DNA from: Bdellovibrionales bacterium RIFOXYD12_FULL_39_22 | GTDB taxonomy: Bacteria > Bdellovibrionota > Bacteriovoracia > Bacteriovoracales > Bacteriovoracaceae | Length of the DNA stretch: 64,000 bases | Assembly: GCA_001770205.1 (NCBI GenBank) | Contig: MEQL01000038.1 | Coordinates: 1 to 64,000 of the forward strand | Direction: 5' to 3' | Part shown: positions 1-64,000 of the stretch, piece by piece | Layout of the letters: every line of letters begins with the position of its first letter | Numbering within the stretch: the stretch's first letter is position 1 | Notes under the pieces: model-generated | Told to the model about the DNA's origin: nothing | Databases searched by the model: none | What the model saw: the letters and a program-made list of their open reading frames with translations, nothing else | Position numbers and translations under genes: made by a program

Positions 1-1
1 A

Positions 2-741
2 ACTTTTGGGTACGTTGAATATGGTTGCATGAATTGTGGCCAGTCAAGACACGTTGTCGCCTTCACATGTAAAACTAAGTTTTGCTTGAGATGCGGGAGA
101 GTGGCATCTGAAAACTTTGTAGCGCAGGTGATGGCCAGGCTTCATCCAGGGATTGTTTATCGTCATTTGATTCTAACCATTCCAGAGCAACTGTATCCAT
201 TTTTCTATAAGAACAGACACGGTAAAAAATTATATAACAACTTCTATCTTTGTGGACGCGACTTTATCGATGACGTGTTTTCTAGGGTGACGAAAAAGGA
301 TTTGAGGAGCGGATCAATTATTGTTCTCCACACAGCTGGAAGAAAAGGAAATTATCGGCCACACCTGCATATAATTGTGATGAATGGAGGCATTGATCTT
401 AAGACTGGTAAGTGGGTAGATATCCCATATTTCCCCTATGAAAAAATCCTACCGAAGAAGTGGCAATATCATCTACTCAAAATGGTACAGAGCTTTGATC
501 CGAGCAAAAAAACGAATAAGTTGGTAGAGGAACTTTATCGTGGATACCCAAATGGTTTTGTAAATTTTTTCATGAAAGGTGATGTTCCAAAGGGGAATAA
601 AAACTTGGTGAAGTACCTTTCGAAATATCTGTTTCGGCCAAGTATATCACTGAAAAGAATTGTAAAGTATGACGAGGACTTGGAAACTGTAGAATATGAG
701 TATGCAGATCATCGGAGCAAAAAAACGGAGAGGGAAGTGAC
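2..741 (+). mobile_element. IS91-family (Y2/HUH rolling-circle) transposase, 5' part outside window, 3' truncated
   Basis: Frame open from base 2 (TFGYVEYGCMNCG...). Zn-binding CKTKFCLRCG, HUH motif RPHLH, Y2 motif YLSKY. The usual C-terminal block (F..RFL.HV.P.GF..IR.YG) is missing; ORF 29..844 runs into unrelated sequence after EREVT. Confidence 0.85.
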
Positions 742-954
742 AATGATGGGAAATCTGACAAACATTGGTTGCCTTTTACTGGGGTTGTTGACTGGAATAG
801 ACTTGGAAAAAACTTATATGGTAAACATTTGCTACAGTCAGTGATGATTGAGGCGTTCCCTCAAGAAACTAATCGGCCAACCGCATCTGAGTTTTTAAAT
901 CTTGCCTACCAATCGGCCATTCAGTGTAAAGGGAATGTTCAAAAATGGCCGTAA
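736..954 (+). pseudogene. 3' remnant of a sugar-phosphate isomerase/epimerase (xylose-isomerase-like TIM barrel)
   Basis: Frame of ORF 769..954 extends upstream to SDNDGKSDKHWLPFTGVVDW...MIE, the typical DNDGxxDxHxxPxxGxxDW motif. N-terminal part absent. Confidence 0.65.
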
Positions 955-1012
955 GCAGATAGTTATTATGCAACCAACTTAACCTTGGCCCCAATGCCGG
1001 CCAGTTGGCTTC

Positions 1013-2038
1013 TTAGTAAAGAGCAAATATTTTGACTGTGTAAAAACAGATGGCCGCAACGGCCGCAGAAAAAGGAATAGTGACAAACCAGGCCATGACA
1101 ATTCTTGAGACGATGCTCCAGTTTACTCCCGAGCGGCGAGAGGTTATGCCTACTCCTACGATGGCACCAGAAATAGTATGAGTAGTAGAAACTGGAATTC
1201 CCAGTTGTGTTGCTAAAAATAAGGTCATGGCCCCGGCGGTTTCGGCACAAAATCCATGTACTGGTTTTAGTTTGGATAACTTCATTCCCATTGTTTTAAC
1301 AATCTTCCATCCGCCAAAGGCCGTACCTAAGGCCATGGCCAAGTGGCACGAATAGATAATCCAAGCAGTGCTCCAGTTAGTCATGGATAACTCAACATTT
1401 GCATCAAAAATCCCCGCAGCAATTAGAAGCGCCACAATGATTCCCATAGTCTTTTGAGCATCGTTGCCTCCATGGCCTAAAGAGTACAAAGAGGCGGAGA
1501 TGATTTGCCCCTTTCTAAAAAGAAGGTCAATTTTTTGTAAATGCCATTTCCTAAAGATCCAATAAATAGCGATCATAATGATGATACCAATAACCATTCC
1601 CAAAATCGGCGCTAGTGGAATAAACAGCATTGTCTCTTCTAATTTTGTCCAATTAATTACATCAAATCCTTTATGGGCAATACCGGCCCCGGCCAATCCT
1701 CCGATAAGAGCATGAGAAGAGCTAGTAGGTAGCCCCCACCACCAGGTAATTAAATCCCAAATAATAGCACCCAATAATCCAGTCAACACCACGTATACAA
1801 AGGCCGGATCGCTAGCGTCGATATGGACAATCTTGGCGATAGTAGATGCCACTTTAGGAGCGAAGATAAACATCGCAATAAAGTTAAAAAAGGCTGCCCA
1901 AAAAACGGCCGCACGCGGAGAGAGAACTTTGGTTGAGACGATGGTTGCAATGGAATTAGCAGCATCATGAAATCCATTTATAACATCGAAAATCAGGGCA
2001 ATTATTATGGTGACAATGACAATAGTTGGAATACTCAT
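1013..2038 (-). CDS. pit: PiT family inorganic phosphate transporter
   Basis: GFHDAAN and HGGNDAQK signatures, PTSSSH and PVSTTH, multiple TM helices. Confidence 0.95.
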   Translation of the reverse strand: MSIPTIVIVTIIIALIFDVINGFHDAANSIATIVSTKVLSPRAAVFWAAFFNFIAMFIFAPKVASTIAKIVHIDASDPAFVYVVLTGLLGAIIWDLITWWWGLPTSSSHALIGGLAGAGIAHKGFDVINWTKLEETMLFIPLAPILGMVIGIIIMIAIYWIFRKWHLQKIDLLFRKGQIISASLYSLGHGGNDAQKTMGIIVALLIAAGIFDANVELSMTNWSTAWIIYSCHLAMALGTAFGGWKIVKTMGMKLSKLKPVHGFCAETAGAMTLFLATQLGIPVSTTHTISGAIVGVGITSRRSGVNWSIVSRIVMAWFVTIPFSAAVAAICFYTVKIFALY

Positions 2039-2083
2039 TTATCTTTATCCTGGTTACCGTTTTAAGTAGAAAGACAATTAAAT

Positions 2084-2710
2084 CTAGGCCGATTCAATAT
2101 AGGCACCTTCAATAATTTGAGAAACCTGAGCACAGCGATCGATAGAGGTTTCTAGGCGCTCAAAAATATCTTTCCATTTTATAACGTCGAGGGCGTCATC
2201 TTCTTTGAAAAGTCGAGAAAGAGCGTTGCGGAAAAGATCATCACCTTCATGCTCTAAGTCATGAACGCACTTGCATGCGGCCAAAAGATTGGCGGAGAGT
2301 TTTTTATTGCGAAAGGCCACTAGTGCCTTTTTGATTTCATTTTCGGCGGCGATTAAAATTCTAGCGAACTCTTTAACCTCTGGACGAATTTCAGAAATGT
2401 TATACATAATCATTCTGGCCACCGCCCCATTGAGGTTGTTGGCAATAGAATCCATTCGCTTCATCAAAGTGAAAATATCAGAGCGATCAATTGGAGTTAT
2501 AAAACTTTTATGTAAGATCTCGATACAACCATGAGCAATGATATCCATTTCATGTTCTAAATCTTTTACTTTTTTGGCATGCTGCTCCCATGCAGAAGGA
2601 GAGGCATTGGCCATGTTTAAAACTTCTTGAGTTAGGGTGATGACGAGATCGATGTGTTGTTCAAAATAATCGAAAAAAATTGGCTCTTTGGGTAGGATGT
2701 TCCTAAACAT
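2084..2710 (-). CDS. DUF47 family phosphate transport regulator (PhoU-like)
   Basis: LEHExD repeats, FITPIDRSDI, IKWKDIFERLE; directly upstream of pit. Confidence 0.93.
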   Translation of the reverse strand: MFRNILPKEPIFFDYFEQHIDLVITLTQEVLNMANASPSAWEQHAKKVKDLEHEMDIIAHGCIEILHKSFITPIDRSDIFTLMKRMDSIANNLNGAVARMIMYNISEIRPEVKEFARILIAAENEIKKALVAFRNKKLSANLLAACKCVHDLEHEGDDLFRNALSRLFKEDDALDVIKWKDIFERLETSIDRCAQVSQIIEGAYIESA

Positions 2711-3053
2711 AAAATCTCCATTGTAAAACAGATTGTTCTGAAAATTATTACCGATATGTCACTGTTTCCCCCTTTTAGTCTGAGTTAGAGGATTTGGCAA
2801 TTATTTTTCAAAGCTCTTTTCGGAAAGCTATTCCGTCATAAGTTTTTTTATTTGCGTTTGATAAGGATCAGTTTGATTAATAAAATTCCAGGCAATTAGA
2901 TTTTTATTTTTAATATACTCATCCTTAAAGTTAAACAGGAAGGAGATATGGGGAGTCGAGAAATGGCCCCACTTAGGACTCTAAATACTCTTTACATAGA
3001 AGTAGAGTTTTGCGAAAATTCACCAACTATTAATTTTTTACGGCAGGAGTTTT

Positions 3054-3638
3054 ATGAAACTATTACTATTAAATATTTTGGCACTCATTTTATTATCGGG
3101 TTGTGGCATTCAATCTATTCCGCAGAGTAAAAATAACGTTGAAGCAACCTTAGCGGAAATCACTAATCAGTATAAACGGCGAGCAGATCTTATTCCTAAT
3201 CTAGTTAATGTAGTGAAGGGGTATGCACAGCACGAGAGTGAAACACTTGTTCAGGTTACAGAGGCGCGTTCAAAGGCCTCACAAGCGACTATCGATCCAA
3301 CCAATATGTCAGCAGAGAAGTTGCAAGAATTTCAAAAAGCACAAGGCAATTTATCGCAAGCGTTGGGAAGATTAATGGTAATCGTAGAAAAATATCCAGA
3401 ACTTAAGGCCGATCAAAATTTTCGCGACTTACAAGCACAATTAGAGGGAACTGAAAATCGTATTACTGTAGCGCGGAATCGTCATATTGAAGCAATAAAA
3501 AATTTTAATGACTTGGTAACTGTTCCACCTTCTAGTTGGACTAATTCTTTATTTTTTCATCATGAAAAAATGGCCCAATGGACGGTATCGGAAGCAGAAA
3601 AGGCGGCCGTAGAAAAAGCGCCGGAAGTTAAATTTTAA
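3054..3638 (+). CDS. lemA: LemA family lipoprotein
   Basis: YKRRADLIPNLV, EKYPELKA, LEGTENRI; lipobox LSGC. Confidence 0.95.
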   Translation: MKLLLLNILALILLSGCGIQSIPQSKNNVEATLAEITNQYKRRADLIPNLVNVVKGYAQHESETLVQVTEARSKASQATIDPTNMSAEKLQEFQKAQGNLSQALGRLMVIVEKYPELKADQNFRDLQAQLEGTENRITVARNRHIEAIKNFNDLVTVPPSSWTNSLFFHHEKMAQWTVSEAEKAAVEKAPEVKF

Positions 3639-4378
3639 TGAATAGTTACTACAAAATTGTGAGAAAGCTACTATACATCGCCTTATCTTCTATCGTCTTT
3701 TATTCGGTCATGGCCGTGGTAGAGATTTCTGCTCTAACTGGGCCAGTAGAAGATCACGCGGAGATTATTAACTCGCAAATAGAGCGGCAAATTGATCAAA
3801 TCTCTTTGGCGCTTAAAGATGCTACTGAAACTCAACTTCAGGTTTTAACGATTGCTTCCCTTGAAGAGGAAGATATTGAGTCTTTTGCTATTCGCGTTTT
3901 TGATAAGTGGAAGTTAGGCAATAATACTTCTCGCCGAGGAGTTTTATTGTTAGTTGCAGTTCAAGAGCGGAGGATGCGCATTGAAGTTGGCCAAGGATTG
4001 GAAGGAGATCTTCCCGACGCCTATGCTAAACGGATAATTGATAATTTTATAGTGCCGGCATTTCGCGAGTCGAGATTTTCTGAAGGTATTTTGGCCGGTG
4101 TAATTGAAATTATAAAATATACTGATCCTAATTTTGAAGCGGCGAAATTAATAGATTACAAATATCACCGGATCTCTAGATCAAATGGCCCAAGTACTTT
4201 AAGTTTGCCTTTCATTTTATTTATTTTATTTTTAGTAGTTTTTATTCTTCCTCGGCGTAGAGGATTTAGCTCTTTTGGTGGCAGTGGATGGGGACATGGA
4301 GGAAGAGGAGGGGGCCGATCTTCTTGGGGCGGCGGCGGTGGATTTTCTAGCGGGGGAGGAGCGTCTGGTTCCTGGTAA
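3638..4378 (+). CDS. TPM-domain (YgcG-like) membrane protein with Gly-rich tail
   Basis: GVLLLVA..ERRMRIEVGQGLEGDLPD; TM helix; C-terminal GGFSSGGGASGSW. Confidence 0.92.
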   Translation: MNSYYKIVRKLLYIALSSIVFYSVMAVVEISALTGPVEDHAEIINSQIERQIDQISLALKDATETQLQVLTIASLEEEDIESFAIRVFDKWKLGNNTSRRGVLLLVAVQERRMRIEVGQGLEGDLPDAYAKRIIDNFIVPAFRESRFSEGILAGVIEIIKYTDPNFEAAKLIDYKYHRISRSNGPSTLSLPFILFILFLVVFILPRRRGFSSFGGSGWGHGGRGGGRSSWGGGGGFSSGGGASGSW

Positions 4379-4398
4379 TATGTTTTTGATCGAGGTGT

Positions 4399-5079
4399 TT
4401 GGTGAAAAATTTTTTTAGAAACATAAAATATCGCAGCTTGGGTGCTTTAATTAATGATGAACTAAAGGCGGCGGTTGCGGAGGCGATTGAAAAAGTTGAG
4501 CATACTACTTCTGGAGAAGTTGTGGTTATGATTGCACCGTCTTCTTCGGCGTTAGCGTACGTCACAACTAGCTGGATATTGCTTACGACTTCATTGCTGT
4601 TTACCTTTTTTATTGGTGCTAATAAATTAGGATTTAATTTTACCGAGGTGACAATTATCATCGTTAGTGCGCTGGCCTTTACTTGTGGTTATCTTCTTTC
4701 TCTTAGTTGGTTTGGTAAAAGATTTTTTTTGCATGTAGATGATCGTCACCAGAATGTGCTAAATCGTGCTCGTTTTGAGTTCCATCTTCATCGATTAAAC
4801 AAGACACAGAAGGCAACTGGGGTCCTTATTTTTGTATCGCTATTAGAGCGAGAGGCGGTAGTGTGGGGAGATGAGTTAATTGCCAAGAAATTACCAACAG
4901 AAACGTGGACAAATATTTTAAACCATCTGATTGCCAACTTTAAAGCAGGGAAGTTGCAGTTGGGATTAACTGAGGCAATTGAAGAAGTTGGGCAAATATT
5001 AAAAGAGCATTTTCCGGCAGTGGCGACCGAAAGAAACGACAATGAAATTAGCAATGAACTTATTTTGTTAGAGGACTAA
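4399..5079 (+). CDS. TPM-domain membrane protein, third gene of lemA-TPM-TPM triad
   Basis: EHTTSGEVVV, TGVLIFVSLLER, NDNEISN; two TM helices. Confidence 0.88.
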   Translation: MVKNFFRNIKYRSLGALINDELKAAVAEAIEKVEHTTSGEVVVMIAPSSSALAYVTTSWILLTTSLLFTFFIGANKLGFNFTEVTIIIVSALAFTCGYLLSLSWFGKRFFLHVDDRHQNVLNRARFEFHLHRLNKTQKATGVLIFVSLLEREAVVWGDELIAKKLPTETWTNILNHLIANFKAGKLQLGLTEAIEEVGQILKEHFPAVATERNDNEISNELILLED

Positions 5080-5097
5080 TAAATTTCAGTCTGGACA

Positions 5098-5892
5098 CTA
5101 GATGGCCCATGGCCTGGCATTTTTATTTTTTCTTTTAAATTCGATTAATCTTGCAGCAACACTGATTGAAATTTCTTCTGGACTAACGGCACCAATATCT
5201 AGGCCAACAGGAGATTCAATGCGCGAAATTACTTCTTCGGTAATCCCTACTTCTTTCAAACGGACAAAAGCTGCACTAATTTTTCGCCTTGAACCAATCA
5301 TACCCAACCAGCCAAAGTCAGAATGAGTAACGGTTTCAAGAATTGTTTGGTCGTGGGTATGGCCTCTAGTGACAATCAGGATAAAATCTTTTTTTGAAGC
5401 TTTATATTTTTGAGCAAATTCTAAAAAATCAGAAACGACTACGCGATCGGCCATGGGGAAGCGCTCAGCGTTTGCCCACTCCGAACGATCATCAACAACG
5501 GTAACATGAAATCCTAGCATTTTAGCAATAGAGCAGGTGGGAAGCGCAATGTGGCCGGCACCATAAATGATTAAATGATCGCGGCCTTCAATTGGTTCAA
5601 TATATGCCTGGACTTGTCCTCCACATGCCATGTTAAGGTCTGTGACAAGATTTAACTTTACTGTTTTTGCTTGCTGACTATTAATGACTTCTAACGATAG
5701 CTCGGCCAGTTTATTTTCAATTGCACCGCCCCCCACGGTCCCTAATATTTCACCAGACTCTTTAACAATCATTTTGGCGCTAGCAATTTGTGGCGCAGAT
5801 CCATCAACGCTGATTAGAATGCAAAGCGCTGCCCCTTCACCGCTTTCTTGGATTCTAATTATTTCTTGATAGATGTTGATTGTTTCTTTCAT
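5098..5892 (-). CDS. XdhC/CoxI family molybdoenzyme accessory protein
   Basis: GSAPQ, GTVGGGAIE, MACGG, YGAGHIA, GMIGSRRK, PVGLDIGAVSPEEI. Confidence 0.93.
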   Translation of the reverse strand: MKETINIYQEIIRIQESGEGAALCILISVDGSAPQIASAKMIVKESGEILGTVGGGAIENKLAELSLEVINSQQAKTVKLNLVTDLNMACGGQVQAYIEPIEGRDHLIIYGAGHIALPTCSIAKMLGFHVTVVDDRSEWANAERFPMADRVVVSDFLEFAQKYKASKKDFILIVTRGHTHDQTILETVTHSDFGWLGMIGSRRKISAAFVRLKEVGITEEVISRIESPVGLDIGAVSPEEISISVAARLIEFKRKNKNARPWAI

Positions 5893-5909
5893 CGTATTCC
5901 TGTTCGTAT

Positions 5910-8567
5910 TTATGGTAGCGCCGTCATTTGTTGTATTATTTCAGGACTTAGTGGTTGATTCCAAAAATAGTACTTCACAATGTTGCCATTAAGCTGGTTT
6001 TGCTGATTAATATCACTACCAAGTTTGACAATGGTCGAGGCCTGCGGCAGAGACATGGAGGTTGTAGTCGCGAACGAGCTAGTTCCATTTAGACTGCCAT
6101 AAAATCCGTTGTTGGTATAGGCATAGGCCGTTTTGTTGCGCGAATTCATTAATACCGGGGCCGGGGATTTTTGAGTTAGACTAGTGCCATTGCCGACTAT
6201 TTCAAAATTAAGATAGCTAGATGGATCAAGGTAAATAGTGTGATGGTTATTTGTGTCTTGATCTGTGGCAAACAAAAAGGAATCCATTTGCGAATTTGGA
6301 TATTTGTTAATCCACTCAATAAAGATAGTTCCATTGGTTGCGTTGATGTTGGCAAAACTTGAGGAGAGATCATCGTTAGATCGGGAGATCGAAGATCCGT
6401 TTGTTGGAATGTATGATGTTGGAGTGTCCCTTTCTTCAAGTTGAGCTCCAAACAGATAGATTGAGCCGACTGTTGCAATATCTGCGCTGGATGACAATAC
6501 AGAGTTATATGCTACGAAAACACGGGCCTCCCAGTTGCTGCCAGTAGTATTGTATTCTCTCACCCAGAGACGAAACCATCCATTAGGATATCTTTCTATA
6601 CCAAAATCTTCGGGTGGATTGCCACAAAAGCCAGAATTGGTTGATGATCCAGATGATAGATCAAAGACGGCACCCGCGCAGCTGCTAGCGGGTACTGCAA
6701 GATAAAGAGATACAATATGAGCTGTATTGGGTTTGGCAAACACTGAAAAAACGGCCTGGGCGGATGATTTGCTTCTCGTAGTTGTAACATAGCCGGCGTT
6801 AAAAGCATTGGAGTTGTCATCAGTAACCTCATCGGCCATTGTTGTGCTGGCCGGAGCAACTACTATGTTAGAGGTAACGGCCGTTGATATTTTAGTCCAG
6901 GCACTATTAGAAAAATCCTCTGAATAGTTTATTAGATTGGTGGAGGAAGGTTCCACCAAAAGGCCCATAATGTATAGAGCATAATCGTATTCAAATCGTT
7001 CTATATTGCTTGCTGCTTCTACATAGTTACCAGAGTTATTTAAATAATATCCGGAAGTGTTTCGAGTAAGATTCCACGCGCTGGGCATCGAATATTGAAA
7101 ATCGTAAGAGTGGGTAGTTGCGACTATTGTTAAATTTATATCATGAGATCCATTAGCGTCGGAAATGGTTAATGTATCGTTACCACTTGCAATTGGTGAG
7201 TAGATACCACTTAAATTGTTAATGCTGCCAATAGCATTGTTGCTGTTAGAGTAATTTATAGGAGGGGTTCCTCCGAGGATGAATTTTGAAGCATCAAAAG
7301 AGAATTCGTAAGTGGCGATGAGATTTGTTGTTGTAATTGCAAGGGGTGCATTTTCGACAATAAAGCTAAAGGTATAGGTAGTCCCGAGTGTTAGGCCATT
7401 TATTCCTTGAGCAGAGCTGGGAATTCTAACGTAATATCTACCTGCAACAAGCGATGATACGGAATAGATGACATCATGGTTATCATTTGCGGCAGAAGAG
7501 TAAGTTATTGGTAAGCAAGCAATAAAATTTTCGTAAGTAGATAGTTCAATCGTTGTATTGTGGCATGATCCGCCGCTACTTCCTAAAATTGATTTTAGAT
7601 CCATTTCAAGATTAAAATTTATGGAAACAGATGATATCGGGGCCAATACGGTTGAATCGCTAACTGGGTCTGTGGAAAGAACAGTCAAGTAATTGGGGAT
7701 AGTGTTTTCGTTAGTAGTATATATCTGTGCTGTGTAGGAATCTTGGCCCACGTCCAGCACCACTGCTTTATCCGCCAATGTGCCCAGTCCAAAGTTTATT
7801 CCAAACGCTGTTGTTTCAGGATCAGCACAGGCCGCATCTTTATATCCAATGATTGTCGGAAAAACGATATCGTTGATTAGGTTAGTTCCTACCGGGATTT
7901 GTATATTGGTGGAGATATAACCGCTGTCTAATGGGAAGCAAGTGCTGACAAAATTGTCAATTGATGTAGTTGATGGGATTGCCGTTTTTTCTTGAAGTTT
8001 AGAAAGTTGTTCCAATTCATATTGGGGAATTGAGATTTTTATTGAATTTATGTTTCCTGGATAAGTACAGCCGAGACCTCCGCCATCATCATAAGCACAG
8101 CTCCTTATATTCAATGTTTTAAAGCTCTCTTCTGTCATGTAATCTTGATTTGCATATTGCGAAGTCGTAAGACAGTTGTTTGTATTAATTGTGAGTGAGA
8201 TTGTGGTATTATTACCATCTAGTGTTTGCGTAATTTCTGAAGAACATCGAGCAGTACCAAGCATTATTGCGTTAGAGATTACTGAGCCTAATTCTTGATC
8301 TAGTCCACTCCAGCCCATAGCAATAAACTTCCAAGTGCCGTTTGTCAGGAAAACTGTTTTTGTTTCTAGTGGTGAGTTCAAACTAGTTACAAACGCACTA
8401 TCGTTTGTGGTTGAGTATCCGGCAATAATGACTCCTCCGTTTAACTCAATGGTGCGAGTTCCTTGAGTGGCAAATTGTGTTGAGAATGTTATTTGAGATT
8501 TTCCTGGCCTTTTTGCACAAGAGTTAAGGGATAATACCACTAGTAATAATAATAAAAAAACTTTCAA
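5910..8567 (-). CDS. Large surface lipoprotein with Ig-like domain(s) and phage-fibre-like/LamG-like C-terminus
   Basis: TTG start after GAGGT; lipobox LNSC; Ig-like segment VLSTDP...INFNLEMD; C-terminal GLLVEPSSTNLINYSEDF...GAQLEE...TSYIPTNG...SRSND. Confidence 0.7.
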   Translation of the reverse strand: MKVFLLLLLVVLSLNSCAKRPGKSQITFSTQFATQGTRTIELNGGVIIAGYSTTNDSAFVTSLNSPLETKTVFLTNGTWKFIAMGWSGLDQELGSVISNAIMLGTARCSSEITQTLDGNNTTISLTINTNNCLTTSQYANQDYMTEESFKTLNIRSCAYDDGGGLGCTYPGNINSIKISIPQYELEQLSKLQEKTAIPSTTSIDNFVSTCFPLDSGYISTNIQIPVGTNLINDIVFPTIIGYKDAACADPETTAFGINFGLGTLADKAVVLDVGQDSYTAQIYTTNENTIPNYLTVLSTDPVSDSTVLAPISSVSINFNLEMDLKSILGSSGGSCHNTTIELSTYENFIACLPITYSSAANDNHDVIYSVSSLVAGRYYVRIPSSAQGINGLTLGTTYTFSFIVENAPLAITTTNLIATYEFSFDASKFILGGTPPINYSNSNNAIGSINNLSGIYSPIASGNDTLTISDANGSHDINLTIVATTHSYDFQYSMPSAWNLTRNTSGYYLNNSGNYVEAASNIERFEYDYALYIMGLLVEPSSTNLINYSEDFSNSAWTKISTAVTSNIVVAPASTTMADEVTDDNSNAFNAGYVTTTRSKSSAQAVFSVFAKPNTAHIVSLYLAVPASSCAGAVFDLSSGSSTNSGFCGNPPEDFGIERYPNGWFRLWVREYNTTGSNWEARVFVAYNSVLSSSADIATVGSIYLFGAQLEERDTPTSYIPTNGSSISRSNDDLSSSFANINATNGTIFIEWINKYPNSQMDSFLFATDQDTNNHHTIYLDPSSYLNFEIVGNGTSLTQKSPAPVLMNSRNKTAYAYTNNGFYGSLNGTSSFATTTSMSLPQASTIVKLGSDINQQNQLNGNIVKYYFWNQPLSPEIIQQMTALP

Positions 8568-8610
8568 AAGATACCTCTTATGTTAAGTGTCACTACAAAA
8601 ATCATCCTGC

Positions 8611-11600
8611 CTACGTTTTTTTGATACTTAAGCTTATTTGCCACTCATCAATTTCATAAGTAAGAGCGTCCATTCCCATTGATTCTTTGGCCACTTTTTT
8701 AGCACTAATGGCCAAGGTTTCTTTGGAAATATAATCAAGATGTTCCGCAATAGCACGTTCTAACTCTTCTGCCCCCGCATAGGCAATAGTGATGCGATCT
8801 GCCACATTGAAGTTTAAATCTTTGCGTGATTTTTGAATTCGATTTACTACTTCACGCGCTAGGCCTTCGTTGATCAAATTCTGATTTAGTGTGCAATCCA
8901 TATCGATTGAGATAAAGCGATTGGAGAGAGCATGTGTTTGTGCTTTTGCCTCGCGAAAAATTAAAATGTCATTTAGTGAGAAATGCTCGCCGCCCAAAGT
9001 TATCGATCCTTCGGCCTCTAGTTTTACCAAATCAATGGCCGAGATAGTCTCAATCATTTTTTTAAATTTACCTAATTCCTTTCCTAGGCGTTTGCCTAGT
9101 ACTGGAAGATTGGGTTTGGCAGATAGGCCTATATATTTTGTCTCATCCTGGGAATATTCGATGTGTTTTACATTGAGTTCTGCTTGTATGTATCCTTCAA
9201 GTTTAGAAATCTCTTCTAGCATACTTCGGTCGCGATGAATGATGGTAAGACGGGCCAGTGGAGTTTTAACTTTAATTTGCACTTGATTGCGCTTTTGTCT
9301 GCCGAGTAAAATTAACTGCTGCATGCGATCAACGGCATCTTCAAGCGTGGTGTTAATCATCTTATCATCAGGCATTGGGTAGGTGCAAAGATGAACCGAC
9401 TCTTCATTACTTTTGTCTCCAAAGATTTTCAGAGATTGATAAATATGTTCAGATAAAAAAGGCGCAAACGGGGCCATGGCAATACTCAACTCTCGGATGG
9501 CCGTATATAGTGTAGAATAGGCCGCGCACTTATCATCACTAAGCCCCTCTCCCCAAAAGCGAGAGCGGTTTAAGCGAATATACCAGTTCGTTAAATCTTC
9601 AATGAAGTTAAAGAGTGCAGGCACTACGTTGTAGAGACGATATCCCTCCATCTCGGTGGCAATATTTTTTTTCAAGGTCTGTAATTTGGATAAAACCCAG
9701 CGATCTACAATATTATCGCCGTATTTAAAGTTATGGCCAGCGCTCCAACCATCAACTTCAGCATAGGTAATAAAAAACTTATAAGAATTATACCAAGGAA
9801 GTAGTGCGCGTCTTACCATATCTTTTACTCCCGAGTCAGCAAAACGCTGTTCCTCTGCGCGCACAAGGCCGGAGTTAATCAGATATAATCTAAAAGCGTC
9901 AGCGCCGTACTCCTCCATTAAAGCATCAGGAGCGGTATAATTTTTTAGTCGTTTGGACATTTTTTTACCATCTTCGGCAGTAACGATTCCATTGACGATG
10001 ACGTTTTTAAATGCCGGACTATCAAATAAAGCAGCGGATAAAACAGTTAGATTGTAAAACCAACCGCGAGTTTGATCGATTCCTTCTGCAATATATTCGG
10101 CAGGAAAGCCATCTTTAAACATTTGCTGATTTTCAAAAGGGTAATGCAATTGCGCATAAGGCATAGAGCCTGATTCAAACCAGCAATCTAGAACCTCGGG
10201 AATTCGACGATAGACACCCGGTTCATTAGCTAAAGAGAAGGTGAGTGGATCAACATTTTCTCGGTGATAATCCGTTAATGTTTTGCCAGTATATTTTTTT
10301 AATTCTTCAAAAGAACCAATACAAATGTGCTTTTTGCTAACGTCATTTGTCCAAATAGGAATTGGTGTACCCCAAATTCGATTACGCGAAATTGCCCAGT
10401 CGCGGGCCCCTTCAAGCCATTTGCCGAAGCGTCCTTCTTTGATGTGATCAGGAACCCAGTTAATTTCTTTGTTCGCGCGAATAACTTTATCTTTAATTTT
10501 TTCTACATTTACATACCAAGATGGAATGGTTTTATAAATAAGCGGAGTGTCTGAGCGCGGACAGAAAGGGTAGCTATGCACTACAACAGAATGATCATAT
10601 AACCGGCCTTCGTCTTTTAAGCGCTTGATAATTTGTTTATCAGCATCTTTTACATATGTGCCGGCATAATCAGAAACTTCTTGGGTAAATTTTCCAGCAT
10701 CATCAACCGGACAAACAGAGGCCATAATGTTTGCCTCTTTCATCACGCGGGAGTCATCTTCGCCAAATGCTGGGGCGGTATGCACAATCCCGGTTCCATC
10801 TTCAGTGGTAACGTAGCTATCGCAGAGAATTTGGAAAGCGCCGTTATTTGCCAGTTTTTCAAAATATGGGAAGAGGGGAAGATAGCGCTTGCCCTTAAGC
10901 GAGGCACCTTTAAATTCTTCAATAACTTTTAATTTGCGTTTTTGTCCATAAGTGGCCAGGCGAGCGGCGGCCAAGATGAGAAAAATATTTTTTTCTTCAT
11001 CTTTTACTTTTACATAATCGATGTCAGCACCCACGCAAAGTGCCAGATTGGAAGGTAATGTCCAGGGAGTGGTGGTCCATGCTGCGTAGTAAGTATCTAC
11101 TTGATCGGCGGCCTTAAATAAGATGGTGATGGCCGGATCTTGAACATCTTGATAATTTTGTGAGGCCTCAAAATTGGAAAGAACTGTTCCTAGGGCGGTG
11201 GAGAAGGGAACAACCTTGGTTCCTTCGTAGACGAGATCTTTGTCCCATAACTGCTTAAATACCCACCAAACAGACTCCATGAAAGAGGGATCCATCGTGC
11301 GATAATCATTTTCAAAATCAACCCAGCGTCCCAAGCGTTCAATAGTTTTTTGCCATTCGCTAGTGTAGCGAGCAACAATACCGCGGCATTCGTCGTTGTA
11401 GCCTTTTATTCCCAACTTGATCACCGCATCTTGGGCGGACATGCCTAGTTTTTTGTCGATTTCGTGTTCTATCGGAAGTCCGTGACAATCCCATCCCCAG
11501 CGGCGTTCAACGTAATATCCCTTCATCGTAAAGTAGCGAGGTACAATATCTTTCAGAATGCTTCCTACTAAATGGCCATGATGGGGAAGTCCGGTGGCAA

Positions 11601-11766
11601 ACGGTGGGCCGTCGTAGAAAATATATGGTTTATTCGGGCGCGTTTTATCTAGAGACTTTTTAAAGATCTTATTTTTTTTCCAGAAGGCCAGAGTTTCATG
11701 TTCTGCTTTTACAAAAGAAAAATTGTCTTTTTCGACGCTAACTTCAACGTTGCTTTGTTCGCTCAT
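8611..11766 (-). CDS. ileS: Isoleucine--tRNA ligase, type 2
   Basis: DGPPFATGLPHHGH, GWDCHGLP, WTTTPWTLPSN, KMSKR; IleRS2-type C-terminus (EGLAREVVNRIQ). Start placed at MSEQ. Confidence 0.97.
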   Translation of the reverse strand: MSEQSNVEVSVEKDNFSFVKAEHETLAFWKKNKIFKKSLDKTRPNKPYIFYDGPPFATGLPHHGHLVGSILKDIVPRYFTMKGYYVERRWGWDCHGLPIEHEIDKKLGMSAQDAVIKLGIKGYNDECRGIVARYTSEWQKTIERLGRWVDFENDYRTMDPSFMESVWWVFKQLWDKDLVYEGTKVVPFSTALGTVLSNFEASQNYQDVQDPAITILFKAADQVDTYYAAWTTTPWTLPSNLALCVGADIDYVKVKDEEKNIFLILAAARLATYGQKRKLKVIEEFKGASLKGKRYLPLFPYFEKLANNGAFQILCDSYVTTEDGTGIVHTAPAFGEDDSRVMKEANIMASVCPVDDAGKFTQEVSDYAGTYVKDADKQIIKRLKDEGRLYDHSVVVHSYPFCPRSDTPLIYKTIPSWYVNVEKIKDKVIRANKEINWVPDHIKEGRFGKWLEGARDWAISRNRIWGTPIPIWTNDVSKKHICIGSFEELKKYTGKTLTDYHRENVDPLTFSLANEPGVYRRIPEVLDCWFESGSMPYAQLHYPFENQQMFKDGFPAEYIAEGIDQTRGWFYNLTVLSAALFDSPAFKNVIVNGIVTAEDGKKMSKRLKNYTAPDALMEEYGADAFRLYLINSGLVRAEEQRFADSGVKDMVRRALLPWYNSYKFFITYAEVDGWSAGHNFKYGDNIVDRWVLSKLQTLKKNIATEMEGYRLYNVVPALFNFIEDLTNWYIRLNRSRFWGEGLSDDKCAAYSTLYTAIRELSIAMAPFAPFLSEHIYQSLKIFGDKSNEESVHLCTYPMPDDKMINTTLEDAVDRMQQLILLGRQKRNQVQIKVKTPLARLTIIHRDRSMLEEISKLEGYIQAELNVKHIEYSQDETKYIGLSAKPNLPVLGKRLGKELGKFKKMIETISAIDLVKLEAEGSITLGGEHFSLNDILIFREAKAQTHALSNRFISIDMDCTLNQNLINEGLAREVVNRIQKSRKDLNFNVADRITIAYAGAEELERAIAEHLDYISKETLAISAKKVAKESMGMDALTYEIDEWQISLSIKKT

Positions 11767-11984
11767 GAGAGATCTCCACAAGATAAATACTAAAATGCTA
11801 TAAAGAAAAGAATAGTATCGAATAAGTTACAAGGGGAGGCCATTTGAGTCAAGGGTGAATTAATCTAAATTATCGGGACAAAGAAATTATAAAAATCTCT
11901 TTACTATTTGCCGCTACTGCAAATAATATCCCCGGATTACAAAAAAGGGATCACACTGTCTTGTCTATAACAAGGGGATGTTTA

Positions 11985-12854
11985 ATGGGTTTAAATATGA
12001 TCGTTACTGTAAAGCAAGTTCCGGATACGCATGATGTTGCAAGTGATGCAATGAAACCCGATGGAACTGTTAATCGCGCAGCGTTACCAACAATTTTTAA
12101 TCCTGAGGACCTCAATGCTTTAGAAGAGGCCTTAAAAATAAAAGATCGAGTAGGTGGAAAAATCACCGTAATCACCATGGGCCCCCCCAAGGCAGTTGAT
12201 GTTTTGCGAGATTGTCTTTTTCGCGGTGCTGATGATGTGGTGTTGATCTCAGATCGCAAATTTGCCGGGGCCGACACTCTGGCCACATCTTATGCATTAA
12301 AATGTGCCGTGGAAAAAATTGGAAAATATGACATCGTACTTTGTGGCCGGCAGGCAATTGATGGCGATACTGCACAGGTCGGGCCGCAGTTAGCGGAAAA
12401 ATTAGGAATTAATCAAATTACCTGTGTCACAGCAGTAAAAGAATTGTCCGATTCTTTTATTACCGCCCAGCGAGCTGTTGATGGTGGGCACGAGATCGTT
12501 AAGAGTAAGTTTCCAGTTCTTTTGACCGTTACTGCCGAGGCCAATGAGCCTCGTTCTCCTAGCGCTAAGAAAGTGATGATGTATAAAAATATTGACAAAA
12601 AAACTACCGATGAATCTTACGATGAGACCTATATGACCGCCGGTGATAATGCGGCATTGACGTTCATAAAAGAGTGGAATGTAGATTCTATTAAGGCCGA
12701 TCCAGAGCAGTGCGGTCTTTCTGGTTCTCCCACCAAAGTGAAAAAAATTCAAAGTGTTGTTTTAACCGCCAGCAACACCAAACAGATTCAAAATAATGAA
12801 CAATCCATTGCGGCCTTGATAAACGAATTAAGAGCAGAACATATTTTAGGGTAG
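11985..12854 (+). CDS. etfB: Electron transfer flavoprotein beta subunit
   Basis: VKQVPD, FAGADTLATS, GRQAIDGDTAQVG, SPTKV. Confidence 0.95.
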   Translation: MGLNMIVTVKQVPDTHDVASDAMKPDGTVNRAALPTIFNPEDLNALEEALKIKDRVGGKITVITMGPPKAVDVLRDCLFRGADDVVLISDRKFAGADTLATSYALKCAVEKIGKYDIVLCGRQAIDGDTAQVGPQLAEKLGINQITCVTAVKELSDSFITAQRAVDGGHEIVKSKFPVLLTVTAEANEPRSPSAKKVMMYKNIDKKTTDESYDETYMTAGDNAALTFIKEWNVDSIKADPEQCGLSGSPTKVKKIQSVVLTASNTKQIQNNEQSIAALINELRAEHILG

Positions 12855-12899
12855 GTCGACTGCGGCAATGTGGATAAATTGTGAATATGGAGAAAAAAT

Positions 12900-13910
12900 A
12901 TGAGTGATAAAAATGTAATGGTCTTCATCGAATACAATAATGGCAAAATTGCCGACGTTAGCTTGGAACTTATTTGCGAAGCTAAAAAGTTGGCCAGCAA
13001 ATTAGGCAGTGCTGTAACGGCCGTGGCCATAGGTGATAAAATTGCCACAAGTTTACCTCTTTTGGGATATCACGGATGCAGCAAGGTTTTTTTGTACGAA
13101 GATAAAAGGTTGGCGAATTTTACCTCCGTTCCCTACGCCAAAATAGTAGTGGAAACTATCAAAAAATATAACCCTTATATCGTACTTTTTGGAGCAACCA
13201 CAAATGGCCGTGACGTGGCCCCACGCGTGGCCTCGGAACTTAAATGTGGCCTAACGGCAGATTGTACGGATTTGCAAATCGGTGAACATGATATCAAAGA
13301 TAAAGTTTACAAAGATATTTTACTACAAATTCGTCCGGCCTTTGGTGGAAATATTATTGCTACTATTGTTTCTCCTGAAAGCATACCAAGTATGGCCACA
13401 GTGCGTGAAGGGGTGATGAAAATTTCACCGCCGAATATGGAACTTACCATAGAGATAGTCAAAGAAGAACATCAGCTATCAGCTGATGATTTTATGAGCG
13501 AAGTATTAGAGATAGTGCGAAAGGAGCGCTCAGTAAATTTAAAAGGAGCAGCAATTGTCGTCTCTGCGGGAATGGGCGCTGCTGATGAAGACTCTTTTGC
13601 GTTAGTTAAAGAGTTGGCAAAAACAGTTGGTGGAGTAGTTGGCGCCTCGCGGCCATTTGTTGATTCTGGCCGTCTAGAGCGGGATCATCAAGTAGGCCAG
13701 ACAGGAACTACAGTCCGACCGAATTTGTATATTGCCTGCGGTATCTCTGGCCAAATTCAACATCGCGCAGGAATGGCCGAGTCTAAACGCATTATTGCTA
13801 TAAATAGCGATCCTAATGCTCCAATTTTTGGTATCGCTCATTATGGAATTGTTGGGGACATTAAAGAGATAATTCCTCGAATGATTAAGGCATATAAAAA
13901 TAAACTTTAG
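12900..13910 (+). CDS. etfA: Electron transfer flavoprotein alpha subunit
   Basis: GLTADCT, RPAFGGN, QVGQTG, GISGQIQH. Confidence 0.95.
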   Translation: MSDKNVMVFIEYNNGKIADVSLELICEAKKLASKLGSAVTAVAIGDKIATSLPLLGYHGCSKVFLYEDKRLANFTSVPYAKIVVETIKKYNPYIVLFGATTNGRDVAPRVASELKCGLTADCTDLQIGEHDIKDKVYKDILLQIRPAFGGNIIATIVSPESIPSMATVREGVMKISPPNMELTIEIVKEEHQLSADDFMSEVLEIVRKERSVNLKGAAIVVSAGMGAADEDSFALVKELAKTVGGVVGASRPFVDSGRLERDHQVGQTGTTVRPNLYIACGISGQIQHRAGMAESKRIIAINSDPNAPIFGIAHYGIVGDIKEIIPRMIKAYKNKL

Positions 13911-13955
13911 GGTAATGAACTATACATATTATTAGAGAAAAAGTCAGGAGGCCTT

Positions 13956-15668
13956 GTGTCCAATTTTTATAAAGATAATGAAGATATTTTGTTCCACATT
14001 AAAAATCAAGATTTGAGTCGAATTGTTTCTTTGCGAGAAGATAATTTTAATGAAAAAAATAAATTTCCTTATGCTCCCCAATCATATGAAGATGCCCTCG
14101 ATAATTACGATCGAGTGTTAGATATTGTGGGGGATATCGCTGGAAATTTCATTGCTCCTCGTGCTCCAGGGGTTGATGCAGAGGGTGCCCATTTTGAAAA
14201 TGGAGAAGTTCGGTATGCTCAGGGTACTGCGGAAGCAATTGATCGTTTGAAAAAGGCAGATCTCTTAGGGTTTACCATTCCTCGTCAATACGGTGGAATT
14301 AATATGCCCAAGACGATCTATTCTGCGGCCATAGAGATGGTTTCCCGTGGTGATGCCTCTTTGATGAATATTTTTGGATTACAAGAAATTGCGGAAACAA
14401 TCTATAAGTTTGGCTCGGATGATCAAAGGACGCGTTATCTTCCTCGATTTACTTCTGGTGCTGTGACGGGAGCAATGTCTTTAACGGAGCCAGATGCTGG
14501 TTCGGATTTGCAATCAGTTGCCACTCGTGCGGAGCAAGATAGCAATGGTGATTGGAGAATTACGGGAGTTAAGCGGTTTATTACCAATGGCCGTGCGCAG
14601 GTGTCATTAGTTATGGCCAGAAGTGAGCATGGTACAAGTGGAGGAAAAGGGATTTCTCTTTTTATCTATGATCGTGATAAAAATATGAAGATTCGACGCA
14701 TTGAACATAAGTTGGGAATAAAAGGATCTCCAACTTGCGAATTACAATTTAATGGTGCCAAGGCCGAGCTTTTAGGTACTCGCAAGATGGGATTGATCAA
14801 ATATACGATGTCGCTGATGAATGGAGCGCGATTAGGAGTGGCAGCACAATCGTTAGGTATTGCCGAGGCAGCTTATCGAGAAGCAGACAAATATGCTAAG
14901 GAGCGTTCTCAATTTAAGCAGTCGATTCGAGATTTTACGGCCATCTATGAGATGTTGACCGATATGAAGGTTAACATCGAAGCGGCCCGTTCGTTGCTTT
15001 ATGAGACTTCTCGTATTGTGGATATTAAAGAGGGGATTGAAGATGCGATTGAGCATCATGTAGAACGAAAGAATGATTTAGGCGAAGATTTAAAGCGCTA
15101 TACCAAGTTTGCATCACTTTTTACCCCGATGGTTAAGGCCTATGCTGCAGAGACTTGCAATAAAGTGGCTTTTGATGCTCTCCAAATTCATGGGGGGGTT
15201 GGATTTACTTGTGAATTTAATATTGAACGCCACTATCGTGATGCGCGTATTACTAATATCTATGAAGGAACAACTCAATTGCAAGTGGTGGCGGCCATCG
15301 GAGGAGTTACTAGTGGGGTAGTGTTGGAGCGCTTAAATGATTATGAAAACAGCAACGATTTTAATTCAGTTGCCCCCAAAATTGAGTTGGCCCGTCGTCT
15401 GCGCACACATCTAGAATCCGCGGTATCGTTTGTTAAAGAGATTAATGATGAAGCTTTTACAGAATTTCACGCCCGTCGCTTAGTAGAAATGTCTACAGAT
15501 GTAACGCTTGCTTATCTTCTTTGTATTGATGCTACAAAAAATGATCGCAAGAAAGCAGTGGCCGAGGCCTTCCTTTCGAAGGCAAAAATTCGCGTAAAGA
15601 ATGCGCTGGATTATATAACTTCCAATGACCGAGCAATTATAAATAATCACCAAAAAATTATCGGGTAA
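13956..15668 (+). CDS. Acyl-CoA dehydrogenase with N- and C-terminal extensions
   Basis: LTEPDAGSD, KRFITNG, KLGIKGSPT, QIHGG, IYEGTTQLQ. Confidence 0.93.
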   Translation: MSNFYKDNEDILFHIKNQDLSRIVSLREDNFNEKNKFPYAPQSYEDALDNYDRVLDIVGDIAGNFIAPRAPGVDAEGAHFENGEVRYAQGTAEAIDRLKKADLLGFTIPRQYGGINMPKTIYSAAIEMVSRGDASLMNIFGLQEIAETIYKFGSDDQRTRYLPRFTSGAVTGAMSLTEPDAGSDLQSVATRAEQDSNGDWRITGVKRFITNGRAQVSLVMARSEHGTSGGKGISLFIYDRDKNMKIRRIEHKLGIKGSPTCELQFNGAKAELLGTRKMGLIKYTMSLMNGARLGVAAQSLGIAEAAYREADKYAKERSQFKQSIRDFTAIYEMLTDMKVNIEAARSLLYETSRIVDIKEGIEDAIEHHVERKNDLGEDLKRYTKFASLFTPMVKAYAAETCNKVAFDALQIHGGVGFTCEFNIERHYRDARITNIYEGTTQLQVVAAIGGVTSGVVLERLNDYENSNDFNSVAPKIELARRLRTHLESAVSFVKEINDEAFTEFHARRLVEMSTDVTLAYLLCIDATKNDRKKAVAEAFLSKAKIRVKNALDYITSNDRAIINNHQKIIG

Positions 15669-15686
15669 TTGGAAGGATTGTAGATA

Positions 15687-17486
15687 ATGAATAAAAAAGA
15701 ACATAGTCGCATGTTAGAGGTGTTATTTAGTTATCCGCCAATAGCATCGCGACTAAATGAACGGCCTGGTGATAAGAGGCAGATAGTAAAAAATGCTAAT
15801 GAGATCATGGCCGATCTATCGCTGAAGACTCTGGATAATTTTTCCAAAATTTTAGATGCGGCCATGGACCGTTTTTACGAAAATCTAAATTTGGAGATAC
15901 CTCCGGACTTGGATTTTGAAAAAATTGTTACCGAAAAAAATGTGGTAATTGTTCCTAATCATCAATCACATGCTGACTATGTGGCCTTAAATTACATGGT
16001 CTATAAGCGTTTTAAATTTCCGCTTTACGTTGCAGGTGGAAATAATTTGAATATTATTCCCATCGGATCACTTTTTCGGCGCTCTGGTTGTTTTTTCATT
16101 CGGCGAACATTTCAAAATGATATTTTATATAAGCTGACACTAGAGGCCTATCTCTATTTTCTTCTTCGCGAAGGCCGTCCTATTGAATTTTTTTTCGAAG
16201 GAGGGCGTTCTCGTTCTGGGAAATTACTTTCTCCCAAGCTGGGCCTTTATCAGATGCTCTTGACTGCCCATCAGGCCATCTCGCCTCAAGAGCGCAAGGA
16301 ACTACTGTTTTGGCCGGCCAGTATTGTCCATGAATTTGTTCCCGAACAGCGCGCCATGACAAGAGAATTGGAGGGGGCGGCAAAAAAGAAAGAAAGCTTT
16401 GCTCAATTGCTCAAAATTGTAAAACTCTTCTCCGTGCAATTAGGCAGTATTCACATAAGACTTGGCCGTCCAATAGTGGGCGAGATTGCGGCCGATGATG
16501 TTAAGAGTTCAACGTGGAATTTGGCATATCGCTGTTTTAGAGAAGTGGGTAGAAATTTATTAGTGACTCCAACCTCTCTTTTGGCCCTCATTATGTTAGA
16601 TGATCCAGTCGGGGCCATTAAGTGGGATGAAATTTTGCTAAAGGCGCGAAAGATTTTAAATTTTTGTGAAAAATTTAATGTTCCGGTTGCAGGTACACTA
16701 ACAGGTAGCGCATTAGAGGTAAATTTAGAAAAGGCACTAGATCTTTTCATCGCTAATGAGAAGATTAATATTCTTGGTAAATCAAGTTTTGGCCGAGTTT
16801 TTTATGCAATTAAAGAGGAGTGCCGACAAGAAATTCTCTACATAAAAAATACCATTGTTCATCACTTTTTAGTTCCCTGGATAATCAATTTGGGATGGGC
16901 AAAAATTTTTAATGGAGAGATTAGCTCAGGAGTAGAATTAAGGGAATTTTTTAAGCGAGAAAGAGCATCATTAGAGTATGAATTTTATCTTCCTTCTAAT
17001 CCAGAAATTTTAGAAGTCACTTTGAAATTTATCTCTGGGATTATTGGAAGAGATCTTAAGGCCTTGGATGAAACACTATCATTGTCTAGAAAAGAGTATG
17101 CCGAAATTGCTAGGAACTTAGGAGTATTCGCGAGGGGAGTGAGTTATATTTATGAGGGTTACTATCTTTCCGCTCGGGCCATCAAATCATTGCTGTTTGA
17201 GTCAACCGCCGGACTAGAACCGACAGATTCCTTTTCTTACGAGCAATTTGAAAAAGAGTTTAATTATATTTTCGAAGAGGAGTTAAGAAGTGGAGAGGTT
17301 ATTAAGTATGCTGAAAGCTGCTCTCGGCCGCTTATAAAAAATAGTTTTAAGTATTTTACACACGAAAAAATCATTGATAATAGCGATGGTAGTTACAGAT
17401 TATTAGATCGAGATGGCCTGGAGCAAATAATTTCCCGGTACGCTCAAAATCTCAAAGATCAACTAAGCATTAATATAAAAATTTAA
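15687..17486 (+). CDS. plsB: Glycerol-3-phosphate acyltransferase (PlsB/GPAT family)
   Basis: NHQSHADY (HxxxxD), AGGNNL, FFIRR, FFEGGRSRSGK. Confidence 0.85.
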   Translation: MNKKEHSRMLEVLFSYPPIASRLNERPGDKRQIVKNANEIMADLSLKTLDNFSKILDAAMDRFYENLNLEIPPDLDFEKIVTEKNVVIVPNHQSHADYVALNYMVYKRFKFPLYVAGGNNLNIIPIGSLFRRSGCFFIRRTFQNDILYKLTLEAYLYFLLREGRPIEFFFEGGRSRSGKLLSPKLGLYQMLLTAHQAISPQERKELLFWPASIVHEFVPEQRAMTRELEGAAKKKESFAQLLKIVKLFSVQLGSIHIRLGRPIVGEIAADDVKSSTWNLAYRCFREVGRNLLVTPTSLLALIMLDDPVGAIKWDEILLKARKILNFCEKFNVPVAGTLTGSALEVNLEKALDLFIANEKINILGKSSFGRVFYAIKEECRQEILYIKNTIVHHFLVPWIINLGWAKIFNGEISSGVELREFFKRERASLEYEFYLPSNPEILEVTLKFISGIIGRDLKALDETLSLSRKEYAEIARNLGVFARGVSYIYEGYYLSARAIKSLLFESTAGLEPTDSFSYEQFEKEFNYIFEEELRSGEVIKYAESCSRPLIKNSFKYFTHEKIIDNSDGSYRLLDRDGLEQIISRYAQNLKDQLSINIKI

Positions 17487-17501
17487 ATAGGTAGGTCTGT
17501 A

Positions 17502-18101
17502 ATGAGTGGAAAGAAAAAAAATAGCTTTTCCGAGGATAAAAAAAAATATCAAGAAGTAGTGGCGGCCATCACTAATATTTTTGAATACCTCGGAGAGAAT
17601 CCGACGAGGGAAGGATTGAAGGAGAGTCCGGCGCGAATTGTTAAATCCTGGGAGCGTCTATTTGGTGGTTACCTGCAAGATCCGAAAGATGTCCTTACAA
17701 CTTTTAAAGAAGATAATGTTGTTCCCTTTAATCAGATAATTTTACTGAAAGATATTGAATTTTACTCTACCTGTGAACATCACTTTCAACCATTTATCGG
17801 CAAGGCCCATGTGGCCTATATTCCAGAAAACAAAGTGATTGGAATCTCCAAATTGGCCAGAATTTTAGAGATTTATGCTCGCCGCTTGCAGATTCAGGAG
17901 CGCATTGGAAATCAGGTAACTGAGACTATTATGACAGTATTGGGGGCCAAGGCCGCCGCCTGTATTATTGAGGCCAAGCATCTGTGCATGGCCAGTCGAG
18001 GGGTGGAGAAGCAAAACTCCATTATGGTAACCTCTTCACTCAAAGGGACTTTTTTGGAAAATCCTAAGTCGCGTCAAGAATTGATGAGTCTCATCAAATA
18101 A
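17502..18101 (+). CDS. folE: GTP cyclohydrolase I
   Basis: [28 protein letters not shown]. Confidence 0.96.
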
Positions 18102-18195
18102 ATCGTTCATCAAAGAAATTTACTTTTTTTACAACCGATGTCATGCTATCCTCTGCAATGGTTGATTATTTTTATACCTAAGTAAGGAGGATGTT

Positions 18196-18843
18196 ATTAA
18201 AGGATTTGGTTCTTCGCATTCAAGAGGTAGAAACAGTGGCCCAAGAGTTAATCATGAAATAAGAATTCCGGAATGTCGCCTGGTCGGGGATGATGGACAT
18301 CAGTATGGAATTGTTTCCATGAGTGAAGCATTACGAATTGCAGAGGGCCAAGGATTGGATTTAGTAGAAATTTCCCCAACCGCTACACCACCTCTGGTAA
18401 AGGTAATTGACTACGGTAAATTTAAGTATGAAGCACAAAAAAAGGCCAATGAGGCTAAACAGAAGCAGCTGGTTGTGCAGCTAAAAGAGATTCAACTTAA
18501 ACCTAATATTGAAAAACATGACTTAGAAACCAAGCTTAATCATGCCAAAAAATTTCTCGAAGATGGTGACAAGATAAAGATGGTTATGCAGTTTAGAGGC
18601 CGGGAGATGGCCTACAAAGATGCAGGGATGGAGAAATTTAAGAGCATTCTTGTTTCAGTTGTGGAGATGGGGGCAGTAGTTGAACAAGAACCATTGATGC
18701 AAGGAAATCGCATCATCACTATTTTAGCTCCTGATAAGCAAATTGTTAAAATGGCCCAACAGCGTGCACGCGAGCTGGCACAAAAGAAGGCAGAAGAAAA
18801 GGCCGCACGTCGAGAAGGGAAGCTCAAAAATAATAACGAATAG
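18196..18843 (+). CDS. infC: Translation initiation factor IF-3, ATT start
   Basis: SD AAGGAGG 18184-18190, in-frame ATT at 18196; restores PRVNHEIRIPECRLVG N-terminus missing from the ORF track; DYGKFKYE, FRGRE. Confidence 0.93.
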   Translation: MKGFGSSHSRGRNSGPRVNHEIRIPECRLVGDDGHQYGIVSMSEALRIAEGQGLDLVEISPTATPPLVKVIDYGKFKYEAQKKANEAKQKQLVVQLKEIQLKPNIEKHDLETKLNHAKKFLEDGDKIKMVMQFRGREMAYKDAGMEKFKSILVSVVEMGAVVEQEPLMQGNRIITILAPDKQIVKMAQQRARELAQKKAEEKAARREGKLKNNNE

Positions 18844-18939
18844 GTGCTATTTTCCTTTTACATTTTAGGAAGCTGCTGATATTCATACCAGTCATTGTTT
18901 TATTTTTTGTTAAAAATGTTGATTTTGAGGAGCGGTTTT

Positions 18940-19137
18940 ATGCCAAAAATGAAGACCAAAAGAGCAGCGGCAAAAAGATTTTCTTTCACGGCCACTGGTA
19001 AAGTTAAAAGAAGAAGAAAAGGATTAAGACATATTTTAGAAAAAAGATCTCATAAGTCTAAGAAATTGGCAGGAAGGACAGATTACGTTCACCCAACAGA
19101 TATGGGACGTATGCATAAAATGCTGCCATATGGCTAG
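18940..19137 (+). CDS. rpmI: 50S ribosomal protein L35
   Basis: MPKMKTKRAAAKRF after SD GAGGAG; infC-rpmI-rplT order. Confidence 0.96.
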   Translation: MPKMKTKRAAAKRFSFTATGKVKRRRKGLRHILEKRSHKSKKLAGRTDYVHPTDMGRMHKMLPYG

Positions 19138-19222
19138 TTAATTATTTTGGTAAAATAACAGAGGCCTGGGCCACAAAGGATCAAAAAAGTCCCCCACGGT
19201 TTCGTTCATAAGGAGACAGTTT

Positions 19223-19567
19223 ATGTCAAGAGTTCGTCGAGGGTTTAAAGCAAGAAGAAGAAGAAATAGACTTTTGAAGTTGGCCAAAGGATTTCACTTT
19301 GATAGAAGAACAAAAGTTCGCCAGGCCGCTACCACCATTTGTCGAGCATTATATTTTTCATATGTTGGCCGCAAGCGTCTAAAGCGCGAGATGCGCTCTA
19401 CCTGGATTATCAGAATTAATGCGGGGGCACGCCTACTTGGTAGTTCATATTCTAAAATGATGTGTGCGATGAAGAAGAACAATTGCCTCATTAATAGAAA
19501 GATGTTGGCAGAAATAGCCGCTACAGATTTTAATGCCTTTCAAGCAATTAATACTTCTCTGAAGTAG
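19223..19567 (+). CDS. rplT: 50S ribosomal protein L20
   Basis: MSRVRRG, WIIRINA, NRKMLAEIA. Confidence 0.96.
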   Translation: MSRVRRGFKARRRRNRLLKLAKGFHFDRRTKVRQAATTICRALYFSYVGRKRLKREMRSTWIIRINAGARLLGSSYSKMMCAMKKNNCLINRKMLAEIAATDFNAFQAINTSLK

Positions 19568-19642
19568 TAATAGTTGTTTAGTTAATCATTCTTATTATCG
19601 TTGGTTGTAAAAAGTTTCGAAATAAGCATATAATATAAGCTT

Positions 19643-20608
19643 GTGATTGAATCAAATAATTCAGATTTTTATGATGTTGGCCTCTCTATTTTAAAGAGAG
19701 TCAAAAAGACATTGCCATTTGATGTTTACATCAAACGCGCAGAAGACAAGTTTTCTAAAATATTTAATGTAGGAGATGAAGTCGATTGGGAGCGAATTGT
19801 CCAATACGAAAAAAAAGGTGTTAATAGCTTCTATGTAACCAAAAAAGATTATGATCTTTATACTTCCTTCATAGAAAAATTGGGGCAAATACTTATTCAA
19901 AAAAGTGCAACATTTTCTGCTGGAGAGACAACTAGTTTGCTAAAAGAGATGATCAGTTTTGCCGTAAGAGATATTGTGGCAAAGCATAGTGTCGATCAGC
20001 GAGTTGTTCAGACGGCATCGAATGTGGTGCAAAGTTGTGTAGGTAGTCTTAATGACGATCCCCAAGCACTTCTTCGGATTTTGAGTTTGATTTCCTCTAA
20101 AGAGTATGTCGTGAAGCATTCTATTTCGGTGGGAATTTTTTCTATTTTGCTAGCAAAAGGAAGCGGAATCGAAAGTGATAGCGTGCTTAATTTAATAGGA
20201 ATGGGGGCCTTTTTACACGATATTGGGTTGTCACAATTAACTTTTAGTGCAGAAGATAAAGAATCTTTGACCGCTGAGGAGCGCAAGGAGATTTGTCGTC
20301 ACCCGGCGTTGGGGAAGCAGATGTTAGATGGGATTCGTAACGTTAGAAATGAGGTTTCGCAAATTGTTTTACAGCACCACGAGCAACCCAATGGACACGG
20401 TTATCCAAATGGATTGCGAGACGGGGAAATTTATCCTCCGGCCAAGATTGTTGCAATCGCAGATAGTTTCTCGTCACTAATTGAAAATCGGCCATATCGC
20501 AAGGCATTTCCTCCAAAAGAGGCGTTGGAAAAAATGTTCGCTGACGGCCGCAAGTTTGATGGTGCCCTTCTTAGGGCCTTTGAGTCAATCTTGTTCCAAA
20601 AAAAATGA
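19643..20608 (+). CDS. HD-GYP domain phosphodiesterase
   Basis: LHDIG, HHEQPNGHGYPNGL, IADSF, RPYR. Confidence 0.9.
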   Translation: MIESNNSDFYDVGLSILKRVKKTLPFDVYIKRAEDKFSKIFNVGDEVDWERIVQYEKKGVNSFYVTKKDYDLYTSFIEKLGQILIQKSATFSAGETTSLLKEMISFAVRDIVAKHSVDQRVVQTASNVVQSCVGSLNDDPQALLRILSLISSKEYVVKHSISVGIFSILLAKGSGIESDSVLNLIGMGAFLHDIGLSQLTFSAEDKESLTAEERKEICRHPALGKQMLDGIRNVRNEVSQIVLQHHEQPNGHGYPNGLRDGEIYPPAKIVAIADSFSSLIENRPYRKAFPPKEALEKMFADGRKFDGALLRAFESILFQKK

Positions 20609-20612
20609 AATA

Positions 20613-21467
20613 CTAGTTGTGTTCAATATCGACTAATACTCCATTCTCATAGCGTCGACACTCTCCGTTGGCGCGCATTTCAATGATGCCGCGGATTGGT
20701 AGATCGTCATCATAATCTCTTACGTGTGCAGTTACTTCTCCTTTGGGAATGGTTGGAAGATCTTCATCCGCGCCCTCGCTATACTTGGAAGAGATGGCCT
20801 CTACGTCATATGAATAGAGAGAGCGTTCGTTTATGAAGATACTCATATATGGCTGCATAACGGAAGAGACATAGTAGTTATTTTGATGAGGAAGTCCTAA
20901 AAAGTGTCCTAGTTCATGTAATAGTACGGAGGGGAGATCATAACTGATTCCACTGTCTTTTGTGTCTATGCTATAGCTAAAATCGCGGTAGTTTATAATA
21001 ATGTCGGCATGAATCAATTCGAAATACTCTGAGGCCGATCCACGATTTTTAATTTTTGTAAAGTACTGGGTAACGGCCAGAACATCGGAATCAATATTGG
21101 TAAACCATTTATATGATTTATATACTCCCATTTCTCCATCATAGTAATCATCTATGTTGGCAAAGCTTTTATTGGCGGTGGCGGTAGTAGAAAAGTCGAA
21201 CAATTTATAGTCAGTGATAATGTTGTCCCACTGATCGGCCATTGTCATGATTTGAGTACGTTCATCATCGGAGAAGTCGGATGATATTGATAAGCGAATA
21301 GGAGAGGCGGTTAGCCGCTGGGTAGACCACATTAGTTTGTCATAGTTGGTTATTTTTTGATTTTTATTAAAAGATGGCGCTCCTTTAGCAGAAGTCTCCT
21401 CTTTAAATTGGCAGCCAGTAAGGAAAAAAAACAGAAGTATAACTACTTTTATTAATCCATCACTCAT
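20613..21467 (-). CDS. Matrixin (M10-like) zinc metalloprotease lipoprotein
   Basis: HELGHFLGLPH plus Met-turn SVM; lipobox LTGC. Confidence 0.85.
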   Translation of the reverse strand: MSDGLIKVVILLFFFLTGCQFKEETSAKGAPSFNKNQKITNYDKLMWSTQRLTASPIRLSISSDFSDDERTQIMTMADQWDNIITDYKLFDFSTTATANKSFANIDDYYDGEMGVYKSYKWFTNIDSDVLAVTQYFTKIKNRGSASEYFELIHADIIINYRDFSYSIDTKDSGISYDLPSVLLHELGHFLGLPHQNNYYVSSVMQPYMSIFINERSLYSYDVEAISSKYSEGADEDLPTIPKGEVTAHVRDYDDDLPIRGIIEMRANGECRRYENGVLVDIEHN

Positions 21468-21598
21468 ACTATTTCCTCGGATTTGCTAGTATCTATTCGG
21501 TTAACAGAATAAAAACCTTAGGAAAATAATCAGGTATTGACTGGTAGGCAATCTAACTGCCCTTTTTTATAAAAGCTGGCCGATATATAATAATATCT

Positions 21599-22474
21599 AT
21601 GCAATTAACCAACTTATCATTTTATTCATTTATTCTGTTTTTTGTTTTGATTTTAATTTTGCCGGCCTGGGCAGATATGGATTTAACGCAAAGAGAGGTT
21701 GATGCTGCAAGGGAGAGAGAAAAAGCGGTGGACGGTAAAAAAATATTGGCCGACTCTTTTTTTGATAGCGCAGCAGACTACTCTCGATTTATTGGCCGAA
21801 TTACGGATCGTGATTTAACTACTAATGTGGTTAAAGTTTGGGCGGAAAATGGAAATGTAAAATTTTTGCGTTCAGGTGATAATCTTTTATTTGCGGTGGC
21901 CTCTCAAAAAGATGATAAACTTTGTCTGGGGTATGTGCGTAGCTCTGAGAAAAATTACTTTGTTATGCACATAAAAAATATCTATGACTGCTGGCAAGCA
22001 GATGATTTTTTTCGTATTGGAATGATGCTTCGTTTTAAGGCCGACATTTTGTCTCAGCGAGTGAAAGAAGCAAGTATTAATCGGCTAATTATTCTGCGAA
22101 AAAGAGAGGATTTTGCCAAACAATTAAATGCAGTAAATCATTTCCTTTGGACCTATGAACAGCAAAAAATTCAAGTGGCCTTAGATTATGATAAAAAAAT
22201 TTTGGAAATGGAGCGAGCAAAGGAGCGGGCCATACAATCATTTCTTTCGCAAAAACAAGATAATATAAAATTGCAGGGGGAGCTTTCTTATCGCTTGGAT
22301 GTGTTGGATAAAGATTTAGAAGATTCAAGAATAGAAAAAATAGAGCTTTTTGCAGATCGTTGGGCCTCTGATTTAGATTTAGGACTACCGGTCCAGACTA
22401 CTCCACAATCTATAGTGCATGGGACATTGGGGGAGCGCAAGTTTGGCGATCGGGCGGGGAAAGACGAAAGATAA
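21599..22474 (+). CDS. Hypothetical exported protein with coiled coil
   Basis: Signal peptide (..PAWA), long ORF, C-terminal coiled-coil character. Confidence 0.7.
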   Translation: MQLTNLSFYSFILFFVLILILPAWADMDLTQREVDAAREREKAVDGKKILADSFFDSAADYSRFIGRITDRDLTTNVVKVWAENGNVKFLRSGDNLLFAVASQKDDKLCLGYVRSSEKNYFVMHIKNIYDCWQADDFFRIGMMLRFKADILSQRVKEASINRLIILRKREDFAKQLNAVNHFLWTYEQQKIQVALDYDKKILEMERAKERAIQSFLSQKQDNIKLQGELSYRLDVLDKDLEDSRIEKIELFADRWASDLDLGLPVQTTPQSIVHGTLGERKFGDRAGKDER

Positions 22475-23105
22475 TTGTGCGCTCATCTTGATATTTAATT
22501 TCCATTTTTAGTGCTGTAGCAATCCAAGAAAATGTTTTGGTAGAATAGAAGGCAACGTGAGTTGGATCATTTTTATAATACCAATTCTTAAAGTCGATAT
22601 TATCGTTGTAGATGTCGGTCATTACTCCGAGTATTCCGCCAGGCAGAACAAGGCCGGCCAGAAGATTCCAAGAATTTTTAGGATTTTCAAAGTGTTCGAC
22701 TACTTCCGTGCAGGACACAAAGTCATATTTGCTTTTTAAAGCATCGTGGTCGGGAAAAAAAAGAGGATCATAAATACGCATATTGCAATTTTGTTCCTGT
22801 AGCATTTTTGAAAGGGTAGGGCCCGGCCCACACCCAAAATCTAGTCCGCGGGCATTTGGAAAAAGATAGTGGGATAAAGGAGTAATGATCTGCGAAAGAA
22901 ATTTTCTATATCCATAATCTTCCAGCGAGTTTTGGTGTTGCGCATATCGGTGGTTTTTTTCTTCAGGAGAGATTTGCCACTTAGATAGTAAAAAAATTAG
23001 ATCACATAAATGGCAGCGATGATAGCGGTTATTGAAAAAAGAGGAGTGGTCTGCACTATCACAGAGAGGGCAGTTTTGTGGGCCATTGGAAGTTGGCAGG
23101 TTCAT
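22410..23105 (-). CDS. Class I SAM-dependent methyltransferase with N-terminal Zn ribbon
   Basis: CPLC..CHLC, LDFGCGPG, TEVVEHF, WYYKNDPTHV. Confidence 0.9.
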   Translation of the reverse strand: MNLPTSNGPQNCPLCDSADHSSFFNNRYHRCHLCDLIFLLSKWQISPEEKNHRYAQHQNSLEDYGYRKFLSQIITPLSHYLFPNARGLDFGCGPGPTLSKMLQEQNCNMRIYDPLFFPDHDALKSKYDFVSCTEVVEHFENPKNSWNLLAGLVLPGGILGVMTDIYNDNIDFKNWYYKNDPTHVAFYSTKTFSWIATALKMEIKYQDERTIIFRLSPPDRQTCAPPMSHAL

Positions 23106-24061
23106 TGGGCCTTGGTATTTTCTACAATACTGTTGATTAATTTTTTAGCAATGTTGATATTTGTAACTTTTTCTAATAATTCAAACCCTGGAACAAGATT
23201 AACTTCTAAAACATAGTTGCGATTTTTCCAGCGAAGAATGTCTATGCCGGCATAGAAAGCTCCCGAGGCCTTTATTGCTGCTTGAGCTGTTGAAATTAAA
23301 TCGGCAGGAAGTGCTGCAATGTTGTCTTTAATCCCATCTATGAAATGGCCATTGTTGCGAAAATCGTTTGCCCTGTTTTGCTTGGTAATGGCCCCTAAAA
23401 TTTCTTTTTGGGTGAGAAAAATACGATGCTCTTCTCCCCCTTCTAAGTAGGGTTGAATCATAAATTTTTGATCTCTCATCCCCCAAAAAGTTTGCAAGAT
23501 GGATTCCAAAGATTTTTTGCTTTCTAATAGATTAACTCCAATGCCTTTATTTCCACGATTGGCCTTGAGTATATATTTCAAGTTTTGCTTATCAAGTTCA
23601 GGAATGGATGTAATAAAAAGGTTCTGTATTTCGTCTATTAGAGAAGCATCTACTTTCCCGCGAAAAGAAAAGGTAGGAATAATTGGTATCTTGTTTTGAG
23701 AGAGCAGCAAGAATTGATGCATTTTATCACGAGTAGCAACAATGGCATTTATCGGGTTGAAGATCTTGGCCCCTTGTTGGGCCAACCACATGGAGAGCGA
23801 GAGATCAAATTCATCATAGCGAATACCGGTTATACGATTGAGAACCACTAACTCTTTTTGGGCCTTGGAGTTTAGAGTATTATCAAGGAAAAACTGGTGG
23901 TCAAAAGGATTGAGATGAGAAATCTTAATACCTGATTGTGTTGCTTCAGTTATCAGCCTTTGTGCACCATAATAAGAGGGATCTTCGGCCAGTAAAATAA
24001 TTTCCAAAGTAGTAATCTCCGCTAGTTGGGCAGTTTTTGGGGGCCCATTATTTTTCTTCAA
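23102..24061 (-). CDS. RimK-family ATP-grasp ligase
   Basis: RDK, ILKANRGNKGIGV, IQPYL, DFRNN, GIDIL, LEVNLVPGF. Confidence 0.85.
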   Translation of the reverse strand: MKKNNGPPKTAQLAEITTLEIILLAEDPSYYGAQRLITEATQSGIKISHLNPFDHQFFLDNTLNSKAQKELVVLNRITGIRYDEFDLSLSMWLAQQGAKIFNPINAIVATRDKMHQFLLLSQNKIPIIPTFSFRGKVDASLIDEIQNLFITSIPELDKQNLKYILKANRGNKGIGVNLLESKKSLESILQTFWGMRDQKFMIQPYLEGGEEHRIFLTQKEILGAITKQNRANDFRNNGHFIDGIKDNIAALPADLISTAQAAIKASGAFYAGIDILRWKNRNYVLEVNLVPGFELLEKVTNINIAKKLINSIVENTKAQ

Positions 24062-24150
24062 GTATTTACATTATACGCCGAAAAGATTCAAGAGGATATC
24101 TCATGTTGAGTTTAAAGTTAAAATAAAGTGCCATGAGAGTTAGGAGTTAG

Positions 24151-26163
24151 ATGTTAACTAGTTTTTCAGAATTTAAGTTTTATCAATCCTTTCGTATTCC
24201 AGTTGATGCGTTAGATGAGCTACGCTTTTTGGTGAAAATAAGCGATGGATTGGATAATGGCCAATACATGGCCGATGCGAAATTACTAGACATAAGTGTC
24301 ACAGGATTGGGATTTGCGACCTCGGAGAGGATTTCAGTCGGAGTCGCCTTAGATATTTCTTTGCAATTTAAAAAATACCATCTGGATATTCGTGGAACAG
24401 TTGTTCGGGCGTTTGCCAATATTAACAACGAGACGGAAATTATCTACGGAACGGAATTAGAAGCGGATAAGCAAATTGGCCACTTCTTAGAGCAATATGT
24501 GATGGCGTTTACTCCCAATAGATTAAGAAGTTGCTTGATTGATGCGGCATTAAAAGAGAGATATACCAGGCCAAGTGAAGGCTTTGAAATGTTTTCACTG
24601 CTTCTTAGCCTGTTTAGAGATATTACTCAGATGGGAGATAGTAAGGAGTTTCTGGATAATATGCTGATGGAAGTGGTGCGTATTTTAAATGCGCAGCGTG
24701 CTTCAATTTTTTTGATCAATCCCGATACTAACGAATTAGAGGCCGTTAGCGCGATGGGCGTAGATATTGCGGATTTTAAATTTGATTACAGACTGGGGAT
24801 TGCAGGCTCGGTGTTCACAACAGGAGTCGCTCTTAATGTTGATACGAATACTGATAAAACAAGGTTTAATGGAGATTTTGATAAGCAGAATAATTTTAAA
24901 ACCAATTCTATTATCTGTTATCCTATTTCTAATCGAGAGGATAAAGTAGTTGGCGTAATCCAAGTTTTGAATAAAAAAAATGAAGATCGCTTCACTCTTG
25001 AAGACGAAAAAACCATGAAGGTCTTGTCGTTAGTATTTTCTTCTGTTTTTCACAAATATAGTCCAATGTCAGAAAAATCCATGGTTCGGCGCTTTAGTGC
25101 CCCCTACGATCGCGAGAATGTTATTATTGGGAAGAGTTCATTTGTTACGGAGTTGCGCAAAACCATTGTTAAATTAAAAGATCTAGATTTACCGCTGCTT
25201 GTTTACGGAGAACGAGGTGTTGGAAAATCTCTTTTTGCGCAAATTGTTCACGTGGAAGGAAATCGAGGCCTGAACAAGTGTGATGTTATAGAGTGTCATC
25301 AAAAAGATATTGCAGAAATAGAGCGTCAGCTTTTTGGGTTGGGCGAGCATGCTTCAAAGTTAATAAAATGTCAGAAAGGAACTCTGATTTTAGAGGAAGT
25401 GGAGCATCTTCCGCTGGATCTACAACATCGATTGTATCAAGTAATAAAAAATAACAGCACGGATATTGACGGCATACCTCAGGCAAATGTTCGAATAGTA
25501 GCAACTACAACATCTGATTTGGAGCAAATGGCCATTAGTGGTGATTTTGATAAAGAGCTCTACCATTTTCTTGCCCAATCATATGTGCGTATGGATTCTT
25601 TGAGAAAGAGAACGGAAGATATTGAACCACTGCTTAATTATTTTTTACGCATAGAATGCCAAAAGCATGGCCTGCTTCTAAAGAGCTTTTCAGTGCGGGC
25701 AATTAATAAACTTAAAGAATATGACTGGCCAGGAAATATTAGTGAATTACAAATGTTAATTCAAAGGGTCGTGTCATATAATCCTAAGTTGCATGTTATT
25801 ACCGAGGTAGAGTTGGAGGGCGATGTTGCTCCCCTATTTGACATTGATGCAAAAAAAAGAGTGTTTGGAGATATTAATCATGTCTCCGATAGCAATATTC
25901 CTTTGCGTGATCGCTTATCAATAATAGAAAGAGAGTTGATTATTGCAGAAATAAAAGTTCATTTAGGAAATAAATCTAGGGCCGCCAAAGCACTAGGTAT
26001 TAGTCGAGAAGCTTTACGCAAAAAATTAATGGCCGCAGAAGAATTAGTTGGAAAGCTTGATAAAAATGTCAAATCCAAGCTCGGAGAAATCTCTGATTTT
26101 TCCTTGGATGATCTAGATAGCGAAGATGGTGCTGCGGCGACAAATAAGAAGAAGGCGGCATAA
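24151..26163 (+). CDS. PilZ-GAF-AAA+-Fis HTH enhancer-binding-like regulator lacking GAFTGA
   Basis: DISVTG (PilZ-like), GAF (GIAGSVF, GVIQVLNK), Walker A GERGVGKS, YDWPGNISEL, HTH GNKSRAAKALGISREAL. Confidence 0.85.
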   Translation: MLTSFSEFKFYQSFRIPVDALDELRFLVKISDGLDNGQYMADAKLLDISVTGLGFATSERISVGVALDISLQFKKYHLDIRGTVVRAFANINNETEIIYGTELEADKQIGHFLEQYVMAFTPNRLRSCLIDAALKERYTRPSEGFEMFSLLLSLFRDITQMGDSKEFLDNMLMEVVRILNAQRASIFLINPDTNELEAVSAMGVDIADFKFDYRLGIAGSVFTTGVALNVDTNTDKTRFNGDFDKQNNFKTNSIICYPISNREDKVVGVIQVLNKKNEDRFTLEDEKTMKVLSLVFSSVFHKYSPMSEKSMVRRFSAPYDRENVIIGKSSFVTELRKTIVKLKDLDLPLLVYGERGVGKSLFAQIVHVEGNRGLNKCDVIECHQKDIAEIERQLFGLGEHASKLIKCQKGTLILEEVEHLPLDLQHRLYQVIKNNSTDIDGIPQANVRIVATTTSDLEQMAISGDFDKELYHFLAQSYVRMDSLRKRTEDIEPLLNYFLRIECQKHGLLLKSFSVRAINKLKEYDWPGNISELQMLIQRVVSYNPKLHVITEVELEGDVAPLFDIDAKKRVFGDINHVSDSNIPLRDRLSIIERELIIAEIKVHLGNKSRAAKALGISREALRKKLMAAEELVGKLDKNVKSKLGEISDFSLDDLDSEDGAAATNKKKAA

Positions 26164-26185
26164 TTATTGACGGATGTGGTAAATA

Positions 26186-26629
26186 TTAATCAGAATCAGG
26201 CATAAATTTTAAATGGATATTTCTCACCTTGGGATCATCGCGGAATTCTGCCAGAAAAATTCCTTGCCAAGTTCCAAGCAATATCTCCCCATTTTCCACG
26301 ATCAAATTCATGGATTGTTGTAGCAAGATGGATTTCATATGAGAGGGGGAGTCGTCAGTTCCTTCGGTGGTGTGGGTAATAAAAGGGAGATTGCGGCCGG
26401 CCAAATGTTTTAAAAAATTTTCAACATCACTAGTTGCATTTCGATCAAAGGCCTCGGAGATCGTAAGAGCGCAACTGGTATGAGGAATAAAAATACAAAG
26501 AAGCCCGGAAGTTCGTTGTTTTTTTGAATCGAAAGCATCTAAATGATGCTTGAGAGTTGATTTTATCAAGGAAGTAATGTTGTAGAAGTTTTCGCCAGTA
26601 GTTTTATATTCAGTAGTAATAAATGCCAT
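26186..26629 (-). CDS. yjbQ: YjbQ/UPF0047 family protein
   Basis: PHTSCALTI, EGTDDSPSHMKS, LGTWQGIFLAEF. Confidence 0.9.
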   Translation of the reverse strand: MAFITTEYKTTGENFYNITSLIKSTLKHHLDAFDSKKQRTSGLLCIFIPHTSCALTISEAFDRNATSDVENFLKHLAGRNLPFITHTTEGTDDSPSHMKSILLQQSMNLIVENGEILLGTWQGIFLAEFRDDPKVRNIHLKFMPDSD

Positions 26630-26822
26630 TATTATCTCGCTTGCTTAGATTTTTATAAAGGTTTTGCTTAAGTTATGGCAGATATAGCGCAAATAGCAGC
26701 AAAACATAAGATAAAAATTGATAAAACTTTGATTTAAATGTAGATTATCTGGTTTTATAATTTTGAATTTAGGTCAAATTTTAATATGGTCTGAGCAACT
26801 TTTTGATTATGAGGCGCACGCT

Positions 26823-28181
26823 ATGAGCAAGAGGAAATTATTTGGAACAGATGGAATTCGCGGGAAGGCCAACATTTACCCGATGACTTGCGAAATTGCC
26901 ATGAAGCTTGGCCGTGCAGTAACTTTCTATTTTCAATCACAAAAAATGGCCCGACCTCTAATTGTTCTAGGCAAGGATACCAGACGAAGTTGTTACATGT
27001 TAGAGCAGGCCTTTTCGGCAGGTGTTTGTTCACAAGGCGGAGAAGTGATTTTAACTGGCCCCCTACCAACCCCGGGTGTGGCCTTCGTAACTAGATCAAT
27101 GCGTGCAGAGGCCGGAGTAGTTATTTCTGCTTCACACAATGTTTATCATGATAATGGAATTAAAATCTTTGATGCCCAAGGACACAAACTTCCCGATGAA
27201 GTTGAATTAGAATTAGAGCGCATGGTGCTTGACCAGGCACTCGTACCGGTACAAATTGGGCCAGACTTGGGAAGTGCTAAGCGACTAGATGAAGTAATTG
27301 GACGTTATATTGTTCAAGTAAAGTCTGTGTTTGATGACAAGTATGATTTAGAAGGAATGCGTATTGTGGTTGATTGTGCCAACGGCGCTTCTTATAAAGT
27401 TGCTCCAATGATTTTTTCAGAACTTGGAGCAGAAGTTTTTAAAATTGGAACATCGCCTAACGGAACAAATATTAACGATGGCTGTGGCTCTCTTCACCCA
27501 GAAGTCTGTCGTGGTGAGATTAAAAAATATCGAGCAGATTTAGGGATTTGCTTAGATGGTGATGCGGATCGAGTGGTCATTATCGACGGAGATGGCCGAG
27601 TATTAGATGGAGATGAGATTATTGGTATTTTGGCCAAGCAACTACTTGATCAGAAGGTTATTAAAAAAGATGATGAGGTGGTGGGAACTGTAATGTCTAA
27701 CTTGGGATTAGAGCGTTACATCGAATCCTTGGGCCTGCGCTTTTATAGGGCGCAAGTCGGAGATCGTTATGTGGTGGAGCGAATGAGAAACAGTGGAGCT
27801 GTTTTAGGAGGAGAACCTTCTGGACATATCCTGCTAACCAAATATTCTACGACAGGAGATGGACTTATTGCGGCGCTAAAAGTTATTGAGTGCATGAAGT
27901 ATTATAATCGCTCCCTTCGAGAGTTGGCCTCAGTGGTAAAGCTCTATCCTCAAGAAATGAAAAATGTGATGGTAAAACATAAACCTCCATTAGGAGAAGT
28001 AAAAGAGATTCAGCAAGCAATCGTTGCGGCTGAGCAGCGATTACAAGACAAAGGCCGCCTTATCGTTCGCTATTCAGGAACAGAGTCATTGCTTCGAGTA
28101 ATGGTGGAAGGTGAAGATAAGAAAATGGTTACAGAAATATGTAATGAACTAGTGGCCGTAGTTACTGAGGCATTAGGTTAG
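26823..28181 (+). CDS. glmM: Phosphoglucosamine mutase
   Basis: FGTDGIRG, ISASHN, DGDADR, VRYSGTE; start placed at MSKRK. Confidence 0.97.
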   Translation: MSKRKLFGTDGIRGKANIYPMTCEIAMKLGRAVTFYFQSQKMARPLIVLGKDTRRSCYMLEQAFSAGVCSQGGEVILTGPLPTPGVAFVTRSMRAEAGVVISASHNVYHDNGIKIFDAQGHKLPDEVELELERMVLDQALVPVQIGPDLGSAKRLDEVIGRYIVQVKSVFDDKYDLEGMRIVVDCANGASYKVAPMIFSELGAEVFKIGTSPNGTNINDGCGSLHPEVCRGEIKKYRADLGICLDGDADRVVIIDGDGRVLDGDEIIGILAKQLLDQKVIKKDDEVVGTVMSNLGLERYIESLGLRFYRAQVGDRYVVERMRNSGAVLGGEPSGHILLTKYSTTGDGLIAALKVIECMKYYNRSLRELASVVKLYPQEMKNVMVKHKPPLGEVKEIQQAIVAAEQRLQDKGRLIVRYSGTESLLRVMVEGEDKKMVTEICNELVAVVTEALG

Positions 28182-28203
28182 ATCGATAGAAGTGAGGTTT
28201 GTT

Positions 28204-28956
28204 ATGTTTCCAAGATTAGGTGTTAATATTGACCATGTTGCTACTTTACGCCAGGCGCGCGGAGAAGAATATCCTAGCGTGGTTGATGCTGCTAATGTGG
28301 TGTTAAATTCTGGAGCGGATCAGATTACAATTCATCTGCGTGAAGATCGCCGTCACATACAGGACACTGATGTAGAAACAATACGTCTAGTTACAAAAAA
28401 ATTTGGCCGGCCACTCAACCTTGAGATGGGTTCAGCGCAGCAGATCATTGATGTGGCCATTGCCACAGCACCTGATTGGATATGTCTAGTTCCGGAAAAT
28501 CGTCAAGAGTTGACGACGGAAGGAGGACTTAATCTAAACGATGGCAATGTGTTCGATAAAGTTCAAGATACCTTTAAAAAATTAAAGGCCGGGATTCCTC
28601 AAGTTAAGATCTCTCTTTTCTTAGAAGCAGACGCCAATGTAATTAGCAAAGCTTGCCAGATTGCTCCTGATGCGGTGGAGATTCATACCGGAACATACAC
28701 CAGATTATTTCAAAATGGTGACAACTACGGCCATCATATTGATCGATTTCATGATGCAGTTAAAAAGTTGAGAGGGCATTCAATTGCTTGTCATGCGGGG
28801 CACGGGATTACAGCTGAAAATATTATTCCTCTTCTGGAGTCGAAACTTTTTGAAGAATATAACATTGGCCATTGGATTATTTGTCAGGCCCTATACGAGG
28901 GCATGGGAAATGTAATAAAGAGGTTTAAAGAGCAATTCAATAAATACCCACTCTAG
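28204..28956 (+). CDS. pdxJ: Pyridoxine 5'-phosphate synthase
   Basis: LGVNIDHVATLRQAR, HLREDRRHI, TTEGGL, AGHG, NIGH. Confidence 0.97.
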   Translation: MFPRLGVNIDHVATLRQARGEEYPSVVDAANVVLNSGADQITIHLREDRRHIQDTDVETIRLVTKKFGRPLNLEMGSAQQIIDVAIATAPDWICLVPENRQELTTEGGLNLNDGNVFDKVQDTFKKLKAGIPQVKISLFLEADANVISKACQIAPDAVEIHTGTYTRLFQNGDNYGHHIDRFHDAVKKLRGHSIACHAGHGITAENIIPLLESKLFEEYNIGHWIICQALYEGMGNVIKRFKEQFNKYPL

Positions 28957-28965
28957 GAGGATTCC

Positions 28966-30507
28966 ATGGTGAATCTACCCTCTTCTTTTGTCTCCGTTGC
29001 GCAGATGAAGGAGATAGAAAAAAAAACCTTTATTGAAAGTGGTATCTCCGAAACAGTGATAATTGAAAACGTTGGCCTACGCGCTTTTGATTTTTTTCAC
29101 GAACTGGTTATTCACGATAAAATTGATTTTAAACAAGAACAAGATTGGGCCATAGTGCTACTAGGGAAAGGTAACAATTCTGCAGACGGCCTCGCCATGG
29201 CCCGTCATCTTCATAATAAAAGTTACCAAGTAATGGTTATCCCTTTGATGGGCCTACAGAAAATTTCACAAGAGTTAAAAAAGCAACTTGATTATGCAAA
29301 AATGGTGGAAGTTCCTTTCGGCACTATTGATGAGTTAGAAAAATTTTTAGCAAATCAATCTAATGTGATAATAGATGCGGTTTGGGGGACAGGCTTTACT
29401 CCTCCCATCTCTGATAAAATGGCCAAGGTTTTTTCGCAAATAAATCGTGCAACTAATTTAGTAATATCATTAGATATTCCTTCGGGGATTTGTGGAGAAA
29501 ATGGCAAGGTAGATAAGTTTGCACTTACTGCTGATTATACTTTAGCGGTATCTATTTTAAAAACTGCCCACCTTTTTGGGGAGGGGGCCAAATCGGTCGG
29601 AGAGGTTGTTATTGTCGATGGTGGTTTCCCGCGAAAATTTTTAGAAGTGCCCGGGCAACACCTTCTCGAGATAGAAACGATCGCACACCATCTTCCCTTG
29701 CGAAGTGACTGGTTTCATAAAAATAATTATGGCCACCTTTTAGTCATTGGCGGCAGTGAAGGAATGGCCGGGTCTATTTGCTTGGCGGCCAAGAGTGCGC
29801 TTTGTGCTGGGTGTGGATTGGCAACCGCCGCAACTTGGGATGAAAACTTTGCGGAACTTTACGCTCGCATGTATCCAGAGATTATGCTCAAAAGAGTTTC
29901 GCAGATGGATGATTTGAGTAAGTATGATGCAATATTGATTGGCCCAGGGCTGGGAATTTCAAAGCAAAGTCGTGAACTTGTTTTAAAAATATTATCTAAT
30001 TTTGCTGGAGCAGTAATTTTAGATGCGGATGCCATTAATGTTTTAAAACTTTCAACGGATCAAAAAAATATAAAAATGCGCAAAGGATTAACCATTTTTA
30101 CTCCTCATGTTGGAGAGTTTGCTCATCTATCAAGCATCGCCAAACTAGAAGTAAAAAATAATCCATTACCATTGGCCATTGAAAGGGCGAGGCAATTAAA
30201 AGCAGTTATAGTGCTAAAAGATGCACATACGATTATTGCCTATCCTTCAGGAGAAGTTTTCGTAAATAACGTCCGCAATGAGGCATTGTCCACGGCGGGA
30301 TCGGGAGATATCTTGGCCGGAATAATGGCCTCTTTTGTGGCGCAGAAAGCAGCAACGGGAGCACCTGATTTGGAAATGGCCGCAGCGGTTGGAGTAAAAA
30401 TCCATTCACAAATGGGGGCCTTGGCCACCACTCAGTTCAATCCCGCTGCAATTTGTGCTTCTGAGTTAATTAATTTCATTGGTGATGCAATTGATGAATG
30501 TAGCTGA
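28966..30507 (+). CDS. nnr: Bifunctional NAD(P)H-hydrate epimerase/dehydratase
   Basis: GKGNN, DAVWGTG, DIPSG; HKxxYG, GPGLG, DADA, TPHVGEF, TAGSGDILAG. Confidence 0.92.
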   Translation: MVNLPSSFVSVAQMKEIEKKTFIESGISETVIIENVGLRAFDFFHELVIHDKIDFKQEQDWAIVLLGKGNNSADGLAMARHLHNKSYQVMVIPLMGLQKISQELKKQLDYAKMVEVPFGTIDELEKFLANQSNVIIDAVWGTGFTPPISDKMAKVFSQINRATNLVISLDIPSGICGENGKVDKFALTADYTLAVSILKTAHLFGEGAKSVGEVVIVDGGFPRKFLEVPGQHLLEIETIAHHLPLRSDWFHKNNYGHLLVIGGSEGMAGSICLAAKSALCAGCGLATAATWDENFAELYARMYPEIMLKRVSQMDDLSKYDAILIGPGLGISKQSRELVLKILSNFAGAVILDADAINVLKLSTDQKNIKMRKGLTIFTPHVGEFAHLSSIAKLEVKNNPLPLAIERARQLKAVIVLKDAHTIIAYPSGEVFVNNVRNEALSTAGSGDILAGIMASFVAQKAATGAPDLEMAAAVGVKIHSQMGALATTQFNPAAICASELINFIGDAIDECS

Positions 30508-30955
30508 GTCATTATCTCAAATTTGGAAAATAGATAATGAAGGACAATTGACTTCTTTGTGTATTGAACTTTCAAAGTTGATAAAAAAGCCGGCCGTAGT
30601 AGTGTTGGAAGGAGAAGTGGGGGCGGGAAAAACTACATTGGTAAAAAAATATTTTTCTCTGATTAGTGGAGGAAAAGATCTTGCTCTTAGTCCAACTTAT
30701 TCTCTAATAAATAGATTGGGCCCCCTTGTCCACGCCGATTTATATCGTATAAAAAGTGAAAACGAGTTTTTACATTTGGAAATTCCTCTCTATATTGATG
30801 AGAAAGTAGAGATCATTTTCATTGAGTGGGGCCGTCAATTTATAGCAGAGATTTTTGATGATTTAGGGGTGACCTTTAACTATTATCTTTTAAAAATTGA
30901 GACAGAAAAAAAAGCGCGTAGCTTTTCTTTCTCTTCTTTGATGGTAGGAAAATAA
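30494..30955 (+). CDS. tsaE: tRNA threonylcarbamoyladenosine biosynthesis ATPase
   Basis: GEVGAGKTT, SPTYSL, HADLYR, IEWG; follows nnr. Confidence 0.93.
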   Translation: MNVAESLSQIWKIDNEGQLTSLCIELSKLIKKPAVVVLEGEVGAGKTTLVKKYFSLISGGKDLALSPTYSLINRLGPLVHADLYRIKSENEFLHLEIPLYIDEKVEIIFIEWGRQFIAEIFDDLGVTFNYYLLKIETEKKARSFSFSSLMVGK

Positions 30956-31069
30956 TTCCAACCAACTTGGTACACAATTCCCCTTCAATGTTTTTTGGCG
31001 CGCAAGTAGTTGATATTAATGAGTTTTTTTATATAAATAAATTTTTAGCAAAAAAAACAATTTTACAAG

Positions 31070-31099
31070 TTGACGGCACTCGATTGATCACGTCATAAT
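31070..31099 (+). promoter_or_regulatory. Candidate sigma70 promoter for rrf2-iscS
   Basis: TTGACG-18 bp-CATAAT with AT-rich upstream element. Confidence 0.5.
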
Positions 31100-31264
31100 T
31101 AATCAGGAAATATTTTTATTAGATCAAAAAAATCTAGTAAGAGTAGGCCCAGAGTAAGAACGGATGCTTACTTTTTTTAAAAAGCACACACAGAGACAGA
31201 ACGTAAGGCAAAAGGTAAATTTTAGGGAAGGAACATTACTTATTTGGATTTATGGAGGAAGACA

Positions 31265-31792
31265 ATGAGACTAACATCAAAAGGACGGTACGCAGTAAGA
31301 GCAATGCTTGATCTAACTGCAAACAGCAACGGAAACCCAGTACGACTACAGGAAATTTCTCAGCGGCAGAACATTAGCTTGCACTATTTAGAGCAGCTAT
31401 TTCGCAAGCTAAGAAATGGCCAGGCAGTTAAATCAGTACGTGGCCCAGGTGGTGGGTATGTATTAGCACGATCGATGGATCAGATTACAGTAAAAGATGT
31501 TTTGAACTGTGTTGGTGAAAATATCAACCCAGCTAAAGACATTGTAGGAACTGAATCTAACACATCAAACAGTGTTGAATATCACCTATCAAGAAACTAT
31601 TTTTCTAACTTGGCGCTAATTATGAAAGAGTACCTAGAGACAACAACTCTTGGTGACTTAATGAGAAAAGCGAAAGATATTGAGATCGTACCTCAAGCAA
31701 ATGTTACAGATTTTGCACAAACTCCAACTCAGACAGAGAGCGTTGCTTCTTCCGTAATTAGGAATAGTCCTATTGGTGAGATTAATCAGTAA
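31265..31792 (+). CDS. Rrf2 family transcriptional regulator (IscR/CymR-like)
   Basis: MRLTSKGRYAVRAM, YLEQLF, SVRGPGGGY; SD GGAGG. Confidence 0.93.
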   Translation: MRLTSKGRYAVRAMLDLTANSNGNPVRLQEISQRQNISLHYLEQLFRKLRNGQAVKSVRGPGGGYVLARSMDQITVKDVLNCVGENINPAKDIVGTESNTSNSVEYHLSRNYFSNLALIMKEYLETTTLGDLMRKAKDIEIVPQANVTDFAQTPTQTESVASSVIRNSPIGEINQ

Positions 31793-32936
31793 TAGGTTAT
31801 ATTTCGACTATAATGCAACATCCCCTTTGGCCGACTCGGTAAAAGAGTTCGTGCTTAAAGGGGATTTTTTGTTTGGAAATCCATCATCATCTCATACCAC
31901 TGGGCGACAGGCCGATGCAGTGGTTCGTCAGGCACGCCAGAAGATTCTGCAAATATTTGAATTAAACGAAGCTGATTATAAGCTTTTTTTTCACTCGGGT
32001 GCTACCGAGGGCGCGAACACTGTTATTAAAGGATATGCAAAGCATAAAAAAATTTCTTTTTTTTATGCGGGAACTGATCATTCTATTATGTCGGGAATTG
32101 CAGAAGAGTTGGCATCTGAGGGACATGCCGTGGAAGTTTTTCACCCAGATAGACATGGCCAACTTTTAGTTGAGTCTTTGATTGAAAAAATTAATTTGAA
32201 AAAAGCACAGGGGTATTTTCCGCTTCTTAATTTTACCTGTGTTAATAATGAAACCGGGGTGGTCTGGCCACTTTCTTTTGCTATGCAAATAAAAAAAGAG
32301 ACGGGAGCAGTTATCCATGTTGATGCTGTTCAGCTTCCGGGAAAGATGGATAATTGGCATAAATTGTTGGCAGGACTTGATGCTTATACTTTTTCGGCGC
32401 ATAAATTTGGTGGCCTCAAATCAGTTGGCCTTACTATTTATAAAAAAGATTTTTCCTTTGCTCCCTTACTACAAGGAGGCGGACAGGAAGATGGCCTGCG
32501 CGCAGGCACGGTAAATGTACTGGGTATTTATGCCGCGGAGTTGGCGCTAACAAGCTTACGAAAATTATTCGATGCTAATTCTTTGCAGACGGCCAAAAAC
32601 TATATTGAGCAAAATTTAACAGGTATTTTGGGAGAGAGGGGCGAGGTGATTGGATATCATTCGCCATATAGAAATTTAAATACCATTACCTTTCTAATAT
32701 ATGGGAAGCGCGCTGATTCACTTATGCCGGCATTTGATTTAAGTGGAATGGATGTGAGCTTCGGGTCTGCTTGTCAGGCCGGACAAGTTCGGCCCAACAA
32801 GGTGCTTCTTTCTATGGGATATAGTGAGCAGCAATCATTATCACCAATTCGTCTATCATTTTCTCCGTTCATGAAGTTGGAGGAGGCAAAATTTTTTTTC
32901 AAAGAAATTGAGAGCGTTATTTCTCGCTTTTTATAA
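31773..32936 (+). CDS. iscS: Cysteine desulfurase (IscS/NifS family)
   Basis: YFDYNATSP, GNPSS, SGATE, NNETG, HVDAVQ, SAHKFGG, GSAC. Confidence 0.92.
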   Translation: MVRLISNRLYFDYNATSPLADSVKEFVLKGDFLFGNPSSSHTTGRQADAVVRQARQKILQIFELNEADYKLFFHSGATEGANTVIKGYAKHKKISFFYAGTDHSIMSGIAEELASEGHAVEVFHPDRHGQLLVESLIEKINLKKAQGYFPLLNFTCVNNETGVVWPLSFAMQIKKETGAVIHVDAVQLPGKMDNWHKLLAGLDAYTFSAHKFGGLKSVGLTIYKKDFSFAPLLQGGGQEDGLRAGTVNVLGIYAAELALTSLRKLFDANSLQTAKNYIEQNLTGILGERGEVIGYHSPYRNLNTITFLIYGKRADSLMPAFDLSGMDVSFGSACQAGQVRPNKVLLSMGYSEQQSLSPIRLSFSPFMKLEEAKFFFKEIESVISRFL

Positions 32937-32949
32937 AAAATATTTTATT

Positions 32950-32978
32950 TTGACAAAAAGATTTTATGCTTTTACCAT
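32950..32978 (+). promoter_or_regulatory. Candidate sigma70 promoter for riboswitch/trehalose cluster
   Basis: TTGACA-17 bp-TACCAT, 14 nt upstream of the aptamer candidate. Confidence 0.6.
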
Positions 32979-32991
32979 GATGAAAATTTCA

Positions 32992-33092
32992 TGGGTCTGG
33001 TTAAATCCAGAGGTTTCTAAGATGGTCGGGCCGCCTTCTAGTCTATGGTAAGAACCTTGCGCTTGCTGGTTCTTGCTAAGAGTTAGGAGGGG
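32992..33092 (+). ncRNA. Candidate nhaA-I/DUF1646-like (Li+/Na+) riboswitch with anti-SD expression platform
   Basis: GGGU + hairpin CUGG/CCAG + AGGU...UGGUCGGGCCGCC resembles my recollection of the nhaA-I consensus; CCGCCUUCUA can pair with UAGGAGGGG. Confidence 0.6.
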
Positions 33093-33229
33093 ATTTCGCA
33101 AGATGAAATAATACATTAATTTTTAGCAGTGAACAGCGTATGGGAGAGTTGTCTTTTAGTTAACATCCAAATTCGTATTTGTTCGCTTTTATAACAGTTT
33201 AGAGAATTGTCTAATTTTCAGGGAGGGGT

Positions 33230-33559
33230 ATGCAGCAAAAAAATCATGATAGTGATAATGGAGAACAATCTAGTGTGATGGCGCTTGCGTTTAGAGGATA
33301 TTGGTTTTTTGGATGGGCGCTACCAACGTTGTTTGTAATTCGGGAGATGATAGAAAGGCCGACGAATAAAATATTTATTTTTTTTGGATGGCCAGCAATA
33401 TATGCAAGCGTAATTCTGACGCGTTTTATTGATGTACGTTTTTATAAAGGTACTACGATGGATGGTGAGCCGGCCACAAGTAAGCATCTCTTGTCACATG
33501 CTATTCGTTTTTTACCATTTCCGCTTGTTGGAATTTTGATTACTGCTTTTTTAAAATAG
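33230..33559 (+). CDS. Small hypothetical membrane protein (~3 TM)
   Basis: Strong SD GGAGGG; three hydrophobic segments; 3 bp before the TPS gene. Confidence 0.7.
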   Translation: MQQKNHDSDNGEQSSVMALAFRGYWFFGWALPTLFVIREMIERPTNKIFIFFGWPAIYASVILTRFIDVRFYKGTTMDGEPATSKHLLSHAIRFLPFPLVGILITAFLK

Positions 33560-33562
33560 AGG

Positions 33563-35758
33563 GTGGTATTGAGAAAAATATATAGTTTTATTTTGCCTCT
33601 TATATTGGTCATTGCGGTAGTGGCGTATTTTATCGTGCCATTGATCGATTCATTAACTTTGACTTGGTTTGCTCGAGATATAGATAAGAGAGTTATTCTT
33701 GTTCACTCTACATTAAACGATTCCTTAGTTGAAATGGTCAAAAATAAGCAGCGAAAAAAAATCGAAGTATTGTTTAACAGAGTTATTCAAGATGAGCGAC
33801 TTTATGCAATGGCCTTTTGCTCCACAGATGGAAAGTTTGATGTAAAAACAGAGACGTTTTCACAACTGACTTGTGTTTTACAAGATACTTCAAAGCAAGT
33901 AGCGCTTCCTGCTGGGGCCGTTAACATTGCGGCAATTTCAATTGTCGATGACGAAAATGTTAAACTTGGCGAGCTTGTTCTTGTCCATGATCTTAGTTTT
34001 ATTGAACGAAGAAGTAGTGAGACAAGAGAATATGTCATCTATTTTTTTACTGGCCTAGGAATAGTAATATCTTTTTTAACAGTTATCTTAATAAAGATCA
34101 GTTATCGTGGATGGTCGTTATCATTAAAAAAAATCTTAGATGAAGATTTTATAAGCGGAACAAAGCAAAAAAGTCCGGATTTTGATTTTGCACCGCTGGT
34201 ACAGCATCTGAGAAAATATTTTATAGAATTTGATAAAGAGCGAAGAAGTAGAGACGATGAGCGAATAAGTTGGACGCCTAAAAGCTTGAAAGATATTTTA
34301 AACAAAGAGCTATATGGGGATGAGGTAATTATTGTTTCCAATAGAGAGCCTTATATCCATGAATTTAAAAATGGCCGGCCAGAAGTATTGTTTCCGGCAA
34401 GTGGAGTTGTTACCGCGCTTGAACCAATTATGAAGGCCTGCTCAGGGACATGGATTGCACATGGAAGTGGAGGGGCAGATCGCGAATTTGTTGACAACAA
34501 AGATTCTATAATGGTTCCACCAGGAGAAAATAAATATAAGCTGAGAAGGATTTGGTTAACGCAAGAGGAGGAAAATGGTTACTATTTTGGATTTGCCAAT
34601 GAGGGACTTTGGCCACTTTGTCATATAGCACATATACAACCAGTATTCAGGCTAGAAGATTGGGAGATGTATAAGGCCGTTAATCAACGCTTTGCCCTGG
34701 CAGTAAAGGAGGAGGCAAAAAGCGAAGATCCTGTCATCTTGGTACAAGATTATCATTTCACCCTTCTTCCTAAAATGATAAAAGATTTATTACCAAAGGC
34801 CACAGTAATTACTTTTTGGCATATTCCCTGGCCCAATCCAGAGTTTTTTGGAATTTGTCCTTACAGAGAAGAGATACTAGAAGGATTATTGGGAAGCACA
34901 ATTCTCGGCTTCCATACACCATTTCATTGTAATAATTTTCTAGATACTGTTGATCGATATATGGAGTGTCGGGTTGATCGCTCATCTCTTAATATTTCGT
35001 ATAATAAAAAAATTACATCTATAAACAACTATCCTATTTCTATCGAATTTCAACTTGGGAAAACTGTTACAAATCATTCAGAAGAGAATGCGTTGATAAA
35101 AAAAATGTACGGGATAGGAGAAGATGTTTTGATTGGAATTGGCGTGGATAGAATGGACTATACCAAAGGAATTCTAGAGCGTTTTTTATCGATTGAGAGA
35201 TTTTTTGATAAGTATCCGGAGTGGAAAGGTAAATTCTCATTTATTCAAATTGCAGCACCGACGAGAAGCAGTATTAAAGAGTATCAAAAATTTGGCAATG
35301 AGTTAAAAATAACGGCGGAAAGAATTAATACCAAATATTCTACGAAGAATTGGCCGGCAGTGATTTTACTCGCAGAGCATTTTAACCATCATCAAGTAAT
35401 TGAGTATTATAGACAATCGACCCTATGCTTTGTTTCCAGTTTACATGATGGAATGAATCTGGTGGCCAAGGAGTATATTGCCGCAAAAGAAAAAGAAGAC
35501 GGAGTGTTAATTCTTAGCCAGTTTACTGGTGCGGCAATGGAACTTCCTGAGGCGATTATTGTTAATCCATACAATATTGATCAGTGTGCGGATGCTATTA
35601 AAATGGCATTGGATATGCCAGAAGCCGAAAAACATGGCCGAATGAAGAGCATGCGCAGTTATGTACACGAATTCAATGTCTATCGCTGGGCCGGTCGAAT
35701 GTTGCTGGATGCTGCTCGTATTAGAAAGAGAGAAAGAATTTTGAGGACACAGCTTTAG
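33563..35758 (+). CDS. otsA: Trehalose-6-phosphate synthase (GT20) with N-terminal 2-TM/periplasmic domain
   Basis: [52 protein letters not shown]; ~250-aa N-terminal extension with two TM helices. Confidence 0.93.
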
Positions 35759-35761
35759 ATT

Positions 35762-36499
35762 ATGAAAGGATATAATTGTTTGGAGTTTTGGAAGGTTTTT
35801 GAGGGAAAAGAAAAAGTTTTTTTTCTTTTTGATTTTGATGGAACATTGGCCCCACTTTGTAGGCATCATACAAAAGCAAGGATGTGTAGAGGAGACGCAG
35901 TGATATTGCAAAAACTAAAGGCCAGATATCGAATTGGAATTATTTCTGGTAGATCATTGCGTGATTTAAGAAGACTGATTCCCTTTAAAGTGGATTTTTT
36001 AGTGGGAAATCATGGAATGGAAAACCCCTTTTTTCCAATAGTAAATAAAGAAGAGATTGTGCGAGAGATGCGTCAATTGGCTTTGTTATTAGCGGATATG
36101 TTTCCAAGTGTTATCATTGAGCAAAAAATAGTTAGCATTGCCTTGCATGTTCAAAGGGGGGGAGGATCAAAAAAATTATTAGAAAAATTAAAAATTTTTT
36201 TAAAAAATTTTCCAGAATTAAAAATAGTCGGGGGAAAGAACGTAGTAAATGTACTGCCAGCAATGTCCATGGCCAAGGGGGATGTTGTCCGACAGTTAAT
36301 GGTAAAATTACCAATGACCCATTTTATCTACTTCGGTGATGATGTTACCGATGAAAGTGTTTTTAATATATGCAGTCAGCGATTACATACAGTGCGAGTT
36401 GGATGTCATGTTCGATCTCGTGCCCAGTATTGTCTACGGCATCAGGGAGAAGTATTTCCGTTGTTAGAAAAAATCATATGGAGATACTGTGGGAAATAA
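35762..36499 (+). CDS. otsB: Trehalose-6-phosphate phosphatase (HAD)
   Basis: DFDGTL, ISGR, GNHGME, KG, GDDVTDE. Confidence 0.92.
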   Translation: MKGYNCLEFWKVFEGKEKVFFLFDFDGTLAPLCRHHTKARMCRGDAVILQKLKARYRIGIISGRSLRDLRRLIPFKVDFLVGNHGMENPFFPIVNKEEIVREMRQLALLLADMFPSVIIEQKIVSIALHVQRGGGSKKLLEKLKIFLKNFPELKIVGGKNVVNVLPAMSMAKGDVVRQLMVKLPMTHFIYFGDDVTDESVFNICSQRLHTVRVGCHVRSRAQYCLRHQGEVFPLLEKIIWRYCGK

Positions 36500-38297
36500 A
36501 AACAATATGCAAGAATTTGATCAATATAGGATGGGGATAATTGGTAATTGTTCATTTCTTGCCAACATAGACGCCCATGGGAGCATCTGTTGGTTATGTT
36601 GGCCGCATGTTGATGATCGGCCAATTTTTAATTCCTTGCTTAATGAAGTAGGCGGGGCAAAATTTCAGATAAGGCCGGCAGGAAATTTTTTAACTTCTCA
36701 GCATTATTTGAGAAATACAAATATTTTAGTAACGGAATTTAAAAGTGATGATGGGGCATTTCGAGTTATAGATTTTGCTCCACGATTTAAGTTGTTTGAT
36801 CGAAATCATCGACCGCTATCGATTTTTAGAAAAATTGAACGAATTTTTGGTAATCCTCAAGTTGTAATTTCTATCGATCTTGCAAGACGCAATGGTGTTG
36901 ACTTAATTTTGCCCATATTGGGTAGTAATCACTTAACATATAGGGCAGATGACATAGATATTCGATTAACAACAAATGTTTCCAAGTCAAATATTTTAGA
37001 AGAGTTACCCTTCACTCTAACAGAAGATAAATATCTTGTTTTAACTTGGGGAGAACATTTACAGGCCTCTTTGGAAGAAACATTTAATGATTTCTTTGCG
37101 CGAACCGAAAATTATTGGCATGATTGGATTAGAAGGACGACGCTTCCATGCATTTATCAAAAAGAGTTGATTCGATCGGCCCTGATTTTAAAATTACATC
37201 AGGATGAGGATTCGGGGGCGGTGATAGCCTCTGGAAATACAAGTTTGCCAGAATTTCCAGGAAGTGGCCGGAATTGGGACTATCGCTTCTCATGGATTCG
37301 TGATTCCTATTTTACACTTTCTGCCTTGCATTCCCTCGGGCATTTTTCAGAGATCGAAAGATATTCGCACTTTATTCAAGATATTGCGATTAAAGCAAAA
37401 GATAGGATTCATCCGGTTTATAAAATTAATGGAAGTCCACCCATTCCAGAAATAGTTGATTTACATTTGCAAGGATACAAGTCCAATGGGCCGGTGCGTT
37501 TTGGGAATGAGGCGTATAATCAAATACAAAACGATGTTTATGGCCAAATATTACTATCACTTTTGCCTCTATATTCTGATCAGCGAGTTGACGATAGAAG
37601 TCCTCGACCTTCTAAAAAATTAGTAATGTCATTGTTGGAGAAAATAGAAAGGACACTATTAGAAAAGGATGCTGGGATTTGGGAATTTCGCGGAAAAACC
37701 ATGGCCAATTGCACGACATCTCTTTTTAGATGGGCCGGAGCTAGGGCCGCATTAAAGATCTCTCAAATTATTTTTGATGATGATATGCACATTCGCGCAC
37801 ATGAACTTTTATATAAAAGCAAGGAGGCAATTGAAGAGTGTTATTCTAGGGCCGAGAATTGCTTCTATGCGGCCTCAGATGTTAAGTTTTTTGATGCTTC
37901 AACATTACTACTAATTAATATGAGTTATCTTGATAAGGTGACGGATAAGCAAAGGGCAATTGGCCACTTGCGGAGAATTGAACAAGAATTATCGGCACAG
38001 GAAGGATTGTTTTTTAGATATAGGGAGAATGATGATTTTGGTGAGACGAAGGCCGCTTTTTTGATTTGTAGTTTTTGGTTTATTGAGGCATTGGCCACTC
38101 TTGGTTTTGTGGATGAAGCAATAAAAAAACTTGAAAAAGTTATTGGTTATTCAAATAGCTTGGGTATTTTTAGTGAGGATATTGACCCAACTACTAAGGG
38201 CCAGTTGGGGAATTTTGGCCAAACTTATGGCCATGTTGGCCTTATTAATGCTGTTTTTAGAATTGCAAAAAAAGTTGATGGAAATATTTTTGATTAA
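36489..38297 (+). CDS. Glycoside hydrolase family 15 (trehalase-like)
   Basis: IIGNC, TSLPE, RNWDYRFSWIRD, QNDVYG, DAGIWEFR, AFLICSFW, GNFGQTYGHVGLI. Confidence 0.92.
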   Translation: MGNKNNMQEFDQYRMGIIGNCSFLANIDAHGSICWLCWPHVDDRPIFNSLLNEVGGAKFQIRPAGNFLTSQHYLRNTNILVTEFKSDDGAFRVIDFAPRFKLFDRNHRPLSIFRKIERIFGNPQVVISIDLARRNGVDLILPILGSNHLTYRADDIDIRLTTNVSKSNILEELPFTLTEDKYLVLTWGEHLQASLEETFNDFFARTENYWHDWIRRTTLPCIYQKELIRSALILKLHQDEDSGAVIASGNTSLPEFPGSGRNWDYRFSWIRDSYFTLSALHSLGHFSEIERYSHFIQDIAIKAKDRIHPVYKINGSPPIPEIVDLHLQGYKSNGPVRFGNEAYNQIQNDVYGQILLSLLPLYSDQRVDDRSPRPSKKLVMSLLEKIERTLLEKDAGIWEFRGKTMANCTTSLFRWAGARAALKISQIIFDDDMHIRAHELLYKSKEAIEECYSRAENCFYAASDVKFFDASTLLLINMSYLDKVTDKQRAIGHLRRIEQELSAQEGLFFRYRENDDFGETKAAFLICSFWFIEALATLGFVDEAIKKLEKVIGYSNSLGIFSEDIDPTTKGQLGNFGQTYGHVGLINAVFRIAKKVDGNIFD

Positions 38298-38365
38298 GAG
38301 TCTTGAAATAATACTTGGCGATTAATTTTTTTATTTTGAATAGATTTTATAAATTGGAGGTGATT

Positions 38366-38602
38366 ATGATTATGGATGGTTTACAGCTAACAATCGTTGG
38401 TGTTGGTACAGTTTTTTCTTTTCTTATAATACTTGTGTTATTGCTTAAATTAATGTCAAAAATTCTTCGGCCATATACTGAAAAGGAATATGCTAAGTAT
38501 TTGGCCGATCAAGAAAGGGCCACTCTATCTAAAACGTCATCTTCGGAAGACTCCGCAGTAGTTGCGGCCATAGCGGCCGCTATTGAGATGCATAAAAAAT
38601 AG
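38366..38602 (+). CDS. oadG: OadG-family Na+-pumping decarboxylase gamma-like subunit
   Basis: SD GGAGGT; GLQLTIVGVGTVFSFLIIL single TM; C-terminal VAAIAAAI..H. Confidence 0.8.
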   Translation: MIMDGLQLTIVGVGTVFSFLIILVLLLKLMSKILRPYTEKEYAKYLADQERATLSKTSSSEDSAVVAAIAAAIEMHKK

Positions 38603-38711
38603 GTTCTATTTTTTTTAGTCCAAACCCCACTTGGATACCACTGTTCTCAAAAGGGGATTCACTTTGATTCCACTTTGCCCAAAATGCACCGGCCAAATTA
38701 GAGTGATTCGC

Positions 38712-38724
38712 CAATTACTTGATA
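38712..38724 (-). promoter_or_regulatory. IHF binding site
   Basis: TATCAAGTAATTG on minus strand matches WATCAA-N4-TTR; ~40 bp upstream of the sigma54 -24 box. Confidence 0.6.
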
Positions 38725-38762
38725 ATTCGACCACAACATTCACTTTTTGTTGCTGTGCGGCT

Positions 38763-38778
38763 TGGCACGTGTCGTGCA
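38763..38778 (+). promoter_or_regulatory. Sigma54 (-24/-12) promoter
   Basis: TGGCACGTGTCGTGCA: TGGCACG, GG-N10-GC spacing, one mismatch to TGGCACG-N4-TTGCW. Confidence 0.7.
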
Positions 38779-38788
38779 AATAGCATTT

Positions 38789-38965
38789 ACAAGAAGTTGG
38801 TTGGCCCGACAGGTTTTTTGCCTTGATCAATCAGAGACGGTATGTCCATTCAAGCAATCCCACCTTGGCCAGCCTCAGTAACGGGTATCAGAATTGGTGC
38901 CTGCCAGAAATATCTAATATCCCACCTTTATGGCGTATAAGTTTTTGATCAAGGCAAACCTCTAT
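38789..38965 (+). ncRNA. Candidate sigma54-dependent structured small RNA (or 6S-like rod)
   Basis: Perfect 14-bp inverted repeat 38817-38830/38945-38958, inner G-U-containing stems, twin ATCCCACCTT; no plus-strand gene follows. Confidence 0.55.
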
Positions 38966-38982
38966 TTTATTTAAATAAAAGA

Positions 38983-39648
38983 TTACTCAAGTTCGTCCCA
39001 GTCAATTTCATTAGAAAGGGTTACCCCCGAAAGAGTTCGATCCTTTTCTTTTTTTATAAAAGGGAAGGTGATTTGATGGGTGTTTGGAAAATCAAGGCCA
39101 TGAGATATTACGATGGTTTTAGGAACAAATGATTGCAGGGAGGTGTAGAAGTAATCCGCAGGAAGATCATTGATAAATAATTCACTCTCGTAGGATTTTG
39201 CTTCTTCTTTTTCAAGCGATTTGTCTATAGTGACAAGGTTTTCTGGGGCCATAGGTCTAGTTGAGCTGTTTTTGATTACTATCGCTCCTTTGATTTTATT
39301 TCTGGCCACTTCATTGGTTAGATTCCAGCTGGCGATATTGAAAAAATCCAAAAAAAGAGTGGAGCTATTATATTTTATTTTTCTCGGTAGAAGCAGTGCT
39401 TGGAGAAACTTTCGAGAGGAAGGATCTTTTGCCCGTTTAGAAATTTTTTCTGCGAAGTGGCTATCTTCGATTCTGATTATATAGGCCCCGGGATTTTTAG
39501 TGGAACGATACAGCATGTATTGAAAGGCAATGCTGTAGAGGTTAAAAAGCTTGTGTTGGTTTAGGTGGATGTGCGGGTGCGAGTCATCAGTGTCAACAAG
39601 CATTTTTACCGCTTCGTAGAGTTCTTGCTTTGAAAGATCTTTTTTCAT
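38983..39648 (-). CDS. Hypothetical protein
   Basis: 221-aa ATG ORF filling the gap; no recognised motif. Confidence 0.65.
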   Translation of the reverse strand: MKKDLSKQELYEAVKMLVDTDDSHPHIHLNQHKLFNLYSIAFQYMLYRSTKNPGAYIIRIEDSHFAEKISKRAKDPSSRKFLQALLLPRKIKYNSSTLFLDFFNIASWNLTNEVARNKIKGAIVIKNSSTRPMAPENLVTIDKSLEKEEAKSYESELFINDLPADYFYTSLQSFVPKTIVISHGLDFPNTHQITFPFIKKEKDRTLSGVTLSNEIDWDELE

Positions 39649-39827
39649 ATTTGATTAATACACTTTTTGGTAAATGTTTTGAGTGTTTTTTTAATAGAGG
39701 AAAAAAAATTATCTGTAAATTGCTATTTTGAATATTTGTAAAATAGAAATATCTGTGCTAAAAAAAATTTTTCAATTTATATCGATTCAAGAACAACTAT
39801 TTACTAAGCTACATTGGAGTAATTAAA

Positions 39828-41981
39828 ATGAAACTGAAGGCGAAAACAAGAAACATTGGAATTTCAGCGCACATCGATTCTGGAAAAACTACCCTGACAG
39901 AGAGGATTTTGTACTACACTGACAAAATTCATAAAATTGAAGAAGTTCGAGGAGGTGGTGCTGGCGCCAAAATGGATCATATGGAGTTAGAGCGCGAAAA
40001 AGGAATCACCATTACCTCTGCAGCAACCACTGTCGTTTGGGATGGAACTTGTAATAAGGGAGTTAAATATGCCGAAGGCGATGAGAAAGAGGTTCGCATC
40101 AATATCATTGATACTCCGGGACACGTGGATTTTACGGTAGAGGTTGAGCGTTCTCTTCGTGTTTTAGATGGCGCAATTTTGGTACTGTGTTCGGTTGCAG
40201 GTGTTCAGTCTCAGTCAATTACTGTCGATCGACAGATGAAGCGATATAAAATTCCCCGGCTATGCTTTGTAAACAAGATGGATAGAATGGGAGCCAATTA
40301 CAGAAATGGGGTGAAGGCACTAAGAGAAAAATTAGGCCATAATGCTGTTCCGCTACAAATTCCCATCGGAGCAGAAGAAAATTTTAAGGGTGTTATCGAT
40401 TTAATTACTATGCAGGCCTACTATTTTGATGGTGAAAATGGGGAAAATGTTCGTATCGAGGCAATTCCGGCCAATTTGCAAAAAGAAGCAGAGTCAGAAA
40501 GAGAGGCCATGTTGGATGCCATCAGTGCCTTTGATGATGGTCTAATGGAAAAGTTACTGGAGGGTGGAGAGGTTACCGAGGCCGAGATTCATAATGCTAT
40601 CAAAATTGGGGTAAATAGTTTGAAGTTAACCCCTGTCATTTTGGGATCGGCAGTTAGAAATAAAGGCGTGCAGCTACTTTTGGATGCAGTTGCTCGTTAT
40701 TTGCCAAGTCCGCTATCTTGTGCTCGTCCTAAGGTAGTTAACAGTGATGGAACTAAGCAAGACCTAGACCCAGTGGATACAAAGCCATTGGTCTGTATGG
40801 CATTTAAGATTACCGATGAGCAGTTTGGCCAGTTGACCTATACTCGAATTTATCAAGGTGTTTTAGAAAAAGGTATGCAGATCTACAATACCAGAACTAA
40901 ACGCAAGGTTCGTGTTGGACGCTTGGTGCGCATGAATGCCAATGACAGAGAAAATATTGATTCCGCAGGAGCTGGTGATATCGTGGCCATGATTGGAGTT
41001 GATTGTGCTTCTGGAGATACCTTTGTAGGAGATGATAATCTCACCAATATTTCTTGTGAGGGGATGCATATTGCGGAGCCAGTTATTACCTTTTCGGTTT
41101 CTGCCAAAGATAAAGAGCAGCTTACTCGGATGTCCAAAGGCCTTGCTCGCTTCTTAAAAGAAGATCCAACGTTTAAAGTCTTTACGGATGAAGAATCTGG
41201 CGAGACACGTATTGCGGGAATGGGTGAGTTGCACTTGGAAATTTATATAGAACGCTTGAAGCGAGAATATAGTGCAGAGGTGGTGGTTGGAGCACCTCAA
41301 GTTAACTACCGGGAGACGATTAAGACCGAGGCAAAATTTGATTACACCCATAAGAAACAAACTGGTGGGGCCGGACAATTTGCTGCTGTTATTGGAAAAA
41401 TTCGTCCTTTAAAATCGGAAGATAAAGATAGTGAGGATCAAAACTTTAAATTTCATAATGAAATTCGTGGGGGATCGATTCCATCAGAGTATATCAGTGC
41501 TTGCGAGAAGGGTTTTAACGATATTATGGATAAAGGGCCACTGGCCGCTTTCCCGCTAATAAATGTAGAAGTTTTCTTACAAGATGGTAAATATCACGAT
41601 GTTGACTCCTCCGATTTGGCCTTTAGAATTGCGTCCCGTCAGGCCATGAGACAGGCAATTCGCGCAGCAAGCCCGGTATTACTAGAGCCTTTTATGAAAG
41701 TAGAGGTTGAGTCACCGGATGAGTATCAAGGATCGGTTATTGGAGATCTTTCTTCTCGTCGTGGAGTAATTCAAGGTTCGGAATCCACTGACACGGGTGA
41801 TGCTATTATTAACGCCTATGTTCCACTATCGTCCATGTTTGGTTATTCGACTGATCTTCGCTCTATGAGTGCAGGGAAGGCCACTTATACGATGGAATTT
41901 CACCACTATGAAGAGTGTCCATCTAATATTGCCGAGAAGGTAATGAAAGATAGGGCAGAGAAGCTTGCTAAAGATGATTAG
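39828..41981 (+). CDS. fusA: Elongation factor G (spdEFG1/mtEFG1-like, stand-alone)
   Basis: [42 protein letters not shown]. Confidence 0.97.
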
Positions 41982-42004
41982 TAACGGTTTTTTGTGTCGT
42001 ATTA

Positions 42005-42916
42005 ATGATTGAAACAACTCATCTACAAACTCTAGTTGCGCTTGTTAGGTCTGGAAGTTTTTCCAGGGCCGCAAGCGAGCTAGGGGTTACTCAGTCGGCC
42101 ATCAGTCAGAATGTTCGTAGTCTTGAAAATAAAGTTGGTGTAAAAATCTTTATTCGCTCCGGTAAGCAAGTTAGCTTAACCTCGGATGGCGAAAAGTTGC
42201 ACCGTTTTGCCCAATCTTTTTTAGTGCAGCTGGATAAAACTATTGAACAAATTCATCACAGTAAAGATGCTATGGCCGGGAAAGTGCGTATTGGTACTTT
42301 GCCTGGAGTGGGGAAGTCTTGGTTGACTTCTGAGCTTTTAAACTATGCGGCCTTAAACAGCGAACTTTCAATAACGCTTAATTTAGGTTTTGAGGCCGAT
42401 CTTATTCGGGATTTTGAAGCGCTTAAGCTAGACATGTTGATTTTACCGGCCGATTTTTTACCAACCATTGGAGAGACTGTCTTATTGGGAGAAGAAAAAA
42501 TCACTCTAGTTTTTCCCAAATCGCCAAAGTTTGATATTCATCCGGATATAAAGTTGGCCGAACTTATGAAGTATCCGGCCATCATGTTCGAAGAAGGATC
42601 GCCTCTTTTTTCTAGATGGTGTAAAGAGTACTTTAAAGAGGTGCCTAAAAAATTTAACATTCGCTACTCAATTAATTCTCACGGCAATATGTTGCAGGCA
42701 GTAATTCGCGAATTAGGCATGGCAGTTATTCCAACGCATGTGCTTAAGCGCTCGGCCTATCGAGATAAGGTGCAAACCCTTGGGCCGGCCGCCGAAGTTT
42801 CAAATGGAGAGTTTTATTTAATTTATCACAAAGAATTGAGTGATTTACTCAGAATAAGAAGTACTATTGATTATCTAACCTCCCGAGAAAATCCTTTTTC
42901 TGTTGGACAAAATTGA
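42005..42916 (+). CDS. LysR family transcriptional regulator
   Basis: GSFSRAASELGVTQSAISQ...LE...LTSDG; 303 aa. Confidence 0.93.
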   Translation: MIETTHLQTLVALVRSGSFSRAASELGVTQSAISQNVRSLENKVGVKIFIRSGKQVSLTSDGEKLHRFAQSFLVQLDKTIEQIHHSKDAMAGKVRIGTLPGVGKSWLTSELLNYAALNSELSITLNLGFEADLIRDFEALKLDMLILPADFLPTIGETVLLGEEKITLVFPKSPKFDIHPDIKLAELMKYPAIMFEEGSPLFSRWCKEYFKEVPKKFNIRYSINSHGNMLQAVIRELGMAVIPTHVLKRSAYRDKVQTLGPAAEVSNGEFYLIYHKELSDLLRIRSTIDYLTSRENPFSVGQN

Positions 42917-43038
42917 GCAGGCCTTTTTTTGTCAATGGGTAGATTTTGCCACCAAGACTTTCTGTGGCAATTATTTCTAAACGATGAGATAATTTTATTG
43001 GATGATGGTAGTTTTCCATCAAACCGAGAGGGCCATGT

Positions 43039-43467
43039 ATGGTGGATTTACATACAATTTTGGCAGACCATAAGTCGAAATATCACAAAGAGGGCCGGCC
43101 AGGCGAGGCGGAAAATATTCCGGCAAACACGACGACTCTATCAGAGATCCCCGATCTGTTTTTTGATGAAATTTTGGTGGCCTTCAAATTAAATAGAATT
43201 GAGATTATGGTTTTAATGTATCTATACCGGCGAGTATGGTGTCGCCCAAATCTTTATCGCCTTCATGGAATATCTCAACTGCTATCGCATACGGAGATGT
43301 CTAAGGCGCTTAATTTGTCATTGGATGAAATTTATCATGCCCTCAGAAAGCTAGAAGAATTTGCTTTTATTACCACCGTAAGGTCTGGCCAATATTTTGT
43401 GCGTAGATTTTTTACAAAAGAAAACGATGAGCTTTTAGGACAAAATTACGACGATTTTGAAATCTAG
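43039..43467 (+). CDS. Hypothetical winged-HTH-like protein
   Basis: EMSKALNLSLDEIYHALRKLEEFAFI resembles wHTH; SD GAGG. Confidence 0.65.
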   Translation: MVDLHTILADHKSKYHKEGRPGEAENIPANTTTLSEIPDLFFDEILVAFKLNRIEIMVLMYLYRRVWCRPNLYRLHGISQLLSHTEMSKALNLSLDEIYHALRKLEEFAFITTVRSGQYFVRRFFTKENDELLGQNYDDFEI

Positions 43468-43593
43468 TCCAGATATCCATATAATTGAGTACTAGGCATA
43501 ATTTGCAACACTACTTTCACAAGTTGCGTCATTTTATAATTACAATATACTTAACGTATAGAAAGAGTTGTTTATCTACATAGTGGAAGATGA

Positions 43594-45408
43594 ATGGGAA
43601 ACGAAATCAATTTGCCTAAAATAGTATATGTTGGAAGTGACACTAGCTATTTTAATGATGTGCGAGTTCGGTTTAAAAATTCTTATCCGCAAGTTGAATA
43701 TAAGTTTATGCCTTTAGAAAGTAGTGATGATTATCACCAAACTTTCTTGCAAATTTTAGAACTAAAACCTCTTATTATATACGTGGATTTTTCGGGCAAA
43801 GGAAAGGTTCGAACTTATTTGACCAGACTTTTAAAAAGAGAAGTTTCTACACGTAATATCCCCTTAGTTGCTTTGGTGGAAAAAGAAGAACAACTAAAAG
43901 AGTGCAATGCCACCGGAGTTGATTTTACCCATATTAAATGTGGAGAAATTAGTGATGTGGTCTATGATCCCTGCTCATTAGTTTATACCCGCAGCGTAAA
44001 AAAACCAGATTATGCGCGAGCAAGATTTGTTAAAGATGCTGAGCTGTTTGAGGATTTTCGCATTGGTTACTATACTGCCAGCTATATGCGGGCAGAGAGT
44101 AATATGAAATATGGAAAAGGAGATATTGTAGAAATTGAAACTGCCATTCCAGAAAAGGTTATGCCCTCCCATCATTTTATTGTGCGTAATGTGCAAGAAT
44201 CAGATCTTTTTTATGATTATCGTTATGCTTATGATTTAGATTATGTTTTTGTCGATAAACCAGAGACGATTGATGTAGAAGGTGGGGATGCTAAAGTTGT
44301 GGAGTTGGCCAATCAGGAACGAATGGATGAGTATAAAAACAATCTAATCTTAACTAAAAAGAAAGTATCTTCTTGGGTTGATGATAGCTTAAGCTCAACT
44401 GCTCCTAAGACAACAAAAATTTTAATCATTGATAAAACCATGCGTTTTTTTGCCAATATGGATAAACCAATTGAGGATTATCCATACGGGATAAGATGTC
44501 AGACCGAACTTTTTGACTTGGATTATTTAGAAAAAATTCGTCCCAATATTATTGCCTTTGAGTTTTTTGAGATTGTTGATGAAGAAAGTGGAGATGTTGG
44601 CAAGAAGAAGGCCGCCACAACGACAAAAGAGAGTGGGCAAAAATCTAGAAATGCGGTTGAGCAACTGACCTTGATGGTGAAAAAAATTAAGAGCATGCAG
44701 AATTTTTCTCCCTTTATTGTTGTCTTTAATTGTCACAAATTTAACTCCAAATCTTTCCAGGATAGCTTACAGTATCCGACTATTTTAGTGGATACTTTAA
44801 CGTTGGATATGCGAAAGGTGGTAGAGTTTGCCAATATCTATGACAAAAAAATTGAAAAAAAATATGAGGAAGCAATAAAACTTAAAGTAGCGCAACTAAA
44901 AAAACAAGATCCCAATAAGTATCGCAAATTGAGTATTAGTGATTTTAAGGATCGAAAGTTTTATCCCAAAAGCTCCTCTCCTTTGAGTTATGCTAGTTGC
45001 AAATATGTAATTCAATTGACTAGTATGACGGAGTCAGAGTTAACTTTTGTTGGTGATCCGGAATTTGAAGGAGAGCAGTTTTATCTGAAATTTCCGGCCC
45101 GCATGCATATTCGAATAATACCTGGGGATACTGGGAAGAAATTTATTATTGAGCAGCGACGTAATTTGTATAAAGCATTGATTCATTCAGTCGGAGAAGA
45201 GCAGAAAAAAAAGCTGAGACAATTTGTAAATGAGATTTTCTTTACTGATTTAAATAATCGCAAAGAAAAAGAAAAAGAAGAATTCGATAAAAAAAATCAA
45301 GAGGTGCTAGAGAAGTTAAAGGCCGCCGGAGAAGTGGCCGCGGATATTCAATCATCGGCCGTTACTACCGCAACAGATGATAAAAAAGATGGCCCGGCGC
45401 AAAGCTAG
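43594..45408 (+). CDS. Hypothetical protein, probable degenerate receiver and PilZ-like modules
   Basis: KIVYVG..IIYVD..TRNIPLVAL and KILIID..RPNIIAF receiver-like patterns; PilZ-like terminal helix EEQKKKLRQFV. Confidence 0.6.
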   Translation: MGNEINLPKIVYVGSDTSYFNDVRVRFKNSYPQVEYKFMPLESSDDYHQTFLQILELKPLIIYVDFSGKGKVRTYLTRLLKREVSTRNIPLVALVEKEEQLKECNATGVDFTHIKCGEISDVVYDPCSLVYTRSVKKPDYARARFVKDAELFEDFRIGYYTASYMRAESNMKYGKGDIVEIETAIPEKVMPSHHFIVRNVQESDLFYDYRYAYDLDYVFVDKPETIDVEGGDAKVVELANQERMDEYKNNLILTKKKVSSWVDDSLSSTAPKTTKILIIDKTMRFFANMDKPIEDYPYGIRCQTELFDLDYLEKIRPNIIAFEFFEIVDEESGDVGKKKAATTTKESGQKSRNAVEQLTLMVKKIKSMQNFSPFIVVFNCHKFNSKSFQDSLQYPTILVDTLTLDMRKVVEFANIYDKKIEKKYEEAIKLKVAQLKKQDPNKYRKLSISDFKDRKFYPKSSSPLSYASCKYVIQLTSMTESELTFVGDPEFEGEQFYLKFPARMHIRIIPGDTGKKFIIEQRRNLYKALIHSVGEEQKKKLRQFVNEIFFTDLNNRKEKEKEEFDKKNQEVLEKLKAAGEVAADIQSSAVTTATDDKKDGPAQS

Positions 45409-46943
45409 TTTTTTTCTTTTGGGGAGATGGCCGTCACAATAAGCAAAACAATTTGCAACGTAAAAAAGGAGAACAAAAATAGTGCTCCGCCTTCGCTAAA
45501 GCCATAAGAGTGTAGGCCGCTGGCCAAAATATAATTTACCCCAAACCAGGCCATCATAACGCTCATAAAGGCCGCGGCCGTGAAAGGAATAAATCTCGCA
45601 GGTGGAATCCAGGTAGTATGCTTTCCATGGATAATGGCCATGTAGATTAAAAGCACAATCAGACTCCAAGTTTCTTTAGGGTCCCATCCCCAAAATCGCC
45701 CCCAGGAATAGTCTGCCCAAATTCCGCCTAAAATAATTCCTAAGGCCAAGAGCACCGTACCAAATTTTAAGCAGGTGTAGGTGATATCTGTATAGCGAGC
45801 AAGATCATCTGATGAGAGTGTAAAAAATCTGCGTTTGATTAAAATTACATTTGCCAGCAGCCAGCTAAGGCCTAAGGCCCCGTAGGAGAGGATGATGGAA
45901 GTTACATGCGTGCTCAGCCAAAAATTATCACGTAAAACGGGGACTAAAGGGCCAATGGAGCTAGAGAACATTCCGTGAGCAAAGGTTATCATGAAAAGAG
46001 AAAGTAAGTTATAGGCCAGACCAACCAGAACGATTATTTTATCTTTTTTTACATGGCCAATTATTAAGGCCAAAAATAGTCCGCCAAGTCCAGAAAATAG
46101 CATGGTCTCATACATGTTGGTAACTGGTGCCCGGCCAGAAATGATCATTCGCAAGATCATGTAGGTTGATTCCGTAAGAACTGTTAAAACCGAAAAACCA
46201 AGTGCGAAGTTAAAATTCTTAATGGCCACCAACGCAATTAGCGCAATCATGGTCAAGAGCATGGAAAAATCAACCAAATGAAGTTTGGCATAGGTTACCT
46301 CAATAAGGTAGTGATCTCCCTGGAGTGCGATAAAATCCTTTTGTGCTTGTGCTAACTTTTGAGAGGCCAGGCTTGGTTGTGTCAGATCTTCTTCAGAAAA
46401 AAAGTTTTTCAGGGTTGACCACTTAATTTCGTTACTAGAAGAGCGTTGAGGCAATAACCAATTGGCACCGGCCACTAATTCTTGGTAGATATTTGCTTGG
46501 TTATATAGTTTGTTGAGATATTTTTTGTAGGAATTTTCTTTTTGAATTAACATGGCACTGCGTTGAATGGTGGGAAGCTGAGTAAGTAAATTATCATATT
46601 CTACAGAGCTTTCATCTCTTCCAACACTAAGTAAAATGCGTGCTTCCACATGCTCAATTTTCGCTTTAAGGGAAGTAGTTATGGGGAGGGAAGAAGATTT
46701 TAAAGAGAGTAGACAAAAAAGTTCGGAAGAAGATAGATCATCTTGCGAAGTTTTACCGGTTAAATCTTTTAAAATTTCTTTAGCATGAACCAATAATGGC
46801 TTGATTCGGCCATTTTGTTGAATAGGCAGGGAATCTAGCAGTTTGCTGTCACAAAAATATTTCTCAGTTGCGAGTGAAATATTGCAGAGGGAGCTTAACA
46901 AGAAGAAGAGAAAAGAAATAGTTGGAAGATAAGTTTTCATCAT
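45405..46943 (-). CDS. ccsA: Cytochrome c biogenesis protein CcsA (system II)
   Basis: GRAPVTNMYE, LVPVLRDNFWLSTHV, WWD motif WGRFWGWDPKETW, SGLHSY; start placed at MMKTY overlapping resB stop. Confidence 0.93.
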   Translation of the reverse strand: MMKTYLPTISFLFFLLSSLCNISLATEKYFCDSKLLDSLPIQQNGRIKPLLVHAKEILKDLTGKTSQDDLSSSELFCLLSLKSSSLPITTSLKAKIEHVEARILLSVGRDESSVEYDNLLTQLPTIQRSAMLIQKENSYKKYLNKLYNQANIYQELVAGANWLLPQRSSSNEIKWSTLKNFFSEEDLTQPSLASQKLAQAQKDFIALQGDHYLIEVTYAKLHLVDFSMLLTMIALIALVAIKNFNFALGFSVLTVLTESTYMILRMIISGRAPVTNMYETMLFSGLGGLFLALIIGHVKKDKIIVLVGLAYNLLSLFMITFAHGMFSSSIGPLVPVLRDNFWLSTHVTSIILSYGALGLSWLLANVILIKRRFFTLSSDDLARYTDITYTCLKFGTVLLALGIILGGIWADYSWGRFWGWDPKETWSLIVLLIYMAIIHGKHTTWIPPARFIPFTAAAFMSVMMAWFGVNYILASGLHSYGFSEGGALFLFSFFTLQIVLLIVTAISPKEKN

Positions 46944-48433
46944 TTTGCCCCTTTGGTATTTTCTTTTTTGCGACGATAAATTATGTAGTAGTGAATCATG
47001 GCCCCCAGAACAAGTAATAGCGACCCCCAATATTTGATGGGCCGTCCAGGATCTACGTTGGCGCTTAGAACTGAGCCGAAATCGCCTTCATTGGTTTCAA
47101 AATAAGAGGATTGATAAAAAGTGAATCCCATCATTTTGAGTGGATTATTCATGTATATGTGATGATCTTGATTGCCGTCGGGTAAAAAGAGTTTAACAAA
47201 ACTTTCATAACTGGCCGGCATCTGAGTGCCGGGATTCATATCCATTTTGAATTTGGTCAACATAAACTCAAAAGGGAGTCTTAATTTTACTTTGCTTAAT
47301 TCTAGACGATGTGGCTTTCCGTTAACCATGGCCCGAAGAGGTGCGCCATCGGTAATCCAAAGATCTTCACCGTTAATATTTACCAGTAAAGCTTTTTGAG
47401 TACCAGAAATTACTTTGCCGTCTTGCTGGATAGGAACTACAAAAAATGGACGAAGTGTAGGGACCATCTTTTCAGAGTGGGTAAGTAGTTTGACGTTAAG
47501 GCCCATCCATGGAATGTTGCCAAGATTATTACCCTTTAAGCTAGATGTCATCCACTGGCCGTTTTTAAAAATGGCCATACTCTCTCCAAAAAGAAAAATT
47601 GCCGGCCTATTATTGTTGGCCGCATTTTTTACGCCATATGTGGCAAAGGCCGTACATTGGCCATCACTGCTATTTACTACCGGCGGATCGTTGGGTGTTG
47701 CCTGTAAGAAACATGCAAAAAGATTTTTAGGTAGATAGAAAATAGAAAAACTATCAAAATGTGCCATGGATTCAAATTGATTAGATTCGGGGTGCAAAGA
47801 GAGAGTAAGCTTATTAGACATTTGATCATTAAAAAAAAGATATTGGGAGGAGTGAATAAAACTATCTTCGGGATAGGCCTGCAGCGGTTTCTCCCAGATA
47901 AATTCATTTTCACTGGAGGGGAGATACTTTTTGATGGTGAGTGGGCCATAACTTGCATTTATATTAGCAGTGAAGGCGGCAAAGGGGAGTTCATAAGAGA
48001 TTTGCTTGCCCGTAGACTCTTCTGTCATGAGAAAAATATCATCGTATAACATCACGGTACGATTTTGTTCTCCCTTAACTAGCGTTATATTCCCATCGAC
48101 TCCAGCATAGTAAGTAATAAAACTACCTGCTCCGATCAGGAGGATGCCAAAATGTATAATGTAAAAACCGGTAAGACGAGATTTGAAAGGTGTGCGCACA
48201 AAAGCGGCCAATATTACGCTTAGAAAAATTAGGCCCTGCAATAACATGAAGGGAAGCGATTTATAGACTAGGCGATTAGCAAACTCTGTTCCGTAATAGC
48301 TCTCAATGAATGTTCCAGCAATCATGGCCACTGTAAAGAGGAGGATTATAGAGACAGCGAATTTTAGGCCCCCAAAAGTTTTTTCAAATTTTTCCCACTG
48401 CCATGATTTTATCAGCTCAATTAATTTTGCCAT
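46940..48433 (-). CDS. resB: Cytochrome c biogenesis protein ResB/CcsB
   Basis: AGTFIES, IIHFG, PASYESFV, IYMNNPL, FYQSSY, DPGRPIKYWG. Confidence 0.85.
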   Translation of the reverse strand: MAKLIELIKSWQWEKFEKTFGGLKFAVSIILLFTVAMIAGTFIESYYGTEFANRLVYKSLPFMLLQGLIFLSVILAAFVRTPFKSRLTGFYIIHFGILLIGAGSFITYYAGVDGNITLVKGEQNRTVMLYDDIFLMTEESTGKQISYELPFAAFTANINASYGPLTIKKYLPSSENEFIWEKPLQAYPEDSFIHSSQYLFFNDQMSNKLTLSLHPESNQFESMAHFDSFSIFYLPKNLFACFLQATPNDPPVVNSSDGQCTAFATYGVKNAANNNRPAIFLFGESMAIFKNGQWMTSSLKGNNLGNIPWMGLNVKLLTHSEKMVPTLRPFFVVPIQQDGKVISGTQKALLVNINGEDLWITDGAPLRAMVNGKPHRLELSKVKLRLPFEFMLTKFKMDMNPGTQMPASYESFVKLFLPDGNQDHHIYMNNPLKMMGFTFYQSSYFETNEGDFGSVLSANVDPGRPIKYWGSLLLVLGAMIHYYIIYRRKKENTKGAK

Positions 48434-48466
48434 GAAAAATATCCCCCGGATCACTAGAATAGGTGC

Positions 48467-49192
48467 TTAGTTGGGAATTGTAAATTTCCATCCACAAAAC
48501 CACTCAGTAGGATGATTATCGGGGGGGCAGGAAATACACTCAGTTTTAATTTTACTATCTATGGCCTTGGCAAAACTGGTGTATTCTATAACCCCTGCTG
48601 ACTTACAGGGATAGTCGGCCAGTCCTTTTTTTTGGCGGGCGTTTTGTACGCGGCAATCATTCATATAAAAAAGTAAAGTGTTTTTATCTGGGCGAACCAT
48701 GCTTTGTTTGTTGATATAAGCATAAAGTCGCCAAGAAAGTGCGCTGGCCAATCCATCAAGGCCTGCATTTTCTGGAAGATCGATTAGATTTTTAATAGAC
48801 CATGCTTCAAATGGAGAAAATTTTTCCCAACAAGTATCGTTGCAACGCTTGGCCAGAGTCATGCCGTGCACAGACTCGATGGCCTGGAACCAGATACCAT
48901 CATTGGCCAACCAATTTACGGCCACCGCTTTAGTTAATTCTAAAAGCTGGGCCTCATTAATTTGTAAATTTCCAGAGGCCATAGATGTTTGATCTTCTAA
49001 GTTTAATGAGATGTTCAGAGTCTTGGCCAGTCGGCTGGCTTGGAGTGGAATAGTTGTCTCTGCGCATTTTTTTAAAGCTAAAAAAGCTTGCTGCTTGCCC
49101 AGAATCGTTTCCACTTGGTTAAACCACATGGAGTGGTGAATTGAAAGGCGATGCATGAAATCAAAAAGAAGTTTTACTTTGGCGTGCATCAC
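48467..49192 (-). CDS. DUF6125-like protein with Cys-rich C-terminus
   Basis: [43 protein letters not shown]. Confidence 0.75.
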
Positions 49193-52100
49193 ATATTCCT
49201 TCGATATTGTCCACCGACGTGGTAGAGCGAGTTGGTAATTTGTCCAATGGAGCAGTATTTGGAAACTTCCATTAATTTTTCAAAGATATTTTTATTATCT
49301 CTGGCCACCATGTGTAGTTCTTGCAGTAATTGTTTGGCCAGTTGGGCGTTGGCGGTGTGACAGCGCTCAACGGTTGTAATCTGATTTTCTTTTTCTTCTG
49401 TGGTAGCGCGAATGACTTCCCGTGGAATGATTGTGGGAGACCCTTTAGAAGAGAGAAAAGTGTTTACTCCAATGATGGGATATTCTCCAGTGTGTTTTAG
49501 TGTTTCATAGTAGAGAGATTCTTCTTGGATTTTACTGCGTTGATACATGGTCTCCATCGCACCTAATACTCCACCACGCTCTGAAATTTTTTCAAATTCA
49601 GAGAGGACAGCTTCTTCGACAAGATCTGTAAGTTCTTCAATAATAAATGAGCCCTGCATCGCATTTTGGTTTTTTGCTAGGCCTAATTCACTATTGATGA
49701 TCAGTTGAATGGCCATGGCGCGTCGAACTGATTCTTCGGTGGGAGTAGTAATTGCTTCATCATAGGCATTAGTGTGAAGTGAGTTACAATTGTCATAGAT
49801 AGCATAGAGTGCTTGCAGTGTTGTGCGAATATCATTGAAGTCAATTTCTTGTGCATGTAGTGAGCGGCCGGAGGTTTGAATGTGATATTTTAACATCTGA
49901 GAGCGAGAATTTCCGCCATATTTAAGTTTCATGGCGCGGGCCCAAATGCGGCGGGCCACCCGGCCAATCACTGCGTATTCAGGGTCAATGCCATTAGAAA
50001 AAAAGAAGGACAAATTGGGAGCGAAAGCATCAATATCCATTCCGCGTGATAAGTAATACTCCACAAAGGTAAATCCGTTAGATAGTGTTAGGGCAAGTTG
50101 AGTGATAGGATTGGCCCCTGCTTCAGCTATGTGATAGCCAGAAATAGAGACAGAATAGAAGTTGCGGACATTATTGTTTATAAAATATTCTTGAATATCT
50201 CCCATGATTTTTAGCGCAAATTCGGTAGAGAATATGCAGGTATTTTGGCCCTGATCTTCTTTCAAAATGTCTGCTTGCACGGTACCACGTACTTTGCTGA
50301 TGGTATCTAGTTTTATTTTTTCATAGATATCGCTGGGAAGAACTTGATCACCAGATACTCCTAGTAACATTAATCCCAATCCATCGTTGCCCTCAGGCAG
50401 CGGCCCTTGATATGAGGGGAGGGTGAGATGTTGGGCGATATATTTTTTCTCATAAATCTCTTTGATTTTTTTTCGAACTGAATTCTCAAGGCCTTGCTGG
50501 TTAATATAGATTTCACATTCTTGATCGATGGCCGCATTCATAAAATAGCCCACCATGATGGCCGAAGGGCCGTTGATGGTCATGGAGACAGAGGTTTTTG
50601 CGTCAGTTAGACGAAAACCCGAGTAGAGTTTTTTTGCATCGTCGAGGCAACAAATTGAGACGCCAGAATTGCCAATTTTTCCGTATATATCCGGGCGCCG
50701 ATTGGGATCTTCGCCGTAGAGAGTAACTGAGTCGAAGGCGGTGGAAAGACGAGTGGCCGGCAGACCACAAGAGAGATAATGAAAACGACGATTGGTACGC
50801 TCCGGCCCACCCTCACCTGCAAACATTCGCGTAGGATCTTCTCCTTCGCGCTTAAAAGGAAACACCCCGGCAGTAAAGGGGTATTCTCCTGGAACATTTT
50901 CGTTAAGCGACCAGCGCAAAATGTCAGCATGAGAACGATATTTGGGCATAGCAATTTTAGGAATTTTAGTTTTAGAAAGTGATTCAGTATAAGTTTTAAT
51001 TTTTATCTCTTTGTCGCGTACGCAGTAAGAGTAGAAATCGTTTTTATATTGGGATATTTTGGTTGGCCATCCACTTATAATTTTTTTACATACTGGATCT
51101 TGGCGTTCAGACAGATTTTGATATTTGTTTTCTAGTGATTGGGTGGCCGCATTATCATTTTTGCTTAAAGTGGCCAAGGCGGTGGAGAGACTCTGAGTGG
51201 TCTCTGCTAAATCACATTGCTCAGCAATCCAGTTTTGATGAGCACGAATTGTTTCAACTATCTCCGCTAAGTAGCGAGTCTTTTTAGGAGGTATGATATA
51301 TTTTTTTTCAGACATTCCCGAGGTGAGTGTAAATTGAGAGGTAAGGCCAATTTTTAATTTGCTATTTAGTTGAGAGATAACTTCTTGGTATAGATGATTC
51401 ATTCCGGGATCATTAAATTGTGAAGCAATCGTTCCGAAAATGGGAACTTTGCTATCAGTTCCTGGGCCGTGATCAAAAATTTTATGATTACGCTTGTACT
51501 GTTTTGTAACGTCGCGCAAGGCATCTTCGGCCCCACGTTTATCGAATTTATTGATGGCAATGATGTCGGCAAAATCGAGCATATCAATTTTTTCTAACTG
51601 ACTACTGGCCCCATATTCTGGCGTCATAACATAAAGAGAAAGATTTGAGTGGTCGGTAATTTCGGTATCGGATTGGCCGATGCCAGAAGTTTCTAAAATA
51701 ATCAGGTCAAAATTAGCGGCCTTCACAATCTCTATCGCCGATTGCACATACTTGGAAAGGGCCAAGTTAGATTGGCGTGTTGCCAGAGAGCGCATATATA
51801 CGCGATCAGAATTAATCGCATTCATGCGGATGCGATCGCCTAGGAGTGCTCCGCCTGTTTTTCGCTTTGAAGGATCAACTGATATGATGGCCACCTGTTT
51901 GTTCTCAAAATCAGTAAGAAAGCGATTGACTAGTTCATCCACTAGTGATGATTTGCCAGCACCTCCGGTCCCAGTAATTCCTAGCACTGGTGTTTTACTG
52001 GATTGGGCCATTGTTCTTATACGATCAAAAATTGCTTGGTTGTCGTCGGCAAAGTTTTCGGCACAAGAGATCAATTGAGCAATGGTTTGATGGCCACAAG

Positions 52101-52581
52101 TTTTTAAATTTTCCAGTTTGAAAGTTTTTTGATTACCAGTGGGAAAATCACATTTTTCCAACATGTCGTTGATCATGCCTTGCAGGCCCATTTTTCGACC
52201 ATCATCCGGGGAATATATTCGTGCAATGCCATAGTGTTGTAGCTCTTCAATTTCTGTTGGCAAAATAACGCCACCGCCACCAGCAAAAATTTTAATATGG
52301 GCAGAATTTTTGGTTTGCAACATATCGTACATATATTTAAGATACTCAACGTGTCCGCCTTGATAGGAGGTAATAGCGATGGCCTGAGCATCTTCTTCGA
52401 TGGCGCAGTTAACGATTTCTGCAACGGAGCGGTTGTGGCCTAAATGGATTACTTCGCAACCAGATGCTTGCATAATTCTTCGCATGATGTTTATCGCGGC
52501 ATCATGGCCATCAAAGAGAGAGGCGGCAGTTACCACTCTGATTTTATTTTTTGAAAGGTAGGGCGCAACTTCAGTTTGCAT
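49189..52581 (-). CDS. icmF: Fused isobutyryl-CoA mutase/MeaI GTPase chaperone
   Basis: B12 motif DGHDAA, GTPase [18 protein letters not shown]; mutase TRMFAGEG (Phe as in ICM), HIQTSGRSL. Confidence 0.96.
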
Positions 52582-52660
52582 AGTAGTTAATCCTCGCAAG
52601 ATAATTAGCAGTAGATCTTATTAAGAAATAGGGTAATTTTTTATAAATAATTTGATGGTA

Positions 52661-52676
52661 TGGCCACAGTTTTGCT
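52661..52676 (+). promoter_or_regulatory. Possible sigma54 promoter for the acyl-CoA operon
   Basis: TGGCCACAGTTTTGCT, GG-N10-GC with TTGCT; weakened by the high GGCC background. Confidence 0.35.
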
Positions 52677-52819
52677 AAAAATGCTTAAGACGCCGTGTGT
52701 CACGAATTAAAAATAAACGCGATAACTCCTGGCCCTTGCTAGCTCTAATTTTCGAGAATATCATTTTGGGGTTCATCTAATTTTTTTGATAAAATTATTT
52801 TGCATCGGGAGTTCATTAC

Positions 52820-53638
52820 ATGAGCAATTCTGGCGCTGTCTCTAAACATTCTTATAAAAATTTAAATGTCGTTGAATCACGAGAGGATAAAATTATTTAT
52901 CTGTCAGTAAATCGGCCAGATAAATTAAATGCACTCAATCATGATGTTTTGAAAGAATTAAAAGATTTTTTCCTTGCTGCCAGAGAGAGTATTTTGGACT
53001 CTGGTATGCGCGGAGTGATTTTTTTTGGAGAAGGGCCCAAGGCCTTTATTGCTGGAGCTGATATTGCACAACTGGCGACTCTTCCTCCTGAGTCGGCCTA
53101 TGAGATGAGCAAAACTGGCCAAGAGGTGACTCTTTTAATGGAGGAGTTTCCTCTGCCGATTATTGCAACCGTACATGGATTTGCACTAGGAGGAGGATGT
53201 GAGATGGCCATGGGAGCGGATTTTATCTATGCCACCGAAGATGCCATTTTTGGACAACCGGAAGTAAAGTTAGGATTGATTCCTGGTTTTGGTGGTTCGC
53301 AGCGCTTGGCAAAACTTATTGGGAGGGGGCGTGCTCGGGAGTTGATGTATACTGGGGCCAATCTTTCGGCCAAAGAGGCACTTGCTTATGGGTTAGTTAC
53401 AAAATTATTTAAAAACAAAGAAGAGATGATGGCCGGAGCAAAAATGGTCATTTCGATGATGGCCAAAAATTCGAGGCAAGCAATTGCGGAGGCCAAAAAA
53501 GTAATGAATTTGGGAAATGATTTGACTGTGAAAGATGGACTAAAAATCGAAGTTAGTAGTTTTTCTAAATTATTTCAGACGGAAGAGATGAAAGAGGGAA
53601 CTAATGCCTTTATGCAAAAAAGAAAGGCAAACTTTTAG
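52820..53638 (+). CDS. Enoyl-CoA hydratase (crotonase)
   Basis: NRPDKLNAL, FIAGADI, ALGGGCE, GQPEVKLGLIPGFGG. Confidence 0.95.
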   Translation: MSNSGAVSKHSYKNLNVVESREDKIIYLSVNRPDKLNALNHDVLKELKDFFLAARESILDSGMRGVIFFGEGPKAFIAGADIAQLATLPPESAYEMSKTGQEVTLLMEEFPLPIIATVHGFALGGGCEMAMGADFIYATEDAIFGQPEVKLGLIPGFGGSQRLAKLIGRGRARELMYTGANLSAKEALAYGLVTKLFKNKEEMMAGAKMVISMMAKNSRQAIAEAKKVMNLGNDLTVKDGLKIEVSSFSKLFQTEEMKEGTNAFMQKRKANF

Positions 53639-53652
53639 ACAAGGGAGATATC

Positions 53653-54795
53653 GTGATAACAGATGAGAGTTACAAAGAGATTAGAAATGTAGTGTCCAAC
53701 ATTGCCAACAACGTGCTTATGCCGATTGCTGGAAAAATCGATCATGAGGGGAAAATTCCTTCCACGGTTTTGGAAATGTTAAAAGAAAATGGTTTTATGG
53801 GAATTTTTGTTCCAGAAGAATATGGTGGGGCAGGAATGGATTACTTGCATTATAGTATTATTGTTGAAGAGATATCGAGAGGATGCGCTTCCACCGGGGT
53901 TTTGATTTCGGCGCACAACTCTCTTTGTATTGCTCCCATTTTAGATTTTGGTACAGAAGAGCAGAAGAAAAAATATTTGCCCAAGCTGGCCTCTGGCGAA
54001 CATATTGGATGCTTTTGTCTTAGTGAGCCGAATGCCGGTTCTGATCCAGGGTCACTCACTACTTTTGCGGAAGATCGTGGTGACCACTATGTGATAAATG
54101 GGACGAAAAATTTTATCACCAATGGGAAGGAAGCGAATATCGCGATTGTTTTTGCCAAGACACGAAAGACTCCGGATCACAAAGGAATGTCCGCTTTTAT
54201 TGTGGAAACTGCCAGTTCTGGATTTATGGTACAAAAGTGCGAAGATAAGCTTGGTATAAAAGGTTCTTCCACCGCGCAAATTGTTTTTGAAAATATGAAG
54301 GTGCCTAAGGCCAATTTATTAGGGCAAATTGAGAAAGGGTTTAAAATTGCTCTACACACGTTGGATGGTGGCCGGATTGGAATTGCCGCCCAGGCCCTAG
54401 GGATTGCGGAGGCCGCTTTTCGCTACGCTAAAAAATATTCCACTGAAAGAGTGCAATTTGGAAATCCCATTAGCTCTTTTCAAGGAGTACAATTTATTTT
54501 GGCCGACATGAGTACAAAGATTGCCGCATCACGCTTGCTCGTTTTAGATAGTAGCTTTAAGAAAAACCGCAAAGAAAGTTATTCAAAAGAGGGGGCGCAG
54601 GCCAAATTATTTGCTTCTGAAACAGCTATGTGGGTTACAACCAAGGCCATTCAGGTTTGTGGGGGTAATGGTTACACCAAAGAATATCCAGTGGAGCGCC
54701 ACTTTCGAGATGCGAAGATTACCGAAATTTATGAAGGGACATCTGAGGTGCAACGGATCGTTATTGCCGCGCAAGAGTTAAAAGATTTAACATAA
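53653..54795 (+). CDS. Short-chain (butyryl-type) acyl-CoA dehydrogenase
   Basis: LSEPNAGSD, KNFITNG, KLGIKGS, LDGGRIGIAAQ, IYEGTSEVQ. Confidence 0.95.
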   Translation: MITDESYKEIRNVVSNIANNVLMPIAGKIDHEGKIPSTVLEMLKENGFMGIFVPEEYGGAGMDYLHYSIIVEEISRGCASTGVLISAHNSLCIAPILDFGTEEQKKKYLPKLASGEHIGCFCLSEPNAGSDPGSLTTFAEDRGDHYVINGTKNFITNGKEANIAIVFAKTRKTPDHKGMSAFIVETASSGFMVQKCEDKLGIKGSSTAQIVFENMKVPKANLLGQIEKGFKIALHTLDGGRIGIAAQALGIAEAAFRYAKKYSTERVQFGNPISSFQGVQFILADMSTKIAASRLLVLDSSFKKNRKESYSKEGAQAKLFASETAMWVTTKAIQVCGGNGYTKEYPVERHFRDAKITEIYEGTSEVQRIVIAAQELKDLT

Positions 54796-54830
54796 GAGAC
54801 TACTCAAAGGTCAGAAAAGGTGCGTAAAGT

Positions 54831-56687
54831 ATGAAACCAGTTGTTACTTCCGCTAAAGAGGCCGTGTTGGCCATTCCTAAAGGGCAGCGTATTTTTATTG
54901 GATCGGGAGCGGCCATTCCGCAAGTATTAGTGGATGCCTTGACTGAAAACAAGGAGCATTTTTTAGATAATGAAGTGGTGCAAATTCTAACACTAGGAAA
55001 GGCGCCATTTGCCCAAAAGGGTTTTGAAAAACATTTTCGTAATAATAATTTTTTTATTGGAGCAAACGTAAGAGAGGCCGTTCAAGAAGGTCGGGCCGAT
55101 TTTACGCCAATGTTTTTAAGTGAAGTTCCGGCCCTTTTAAAGTCAAAATCTTTTCCTATTGCGGCGGCACTGGTTTCGGTTACTCCTCCAGATAAAAATG
55201 GAATGTGCAGTCTGGGGGTTAGTGTAGACGTGGTTAAAAGTGGATTGGATAGTGCGAGAATAAAAATTGCGCAGATCAATACGAAGATGCCGCGGACTTT
55301 TGGAGATTCACTAATTCCTTACAAATCTTTTGATTACGTAGTTCAGGCAGAACAAGATATTTTTGAATTATCAGAGTCACATTTGGAAATTGATGCTGAT
55401 TCTGAAGCTATTGGAAAACACATTGCCGGAATGATAAAAGATGGAGATGTGTTGCAAACTGGTATTGGTAGTATTCCCAATGCGGTGTTGAAGAATCTTA
55501 CGAAGAAGAACGATTTAGGCGTACATACCGAGATGTTTCCTGATGGGTTGGCCGATCTTTTAAAAAATGGAAATATTACCAACAAAACCAAAAAGATTTT
55601 GCATGGTAGGTGCTTGACTGGCTTTTGCATGGGAACTAAAAAACTTTATGACTTTGTTCATGAAAATCCACTTATTCAATTTTATCCCTCAGAATTCACC
55701 AATGATCCCTTTATTATTGCCCAAAATGATAATATGGTTTCGATTAACTCGGCCTTGCAAGTGGATTTGACTGGCCAGGTTTGCGCAGATTCTATTGGAC
55801 ATAAGTTTTACAGTGGGATTGGCGGCCAAGTAGATTTTATTCGAGGCGCCTCGCGCTCTAAAGGGGGGCGTGCGATTTTAGCACTTCCTTCAACTGCCAA
55901 AAATGGAGCAGTTTCTCGTATTGTTGCCGATCTGCTTCCAGGAGCGGGCGTTGTTACTTCCCGAGGAGATGTTCGTTATGTGGTGACAGAGTTTGGAGTT
56001 GCCTATTTACATGGCAAGACCGTTAGGCAGCGAGCTTTGGAGTTGATTCAGATTGCTCATCCTAAATTTCGCGATGAGCTTTTGGAGTTTGTTAAAAATC
56101 ATAAATATGTTTATTTCGATCAAAGATTGCTGCAGCGAGGAGCAAATTATCCAGTAGATTGGGAATTGCATGGACTGTTTGAAAACAAAGATTGCTATTT
56201 GCGGCCAATAAAAATAACTGATGAAAAAAAATTGCAAGATCTCTTCTACTCTCGTTTTAACGATGAAGAAGAAGTTTATGAATCGGATTTGCCATCGGCG
56301 TTTTCTCGGCAAGGTATTCAACATTTTGTAAATCTTGATTATAAAAAAGAGATGGCCTTTGGGGTTTTTAGACATGCTGATTTTGATAGTATTTTAGTGG
56401 GGTTTGCTTACTTCTCTGCGTTTGACGATAGAAGTGATGGTGGAGAGCAGGTGGCAGAGATGAATTTTATGGTAGACAAAAATTTTCGAGGCCGAGGAAT
56501 TGGTAAAATGCTAACTCAAAAACTTTTTGCTTACGCTAAAACAGTAAAAATTTCCAAGTTGCATGCTACTGTATCGGCAGATAATTTACCAATGATTCAC
56601 CTTTTGCGAGGATTAGGAAAAGAGACAACCAATTGGAAGAGTTCTGCGGTAGGTAATCAGGTTACTTTCGAGTATGTATTAGTTTAA
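54831..56687 (+). CDS. Acetyl-CoA hydrolase/transferase fused to GNAT acetyltransferase
   Basis: QTGIGSIP, HTEMF, SGIGGQVDF, VVTEFG; C-terminal LRPI..., FRGRGIG, ADNLPM. Confidence 0.92.
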   Translation: MKPVVTSAKEAVLAIPKGQRIFIGSGAAIPQVLVDALTENKEHFLDNEVVQILTLGKAPFAQKGFEKHFRNNNFFIGANVREAVQEGRADFTPMFLSEVPALLKSKSFPIAAALVSVTPPDKNGMCSLGVSVDVVKSGLDSARIKIAQINTKMPRTFGDSLIPYKSFDYVVQAEQDIFELSESHLEIDADSEAIGKHIAGMIKDGDVLQTGIGSIPNAVLKNLTKKNDLGVHTEMFPDGLADLLKNGNITNKTKKILHGRCLTGFCMGTKKLYDFVHENPLIQFYPSEFTNDPFIIAQNDNMVSINSALQVDLTGQVCADSIGHKFYSGIGGQVDFIRGASRSKGGRAILALPSTAKNGAVSRIVADLLPGAGVVTSRGDVRYVVTEFGVAYLHGKTVRQRALELIQIAHPKFRDELLEFVKNHKYVYFDQRLLQRGANYPVDWELHGLFENKDCYLRPIKITDEKKLQDLFYSRFNDEEEVYESDLPSAFSRQGIQHFVNLDYKKEMAFGVFRHADFDSILVGFAYFSAFDDRSDGGEQVAEMNFMVDKNFRGRGIGKMLTQKLFAYAKTVKISKLHATVSADNLPMIHLLRGLGKETTNWKSSAVGNQVTFEYVLV

Positions 56688-56696
56688 TGGAGTGTT

Positions 56697-57071
56697 ATGG
56701 CAAAAATTTTATTGATTGATGACGATGAAGATATGTTGCGTTTGATTAAAAGCATTGTGGAGTGTTCTGGGCACCAGGTTAGTATGACAAATGGGGTTAA
56801 GCCGGCCTTGAAATTGTTATCGAAAGAGAATTTTTCCCTTATTTTTTTGGACTTACAGATGCCCGAATTCACCGGCCATGATTTTCTCTCCCTTTACAGT
56901 GCGATACATCAGGATAAAAATACACCCATTGTAGTTTTAAGTTCTGATAAATCAGAAGACGCTTACAACAAGGCCATTGCTGCTGGTGCTCGTGATTTTA
57001 TTGCCAAACCAATATCGAATAAGGTTTCCTTCTTGCGAGTGGTAGAGAAATATGTTGAGGCCAATGGTTAA
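56697..57071 (+). CDS. Single-domain response regulator (CheY-like)
   Basis: ILLIDDD, FLDLQMP, LSS, FIAKP. Confidence 0.93.
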   Translation: MAKILLIDDDEDMLRLIKSIVECSGHQVSMTNGVKPALKLLSKENFSLIFLDLQMPEFTGHDFLSLYSAIHQDKNTPIVVLSSDKSEDAYNKAIAAGARDFIAKPISNKVSFLRVVEKYVEANG

Positions 57072-57354
57072 AAATTATACTTCGCTGTCGTTTTTACATT
57101 TAATATTTTATTTTTTCCCCGACTCCATCTTCTGGGTGCGATTAAATTTGCTATGCGCTATATGTTTTTAGATGGAGAAGAAAACGAGAGAGGACAAGTT
57201 ACCACTTACTTGTACACATACCAATTAAACGATATGGAAGATAATGAAGGCGACTAACAATACCAGGGAAGTCAATGTTATCCAACGGACGCAAAACTGG
57301 TGCCAATTACCCTTTAGCTTATTCGCTTATCCCATCTCATCTTGTGGAACAAGA

Positions 57355-58011
57355 TTAATTTACATAGGAGCGAATTAGGCCCACTAATGTTCCTGCAATC
57401 TTAAAATTTTCAGTAGTAACCCTTATTGGTTTCATTGCAGAATTGGCCGGCCTTAATTCAACGAACTCTTTTTGTGGATAGAAATGTTTAACAGTGGCCT
57501 CACCATCAATGAGTGCTATCACTGTTTCTCCGCGTTCTGCATGATTAGTACTTTTGCAAATGATAAGGTCTCCTTCTAAAATTCCATCCTCAATCATGGA
57601 ACTTCCTTCAACTTGCAGCGCAAAATACTTATATCCGCGCTTAATAAAATTGGCCGGCACAGAAACAAGAGGGGTGCTTTCTAAATGGTGGGCCTGTTCT
57701 ATTGCTTCTATCGGGGCACCGGCGGCAATCTTGCCCAAAAGTGGGATTTCTTCAAAATTAGAATGATTAGTTGTCGTACGAAGCTCGCCTTCACTCATTG
57801 CGCCTTTCGGACGAAGTCCTCGACGCTCATTCCAGTTTGCTTCCTCTAGAAGGCCCGCATCAACGAGGTAGTTTATGTACCGCTGCACGGAACCAAAGGA
57901 TTTAAAACTAAAATGTTCTTTGATTTCGCGCTGTGTCGGTGAATATCCATGCTTTGTAAGATAGTTATTTATATAGTCAAAGATCTCTTTTTGCTTGGCA
58001 GTAATCCCCAT
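57355..58011 (-). CDS. lexA: SOS repressor LexA
   Basis: GYSPTQREI wHTH, IAAGAP cleavage site, GSSM catalytic Ser, ATVK catalytic Lys. Confidence 0.96.
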   Translation of the reverse strand: MGITAKQKEIFDYINNYLTKHGYSPTQREIKEHFSFKSFGSVQRYINYLVDAGLLEEANWNERRGLRPKGAMSEGELRTTTNHSNFEEIPLLGKIAAGAPIEAIEQAHHLESTPLVSVPANFIKRGYKYFALQVEGSSMIEDGILEGDLIICKSTNHAERGETVIALIDGEATVKHFYPQKEFVELRPANSAMKPIRVTTENFKIAGTLVGLIRSYVN

Positions 58012-58018
58012 ATGATAA

Positions 58019-58048
58019 ACGATAGCGTGTAAGTTAGACGTAAGTCAA
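58019..58048 (-). promoter_or_regulatory. lexA promoter with embedded direct-repeat candidate operator
   Basis: Minus strand TTGACT-18 bp-TATCGT; ACTTAC twice with 11-bp period (58029-58034, 58040-58045). Confidence 0.6.
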
Positions 58049-58153
58049 TCTTTTTGTAATTTCTTTCATTTTATATCATTAATCTTCTGGTAATTGACGA
58101 CGCACGGCCATCTAGCAATACTATATTACCAACGTCTTCAATAGAGGGAGGAT

Positions 58154-58918
58154 ATGCCGGTGAAAAATATAATAATCACACTTTTTTTATTACTTATAGT
58201 TGTTCACGTTCGAGCAGATGATTCTATTGATCTTGATGGATATGCATACAACACAATCGGGTCGGTAGAATTGGTGGAAATGGATCTGTCGGGACATGAT
58301 ATCTTCCTGGTCGATTCGATAATGCGCACAGGAACCACTCCCTCTTCTACTGCTCCTATTCCACCCACCGTAACGAATCCAACACCCGTTAATCCTCTAG
58401 ATCAAGTGATTGCAGAGATTGAGAAGTTATTAGCTATAGGACAAAAAATTTGGAAAATTATTGAAAATGGCCGACCGGTTATTAACACGAGTTATATTCC
58501 GGCAGTTAAAGTAATTCCCAAAGTGGTTTCAGAAGATAGTCGTGCTACCTTCGATAGCATGGATAATTGGTCGGAGCCAAAATATAAAAAATATGCCCTC
58601 ATCTATAAAAATCTTTATGGAATGAGCGTGGTTAATTTTCAGTACATTGTTCATTTTGAATATGATGGGCAATACGAAGGGAAAGGCCATTACCTTAACG
58701 CGGTTAGTATTACAGTTTCTAATATATCTGTTCTCTGGGGATATAAGTTTGATGTAGAGACAGAGTTGATTGGAATAAGCAATAGAGGTACCAATGAAAA
58801 CCCAATTGCCGCGGCCACCCTTAAGATAACTCACAAGGTAGAGACGTCCATTAAAAATGAAAATATCACCACTATCTTTGATATTGATGGCAAAGGAAGA
58901 ATCTCCCAACTGGAATAG
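58154..58918 (+). CDS. Hypothetical exported protein
   Basis: SD GGAGG, signal peptide, Pro/Thr linker, beta-rich C-terminus. Confidence 0.75.
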   Translation: MPVKNIIITLFLLLIVVHVRADDSIDLDGYAYNTIGSVELVEMDLSGHDIFLVDSIMRTGTTPSSTAPIPPTVTNPTPVNPLDQVIAEIEKLLAIGQKIWKIIENGRPVINTSYIPAVKVIPKVVSEDSRATFDSMDNWSEPKYKKYALIYKNLYGMSVVNFQYIVHFEYDGQYEGKGHYLNAVSITVSNISVLWGYKFDVETELIGISNRGTNENPIAAATLKITHKVETSIKNENITTIFDIDGKGRISQLE

Positions 58919-58972
58919 TTTGTTGGGAGATTAGTAAAAAATTTAATTATTAAATTATTAAATTATATAAAA

Positions 58973-60016
58973 TTAAAACCAATAAGAGAGAGTTGTTGCT
59001 AACTGATAAGCGTTCTGACGAGGTTGCACAACATCTTCAATCTCTTGGGAAGCATGTTCATATAAGGCCCCCACCGTAAAGAAGATATTTTTCTCCATTT
59101 TAAACTTAGTTCCGGCCTCAATTTTATTAACGGTTTGTTCAAGGTGCTTGTTTTTAAATTTTTCAGAATCCCTGTTATTGCATTGTTTATCAACAATTGC
59201 GGTTTCAACTTCAAATAAGAAATTGATTAGCTCATCGTATTTTTGCTCAAATCCAAGTTGAATAATGTGATCTTTGGCATCAATCGCACCGTGATAGACT
59301 TCGGCGTCGGTTTTAAGCGTGCCATACTGATACTCAAAAAAGAATTCAAAATCCATCCAATTATATTGAGCATTGAAATCTAAGGCCCAATTGCGTTCGT
59401 TGGCATCTACAGTATTATCTTGCAAATAGATTGCGGCAACAGCGGCAGTTAAATCAGTTCGTGGAAAAAATTCAAAATTGTTGGCAATACCTCGTCGCAA
59501 TCTTAGATCAGAGGATTTGCTTTCATATTTATCGCTGTATATGGTGAAGTGATTAAAAAATCCTAACTCTTTTGAACCAAAAGTTAGCTCAATTAGATTT
59601 TTATTATCGACATCATACCAAGAGTGGTTGGTTCCTAGTAATGATCCTCCGTCAAGATAGCTGGCCTCAATGGCGCCTCGAATTTGTTTTGAAAAGCTTA
59701 CCTTTCCCTTTCCCATTTCCAGTTTGATTTGGGGAGAGTGAGTATAGACGACAGAGGCTTCTTCAAAAATATTGTAAGGAGTGTCGAGGGAACTATCATC
59801 CAGATCCAGTTTGATTTTAGAGGAGAATTTTTCATAGAAAGCAGAAAACTTAAGATCAATTGCCCCAATGCCGTTATTGAATTGGGCATCGGCCTGATTT
59901 TCTTTTACCGCTTTCATTAGATCTACTGCAATGAATCCAGAAAACTTTGTGTCGACGGCAAGTGTTGGCCTGATTAAGGGAAGGATGAGGAAAAAAAGAG
60001 GGATTAGCTTTAACAT
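58973..60016 (-). CDS. Putative outer-membrane beta-barrel/porin
   Basis: SD AGGAG, signal peptide, amphipathic strands, C-terminal TLSYWF. Confidence 0.7.
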   Translation of the reverse strand: MLKLIPLFFLILPLIRPTLAVDTKFSGFIAVDLMKAVKENQADAQFNNGIGAIDLKFSAFYEKFSSKIKLDLDDSSLDTPYNIFEEASVVYTHSPQIKLEMGKGKVSFSKQIRGAIEASYLDGGSLLGTNHSWYDVDNKNLIELTFGSKELGFFNHFTIYSDKYESKSSDLRLRRGIANNFEFFPRTDLTAAVAAIYLQDNTVDANERNWALDFNAQYNWMDFEFFFEYQYGTLKTDAEVYHGAIDAKDHIIQLGFEQKYDELINFLFEVETAIVDKQCNNRDSEKFKNKHLEQTVNKIEAGTKFKMEKNIFFTVGALYEHASQEIEDVVQPRQNAYQLATTLSYWF

Positions 60017-60166
60017 GTCATACTCCTGTTTGAGGTTAGAGGGGAAAGAGGGGTAGTCATTATCAAAAAGTTGCAATAAAAAAAAGTAAAATAAGTAGAT
60101 ATTTCTATATATTATTCCGGAGTGGATTTACTTTGAGATGATGTTTTGATAGAAAAGCAAATCTGT

Positions 60167-61138
60167 ATGAGCGTAAAATTTTTTTTAGAGACCATTCCAC
60201 TATCCATTATTAGTGAGATGAAAAATCTCCAACTGACGGTAATGGATCAATCCGTAAACAAAGAGATGGAAAAGTTGCTGGCCAAAACGGTTTTAGTGGG
60301 CGGTAAACGATTACGCCCTATTATGACCTATCTCTTTGGTGATTTTTTTTCGATTCAACTTTCTAAAATAACTCCACTGGCCCGCGCCATTGAGCTTGTT
60401 CATGCTGCTAGTCTTAGTCATGATGATGTCGTTGATAACGCCACTACTCGAAGGGGAACACCTTCTATCAATATTGTTTCCTCTAATCAGCGCGCAGTGT
60501 TGGCCGGGGATTATCTGCTTGCCGATGTTATTGTCTCATTAAGTAGGGAAAATGATATAAATTTGATTCGGGAGATGTCTCTTGTCATTCAGGCCCTTTC
60601 AGACGGGGAGTGGTTACAGTTAAATGCGTCTGAATCAAGAAAATATTCGCGCGAAATTATTGAGGAGATTGCGCTAAAAAAAACAGGGAGTGTGATTAGT
60701 TGGTGTTGTGTGGCCCCGGCCTATCGTTATGGGGCCTCGGCATCGGTTGTTGAATATTGTAGAGAGCTTGGGCACAATATTGGGATTGCCTTTCAAATGA
60801 TCGATGATACTTTGGATTTTTCGGATAAATCTCAAAAAGATCATTTTCTGGATATGGAAAATGGTATTATCAATAGCGTTATTTATGAGTGGTTACAGAT
60901 GAATCCAGAGATTAATGAAGCGTTCAAAAAAGGTAAAAAGATAACGGATCTGTGGACTAATAATAAATTACAAGAGGCGGTCGAGGTGGTGCGAGAACGG
61001 GCCGCAAAAAAATTGGCAAGGGCCAATGAATTACTAGAGGTCGTGGCCCAAGAGGCAGGACTTGATTCTGCAAATATTGCTAAGAAAATGGCACCGCTTA
61101 AAAGTATGATTCGTTTTATTGGAGAGCGTTCACTCTAG
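60167..61138 (+). CDS. Polyprenyl diphosphate synthase
   Basis: GGKRLRP, HDDVVD..TRRG, AVLAGD, KTG, FQMIDDTLD; start uncertain. Confidence 0.93.
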   Translation: MSVKFFLETIPLSIISEMKNLQLTVMDQSVNKEMEKLLAKTVLVGGKRLRPIMTYLFGDFFSIQLSKITPLARAIELVHAASLSHDDVVDNATTRRGTPSINIVSSNQRAVLAGDYLLADVIVSLSRENDINLIREMSLVIQALSDGEWLQLNASESRKYSREIIEEIALKKTGSVISWCCVAPAYRYGASASVVEYCRELGHNIGIAFQMIDDTLDFSDKSQKDHFLDMENGIINSVIYEWLQMNPEINEAFKKGKKITDLWTNNKLQEAVEVVRERAAKKLARANELLEVVAQEAGLDSANIAKKMAPLKSMIRFIGERSL

Positions 61139-61318
61139 TTTTATTTTAAGATCTATTTTGTTTTTTTGCAGTAACTGCCGGCCGTTCCTGTTGGCCTATT
61201 TCGGAACATAAATCAAATATCCTTTATATAGATCGTTGACGAAAATTACAACAAACCATAAAACGTCCACCTCGTATCAGAAAAATAGACAGCAACAGAT
61301 GTTTTAGGAGGTTTTTTT

Positions 61319-62155
61319 ATGAAGATTATTTTTGCTCTTATTGGCCTACTTTTTTCTTTTTCAACATTAGCAATATCTATTGAAGAAGCGCAAACGCTAT
61401 ACAATCAGCGAGGAGAAAATATAAACAATGCGCGGCAGGCGGCAGAGATTTTTTCTCAACTGGCCAGCAGTGAGCGAGAAGTTTTTTTGCGAGCTGAACT
61501 TTTAACTTTATTTGCGCAGGCAATTTATTACTACGGAGATCAACTTCCTGAGGCACAAAAAGAGGAGAAATTGGCCATATTTGAACGAGGTTATAGTGCG
61601 GCAGAGAGTGCGGCAAATTTACTGGCACTATCTCCGGGTGTGCCAGGTAAAATAGAGTATAAAACGGCCTTGGCCCGAGCTTATTATTTTTTCTGTTCCA
61701 ATCTGGGAAAATGGGGGGAAGTTAAGGGCGTTTTAAATTCGCTTGGTAAGTGGCCAACACTTAAGGAGCATTTGAACTACATCCTAAATTTAGATGAGAC
61801 AGTTTTAGATTACGGAGCAAATAGAATTTTAGGCCGTGCTTATATGAAGATTCCGTATGAGTCTAATAAAAAAGGACTGGAGCTTCTAAGGACTGCTTAT
61901 GAAAAAACTTTGGTGAAGGTCGGAGATGTTACCTTAAGTAGAAATAGCACTACCATTATTTTCTTTCTAGAAAGTTTAAGGAAAGAGAATGAGAAAAAAA
62001 CTTTTTGCTCGGTCTACAGCAGCTTTAGCTCACTCTCGGAAAATGAGAGTTTGTGGAGCGAGTATAATGCCGAGAGATTGCCAGAAACTAAAAATGATAT
62101 ACAAGAGTTTTTAGAAAATGAATTCTTGGCGGAATACTTCAACGATAATTGCTAA
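61319..62155 (+). CDS. Exported helical-repeat (TPR/TatT-like) protein
   Basis: SD AGGAGG, signal peptide, alpha-helical repeats, LD....YGANRILGRAY.KIP. Confidence 0.65.
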   Translation: MKIIFALIGLLFSFSTLAISIEEAQTLYNQRGENINNARQAAEIFSQLASSEREVFLRAELLTLFAQAIYYYGDQLPEAQKEEKLAIFERGYSAAESAANLLALSPGVPGKIEYKTALARAYYFFCSNLGKWGEVKGVLNSLGKWPTLKEHLNYILNLDETVLDYGANRILGRAYMKIPYESNKKGLELLRTAYEKTLVKVGDVTLSRNSTTIIFFLESLRKENEKKTFCSVYSSFSSLSENESLWSEYNAERLPETKNDIQEFLENEFLAEYFNDNC

Positions 62156-62198
62156 ACATCATCCCGATAATAGATATGACAAGAGAGGATCGTTTAAT

Positions 62199-63443
62199 AT
62201 GATAAAAAATAGTTTGCTACTGCTTCTAATGTTTATAATTTCTCTGGCCGTGGCAGGGGATTTAAAGGCTCCTTTTAGTTTTTCTTCGGCCAGTATTTTG
62301 CCTAAAGGGGTAAGAAACTTTAATTATAAGGGTGTCTTTATTTCGGGAACGGATAAATTTGATGATGGCGGTACGATAGTTCCTTTGGGTAGTGCTTTCT
62401 CTAAAAATATTACTTATCAGACATTGATTGATTCAAAAAAATTGGCCTCAGATAAGGCGGCCATTGAGCAAACGATGGATGACTTATTAGCAAATGAGCA
62501 GACGGTTTTAGCTCAGACACTCGGTGAAGTTAACGTAGTTGCTACGGCGTATGTCCCGGTATTGGCCTGGGGATTGTCATCAAAATTTACGTTGGCCTTG
62601 GCAGTACCAATTGTAGAAACAGATTTTTCCGTATCTACTGGCAGTATTACTAATGACGACTATTATGCTTTTAAAGCGGCCATTCATCGCAAAGGTGCGC
62701 TAAAGAGCGAAAGCGATCTTCAGGACAAAATAGAGAGGTCGCCTATTGAAAGCAAAATGGTAGATTACGGGTATAAGTCGCTGGCCGCAGAACATGAAAC
62801 CTCCCTGGGTGATTTTAAGTTAATAGGGAAATATTTAGCAAAGAAAACAAAAAAATCTGCTTTGTTACTCCGGCCAGAAATTACTCTCCCAACGGGTAAA
62901 GTAAAAGATCCAGATAAATTGATAGATGTGTCTAGCGGTGATGGGCAATTAGACTTGGGATTGGGACTGGCCTATGAGTTGCAAATAGGGAGCTATTTTT
63001 TTATCACCTCTAGTCTCGGTTATACAGCGCAACTTCCAGATAATGTTTCTATGCGAATTCCAGAAGTGGCCGATAGTTCGCTTTCTCCAGACAAAGATAC
63101 AAGGACTTATCGAAATTTGGGAGATATGTACATGGCCGAACTTAGTGCAAAAATGGTGCGGGCAGGAATAACTTTACAGGCCGGCTATGCTCTTCAATAC
63201 AAGGAGCATGATCACTTTGATGGGGAAAAGTTTGCTGCCTATCGCTATAACTGGGCAGAACAAAATACCAGACAAAATATGCAAACGGCCCAATTTTCTG
63301 TTGGGTATGACACCATTGCTCTTTTTAAAAGTAAAAAGTTTATTGCACCACTTGCTGCCTCTTTAAATCACACGATAGTGGTGGATGGAAAAAATGTAAC
63401 CAAAGATCCGCTGACCTCGTTTGATCTATCGCTTTTCTTTTAA
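62199..63443 (+). CDS. Putative outer-membrane beta-barrel channel
   Basis: Signal peptide; LGDFKLIGKY, TLPTG, SGDGQLDLG patterns; C-terminal Phe. Confidence 0.65.
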   Translation: MIKNSLLLLLMFIISLAVAGDLKAPFSFSSASILPKGVRNFNYKGVFISGTDKFDDGGTIVPLGSAFSKNITYQTLIDSKKLASDKAAIEQTMDDLLANEQTVLAQTLGEVNVVATAYVPVLAWGLSSKFTLALAVPIVETDFSVSTGSITNDDYYAFKAAIHRKGALKSESDLQDKIERSPIESKMVDYGYKSLAAEHETSLGDFKLIGKYLAKKTKKSALLLRPEITLPTGKVKDPDKLIDVSSGDGQLDLGLGLAYELQIGSYFFITSSLGYTAQLPDNVSMRIPEVADSSLSPDKDTRTYRNLGDMYMAELSAKMVRAGITLQAGYALQYKEHDHFDGEKFAAYRYNWAEQNTRQNMQTAQFSVGYDTIALFKSKKFIAPLAASLNHTIVVDGKNVTKDPLTSFDLSLFF

Positions 63444-63465
63444 TCAGACTTAAGTGAGGGAGAAT

Positions 63466-64000
63466 ATGAAAATATTAACAATGATTTTTTTGACAATGTT
63501 GCTTAGTTCTTGTGGAAGGGAGGCCCCGATTGCGCAGGCCTTTCCTAAAACCTTCGCGCGGATTGATGCTCTCTCGGAGAAGTTTAATTTTGATAATAAA
63601 ATCAAAGACGCCTCCGTGATTGTTTATCCCTGGCCGGAGGATCTGCAAAACTTTTTCTATAATCCTCAAGAACGTGGATTGCAAAGTGATTGGGCCACCG
63701 TTTTCCTCGGCGGTGGTGGACGACGGACGCCACTTATAATTAAGAAAGAAGATAATAATTATAAAAAAGCACATGATGTTGCTTTCTTGATTTATGCTGC
63801 CGGAGCATCGAAAGATTTAGCAAGCGAGGAGATTTTTAAGATAGAAAAAAAATTGGAACGATTAAATAACCAATTAGGGCCGCTGTTTAAAAAGCATATT
63901 TGTTACAATCCTCATAAAGTGGGTGCGAAGACACATTGTAAACGCAGTTATGATAACTACGAAAATTATGATAACGATGCCTCGCGGATGCAAGGCAATT
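63466..64000 (+). CDS. Hypothetical lipoprotein, 3' end outside window (not in ORF track)
   Basis: SD GAGGGAG, MKILTMIFLTMLLSSCG lipobox; frame open to window end. Confidence 0.75.
   Translation, partial: MKILTMIFLTMLLSSCGREAPIAQAFPKTFARIDALSEKFNFDNKIKDASVIVYPWPEDLQNFFYNPQERGLQSDWATVFLGGGGRRTPLIIKKEDNNYKKAHDVAFLIYAAGASKDLASEEIFKIEKKLERLNNQLGPLFKKHICYNPHKVGAKTHCKRSYDNYENYDNDASRMQGN

Follow-up and report, generated by a model that had tools for sequence, protein, structure and literature searches.

Comparison across related genomes points to a structured RNA gene, very probably real and driven by sigma-54, on the forward strand of the 64,000-nt stretch of DNA analysed here (the window). In one predatory family, 67 of the roughly 150 genomes searched carry a conserved element preceded by a sigma-54 promoter sequence, and the element apparently represents an uncatalogued family of structured RNA under predicted sigma-54 control. 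The preliminary description of this DNA had proposed an undescribed, ORF-less structured RNA gene on the plus strand, linked to sigma-54 and IHF; covariation, an excess of G-U pairs and conservation of the promoter now argue for this proposal. No description of the RNA was found in the literature covered on predatory-bacterial sRNAs (mostly open-access articles, exclusive of the supplementary motif tables of large surveys), and the accessible text of PMC11789641 reports routine Rfam annotation only. Regulatory RNAs of predatory Bdellovibrionota have barely been described so far. In this family the promoter is defined, the fold is backed by covariation and obvious sites for mutation are at hand (P1, GAAU and the C-rich loops), so that post-transcriptional control of the life cycle becomes directly testable in any cultured predator carrying the RNA.

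Promoter and predicted transcript

The elements on which the proposal was built, that is, an IHF consensus, a -24/-12 box, an inverted repeat, an inner stem and two decamers, were all present where they had been placed (Table 1). The C of the -12 element lies at 38777, predicting a transcription start at 38789; the -12 box of the source copy is GTGC rather than TTGC. The sequence of the box was thus confirmed as described, and the start near 38789 is its predicted consequence. The IHF site, judged by the consensus WATCAANNNNTTR, was likewise confirmed, on the minus strand. As also described, no plus-strand ORF of at least 60 aa follows the promoter at this locus, and the next gene is convergent.

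Table 1. Coordinates of the predicted RNA gene and its neighbours within the window
Feature	Position	Strand	Remarks
OAD-gamma gene, 95 aa	38315-38602	+	Upstream neighbour of the RNA
Candidate enhancer half-sites for a sigma-54 activator	38674-38697		Suggested by leader motif enrichment
IHF consensus site	38712-38724	-	Exact match to WATCAANNNNTTR
Sigma-54 -24/-12 promoter sequence	38763-38778	+	TGGCAC-N5-GTGCA
Predicted non-coding RNA	38789-38972	+	About 175-185 nt; both ends predicted
P1 (pseudoknot helix), 5' strand	38799-38806	+	GGUUGGCC; pairs with 38867-38874
P2 closing stem, 5' arm	38817-38830	+	Core GCCUUG/CAAGGC
P2b inner stem, 5' arm	38840-38849	+	In MFE; sequence variable in the family
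C-rich motif 1	38857-38866	+	AUCCCACCUU; predicted single-stranded
P1, 3' strand	38867-38874	+	GGCCAGCC; directly after the first C-rich motif
P3 hairpin	38883-38902	+	GAAU tetraloop at 38891-38894
C-rich motif 2	38919-38928	+	End of a long, G-poor single-stranded loop
P2b and P2, 3' arms	38930-38958	+	From the fold and from pairing in the family
Conserved hypothetical gene, 221 aa	38983-39648	-	Convergent; next to the EF-G gene

Among 45 homologues found blind to the promoter, 43 carried a strict -24/-12 box, placed 21-29 nt ahead of where the model begins, and the remaining two carried a box with a one-base variant; the box was also present in all five homologues found later. The 20 training copies were left out of this tally because they had been selected through their promoter. 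An IHF-like site (at most one mismatch, 25-65 nt upstream of the -24 box) was detected in 31 of 65 homologues, against a mean of 8 and a maximum of 13 in shuffled sequences. The leaders of the family were also enriched in two motifs, TTTGRCC (0.54 per leader vs 0.03 after shuffling) and TGRCMC (1.22 vs 0.16), which may be half-sites for a sigma-54 activator; the leader of the source copy contains one TTTGRCC-type site and no TGRCMC. The source genome encodes rpoN and gave at least 11 strong activator-domain matches. With respect to the marks of a stand-alone sRNA gene under sigma-54, such as those of GlmY, CrcZ, Qrr and Pxr, the locus thus has a correctly spaced -24/-12 box together with IHF and enhancer-like sites. 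Other strong intergenic sigma-54 boxes of the source genome lie mostly before short genes, and many of these start like signal peptides (G000:C39:342914 (+), C40:39008 (-), C31:6281 (-), C39:30585 (-), C37:6662 (+) and C9:10124 (-)).

For the transcript itself, dinucleotide shuffles of 38789-38965 gave an inverted repeat of at least 14 bp, as in the perfect closing stem described earlier (38817-38830/38945-38958), in none of 1000 cases, and a direct repeat of at least 10 nt in 9 of 1000. Folding of both strands gave z-scores of -1.78 for the plus strand and -0.99 for the minus strand, a modest signal for a single copy, and the case for an RNA was therefore built on comparison. Rfam scanning of the element region (38400-39300), in which a match to 6S RNA had been considered, returned nothing beyond chance matches (E 1-7) and no RF00013 match at E<=10; a scan of eight homologue loci gave no match. 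The covariance model of the family matches at 38790-38963 with 107 bits, a score to be read with the copy itself in the training set. Beyond the closing stem, 51 of 65 copies have a U-rich tract.

Distribution and genomic context of the family

Homologues were collected stepwise. BLAST of 60 relatives yielded one informative match of 27 nt, which belonged to a full homologue with its own promoter. A promoter-plus-motif pattern was found in 25 of 151 family genomes, against 4 with the reversed control; after L031, L049 and L050 were removed from these 25 matches as unrelated and the divergent variants L045 and L046 were kept out of the training set, 20 copies were aligned. A covariance model of the RNA only was then run on 150 family genomes and detected 64 copies, spread over 62 of them; the scores left a clean gap between 35.7 and 24 bits. 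A second model, made from 65 sequences, was applied to 80 family genomes in which no strong match had been seen before and added five of them; in 80 genomes from other families it gave no match at E<1e-3. The weak matches below 26 bits had no promoter at the expected spot (29 loci listed, five of them being the new strong matches). Viral contigs, scanned with a pattern, contained 28 matching loci, and the model recognized none of these. Of the 18 loci from a metagenome 19-mer scan, one was identical to the source element and 17 lacked the promoter or the layout; a loose promoter plus GRYTGG pattern, run over 251 genomes of the phylum, was too unspecific. Of what the preliminary description had proposed to seek in related genomes, covarying stems and a conserved upstream -24/-12 box were found.

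Named records among the relatives of the 221-aa neighbour were Bacteriovoracaceae or Bacteriovoracales with few exceptions, and the searched family was therefore taken to be Bacteriovoracaceae. A clear RNA match was present within 3 kb at 12 of 45 loci of these relatives, and at none of the 13 loci titled Bacteriovorax sp. When 28 genomes were placed on a tree from three proteins, which was rooted at the midpoint and had several weak nodes, seven of nine non-carriers formed one clade (support 1.0) and the other two fell among carriers. The distribution fits vertical inheritance plus loss or divergence beyond detection, and the predicted RNA gene is conserved in one branch of Bacteriovoracaceae.

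The RNA element is single in the source genome, which disposes of the case of many dispersed copies (a MITE) raised at the outset, and two copies were found in only 2 of 62 genomes. One of these, G029, carries a diverged tandem pair about 150 nt apart (L134:1191-1350 and 1501-1658), and the other, G077, two diverged copies (L042 and L177); each copy has its own promoter. More distant forms were also observed. A variant in genus g89 (L045:1145-1297 (-) and L046:1411-1564 (-)) has the sigma-54 promoter sequence, CCUACCUU and the GAAU hairpin, together with a different closing stem and a terminator, and is without the standard P1; its model score is weak (16-19 bits), and GAGGUA at its 5' end could base-pair with that same motif. 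The locus L111:3736-3892 (-), beside the 221-aa gene, has the promoter, P1 and a closing stem of other sequence, without the GAAU hairpin.

The neighbours of the RNA belong to many unrelated clusters, the commonest being a cysteine-desulfurase-like gene upstream (by eye) and the 221-aa gene downstream; the latter lies closer than any other ORF, in one orientation or the other, at 16 of the 65 loci. Downstream, the first ORF is convergent with the RNA at 48 of these 65 loci, and often ends within about 50 nt. Since the neighbours vary and the downstream ORF is mostly convergent, the RNA is no leader or riboswitch of a fixed gene. An ATG frame of at least 10 codons occurs in 37 of 65 copies, but the column consensus holds no conserved ATG. 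The 221-aa protein, which is family-wide and often encoded beside fusA, gave no Pfam match; a P-loop/helicase fold was set aside, since all its structural look-alikes were of low confidence and sub-threshold. In many relatives the desulfurase-like gene lies directly upstream of the RNA; in the window, a trehalose cluster (a sensor-like N-terminus fused to glycosyltransferase 20, trehalose phosphatase and GH15) and the lone OAD-gamma gene stand at 33230-38602, between the Rrf2/cysteine-desulfurase-like genes and the RNA. This segment is probably an insertion.

The convergent arrangement, with downstream genes so often ending close by, would also fit an element that is no functional trans RNA at all, whether it serves the convergent gene as a terminator or 3'-UTR structure, is a mobile repeat or arises as a cis-antisense by-product. 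Such an origin is extremely unlikely in view of the low copy number, the unrelated nature of the adjoining genes, a distribution that tracks the species tree, and a promoter and G-U bias that both belong to the plus strand.

Predicted fold

The family supports a long closing arm and a hairpin at its tip. In a structure-free MAFFT alignment, 89.8% of the cells of the proposed stems were paired, against at most 53% for slid controls, and 91.0% were paired among the 64 distinct sequences. Seven pairs reached E<0.05 against 100 tree-simulated alignments, all of them within the proposed P2 and P3, and four P2 pairs stood above the tree-simulated null; counts for P2 and P3 taken from alignment A3, which was fitted to these stems, are inflated. 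The strongest covarying pair is the closing pair of P3, which occurs in four forms, and the letters of its GAAU loop are kept in 63-64 of 65 copies. The perfect 14-bp stem of the preliminary description thus corresponds to P2, and its second stem was found as the inner stem P2b (38840-38849/38930-38938), within the MFE structure. With the P1 strands blocked, the P2/P2b arms have a median of 20 bp across 65 copies. Across the family, G-U pairs numbered 58 and A-C pairs 11, indicating that the plus strand is the RNA strand, as had been argued earlier from G-U pairs in the source copy.

A further helix, P1, connects the 5' end of the RNA to the large loop. It starts at +4 to +12 in all 65 copies, and its pairing in the family is GGUUGGY/RCCARCC. 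Its six core pairs were 97% paired in the 64 distinct sequences, the helix being absent from the model. A P1 helix of at least 6 bp can be formed in 63 of 65 copies, against 36% of shuffles, and one of at least 7 bp in 60 of 65, against 14%; in the variants L042, L177, L162, L173 and L130 both strands change together. P1 fell short of significance in the column covariation test because it varies little. The distance from P1 to the GAAU loop is 14-16 nt in 56 of 65 copies.

P1 replaces two elements of the initial drawing that use its strands. The 5' GUUGG/CCGAC hairpin amounts to just -5.2 kcal/mol, and its strand pairs family-wide with 38867-38874, the P1 duplex in the source copy being -14.4 kcal/mol. 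The apical UGGC/GCCA stem is absent from both the MFE and centroid structures, and the tip is formed instead by the hairpin with the GAAU loop. As the 5' strand of P1 stands before P2 and its 3' strand within P2, a pseudoknot results if both helices form together. On the grounds of this complementarity the RNA likely folds into a pseudoknot, although P1 could represent an alternative conformation instead. Some local 5' hairpin at least as stable as -3 kcal/mol is available to 31 of 65 copies, so that the 5' end may also adopt another fold. The probable pseudoknot and the GAAU hairpin were both missed in the initial reading.

Aptamers and ribozymes typically have pseudoknots, invariant tetraloops and helices conserved in sequence, and the strand order P1, P2, P1', hairpin, P2' is that of HDV-like ribozymes, which also possess P3/L3, P1.1 and a short J4/2 with the catalytic C. 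The RNA has these general characters and this strand order, and might thus be a ligand-binding or catalytic trans RNA, either self-cleaving or storing c-di-GMP as proposed for merRNA of Bdellovibrio, a precedent within the phylum (accessible text of PMC3627812). We consider this very unlikely: neither the element nor the eight homologue loci matched a riboswitch or ribozyme family in Rfam, no junction base other than GAAU is invariant, and the divergent L111 retains P1 and P2 without the GAAU hairpin. An HDV-like ribozyme in particular was rejected, the alignment having neither the hallmark columns nor any counterpart of P3/L3, P1.1 or the short J4/2, and its linker being 48-86 nt long.

Possible modes of action and comparison with known RNAs

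The decamer ATCCCACCTT is present twice in the source copy (38857-38866 and 38919-38928), as described, and had been taken as the defining feature of the RNA. In the family it is the least conserved part: mean column conservation was 0.74 and 0.68 for the two motifs, against 0.90-0.96 for the helix cores and GAAU (44 non-redundant copies), and its best-looking targets were not conserved. Motif 1 reads CCYACC in 47 of 65 copies, with a mean unpaired probability of 0.81; motif 2 reads CCYACC in 20 and AYCUU in 39 of 65; both read CCYACC in 17. Copies such as L170 and L173 are without CCYACC in motif 1, yet retain fold and promoter. Both loops stay open and contain hardly any G (3-5%, compared with 16% over the whole RNA; 3% in the loop of motif 2), and this is the constant feature. 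Two other roles of these sequences were rejected: a base triple between motif 1 and the purine tract of P2 (14 G at column 270, just 4 C at column 102), and pairing with the 16S rRNA word AAGGUGGG, an 8-mer match expected by chance.

The weak conservation of the decamers, together with the lack of a conserved mRNA target, favours protein binding over pairing with ribosome-binding sites (RBSs). We therefore prefer the reading, put at somewhat less than an even chance, that the RNA acts by binding a protein, as decoy or scaffold; the conservation of helix sequence, tetraloop and spacing speaks more for a folded surface being recognized than for pairing through a seed. According to this model, an enhancer-binding protein, aided by IHF, would fire the -24/-12 promoter, the sequences of which are present. 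The long P2/P2b arm and the P3 hairpin with its GAAU loop, both established by covariation, form, and the 5' GGUUGG would pair back to CCAACC in the big loop, a conserved complementarity presumed to co-fold with P2. P1 would tie down the 5' end and keep the two G-poor, C-rich strands open. The protein would recognize a surface made up of the sequence-conserved helix cores together with the GAAU loop and the open strands, and the RNA, once its promoter is on, may titrate or carry this candidate protein. A wider proposal is speculative and in our view rather unlikely, that of a new RNA class in which, in a predator without Hfq, a pseudoknot-closed ring with GAAU and two G-free strands titrates an RNA-binding regulator, so that sigma-54 signalling is linked to switching between the attack and growth phases.

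As to the protein, Hfq was not found in any of 31 RNA-bearing genomes, most of them more than 90% complete, and neither RapZ-like nor Ro/TROVE proteins were found in five. As hosts appear to be without Hfq and RapZ, the partner of the RNA would be a new post-transcriptional regulator, or else the sRNA would work unaided in a new way. CsrA is present in 80 of 80 genomes; a sponge of the CsrB/RsmZ type was rejected, the multiple loop GGA motifs being missing (of 44 non-redundant copies, 4 have GGA in one of the two loop regions and none in the other). Separately, the RBS region of fliM was found to be near-invariant (28 of 29 relatives, with or without the RNA, have a sequence of the CCYAGGAGGGG type; L250:430-453, corresponding to about 84730-84752 of G000:C38, outside the window, and L403-L431). 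It can form a tiny hairpin with AGGA in the loop and, by the general CsrA motif, resembles a CsrA site over the Shine-Dalgarno sequence.

The rival to protein binding is an Hfq-independent base-pairing sRNA, in which the scaffold keeps one or two C-rich seeds open for blocking G-rich RBSs in the manner of RsaE; the preliminary description had suggested this through CCACCU/AGGUGG pairing. That part which concerns the RNA itself held up: the motifs are predicted to be unpaired (0.81-0.83) and are anti-SD-like, their variation is mostly C to U and is tolerated by G-U pairing, exact loop-to-loop repeats of at least 8 nt occur in 12 of 65 copies (about 2% of shuffles), and the missing Hfq agrees with this mode of action. 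The part which concerns targets did not. The decamer has a perfect complement at the RBS of a source-genome gene that we take, from its own sequence and operon position, to be atpC, but only 2 of 19 relatives with the RNA have AGGTRG at this site. A search of five carrier genomes gave 104 AAGGTRGG-ATG sites, of which 90 were fetched and 15 were at starts, with no gene recurring across genera. The fliM site paired no better with the cognate RNA (-11.1 vs -11.5) and was equally conserved in genomes without the RNA, and the density of seed complements was alike in 40 genomes with and 40 without a match (p = 0.20). Since both motifs are intact in just 17 copies and no conserved target was found, seed pairing is the less favoured reading and appears doubtful. 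As the targets were sought with one seed pattern in five genomes and at two single genes, a narrow search, loose anti-SD pairing with many targets may still take place. Further candidate sites in the source genome were noted at parB and acnB.

Among known RNAs, 6S RNA (RF00013) resembles the present RNA in length, in part perhaps in the closing stem with a central bubble, and in the CCACCU word in a bubble, which true 6S RNAs of the family carry in the 3' bubble. From this outline, the constrained spacings and the frequent UUGGCA of P1, which is like a -24 box, a second, diverged 6S-like RNA binding RNA polymerase, possibly the sigma-54 holoenzyme, can be conceived, and a divergent 6S had been suggested. 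This is very improbable. The RNA fails the 6S model, with no match at E<=5 at the eight homologue loci; canonical 6S is encoded elsewhere in the source genome (G000:C4:53704-53894, 55.7 bits) and in five of five relatives; and the family model gave no match to six true 6S genes. The GG-to-GC spacing varies over 3-27 nt, which argues against mimicry of a -24/-12 box. To our knowledge a pseudoknot is no part of 6S, and the promoter here is of the sigma-54 type. As for a long rod with a central bubble, the present RNA has a closing arm of median 20 bp and a large open loop, with P1 running across them and no more than a short hairpin as the cap.

The source copy can also draw a bulged-C helix at P1, presumably resembling the Ro60 site, and has pyrimidine-rich loops, as in Y RNA/YrlA. 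This kinship was rejected, as the bulge is not kept in homologues (by eye), TROVE is missing from the five genomes and Rfam gave no match. RsaE/RoxS of Firmicutes shares repeated C-rich motifs predicted to be unpaired (here in 47 and 20 of 65 copies); RsaE is Hfq-independent, and its motifs are able to pair with Shine-Dalgarno sequences (accessible text of PMC2790875). The C-rich seed of RsaE, however, lies in its most conserved region (PMC2790875, same text), whereas the C-rich motif here is the least conserved part, and neither a conserved target nor an Rfam match was found.

Closer in host are the sRNAs of predatory bacteria. The attack-phase sRNAs APsRNA1-7 and merRNA of Bdellovibrio bacteriovorus, of the same phylum, are stand-alone and highly regulated, and none of the eight, as far as the accessible material of PMC3627812 allows comparison by eye, has the P1/P2/GAAU layout. 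In Figure S1 of that article, APsRNA5 by eye has a Shine-Dalgarno sequence followed by an ORF of about 30 codons, and may be the mRNA of a small protein. Pxr of myxobacteria (RF01812), from a predatory relative, likewise has a predicted sigma-54 promoter with an enhancer region, in a host without hfq (accessible text of PMC5684412). It is built otherwise, as three tandem stem-loops (a model of 109 positions) beside the activator pxrR; it gave no match in the Rfam scans of the element and the eight homologue loci, and a genome search for Pxr, run without a positive control, found nothing.

GlmY of E. coli and CrcZ of Pseudomonas are likewise stand-alone, with a sigma-54 promoter and upstream activator sites. 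CrcZ is under sigma-54 control. We know of no pseudoknot or GAAU hairpin in either RNA; neither gave an Rfam match here, and their partners are missing in carriers (RapZ 0/5, Hfq 0/31). According to the accessible texts, GlmY serves as a decoy for RapZ, with glmY under the control of QseF and sigma-54 (PMC7073468, PMC6075780), and CrcZ is bound by Hfq/Crc (PMC5684412). The predicted RNA is thus a member of none of the groups GlmY, CrcZ, Pxr, 6S, CsrB, Y RNA and HDV-like ribozymes, and by analogy it likely works as GlmY or CrcZ does, through titration of a protein.
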